Assembly: GCA_039683575.1 (NCBI GenBank)
Contig: JBDKRC010000321.1
Location: 1-12,647, forward strand
DNA: 12,647 nucleotides
Direction of reading: 5' to 3'
Origin: Armatimonadia bacterium
GTDB lineage: Bacteria; Armatimonadota; Zipacnadia; Zipacnadales; UBA11051
The notes beneath the pieces were generated by a model. It ran no database searches. It saw only the letters and a program-made list of their open reading frames with translations, and was not told the origin of the DNA. Numbering within the stretch: the first letter of the stretch is position 1; every line of letters starts with the position of its first letter. Shown one piece after another: positions 1 to 12,647 of this stretch. The position numbers and the translations under genes were made by a program.

Positions 1-1158
1 GGTCTGCCGCGGGTTGAGACGCAGGTGGCTCAATACTACTCTGACCAAAATACTGGCAAGCGGCGCACTGGCAACACCCGCGACTTCATCGAGTGCATCA
101 AGCTTGGCGAGGTGCTCCACGGCGACCAGGGCGTGGCCCATGCCCTGCTGTCCACCGATGTCCCGCCGCTGCTGGAGCCCCTCAATGCCGCTCTGCTGCT
201 GACGGAGTATGCTTCGAACCCCTGCGGCGTGTATCCGTGGGATTACCGCCAGATTGACTACCTCATCGAGATGGGTGAGATTCTGGGGCGTCCGAGCCTC
301 TGGACGTGGGGGGCGCTCTGCTTCGCTCACCCGCTGCGCCTTGACCGGGACGTGGTCAACCGCCTGGTGCGCATGTGCCGTGACGGCGCTGCAATCGGCA
401 TCACGGCCATGCCTGTGGCCGGGGTGTCCACGCCGGTAACGGTCGAAGGCTTCATCGCGGTCGCCGCCGCCGAAGTGGTCTCGGTGTGGATTGCCGGCCG
501 CTGCCTGAACCCCGAGGCGCCGCTCGCGGGCTCCATGTGGGCCGGCACCGTGGACATGAAGACCGGCGGCGTCAGCTACTCGGCGTTTGACGCCATGTAC
601 TACGCCTTCAGCGTGATTGAGTTCCTGCGACGGTGGACGGGGATCAGCATCCCGCCGGGCTCGGGGGAGTACTGCGACGCCAAAGAGCCGGGGATGTTCG
701 CGGCGCTTGAGAAGCACTACAAGGCCATGACCGTGGCGGCCTTCACCGGTCATCACCCGCCAACGGGGCAGGGGATGCTGGAGTGCGGCAAGACCCTGGC
801 CCCAGTGCAGCTATTGCTGGAGCGCGATCTGACGGCGGCGCTGGGGCAATATGGACGCGAGATCAGCCCGACCTTGCCGCAGATGGGCCTGGAGAGCATT
901 CTGGAGGTAGACCTCGGCCTGCACCAGAATCACTTGCAGACCATGCACACGCTGCAGCACTTCCGCCAGAGCCTCTGGCTACCGGAGTTGGCCGAGCGCG
1001 CCGGCTGGAGTGGCCCGCAGCAGGACGAGGTGGTCCTGCAACGGGCGCAACACAAGTTAGAAAACCTCTGGGCCACCTACCGCAAGCCGGAGCCCCGAGA
1101 CGGGCAACTGGCGCAAATGCGCGCGGTCATGGAGCGGGCGGCGCGGGAGTTGGTCTAG
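1..1158 (+). CDS. Trimethylamine/quaternary-amine:corrinoid methyltransferase family protein (MttB superfamily, non-pyrrolysine); 5' end lies outside the window
   Basis: Frame is open from base 1 (GLPRVETQVAQY...) to TAG at 1156-1158. MttB-type segments: 'HPLRLD', 'MPVAGVSTPVTVEG', 'VDMKTG', 'CDAKEPG..AALEK', 'GMLECGKTLAPVQLLLE', 'HTLQHFR', and C-terminal 'RAQHKLENLWATYRKPEP'. No in-frame amber codon in the visible part. Confidence 0.8.
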   Translation, partial: GLPRVETQVAQYYSDQNTGKRRTGNTRDFIECIKLGEVLHGDQGVAHALLSTDVPPLLEPLNAALLLTEYASNPCGVYPWDYRQIDYLIEMGEILGRPSLWTWGALCFAHPLRLDRDVVNRLVRMCRDGAAIGITAMPVAGVSTPVTVEGFIAVAAAEVVSVWIAGRCLNPEAPLAGSMWAGTVDMKTGGVSYSAFDAMYYAFSVIEFLRRWTGISIPPGSGEYCDAKEPGMFAALEKHYKAMTVAAFTGHHPPTGQGMLECGKTLAPVQLLLERDLTAALGQYGREISPTLPQMGLESILEVDLGLHQNHLQTMHTLQHFRQSLWLPELAERAGWSGPQQDEVVLQRAQHKLENLWATYRKPEPRDGQLAQMRAVMERAARELV

Positions 1159-1161
1159 GAC

Positions 1162-4100
1162 CTATTGAGGGGCAGCTTCCCCGGTCACCCCGCCCCAGGC
1201 GTCCCATGACTGCAGGCGGAACTGGTACTTGCGGTCAGCCCGCAGGAAGTAGACTTGCACCTTGTGGTCGGTGACGAGGTGCGTGTCCAGCGCCGTTCGC
1301 TGCCCGAACTTGCCGTCGTCGCCGTAGAAGACCTGTGAGGTCGTCGGGCGATCTGTTTTCCACGTCACGAGTGCACTCGGCTGGGCGCCAGCGAAGCCCT
1401 GCTGCGCCGGCTCTACGGCGACACGCTGCTCTGAGATCTCCGGGTGGCCAGCCGGGGCAGTCTGGCCCGCTGGTGGCACCGGTAAGCCCGTGAGTGCGAC
1501 CGGCTTGCCTCCGAGGCTGAGATCAATCTGGCTCGGCAGCGGGTACTCCACGACGCCCTTCTCCCCATTGAGGCGGATGTTGCAGTACGATATCGGGACG
1601 CGCGTCGCGCCAAAGGCGAGGTCGCGCGGGTTGCTCAGCATTGTGGCATCCTTCACAGACACCTGCGTCACCTTTCCTGCCCCGTCGCGCCGGATCAGCG
1701 CCAATTCCCCATCGAAGGCATAGTCGCCGTACTGGCGTTTGACAGCGCCATCATGTGAGATCAGGCACAGGTCGGTGAAGGTCTCGGTCGCTACCTCCGC
1801 CCGCAGGGCCGCCACGCGCTGCAGTTCCGCCTCCGGCACGCGGTAGGCCTCGAACTCCCGCAGCGCCAGTCGCCCGCCAGCCGGTCGCTCCACGGCAGCG
1901 CTGATCCGCATGGTGCGCACGGGTGAGAAGCTGGTCTGGCTGACCTGCCCCTGGCGCCAGGTTGTCTGCTGGCCGGGAGCCTCCACCCACTTGGTGCCGT
2001 CCCAGTACTCTATCGTCATCTTCTCCGGTGGGTACAGTATCTGGCTGCCGTTCCAGGTCCCGTGGTGCAGGACGACGTAGTTGAGCTCTACTTCGTCACC
2101 GAAGTCCACAGTGAAGCGTCCCTTGAGCAGCACGTTCGGGGTGTAGGGGCTGGAACTGACCGCGCCAGAGACGGTTTGGGCCGACGGATCGCCATCGGTC
2201 AGCAGCCCGCTGGTCGCCGCGATATCGCCCTGGTTGATCTCGGCGAGGCCCATGCGTTGTCGCGCCAGGTTCGGCCCAAGGACAGGCTGCAGCGTATCGG
2301 GATCATGTTTGGGTTTCGTGATCTTGCCCTCAATCTGCAGGCAAGCAGCCAGCGTCGGCGGAACGGGCTTGCCGTCCTGCGTGACCGGCAGCGACGTCAC
2401 CTTGATATCTGCCTTCGCCCCTGCCGGCGTCGGGTATAGCACATCGTAGAAAGCCTGCGGCAGCGTACCCTCGCGCGTGTAGACCGCCACAGGGGCCTTC
2501 ACGCGCTGGAAGCATCCGCCGGTCACCATCCAGCCCAGCATCGCCTCCCGCGTGTACTTGTCCTCGACCTTCATCGTGGTCTCCTGGGCCTGCGCAAAGG
2601 CCGCCTTCAGCCCCTCCGCATGCGCCGGCACGACCTGCACGTTCGCAGTGTCGGGGTTCTCCGAGACAGCAGCCAGGCTGGTCTCATCTATCCGGGCTTT
2701 CGCCGCATGCTGCTGCGTGGCCCCGGCGAAATGGAAGAACTGTTCGAGCTTGTGGCTACCCTCTCCCGTCACCAGGTCACACAGGATGTAGTAATCGGGC
2801 TTCACGAAGACCAGCTTGCGCCGGTGGGTAACCTTGAGGTGCTCATAGGCTCCCTGAGCCATGTCCGCGAGATCGAAAGCGCTTGTCGTCAGCCACTCGC
2901 GCGGCATCATCGGCGCCTTCTCAGCCCCCCGCAACTGGTCCTGCCCATCAACCTCGATGGTGTTGTGCAGGGCCGCGCGGTACCCCCAGCCCAGGAAGTA
3001 GTCACCAGCATCGGCCAGCAGGGGCTTGCCGTAGCCATAGAGGTCGAAGTGCAACCCGTCATTGTGGGCGTGGCCCATCGCCTGCGGCGTGACGTCAAAG
3101 TACAGATAGCGCGCGCTCTGCGGCTCCCAGCCGCTGCGAATTACGTAATAGCCCGAGGCGGGGAAGCCGGTTGAGCCGGGTAGAGAACCGCCCTCGGCGA
3201 GGGCGGCCTTCATCCGCTCATACGGGTCCTTGATCGCGTTGAGCTTCGCCTGCTGCTCCGGGGTCATCTGGCTGTGGATGTACGAGGTCAGAACACTGCC
3301 CATGAAGCCGCCGCTCCAGTCCGCCCGGCCATAGGTGTCCCCGACGTTCGGCATGCCGCCGTTAGGCATGGTTATCCACAGCATCATGCTCAGCAGCTTG
3401 CCGACCTGCGTCTTGGTCATCGCGGCCATTTCGCTGAAGCTCCCGCTGCCGGGGTTGGCCTGTAGGAACTCGAGGCATCGCAGCGCCCACGGCACCGAGA
3501 CCGTCTGGTACGAGATCGATTGCGTATCCCACGCCCCATCGGGCGAGGTGCGGTTGATGAGCGCGAAACGCAGGTTCTCCTCCCCCGACTTCATCCACTT
3601 CACGCTCTCGGTGAACTCGGGGTACATGACTGCCAGCGGGATCAGACCGGGGTACGAAACGCCCTCATAGGTCTGCAACTCCCGCGCCGATGCGATGAAC
3701 ACTTTCCAGAAAGCTAGATGCATCTCCGGCGTGAGGGACGGAGACTGCCGCACCACCTCATAGGTCACAATCAGGTTACACAGCCGGTTGCGGACCTCCA
3801 TCCCCGACTTCACCAGTTCCCCGTTGTTCATGTAGCCATACCCGCGCGGACACTGCTGCGACCAGGTCAAGACCGAGTGCCCGATCTCCTGTGCCAGCTT
3901 CTCGTCCTTGGTCTCCCTATACAGCCCCGAGAGCGCGTTCAGGTGGTTGAGTTGGTTGAGATACAAGATCCAGCTCAGGGCCGCGCTAGGGTTCTTCGTC
4001 CACTGAATCTCCGGCCCCATCTCGTACGTCTCCTGCTTCCCCGCATCGTTGTTGCTCAGCGTGAACTCGTGCTTCAGCCACTTCTCGGCCTGTTCCGGGG

Positions 4101-4398
4101 AGGTTTTGCTTTGCATGCAAGTCGAGTTGCCCTCGCCGATGCCGGGGGCCGTGGCGGGTGGGATGACGGGTTTGGTCCGGGTGGCGAAGTGCTGGATGAG
4201 AAGCTGCTGCGCGCGCGCCAGATCGCCGGCCTGCCGCGCCGCAGAGACGCCCTCAAGGCCGGGGTAGTCGGCTCTCACCAGCGCCAGTACCTCATTGAGC
4301 GTGATCTCCTGATCCACGGTCACGAGCGGGGTCTGCTGGCCGAAAGCGCTGCCAAAGGTCATGATCACCAACACCAATACTAGAACGAGTCTCATCAT
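1162..4398 (-). CDS. Probably secreted heparinase II/III-like polysaccharide lyase with an inserted F5/8-type-C (discoidin)-like module and a C-terminal FN3-like domain, ~1078 aa
   Basis: Start moved to ATG 4398 (or 4395) because GGAG sits at 4406-4403 and a signal peptide MMRLVLVLVLVIMTFGSAFG|QQ follows. Lyase motifs: 'LNQLNHL..L..LYRETKDEK', 'SGYYVIRSGW', 'GHAHNDGLHFDLYGYGKPLLADAG', 'HNTIEVDG', 'HRRKLVFVKPDYYILCD'. Discoidin-like stretch 'NLA...LTDGD...VDFG..VELNYVVL...IEYWDGTKW...LREFEAY' at ~2271-1843. FN3-like 'ALVTWKTDRPTTSQVFYG...YQFRLQSWD' at the C-terminus. Confidence 0.8.
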   Translation of the reverse strand: MMRLVLVLVLVIMTFGSAFGQQTPLVTVDQEITLNEVLALVRADYPGLEGVSAARQAGDLARAQQLLIQHFATRTKPVIPPATAPGIGEGNSTCMQSKTSPEQAEKWLKHEFTLSNNDAGKQETYEMGPEIQWTKNPSAALSWILYLNQLNHLNALSGLYRETKDEKLAQEIGHSVLTWSQQCPRGYGYMNNGELVKSGMEVRNRLCNLIVTYEVVRQSPSLTPEMHLAFWKVFIASARELQTYEGVSYPGLIPLAVMYPEFTESVKWMKSGEENLRFALINRTSPDGAWDTQSISYQTVSVPWALRCLEFLQANPGSGSFSEMAAMTKTQVGKLLSMMLWITMPNGGMPNVGDTYGRADWSGGFMGSVLTSYIHSQMTPEQQAKLNAIKDPYERMKAALAEGGSLPGSTGFPASGYYVIRSGWEPQSARYLYFDVTPQAMGHAHNDGLHFDLYGYGKPLLADAGDYFLGWGYRAALHNTIEVDGQDQLRGAEKAPMMPREWLTTSAFDLADMAQGAYEHLKVTHRRKLVFVKPDYYILCDLVTGEGSHKLEQFFHFAGATQQHAAKARIDETSLAAVSENPDTANVQVVPAHAEGLKAAFAQAQETTMKVEDKYTREAMLGWMVTGGCFQRVKAPVAVYTREGTLPQAFYDVLYPTPAGAKADIKVTSLPVTQDGKPVPPTLAACLQIEGKITKPKHDPDTLQPVLGPNLARQRMGLAEINQGDIAATSGLLTDGDPSAQTVSGAVSSSPYTPNVLLKGRFTVDFGDEVELNYVVLHHGTWNGSQILYPPEKMTIEYWDGTKWVEAPGQQTTWRQGQVSQTSFSPVRTMRISAAVERPAGGRLALREFEAYRVPEAELQRVAALRAEVATETFTDLCLISHDGAVKRQYGDYAFDGELALIRRDGAGKVTQVSVKDATMLSNPRDLAFGATRVPISYCNIRLNGEKGVVEYPLPSQIDLSLGGKPVALTGLPVPPAGQTAPAGHPEISEQRVAVEPAQQGFAGAQPSALVTWKTDRPTTSQVFYGDDGKFGQRTALDTHLVTDHKVQVYFLRADRKYQFRLQSWDAWGGVTGEAAPQ

Positions 4399-4527
4399 CC
4401 ATCTCCGGGCAAGCTGATTCTCAGTGGCTTTGAGTAATGACGCCAATGCCACGGGGGGCAACTTCGGCTTCGATGGGGGCCAGGCCTCCCTGCATGGGCA
4501 GAGCTCATGAAGCACGAGACAGGTGTC

Positions 4528-7209
4528 TCAGGGGGTGGAGGAGAGGGTGGCGGCGATGCGGGAGGCAGCCCAGCGGCGGAGGTCGGCGTAGCCGGGGCGG
4601 TTGCTGAGGGTGTCGGCGAGTTCGAGCGCCGGGACCGTCTGGCCCTTGGCATAGAGGTCCTTGATGGCGCTAATGACTGCGCTCTCGGACAGTGGTTGCG
4701 TGGTGCACAGGCTCACCATGCGCGGGAGGACCAGCGATGGCGGCGCGCCACCGACCAGGGCGCCGGAGAAGTGCCAAAGGGCCTCTTCCGGGCGCGAGCC
4801 GATTACCGCCGCTTCGGCGGCGACACGGTGGGCCTCGGCGAGGGTGGCCGGGGCGTTCAGGCGCAGGACCTGCTCGCAGAAAAGAGTAGCGTCATTGGCA
4901 AGATTGCAGCCGATGAGGCATTGGGCGCGTTCGAGAAGCCCCGCAGGGGTTGCCTCTGGGAGCGGGAGACGGTCGAGCCAGACGAGGGCCTCGCGGGGGC
5001 GGTCGAGCTTGCGCAACAGGCGGGAAAGTCCGAGGGTGCAAGCGGCACGGCCGTTGGCTGCCCCCGGGGTAGCGGTTGAGGTGTTGAGTTGCCCCTGCAG
5101 GAAGGCCAACCCCTGCTCGGGCTGTTTGGCCGCGATATATAGATCCGCCAGCGCGGAGTAGTATTGCTCAGACTCGGCTGTGGACAGGGCGAGGGCAGTA
5201 ACGGCTGCGGCGACGGCGGGAAGGTTGACAGCGCTTTCGCCCTTCACGATGAGGTCAGCACGTGCCGCCAGAAGCAGGCGATAGGGCTCCGCGCCGAGCG
5301 CCTGTGGGCCCGTCAGGCGCGCGAGAGCGTTGATCAGGTCGCTGTAACGCTGTTCCGCGAGGAGCACCTCACACAGGCCAGTACGCGCGGCCACCGTGTA
5401 TTCGGAGCCTTTGGCGAGGCGCTCGTAGATGGTGACCGCGTCGCGCCAGTTGCCTGCGGCGATGAACTCGCGGGCGGCAGTCATCGCCCACAGGCTCTGC
5501 TGAGGGTTAGTGTCAGTAAGAGCGCCCAGCCTGCGGGCTACGAGTGGCTGGCCGCCTTCCCTGCGGTAGACACTGCAAAGGCCGTCCAGAAGGTCCTGAC
5601 GCTCAGGAGTGGCGCGAAGGAGTTCGAGCAGGAGGCTTCCAGTCTGTGGCAGGCGATCCAACTGCGCGGCGACGTCTGTGAGGGTGTCGAGCGCGGCAGC
5701 GTCATAGTGGCCCTGCCGCAGGGCATTGACCAGGAGATCGTATGCGTCGTGGACGCGATTCTGCGCCAGGTGACAGCGTGCCAGACCGGTGAAGGCCGCC
5801 GCAGGTGGAGGAGTCTGCCCCACGAGCTTGCGGAATGCTGGTTCGGCGCGGTCAGGCTGACGGGCCTGCAGCAGGGCCTGTGCGGCGATAAGGCTGAGGT
5901 CAGGCTGACTGGCCGCGCCCTGCAGAGCGGATAGGGCAAGGCTGGTGGCGAGAGGGGCATCATCCAATTCCGCGGCAAGCATCGCGAGGCGGGCAGCAAG
6001 CGCGGGCTCTTTGCCTGCGTCAGGGGCGATCTCCTGCACCCGCCCCAGAGCCCACTGGCGCGCTCCGAGGCGCAGGGCCAGTTCGCTCTCATCAACCGTG
6101 TACTGCCCCTGGCCCGCGCGCTGCAGTTCGCGCCATTGAATGACGGCGGTGGCGGCGTCTCCGGCGGCGAGGGCTGCCTGGATAAGGCTTTCGCGCGGGG
6201 ACGGCTCCTGTGGCTTAAGCGCGACAAGGCGCGTCAGGTAATCCAGTGCTGTGGCGGTCTGTCCAAGCTTGCTGGCGAGTCCCGCAGCGGAGACTAACAG
6301 GGTCTCAGTCGGCTGCTGAACAGCGAGGACTGACTGATACTCCTGCAGGGCGCCCGCCGGGTCCTCATCTGTCAGCAGAGGGGCGAGCGCGAGACGATAC
6401 GCGGTATTGCGCGGGGCGAGCGTAATGGCCTGCCGGTACGCCGCGATGGCGGCGGGTTTGTTGCCGACGGCGAGGTAGCATTCGGCGACCTGTGCGCGCA
6501 GTGCCGGGTTGCGCGGGTCGGCCTGCTCCGCTGTCTGCAGGTACGGCAGCGCGCGATCAGGCTGTCCGGCCTGCATCTGCAGGGCGATGATCTGCTGCAG
6601 GTCAGCCCCGCTGGGCACCTGGAAGGTGGCGGCGCGCTCGTAGGCACGGGCGGCCTCCGCGTGCAGCTTCATCCCCTCATAGCACCGCCCGAGCAGGATC
6701 CAACCATCGGGGTTTTGAGGCGTGGTCTTCAGGGCCTTCTTCAGGATCAACTCGGCGTCGAGCGGCCGGTCCTGCTGCAGGGCATAGTCGGCGGCTTCGT
6801 TGACCAACTCGATCTTGTTGGGGCGTAGGATCAGGAGTTTGCGATACCAAAATGAGGCGCGCTCATAGTCGGTGGTGGAGGCATAGAGGCGAGCGAGGGC
6901 CGCGACGTACACGGCCTCTTTCGGCCGCACCAGATGAGCGCGGTGGAAGGCGGAAGCAGCAGGCTGGAGATTGCCGCTGCGCTGGTGAGCGAGGCCCAGG
7001 TGGTACAGGAGATTGGCATCTTTGGGGCTGGCAGCGGCCAATGGCGTGAGCAAGCGCACGGCCTCAGCGTACCGGCCCTGCTGCATGAGGTTTTGCGCGC
7101 GGCTGGTTGCAGAGGGCGCAGCCAGCGAGGCCGCGGCGAGAACAGCCGCGATGAGCCCGACTGCGCACCGGATGACCGGCCGGTTATTTCGACTTGTAGA
7201 TCTCGTCAG
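4528..7209 (-). CDS. Large tetratricopeptide-repeat protein with N-terminal signal peptide (~893 aa); start codon uncertain
   Basis: Many TPR-like helix pairs (e.g. '[31 protein letters not shown]', '[25 protein letters not shown]', '[32 protein letters not shown]'). Signal-like segment '[21 protein letters not shown]'. Start proposed at CTG 7209 with GAGG at 7219-7216; alternatives are ATG 7260 and ATG 7086. Stop TGA at 4530-4528. Confidence 0.8.
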
Positions 7210-7567
7210 GATCCACCTCGGGCTCGGAGATGGTCTCCCAGGCCCCGTCGCGCAGTTCATAGAAGAAGCAGCTCCGGCGGCCGGTGTGGCACGCCACACC
7301 AACCTGCTCGATCCCCAGCAGCAGGACGTCCTTGTCGCAGTCGGTGCGGATCCACTTGACCTTCTGCAGGTGCCCCGAGGACTCACCTTTGACCCAGAAC
7401 TTCTGGCGCGAGCGGCTCCAGTAGGTGGCATTACCGGTCTCGACAGTCGCCTGGAAGGATTCAGCATTCATCCAGGCAACCATGAGCACCTCACCAGTCT
7501 CCGCGTCCTGAGCAATAGCGGGGATGAGGCCGTTGTCGTCGAATTTGAGGTCGTCTATGAAGGTCAT
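7184..7567 (-). CDS. hisI: Phosphoribosyl-AMP cyclohydrolase (monofunctional, no HisE domain)
   Basis: Motifs 'GLIPAIAQD...VLMVAWMN', '[17 protein letters not shown]', 'DCDKD', '[10 protein letters not shown]'. RBS GAGGA 7 nt before the ATG. 127 aa. Confidence 0.96.
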
Positions 7568-7581
7568 TGGGCAATCCTCGG

Positions 7582-7623
7582 AGCTTTACAGGATGTACAG
7601 GATAAAGGCAGGATGTACAGGAT
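7582..7623. repeat. Left 42-bp inverted repeat of the GxxExxY cassette (four CAGGAT units)
   Basis: AGCTTTACAGGATGTACAGGATAAAGGCAGGATGTACAGGAT matches the reverse complement of 8069-8110 at 38/42. Contains a 17-bp direct repeat CAGGATGTACAGGATAA (7589-7605 and 7609-7625). Confidence 0.95.
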
Positions 7624-7638
7624 AACGGAAGCGCGGAG

Positions 7639-8019
7639 TTACGAATTGAAGCAGCGCTTGTACTGGAGACGCGGAGTGCCGAAATTGACAAGCAGACCGG
7701 TCTTCAGCCCTGTAGCCTGCAGGTAATTAATGAGTTGCGCCTGATGCTCTGCGAGCAGGCTTGATACAGACTTCAGTTCTACAACAACCTCATCCTCAAC
7801 CAGCATGTCGGCGACGAATTCGCCTACGATGGTACCACGGAACATGACCTTCAACGGCACCTGAGCCTGCGCTCTGAGATGCCGGGAGTTCAGGGCTATG
7901 AGCAGGGAATTCTGGTACACACTCTCAGCAAAGCCGTGGCCGAGCTCGTTGGCTACGTCAAAACAACAGCCCAGTATCCGCCCCGTCAGATCGTCAGAGG
8001 ACAAAGGCTGGCGACTCAC
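7639..8019 (-). CDS. GxxExxY protein (PD-(D/E)xK nuclease superfamily, PDDEXK_3-like)
   Basis: 126 aa with 'ELGHGFAESVYQNSL' (G-F-A-E-S-V-Y = GxxExxY), 'FVADMLVEDEVVVELKSV' (D...ExK), and 'HQAQLINYL...GLLVNFG'. GTG start is uncertain. Lower GC than neighbours (29/60 G+C at 7741-7800). Confidence 0.92.
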   Translation of the reverse strand: MSRQPLSSDDLTGRILGCCFDVANELGHGFAESVYQNSLLIALNSRHLRAQAQVPLKVMFRGTIVGEFVADMLVEDEVVVELKSVSSLLAEHQAQLINYLQATGLKTGLLVNFGTPRLQYKRCFNS

Positions 8020-8068
8020 TCCCAGGAGCTTGGGTATTGGGATCTCCCCCAGTCAATTCTCGTGTCTG

Positions 8069-8110
8069 ATCCTGCAAATCCTGCCTCTATCCTGTACATC
8101 CTGTCAAGCT
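8069..8110. repeat. Right 42-bp inverted repeat of the GxxExxY cassette (four ATCCTG units)
   Basis: ATCCTGCAAATCCTGCCTCTATCCTGTACATCCTGTCAAGCT; its outer end is 2 nt from the hisF stop codon. Confidence 0.95.
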
Positions 8111-8112
8111 GA

Positions 8113-8916
8113 TCACGTCCGTACGACAATACCCCGCGCCGCCAGCTCCTTCTTTACGTCGGCTACCGTTACTTCCCCGAAGTGGAAGATGCTCGCCGCC
8201 AGTACTGCGTCGGCTTTGCCGAGCGTCAGCGCGTCGTACATGTGGTCAATGCTGCCTGCGCCGCCGCTGGCTATTACCGGGATGCTGGCCTTTTCGGAGA
8301 TGCGGCGGAGAAGCTCGAGGTCGTAGCCACCCTTGGTGCCATCTGCATCCATGCTGGTGACCAGAAGCTCGCCTGCGCCGCGTTGTTGGGCTTCCTCGGC
8401 CCACTTGAGGGCATCAATCGTGGTCGGCTCGTGGCCGCCGTGGGTGTAGATGACCCAGTCGATGTCCTCGTCGGGGGCGCAGGGCAGGCAGCTATCGTCG
8501 CGGCCCTCTTTGGGTACGCGGCGGGCGTCTATGGCCACCACGATGCACTGGCTGCCGAAGCGCTCGGCGCCGCGGTTGATGAGGTCCGGGTCCTTGATGG
8601 CAGCGGTCATGATCGAGGTCTTGTCCGCGCCGGCCTTGAGGATCTCGCGGATGTCCTCAACAGTGCGGACGCCGCCGCCGACCGTGAAGGGGATGAAGAC
8701 CTGTTCGGCCACGCGCCGGACGATGTCCAGCATGATATTCCGGGCGTCGAGTGAGGCCGTGATGTCCAGGAAGACCAGTTCATCGGCGCCCTGGCGGTCA
8801 TAGTTGGCAGCCTGCTCGACGGGATCGCCGGCGTCCACGTGGTCAATGTACTTGACGCCCTTGACCACGCGGCCTTTGTTGACGTCGAGACAGGGAATGA
8901 TGCGTTTAGCTAACAT
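8113..8916 (-). CDS. hisF: Imidazole glycerol phosphate synthase cyclase subunit
   Basis: '[18 protein letters not shown]', '[13 protein letters not shown]', 'PFTVGGGVR', '[12 protein letters not shown]', '[20 protein letters not shown]', 'PVIASGGAG', 'LAASIFHF'. ATG 8916 chosen because GGAG at 8926-8923 gives a 6-nt spacing. Confidence 0.97.
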
Positions 8917-8933
8917 AATAAGCTCCAAAAATG

Positions 8934-9009
8934 CGCGTAGGCGGGTTCATCCCTGAACCCGCAGATGCAGTCGCGTAACGTGTGGGTGCGGGACGCACCT
9001 ACCTACGCG
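8934..9009. repeat. Inverted pair of GTAG-tagged REP-like hairpins between hisA and hisF
   Basis: Plus strand: GTAG (8937-8940) + GCGGGTTCA-TCCC-TGAACCCGC (8941-8962). Second hairpin GTGGGTGCG-GGA-CGCACCTAC (8982-9002) + CTAC (9003-9006, GTAG on minus). Outer inverted repeat CGCGTAGG/CCTACGCG. Confidence 0.65.
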
Positions 9010-9728
9010 GAGGCTGCGGCAATAGCTTCTCTCAGGTCCAGCGTCCCCTCATACAGCGCCTTGCCGGTGATCGCGGCGATGACGCCGAGCGGCTCCAGCG
9101 CCTTCAGCGCCACCACGTCCTCGAGCTTGCTGATGCCGCCGGAGGCGATGATTTCGCAGTCCACGGCCTCAGCCATGGTGCGGAGGCTCTCGATGTTGGG
9201 GCCGGTCATCATGCCATCAGTCGCGATGTCGGTGCAGATCAGGCGCTTGACGCCCAGATCCTGCATGGCTCGGGCGAGGTCGGTGGCGAGGATGTCGGAG
9301 GTCTCCGTCCACCCGGAAACGGCGACCTTGCCGTCGCGGGCATCAATGCCGATGATGATGCGGTCGCCGAACTCGGCCACCGCGGCCTCGACGGCCTCGC
9401 GGTGTCTTAGTGCGCTGGTGCCCATGATTGCCCAGTGGACGCCCAGGTCCAGCACCCGGCGGACATCAGCCACCGTGCGCAGACCGCCGCCAAGCTCAAC
9501 GGGGATGTCAATGGTTCTGACGATGGCCTCGATGCTCAGGAGGTTGGCTGAGACGCCGCCCATGGCGCCATCAAGGTCAACTACGTGTAGGATTTCAGCG
9601 CCCTGGCTGGCCCAGTGGCGGGCCATATCAGCGGGAGTGTCCGAGTAGATTGTCTGTTCGTTCATGTCGCCCTGGCGAAGGCGGACACACTTGCCTGCGG
9701 CCAGGTCGATGGCGGGGATGATCAGCAT
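9003..9728 (-). CDS. hisA: ProFAR isomerase
   Basis: 'MLIIPAIDL..GKCVRLRQG', 'LHVVDLDGA', 'VELGGGLR', 'GIDARDGKVAVSGW', 'TDIATDGMMTGPN', 'IASGGI', 'GKALYEG'. Confidence 0.97.
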   Translation of the reverse strand: MLIIPAIDLAAGKCVRLRQGDMNEQTIYSDTPADMARHWASQGAEILHVVDLDGAMGGVSANLLSIEAIVRTIDIPVELGGGLRTVADVRRVLDLGVHWAIMGTSALRHREAVEAAVAEFGDRIIIGIDARDGKVAVSGWTETSDILATDLARAMQDLGVKRLICTDIATDGMMTGPNIESLRTMAEAVDCEIIASGGISKLEDVVALKALEPLGVIAAITGKALYEGTLDLREAIAAASA

Positions 9729-9756
9729 TCAGTTACCAGTTTTCAGTTGTCAGTCC
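9722..9756. repeat. Degenerate 7-nt-period tandem repeat (YCAGnnn x5) abutting and overlapping the hisA start
   Basis: TCAGCAT TCAGTTA CCAGTTT TCAGTTG TCAGTCC starting at 9722, 9729, 9736, 9743 and 9750. Confidence 0.8.
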
Positions 9757-9775
9757 AAAACGATGAGGATAAGAG

Positions 9776-9800
9776 GTAGGAGCGCTCCCCCGAGCGCGAT
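9776..9800 (+). repeat. Single GTAG-tagged REP-like palindrome
   Basis: GTAG-GA-GCGCTC-CCCC-GAGCGC-GAT, located just downstream of the hisH stop codon. Confidence 0.6.
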
Positions 9801-9802
9801 TT

Positions 9803-10411
9803 CTACTGCGCCTCTACCTGCTTGCGGAAGTTCTCAAGGACCTTGAGGCCGACGTTCTGGCTCTTCTCCGGGTGCCATTGGCTGGCGAAGAGGTTGCCCC
9901 GCCGCACTGCGGAGGTAAACTCATAGCCGTAGTCGGTGACGGTGGCTGTCAGGCTGTCGTCGGCGGGCTCGACGTAGTAGGAGTGGACGAAGTAGGTCCA
10001 CGAACCGTCCTCGATGCCTTCGAGCAGCGGGCAGTCCTGCCGCTTGAAGATCTGATTCCAGCCAATCTGGGGGATCTTCAGGTCGTGCTTGAAGCGGACG
10101 ACCTTGCCGGGCAGGATGCCGAGCCCCGGGAGCTTGCCCTCTTCGGAGGATTCGAAGAGTACCTGCAGCCCCAGGCAGATGCCGATGAAGGGCTTGTCGG
10201 CGGCGGTGACAGCCTTGATGGCCGGGATGCAGCCGCTCTGCTCGAGGTTGATCATGCAGTCGTCAAAGGCCCCGACGCCGGGCAGCACGACCCCGTCAGC
10301 GGCCTCGATAGCCGCCGGGTCGGACGTCATGTTCACTTCGCAGCCAACCTTGAGTAGCGCCTTTTCAACGCTGCCGAGGTTGCCCATTCCGTAGTCAATC
10401 AGTGCAATCAT
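9803..10411 (-). CDS. hisH: Imidazole glycerol phosphate synthase glutaminase subunit
   Basis: 'MIALIDYGMGNLGSV', 'LPGVGAF', nucleophile elbow 'GICLGLQ', 'YFVHSYY', 'QWHPEKS'. ATG 10411 with AAGGA at 10422-10418. 202 aa. Confidence 0.97.
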   Translation of the reverse strand: MIALIDYGMGNLGSVEKALLKVGCEVNMTSDPAAIEAADGVVLPGVGAFDDCMINLEQSGCIPAIKAVTAADKPFIGICLGLQVLFESSEEGKLPGLGILPGKVVRFKHDLKIPQIGWNQIFKRQDCPLLEGIEDGSWTYFVHSYYVEPADDSLTATVTDYGYEFTSAVRRGNLFASQWHPEKSQNVGLKVLENFRKQVEAQ

Positions 10412-10444
10412 CGTAGGTCCTTGTGCGAATCGTCTCTTGTTCGA

Positions 10445-10554
10445 CTGTAGGGCGGGGGCTCCGTACCCCGCCGGTCGTTGTCTACGACTATCCCGTCGCC
10501 ACAAGCGGCGGGGTACGGAGCCCCCTGCGACGCAGACGTCGCCCCGCCCTACAG
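10445..10554. repeat. REPIN-like inverted doublet of GTAG-tagged REP units between hisB and hisH
   Basis: Unit GTAG-GGCGGGG-GCTCCGTA-CCCCGCC (10447-10472). Perfect 20-bp inverted repeat 10454-10473/10506-10525 and perfect 13-bp inverted repeat 10445-10457/10542-10554. Confidence 0.85.
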
Positions 10555-10560
10555 CAGAGG

Positions 10561-11151
10561 CTAAAGCGTCCCCTTCGTGGAGGGTACAGCGCCCTCCTGG
10601 CGCGGGTCGCGCTCGACGGCCATGCGCAGGGCGCGGCCGAAGGATTTGAAAGCCGATTCGGCGATGTGGTGGCTATTGAGCCCGGCCTGCTGCCATACGT
10701 GCAACGTCATCGCCGCGTTGGCTGAGACAGCGCGGAAGAACTCCAGCACCAGTTCGGTATCGAAGCTGCCGACCTTCTGGGTCGGGAACTTCAGCCCGTA
10801 CTCCAGGTGCACCCGCCCGGAGAGGTCAAGCGCAACACAGGCCAGCGCCTCGTCCAGCGGGCACATGGCGTCGCCGAAGCGCGTGATGCCCTTCTTATCG
10901 CCGATGGCCTGGGCGAGTGCCTGACCGAAGACGATGCCGACATCCTCGACGAGGTGGTGGTCGTCAACGTGCAGGTCGCCCGTGGCCTGGATACGCAGGT
11001 CAATCAGGCCGTGGCGTGCGATGTGGCTGAGCATGTGGTCGAAGAAACCCACGCCCGTGTTGATCTCGAACTTGCCGGAGCCGTCGAGATCGAGCCAGAG
11101 TTCAATCTGGGTCTCTTTGGTTTCGCGTTTGATGGTGGCCTGGCGGCTCAT
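10561..11151 (-). CDS. hisB: Imidazoleglycerol-phosphate dehydratase (monofunctional)
   Basis: 'RETKETQI', 'TGVGFFDHML', metal-binding motifs 'DDHHLVEDVG' and 'NSHHIAESAFK', C-terminal 'VPSTKGTL'. Confidence 0.97.
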   Translation of the reverse strand: MSRQATIKRETKETQIELWLDLDGSGKFEINTGVGFFDHMLSHIARHGLIDLRIQATGDLHVDDHHLVEDVGIVFGQALAQAIGDKKGITRFGDAMCPLDEALACVALDLSGRVHLEYGLKFPTQKVGSFDTELVLEFFRAVSANAAMTLHVWQQAGLNSHHIAESAFKSFGRALRMAVERDPRQEGAVPSTKGTL

Positions 11152-11177
11152 GGGAGGCGCCTTTCGTTGGGACAGGT

Positions 11178-11206
11178 ATTATCGTTCGCGTCATTGACCG
11201 CTTCAA
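11178..11206 (-). promoter_or_regulatory. Putative internal sigma70-type promoter upstream of hisB
   Basis: TTGAAG (11206-11201), 17-nt spacer, GATAAT (11183-11178); lies 26 nt upstream of the hisB ATG. Confidence 0.55.
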
Positions 11207-11209
11207 GTG

Positions 11210-11278
11210 TGTCATTCTGAGCGAAGCGAAGAATCTCGGTCCGTGGCAAGGGGATTCTTCGTTTAGCTCAGAATGACA
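11210..11278. repeat. TGTC/CGTC-class long palindromic repeat (hairpin) between hisD and hisB
   Basis: Arms TGTCATTCTGAGCGAAGCGAAGAATC (11210-11235) and GATTCTTCGTTTAGCTCAGAATGACA (11253-11278) are complementary at 24/26, with a 17-nt loop. Confidence 0.85.
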
Positions 11279-11293
11279 AGCCGTGGTAGCACC

Positions 11294-12601
11294 CTACGCG
11301 TCATGCAGGCGCTTGCGCACTGCCTCGGCGTGGGCGTAGAGGCCCTCGCCCTCGGCCAGCGTCATGACGTCCTTGCCAAGGCGCTGCAGGCCGCGCGGGT
11401 CGGCGTATACCAGGGATGACTTCTTGATGAAATCCTCTACCGAGAGCGGCGACGAGAAGCGTGCCGTGCCGTTGGTGGGCAGCACATGACTTGGCCCGGC
11501 CGCGTAGTCAGCCAGCGGCACCGTCGTCAGGTGCCCCAGGCAGACGCAGCCGGCGTTCTCGACCTCTCCGAGCAGGTCGAGCGGCTGGGTGACAGCCAGT
11601 TCGAGGTGTTCGGGCGCGATGTCGTTGCTGATCTCGACAGCCTGCTGTAGGTCCCGGACGATGGCAATCAGGCCATAGTCGCCGAGCGAACTGGAGGTTA
11701 GTTCCATGCGCGGCAGGGCGCTTAGTTGCCTATGCGCTTCTTCGCGGACGGCCTCGGCAAGCGCAGGCTCCGGCGTCAAGAGTATGACCAGGTTGTCCCC
11801 GGTGTGTTCCGCCTGGCTCAGCAGGTCCGCCGCCACCAGACGGGGATCGGAAGCCGCATCGGCGATGATCAAAGACTCGCTGGGGCCCGGAAGGGACTCG
11901 ATCCCGACCGTGCCGAAAACGTGCTTTTTGGCCATGATGACATAGGGGTTGCCGGGGCCAACGATCTTGTCCACCGGCTCGATCGTGTCGGTACCGTAAG
12001 CCATCGCCGCGATTGCCTGGGCCCCGCCCATGCGATAGACCTCGTCCACGCCACACTCGGCGGCTGCCACGAGCATCGTTGGGTGCAGCGAACCATCCTG
12101 CGAAGGCGCGGTGGCCAACACGAGGCGATTCACTCCGGCCACGCGAGCCGGGACGGCGCTCATGGCCAGCGTGGAGGGCAGCGGGGCCTTGCCTGCCGGC
12201 ACGTAGAGCCCGACGGCGTTTAGTGCAGTGACCTTTTGCCCCAACCACATGCCATCGAAGCTGTCGAACCACGATGAGGGCCGCAGACGCTCGTGGAAGG
12301 CGTAGATGTTCTCCTTCGCGCGGCGGAAGGCCCCGATCCACTCTGGGGTCACGCGCGCGTAGGCGGCTTCCATCTCTGCGTCACTGACGCGGAGCTTCTC
12401 TACTGTGAGCGTGGGGCAGTCGAACTGCCGCTCGTACTCGACCACAGCCCGGTCGCCGTCCTCGCGGACGCGGGCGACGATCTGCCGCGTCCGCTCCTCG
12501 ACCTCCGGGGGGAGATCGGCCAGCGAGCGGTGCCGGAGACCCTCAAGCAGAGCCGAAGACTGGCGGCGGACATCAACAATTTGGATTTTGCCGTCGCTCA
12601 T
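11294..12601 (-). CDS. hisD: Histidinol dehydrogenase
   Basis: 'GLYVPAG', 'GGAQAIAAMAYGT', 'DKIVGPGNPYV', 'GPSE', 'DLLSQAEH', 'APEHLE', 'DYAAGPSHVLPT'. RBS AGGAG 7 nt before the ATG. Confidence 0.98.
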   Translation of the reverse strand: MSDGKIQIVDVRRQSSALLEGLRHRSLADLPPEVEERTRQIVARVREDGDRAVVEYERQFDCPTLTVEKLRVSDAEMEAAYARVTPEWIGAFRRAKENIYAFHERLRPSSWFDSFDGMWLGQKVTALNAVGLYVPAGKAPLPSTLAMSAVPARVAGVNRLVLATAPSQDGSLHPTMLVAAAECGVDEVYRMGGAQAIAAMAYGTDTIEPVDKIVGPGNPYVIMAKKHVFGTVGIESLPGPSESLIIADAASDPRLVAADLLSQAEHTGDNLVILLTPEPALAEAVREEAHRQLSALPRMELTSSSLGDYGLIAIVRDLQQAVEISNDIAPEHLELAVTQPLDLLGEVENAGCVCLGHLTTVPLADYAAGPSHVLPTNGTARFSSPLSVEDFIKKSSLVYADPRGLQRLGKDVMTLAEGEGLYAHAEAVRKRLHDA

Positions 12602-12628
12602 GGGAGCGCTCCTGGGTGTGGCGTCGTG

Positions 12629-12647
12629 CTGTAGGGCGGGGGGGCCC
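12629..12647 (+). repeat. Start of another GTAG-tagged REP-like unit, cut by the window edge
   Basis: CTGTAGGGCGGGGG (12629-12642) is identical to 10445-10458. Confidence 0.7.

What the first reader, a model, noticed from the sequence alone, without database searches (positions are those of the whole stretch)
7582..8110. Transposase-free cassette: GxxExxY nuclease-fold gene inside 42-bp inverted repeats, inserted between hisF and hisI
Seen: a 529-bp segment holds one lower-GC GxxExxY gene and is bounded by inverted repeats identical at 38/42. The self-complementary tetramer AGCT occurs at both outer ends (7582-7585 and 8107-8110), so it could be a 4-bp target-site duplication. Deleting the segment and one AGCT gives hisF TGA-TC-AGCT-CC-GAGGA-TTGCCCA-ATG hisI, a normal 20-nt junction with an intact RBS. 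Known: GxxExxY proteins belong to the PD-(D/E)xK superfamily, are patchily distributed, and have no established function that I know of. Inference: this is a minimal selfish element whose small nuclease-fold protein recognises the CAGGAT repeats and spreads the unit into operon junctions without harming the flanking genes, conceptually like RAYT/REP but with a different enzyme.
Basis: partly seen in the sequence, partly recalled or inferred. Interest (0 to 1): 0.85.

Follow-up and report, generated by a model that had tools for sequence, protein, structure and literature searches.

The report
Repeat-boxed GxxExxY nuclease gene cassette
A small nuclease gene wedged between two histidine-synthesis genes is boxed in by inverted runs of the word CAGGAT, and the same gene-plus-repeat package, together with many gene-less copies of the repeat, looks like an undescribed kind of selfish DNA found in many bacterial phyla.

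Summary
Bases 7582-8110 carry one lower-GC GxxExxY (PF13366) gene between 42-nt inverted arms matching at 38 of 42. The cassette sits between hisF and hisI. That junction is empty in 5 relatives.

The proposed AGCT target duplication is not supported. AGCT belongs to the repeat consensus, and two congeners with a cassette upstream of hisI have other arm ends.

Each arm is a phased array of four CAGGAT words. It belongs to a family of about 70-80 dispersed arrays in this genome, which has only one GxxExxY gene.

- Across phyla, 56 of 75 homologous genes have inverted flanks; a reversed control gave 0.
- The word follows the protein clade, and genome-wide abundance of two word types largely tracks their gene clades.
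- A gene-less inverted pair here is orthologous to gene-bearing cassettes in two congeners.
- One solo array is an insertion right after a stop codon.

Best reading: a selfish repeat-bounded cassette whose minimal PD-(D/E)xK nuclease recognises its own word arrays. It resembles REP/RAYT in logic and the 23S rRNA intervening sequence in build. How it moves is unknown.

My searches found no paper on this. Earlier agents of this scan noted the same package in many other genomes.

The parts
7582..8110 (-). Whole cassette: arm, GxxExxY gene, arm. It is inserted in the hisF-hisI spacer.
   Evidence: GC 0.537 against 0.59-0.63 in the neighbours. The hisF-hisI junction is empty in G001, G004, G017, G019 and G021.
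8069..8110 (-). hisF-proximal arm. On the coding strand it reads AGCTTGA then four CAGGAT words (spacing 9, 11, 9 nt). It starts 2 nt after the hisF stop codon.
   Evidence: nhmmer match to the genome-wide family, E 4.1e-07.
7639..8019 (-). GxxExxY protein gene, 126 aa, a minimal PD-(D/E)xK nuclease. Residues G27, G29, E32, D71, E81, K83, H92, Q95 and Y99 are invariant in 30 homologues. The GTG start at 8019 is the first in-frame start and has no well-spaced ribosome-binding site, so the true start is uncertain.
   Evidence: AlphaFold2 model pLDDT 93.4. Restriction-endonuclease-like fold, best Z 8.4. It is the only PF13366 match in the 6.2-Mb genome.
7582..7623 (+). hisI-proximal arm, the inverted copy. 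On the + strand it reads AGCTTTA then four CAGGAT words. It ends 14 nt before the hisI start codon, leaving the GAGGA ribosome-binding site intact.
   Evidence: nhmmer E 7.4e-06.
8113..8928 (-). hisF (His_biosynth), the gene upstream of the cassette on the coding strand.
   Evidence: E 6.5e-83. 87% identical to the G002 orthologue.
7184..7567 (-). hisI (PRA-CH), the gene downstream of the cassette.
   Evidence: E 5e-35. 84% and 81% identical to the G002 and G003 orthologues.

Best explanation
Bases 7582-8110 are one member of a widespread family of small selfish cassettes for which my literature searches found no description. Each cassette holds a roughly 125-aa PD-(D/E)xK nuclease gene (GxxExxY, PF13366) between two inverted arrays of a short word. 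Here the word is CAGGAT, four per arm, about one per helical turn. The cassette was inserted into the hisF-hisI spacer, right after the hisF stop codon and before the hisI ribosome-binding site, so neither gene is damaged. It is probably transcribed by read-through from hisF. I infer that the protein recognises its own word arrays, probably as a multimer on phased sites, and cuts at or near them. I also infer that the many gene-less arrays in the same genome (solo arms and short inverted pairs) are derivatives that are copied or kept through the single gene acting in trans, as REP sequences depend on a single RAYT gene. Shown here: the architecture; the insertion (empty sites exist); its generality across phyla; covariation of word and protein clade; co-occurrence of array abundance with the matching gene clade; a gene-less pair orthologous to gene-bearing cassettes; one solo array that is an insertion; near-identical copies at unlinked loci; an intact catalytic set; purifying selection in one orthologous pair. 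Inferred only: binding, cleavage, the substrate (double-stranded DNA, single-stranded hairpin or RNA) and the copying route. A hydrolytic nuclease cannot itself join DNA, so host repair or recombination would be needed.
For: 1. Architecture.
2. Single gene, many arrays. There is one PF13366 match in the genome. CAGGATNNNCAGGAT occurs 97 times in 82 clusters, and a one-mismatch variant gave 67 hits against 0 in the reversed control. There are 68 arrays of 3 or more AGGAT words at 8-12 nt spacing, against 0-1 for five control words.
3. Insertion. The hisF-hisI junction is empty in 5 of 15 junctions examined, and a cassette lies upstream of hisI in 3.
4. Generality. In relatives, most of the 17 full-length PF13366 loci that could be scored have inverted arms. 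Across phyla, 56 of 75 scorable loci have an inverted-repeat score of 36 or more, against 0 of 75 for the reversed control and 18 of 75 for direct repeats.
5. The word follows the protein. On a 96-row tree the non-CAGGAT words fall in separate supported clades. The AGGAT-array state needs 13 changes, against a mean of 29.4 (minimum 23) in 300 shuffles of 92 rows. One genome, G021, carries cassettes of two clades, each with its own word.
6. Co-occurrence. All 7 of 41 related genomes with 24 or more CAGGAT pattern hits have a PF13366 gene, against 14 of 41 overall. CGAAGA arrays are enriched only in G017, G021, G026 and G031 (39-100 hits against 7-9 in controls), and these four hold GAAGA-clade genes.
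7. Words are kept beyond what pairing needs: arm-to-arm mismatch is 13 of 658 inside words and 200 of 1527 outside.
8. Gene-less derivative. The inverted pair at G000:C115:8396-8480 lies at the site where G002 and G003 carry full cassettes.
9. A solo array is an insertion. The array at C210:18026-18073 adds about 73 nt directly after a TAA stop codon, where G002 and G003 have an empty 25-nt spacer.
10. Copying. 27 of 83 copies have another copy identical at 44 or more of 48 positions; a column-shuffled control gave 0.
11. Enzyme. E32, D71, E81, K83, Q95 and Y99 are invariant and the fold is restriction-endonuclease-like. Between L009 and L012, 52 of 79 differences are at third codon positions.
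12. Position. The upstream neighbour is co-oriented in 48 loci and opposed in 10, while the downstream neighbour is 28 against 29. Solo arrays lie a median 10 nt after the stop codon of a same-strand gene.
Against: No binding, cleavage or transposition has been shown for any family member.

The same kind of repeat box surrounds all 3 genes of an unrelated family (PF05635) in this genome, with other words. It also surrounds the published 23S rRNA intervening sequence. The box may therefore be moved or kept by something other than its cargo.

Co-occurrence is imperfect. G017 and G038 are rich in CAGGAT arrays, yet only genes with other words were found in them (91% and 87% complete). G002 and G003 have two CAGGAT-type cassettes each but only 8 and 15 pattern hits. 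Related genomes are not independent samples.

Most arrays in this genome are single arms, not hairpins: 3 convergent pairs among 68 arrays. That fits a hairpin-based mobile unit poorly.

The gene is kept at the same site in three congeners, and one old insertion is not rejected (AU p 0.835), so it moves rarely if at all.

No target-site duplication was found.

The cross-phylum loci were recovered with peptide patterns from this protein, so they are biased towards its own subfamily.
Confidence: 0.6

Rival explanations
1. An RNA-level element like the intervening sequence of 23S rRNA. In the his operon transcript the two arms pair into a 42-bp stem that RNase III cuts. This separates the hisF and hisI messages and releases the ORF-bearing loop. 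The arrays exist to make the stem. The nuclease is a passenger or has an unrelated role, and spread is by an unknown route.
For: The build matches the published Coxiella intervening sequence: 428 nt, terminal inverted repeats forming a 28-bp stem, tandem GACAGAT heptamers, a small ORF, and excision by RNase III (passages of PMC4990558). PF05635 genes in this genome sit in the same kind of box. The sense RNA is predicted to pair arm to arm (-224.5 kcal/mol, z -3.83). The cassette is co-oriented with its upstream gene in 48 loci against 10. The two arms of one genome are more alike (0.76-0.87) than the arms of different congeners (0.42-0.76), which indicates that pairing or arm-to-arm conversion is maintained. 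RNA-library contigs of one study cover the gene, one arm and part of hisF (weak, because contigs cannot show a transcript).
Against: Arm mismatches show no excess of G-U-compatible changes on the sense strand (117 against 100, p 0.28). The words are conserved far more than the spacers, which a plain stem does not require. The word tracks the protein clade. Most arrays in this genome are single arms that can form no stem. The nuclease keeps its catalytic residues and is under purifying selection.
Confidence: 0.2
2. A domesticated, host-serving pair. The protein binds or processes the arrays for the cell's benefit, for example by trimming or stabilising 3' ends of messages or by organising DNA. 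The arrays are functional sites, not parasites.
For: The gene is kept at the hisF-hisI site in three congeners and is single-copy. Arrays lie a median 10 nt after stop codons, with the purine-rich strand on the message in 47 cases against 19. The published REPIN/RAYT abstracts argue for long vertical persistence of a comparable system (listing only).
Against: The distribution is patchy: 14 of 41 related genomes have the gene. The hisF-hisI site is empty in G001, a genome of the same genus. The cassette has foreign base composition. The protein tree mixes phyla, and the published survey notes multiple transfers (one table row of PMC3424549). Array counts differ about ten-fold within one genus.
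Confidence: 0.12
3. Chance or secondary association. A free GxxExxY gene landed inside a pre-existing palindromic repeat of this genome, and the repeats have nothing to do with the gene.
For: The arms belong to a family that is abundant in this genome, and gene-less inverted pairs exist.
Against: The same CAGGAT-type arms flank homologues in Acidobacteria, Chloroflexi, Geobacter, Chlamydiae, Opitutaceae and proteobacteria. Other protein clades carry other words. G002 and G003 carry armed cassettes although they have few dispersed arrays.
Confidence: 0.02

Closest known systems
Intervening sequences of bacterial 23S rRNA that carry an S23p (PF05635, four-helix-bundle) ORF, for example in Coxiella burnetii (PMC4990558; passages read)
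   Same: Size (428 nt there, 529 nt here). Terminal inverted repeats form a long stem (28 bp there, 42 bp here). The arms contain tandem short words (GACAGAT heptamers there, CAGGAT here). There is one small ORF in the loop and no transposase. Their origin and means of movement are unexplained; the paper cites old proposals that they are transposition remnants or mobile elements. In this genome PF05635 genes also sit outside rRNA in boxes of inverted word arrays.
   Different: The cassette lies in a protein-coding operon spacer, not in helix 25 or 45 of 23S rRNA. The ORF is a PD-(D/E)xK nuclease, not a four-helix bundle. Dispersed gene-less arrays and word-protein covariation are not mentioned in the passages I read. 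RNase III excision is shown there and untested here.
REP/REPIN sequences and their RAYT genes (PMC3116915, PMC3337134; search listing and abstract openings only)
   Same: A single-copy gene is flanked by inverted copies of a short repeat that is dispersed tens to hundreds of times in extragenic space, often after 3' ends of genes. Gene-less copies outnumber the gene. Repeat type and gene type go together.
   Different: The enzyme is a PD-(D/E)xK hydrolase, not a Y1 HUH transposase of the IS200/IS605 kind. The repeat unit is an array of direct words, not a short palindrome. Most copies here are single arms. The gene is often multi-copy in other genomes, with each copy carrying its own word.
Miniature inverted-repeat elements and their parent insertion sequences (general knowledge, recalled)
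   Same: Terminal inverted repeats; gene-less short derivatives of a gene-bearing element; insertion polymorphism between relatives.
   Different: No DDE, serine or tyrosine transposase is present. No target-site duplication was detected. The ends are arrays of 3-4 phased words, not a single terminal site.
Minimal PD-(D/E)xK nucleases with solved structures: a restriction-endonuclease-like protein 3ijm, AF1548 1y88, Cas4 4ic1, lambda exonuclease, Hjc 1gef
   Same: The core fold and the acidic/lysine catalytic set: Z 8.4 (rmsd 3.4, 98 aligned) to 3ijm, 7.3 to Cas4 4ic1, 6.4 to Hjc 1gef. The Q95..Y99 pair after ExK resembles the QxxxY motif of RecB-type nucleases (motif name recalled, not from a call).
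   Different: No sequence match to any solved chain at E up to 1. Z values of 7-8 are in the range the tool calls common, so no functional subfamily can be assigned. The protein has no added DNA-binding, iron-sulphur or helicase domain.

Membership tests
GxxExxY protein (TIGR04256) / PDDEXK_3 (PF13366) | Profile match above the curated cut-off over the whole domain | tested here: met
   PF13366: 135.6 bits against cut-off 22, positions 2-116 of 117. TIGR04256: 138.6 bits against cut-off 35.
GxxExxY protein (TIGR04256) / PDDEXK_3 (PF13366) | GxxExxY motif and the D...ExK catalytic residues | tested here: met
   G29, E32, D71, E81 and K83 are invariant, and Y35 is kept in at least 90% of 30 aligned homologues.
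GxxExxY protein (TIGR04256) / PDDEXK_3 (PF13366) | Restriction-endonuclease-like alpha/beta core | tested here: met
   Model pLDDT 93.4, with secondary-structure elements in the order helix, helix, three strands, helix, two strands. The best structural matches are all PD-(D/E)xK nucleases.
REP/REPIN-RAYT system | Single gene flanked by inverted copies of a repeat that is dispersed in the same genome | tested here: met
REP/REPIN-RAYT system | The gene encodes a Y1 HUH (IS200/IS605-like) transposase | tested here: not met
   The only family matched is PF13366, a PD-(D/E)xK nuclease.
REP/REPIN-RAYT system | The repeat is a short imperfect palindrome, and the mobile unit is an inverted doublet | tested here: not met
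   The unit is an array of 3-4 direct words. Only 3 convergent pairs were found among 68 arrays, and the rest are single arms.
23S rRNA intervening sequence with S23p ORF | Insert of about 0.4-0.7 kb bounded by inverted repeats that form a long stem around a small ORF | tested here: met
   compared with passages of PMC4990558.
23S rRNA intervening sequence with S23p ORF | Located in helix 25 or 45 of the 23S rRNA gene | tested here: not met
   It lies between hisF and hisI. No Rfam match in 7400-8300 at E up to 1.
23S rRNA intervening sequence with S23p ORF | The ORF belongs to PF05635 | tested here: not met
   The ORF is PF13366. PF05635 genes lie elsewhere in the genome.
23S rRNA intervening sequence with S23p ORF | Excised from the transcript by RNase III | not testable with these tools
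   Only contigs of RNA libraries were available, and they cannot show RNA ends.
Insertion sequence or miniature inverted-repeat element | Target-site duplication at the ends | tested here: inconclusive
   AGCT is part of the arm consensus. The congeners' arms end differently. Outer flanks of 31 cross-phylum loci show no shared direct repeat. The filled and empty junctions compared are too diverged (68-72% identity) to fix the exact boundary.

The most novel reading that the evidence does not exclude
GxxExxY cassettes are a new class of bacterial mobile DNA. In it a roughly 125-aa PD-(D/E)xK nuclease, with no transposase, recognises phased word arrays and, together with host repair, copies both itself and far more numerous gene-less arrays into the space just after stop codons. 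The class is present in many phyla. It sometimes sits at gene-order breakpoints, and it is the sister of the 23S rRNA intervening sequences, whose origin has stayed unexplained since they were found.
Probability: 0.35. Interest if true: 0.9.

Novelty: new variant of a known kind. Interest (0 to 1): 0.74.

Why it matters
GxxExxY proteins are a large family with no assigned function. The 2012 PD-(D/E)xK survey lists them as unknown (one table row of PMC3424549), and only three held papers use the name, none about repeats. Tying the family to its own word arrays gives a testable function.

It would also add a second, mechanistically different example of the REP/RAYT type of relationship, in which one gene goes with many short repeats. 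It offers an explanation for the repeat-boxed ORFs of 23S rRNA intervening sequences. In practice, such arrays break assemblies, sit at operon junctions and at synteny breaks, and are currently unannotated.

Tried and rejected
- **AGCT as target-site duplication:** rejected as unsupported.
- **RNA-strand test:** counts of arm mismatches compatible with G-U wobble showed no bias (117 sense against 100 antisense, p 0.28). This covered 68 loci that passed of 92 given. It does not decide between RNA and DNA.
- **Independent insertions at hisF-hisI in three congeners:** suggested by 61-65% protein identity against 81-87% for the neighbours. But the AU test does not reject one clade (p 0.835), so the question stays open.
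- **Homodimer prediction:** no support, no verdict.
- **Rfam scan of 7400-8300 at E up to 1:** no match.
- **Solved structures by sequence:** none at E up to 1.
- **Vectors:** tblastn found the protein in 6 of 72,556 plasmid records, all non-mobilizable and all under 60% identity, and in 0 of 50,697 phage records. No vector was identified.
- **Read laying:** no contig joins hisF to hisI without the cassette in the 4 runs laid. RNA-library contigs of one study start at 7633 and 7641, close to the inner edge of an arm, but these are contigs of a single study and a roughly 94%-identical relative, so they are no evidence of processing.
- **Six-letter word counting of flanks:** it mis-cut many loci because ORFs were over-extended. 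I used the alignment-based arms instead.
- **Literature search with the term PD-(D/E)XK:** not accepted by the tool.

Full report
**1. The observation**

The window carries a his operon on the minus strand: hisD, hisB, hisH, hisA, hisF, then hisI. Between hisF (8113-8928) and hisI (7184-7567) lies a 126-aa ORF at 7639-8019. It matches PF13366 PDDEXK_3 (E 1.3e-39) and TIGR04256 GxxExxY.

The ORF is bracketed by 42-nt inverted arms, 7582-7623 and 8069-8110, complementary at 38 of 42 positions. AGCT stands at both outer ends. The cassette is poorer in G+C than its neighbours: 0.537 against 0.594 and 0.631, with GC3 of 0.654 against 0.81.

Each arm is an array of four CAGGAT words spaced 9, 11 and 9 nt apart. 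And the arm is not unique to this place.

**2. The arm belongs to a dispersed family, but the gene is single**

The genome (6.2 Mb, 352 contigs, 96% complete) has exactly one PF13366 match.

- CAGGATNNNCAGGAT occurs 97 times in 82 clusters. A one-mismatch search for the window's 15-mer gave 67 hits and none for the reversed control.
- A stricter count finds 68 arrays of three or more AGGAT words at 8-12 nt spacing, against 0-1 for five control words.
- The copies share a consensus that includes AGCTT just outside the first word. AGCT is therefore part of the repeat.
- 27 of 83 copies have another copy identical at 44 or more of 48 positions. A column-shuffled control gave none.
- By crude gene calls, 70 of 79 profile hits are intergenic. 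In 47 of these the upstream gene is on the same strand as the purine-rich strand of the array, and in 19 it is on the other. The array starts a median 10 nt after that gene's stop codon.
- Only three neighbouring arrays are convergent pairs, none is divergent, and the rest are single arms. The pairs are the window, C115:8406-8482 and C323:6551-6652.

**3. The cassette is an insertion**

I examined 15 junctions upstream of hisI in relatives.

- hisF is followed directly by a 20-130-nt spacer and hisI in G001 (same genus), G004, G017, G019 and G021.
- Seven junctions have another gene upstream of hisI.
- Three hold a GxxExxY cassette: G000, G002 and G003. In G003 the contig starts at the arm, so hisF itself is not seen.

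The three cassette proteins are only 61-65% identical, while hisI is 81-84% and hisF 87% identical. Their arm ends also differ: AGCTTKA, AACGGNA and GAATTCA. This looked like three separate insertions. However, an AU test does not reject a single clade (p 0.835). One old insertion followed by fast change remains possible.

Either way, the two arms of one genome are more alike (0.76-0.87) than arms of different genomes (0.42-0.76). The arms therefore evolve in concert. No AGCT duplication is seen in the congeners.

**4. Inverted word arrays are a general property of GxxExxY genes**

In 41 related genomes (an order of what are probably Armatimonadota, judging from the titles of the best hits), 14 have the gene. 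Most of the 17 full-length loci that could be scored have inverted arms built of tandem 8-11-nt units. The words differ from gene to gene: NAGGAT, CGAAGA/GAAGA, CACCAAG, CAGAGA and CGGAAAC.

The cross-phylum search returned 80 loci, including Acidobacteria, Chloroflexi, Geobacter, Chlamydiae, Opitutaceae and beta- and gamma-proteobacteria. Of these, 75 had flanks long enough to score; the 5 dropped were L025, L031, L069, L095 and L102. An inverted-repeat score of 36 or more was reached by 56 of 75. The reversed control reached it in 0 of 75 and direct repeats in 18 of 75.

Nearly all arms hold ACAGGAT words. Small clades use CGCAGAT, CACGGAT or CACTGAT instead. These loci were found with peptide patterns from this protein, so they over-represent its own subfamily.

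**5. The word goes with the protein**

- On a tree of 96 proteins the non-CAGGAT words fall in separate supported clades (SH-aLRT 96-99).
- The state "two or more AGGAT in both flanks" needs 13 changes. Shuffled labels gave a mean of 29.4 and a minimum of 23 (300 shuffles, 92 rows).
- Kinship alone could give few changes. But one genome, G021, holds cassettes of two clades, each with its own word.
- Between the two arms, mismatches are 13 of 658 inside AGGAT words and 200 of 1527 outside. This used 40 of the 44 AGGAT-type loci that I picked. The alignment is anchored on the words, which inflates the contrast somewhat.

**6. Array abundance largely tracks the matching gene**

All 7 of the 41 genomes with 24 or more CAGGAT pattern hits have a PF13366 gene. 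Five of them have a CAGGAT-armed gene or a fragment of one.

There are exceptions. In G017 and G038 only genes with other words were found; those genomes are 91% and 87% complete. G002 and G003 have two CAGGAT-type cassettes each but only 8 and 15 pattern hits.

A second word gives an independent test. CGAAGAN{2,5}CGAAGA is enriched only in G017 (62 hits against 8 in the control), G021 (100 against 8), G026 (56 against 9) and G031 (39 against 7). These four hold GAAGA-clade genes. The other 37 genomes have at most 19 hits, with controls of similar size.

**7. Gene-less copies derive from cassettes, and arrays insert**

The gene-less inverted pair at G000:C115:8396-8480 lies between the same two genes that flank full cassettes in G002 (L009) and G003 (L012). 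In G000 the two arms abut where the gene should be.

The solo array at C210:18026-18073 adds about 73 nt directly after a TAA stop codon, in an operon spacer that is 25 nt long and empty in G002 and G003.

I compared four G000 array sites with the congeners. Two are syntenic. At the other two (C323:6542-6680 and C224:22678) the flanking genes lie on different contigs in both G002 and G003, far from contig ends.

**8. The protein**

- G27, G29, E32, D71, E81, K83, H92, A94, Q95, Y99, G108, N112 and F113 are invariant in 30 homologues.
- The AlphaFold2 model is confident (pLDDT 93.4).
- Its nearest solved folds are all PD-(D/E)xK nucleases: 3ijm Z 8.4, AF1548 8.2, the BpuSI nuclease domain 7.9, Cas4 7.3 and Hjc 6.4. 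Z values at this level do not name a subfamily.
- Between the orthologous L009 and L012, 52 of 79 differences are at third codon positions.
- The cassette gene is co-oriented with its upstream neighbour in 48 loci and opposed in 10. The downstream neighbour is 28 against 29 (73 of 75 loci scored). This fits expression by read-through.

**9. DNA or RNA?**

The sense RNA is predicted to pair arm to arm around the ORF (z -3.83). That is the build of the 23S rRNA intervening sequence of Coxiella: 428 nt, a 28-bp stem, tandem GACAGAT heptamers, an S23p ORF, and cutting by RNase III (passages of PMC4990558).

All three PF05635 (S23p-type) genes of this genome also sit outside rRNA between inverted word arrays. 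The words are GGGAATC (score 46), CGGGAAC (score 45) and a weaker third case (score 28). Two unrelated small proteins therefore share one kind of box. This is the main reason for caution about the nuclease being the mover.

The arm mismatches show no sense-strand wobble bias (117 against 100, p 0.28).

**10. Verdict**

The finding is real. The insertion and the REP/RAYT-like logic are supported by comparative evidence. The proposed target duplication is not. Binding, cutting and movement remain inferred.

My literature searches found no description of this package: GxxExxY; PDDEXK_3; PF13366/TIGR04256; REPIN plus RAYT; and two searches on intervening sequences. Supplementary files were not consulted.

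Earlier agents of this scan have noted the same package on other genomes. The index lists 554 notes holding the searched words, and the eight shown describe it. The class is therefore not new to the scan. This window adds:

- cassettes upstream of hisI in three congeners, with arms that evolve in concert;
- an orthologous pair of gene-bearing and gene-less sites;
- a filled-versus-empty solo array;
- two word types that each largely track their own gene clade within one order.

Noticed in passing
G000:C63:35075-35389, G000:C213:9320-9631, G000:C224:12004-12279 (loci L122-L124): All three PF05635 (23S rRNA intervening-sequence protein) genes of this genome lie outside rRNA. They are flanked by inverted arrays of other short words (GGGAATC, CGGGAAC; the third is weaker). 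The C213 copy has an in-frame TGA.
   Followed up: partly
G000:C323:6542-6680 and G000:C224:22678-22728: A gene-less inverted pair and a solo array sit exactly where gene order differs from G002 and G003: the flanking genes are on different contigs there, far from contig ends.
   Followed up: partly
G000:C38:19047-19117: A run of five tandem 9-nt CAGGATATA units followed by further CAGGAT words. This expanded array suggests slippage within arrays.
   Followed up: no
G000:C115:8490-8560: Next to the gene-less CAGGAT pair lies a separate perfect-looking hairpin built on GAGCGAAGCGAAGA and its complement, possibly a second repeat family.
   Followed up: no
G000:C51:8740-8780: A GGGAATC word array, the word that flanks a PF05635 gene, lies just upstream of a CAGGAT array in the same intergenic spacer.
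   Followed up: no
G000:C84:1299-1604: A second hisI-like frame, 52% identical to the window's hisI, lies elsewhere in the genome.
   Followed up: no
window 7184-7467: The long TPR ORF listed as 4528-7467 (-) overlaps the 3' part of hisI in another frame. Its true start is probably further downstream on the minus strand.
   Followed up: no
window 7633-7648: RNA-library contigs of two runs of one study, from a roughly 94%-identical relative, start or end here, between the hisI-proximal arm and the gene's stop codon. DNA contigs run through. This is too weak to call RNA processing.
   Followed up: partly
L022 (G029:C222:2725-2826) and L024 (G003:C299:1176-1283): Short C-terminal fragments of GxxExxY genes (profile positions 80-116) still have ATCCT word arrays on their downstream side. 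They look like decaying cassettes.
   Followed up: no
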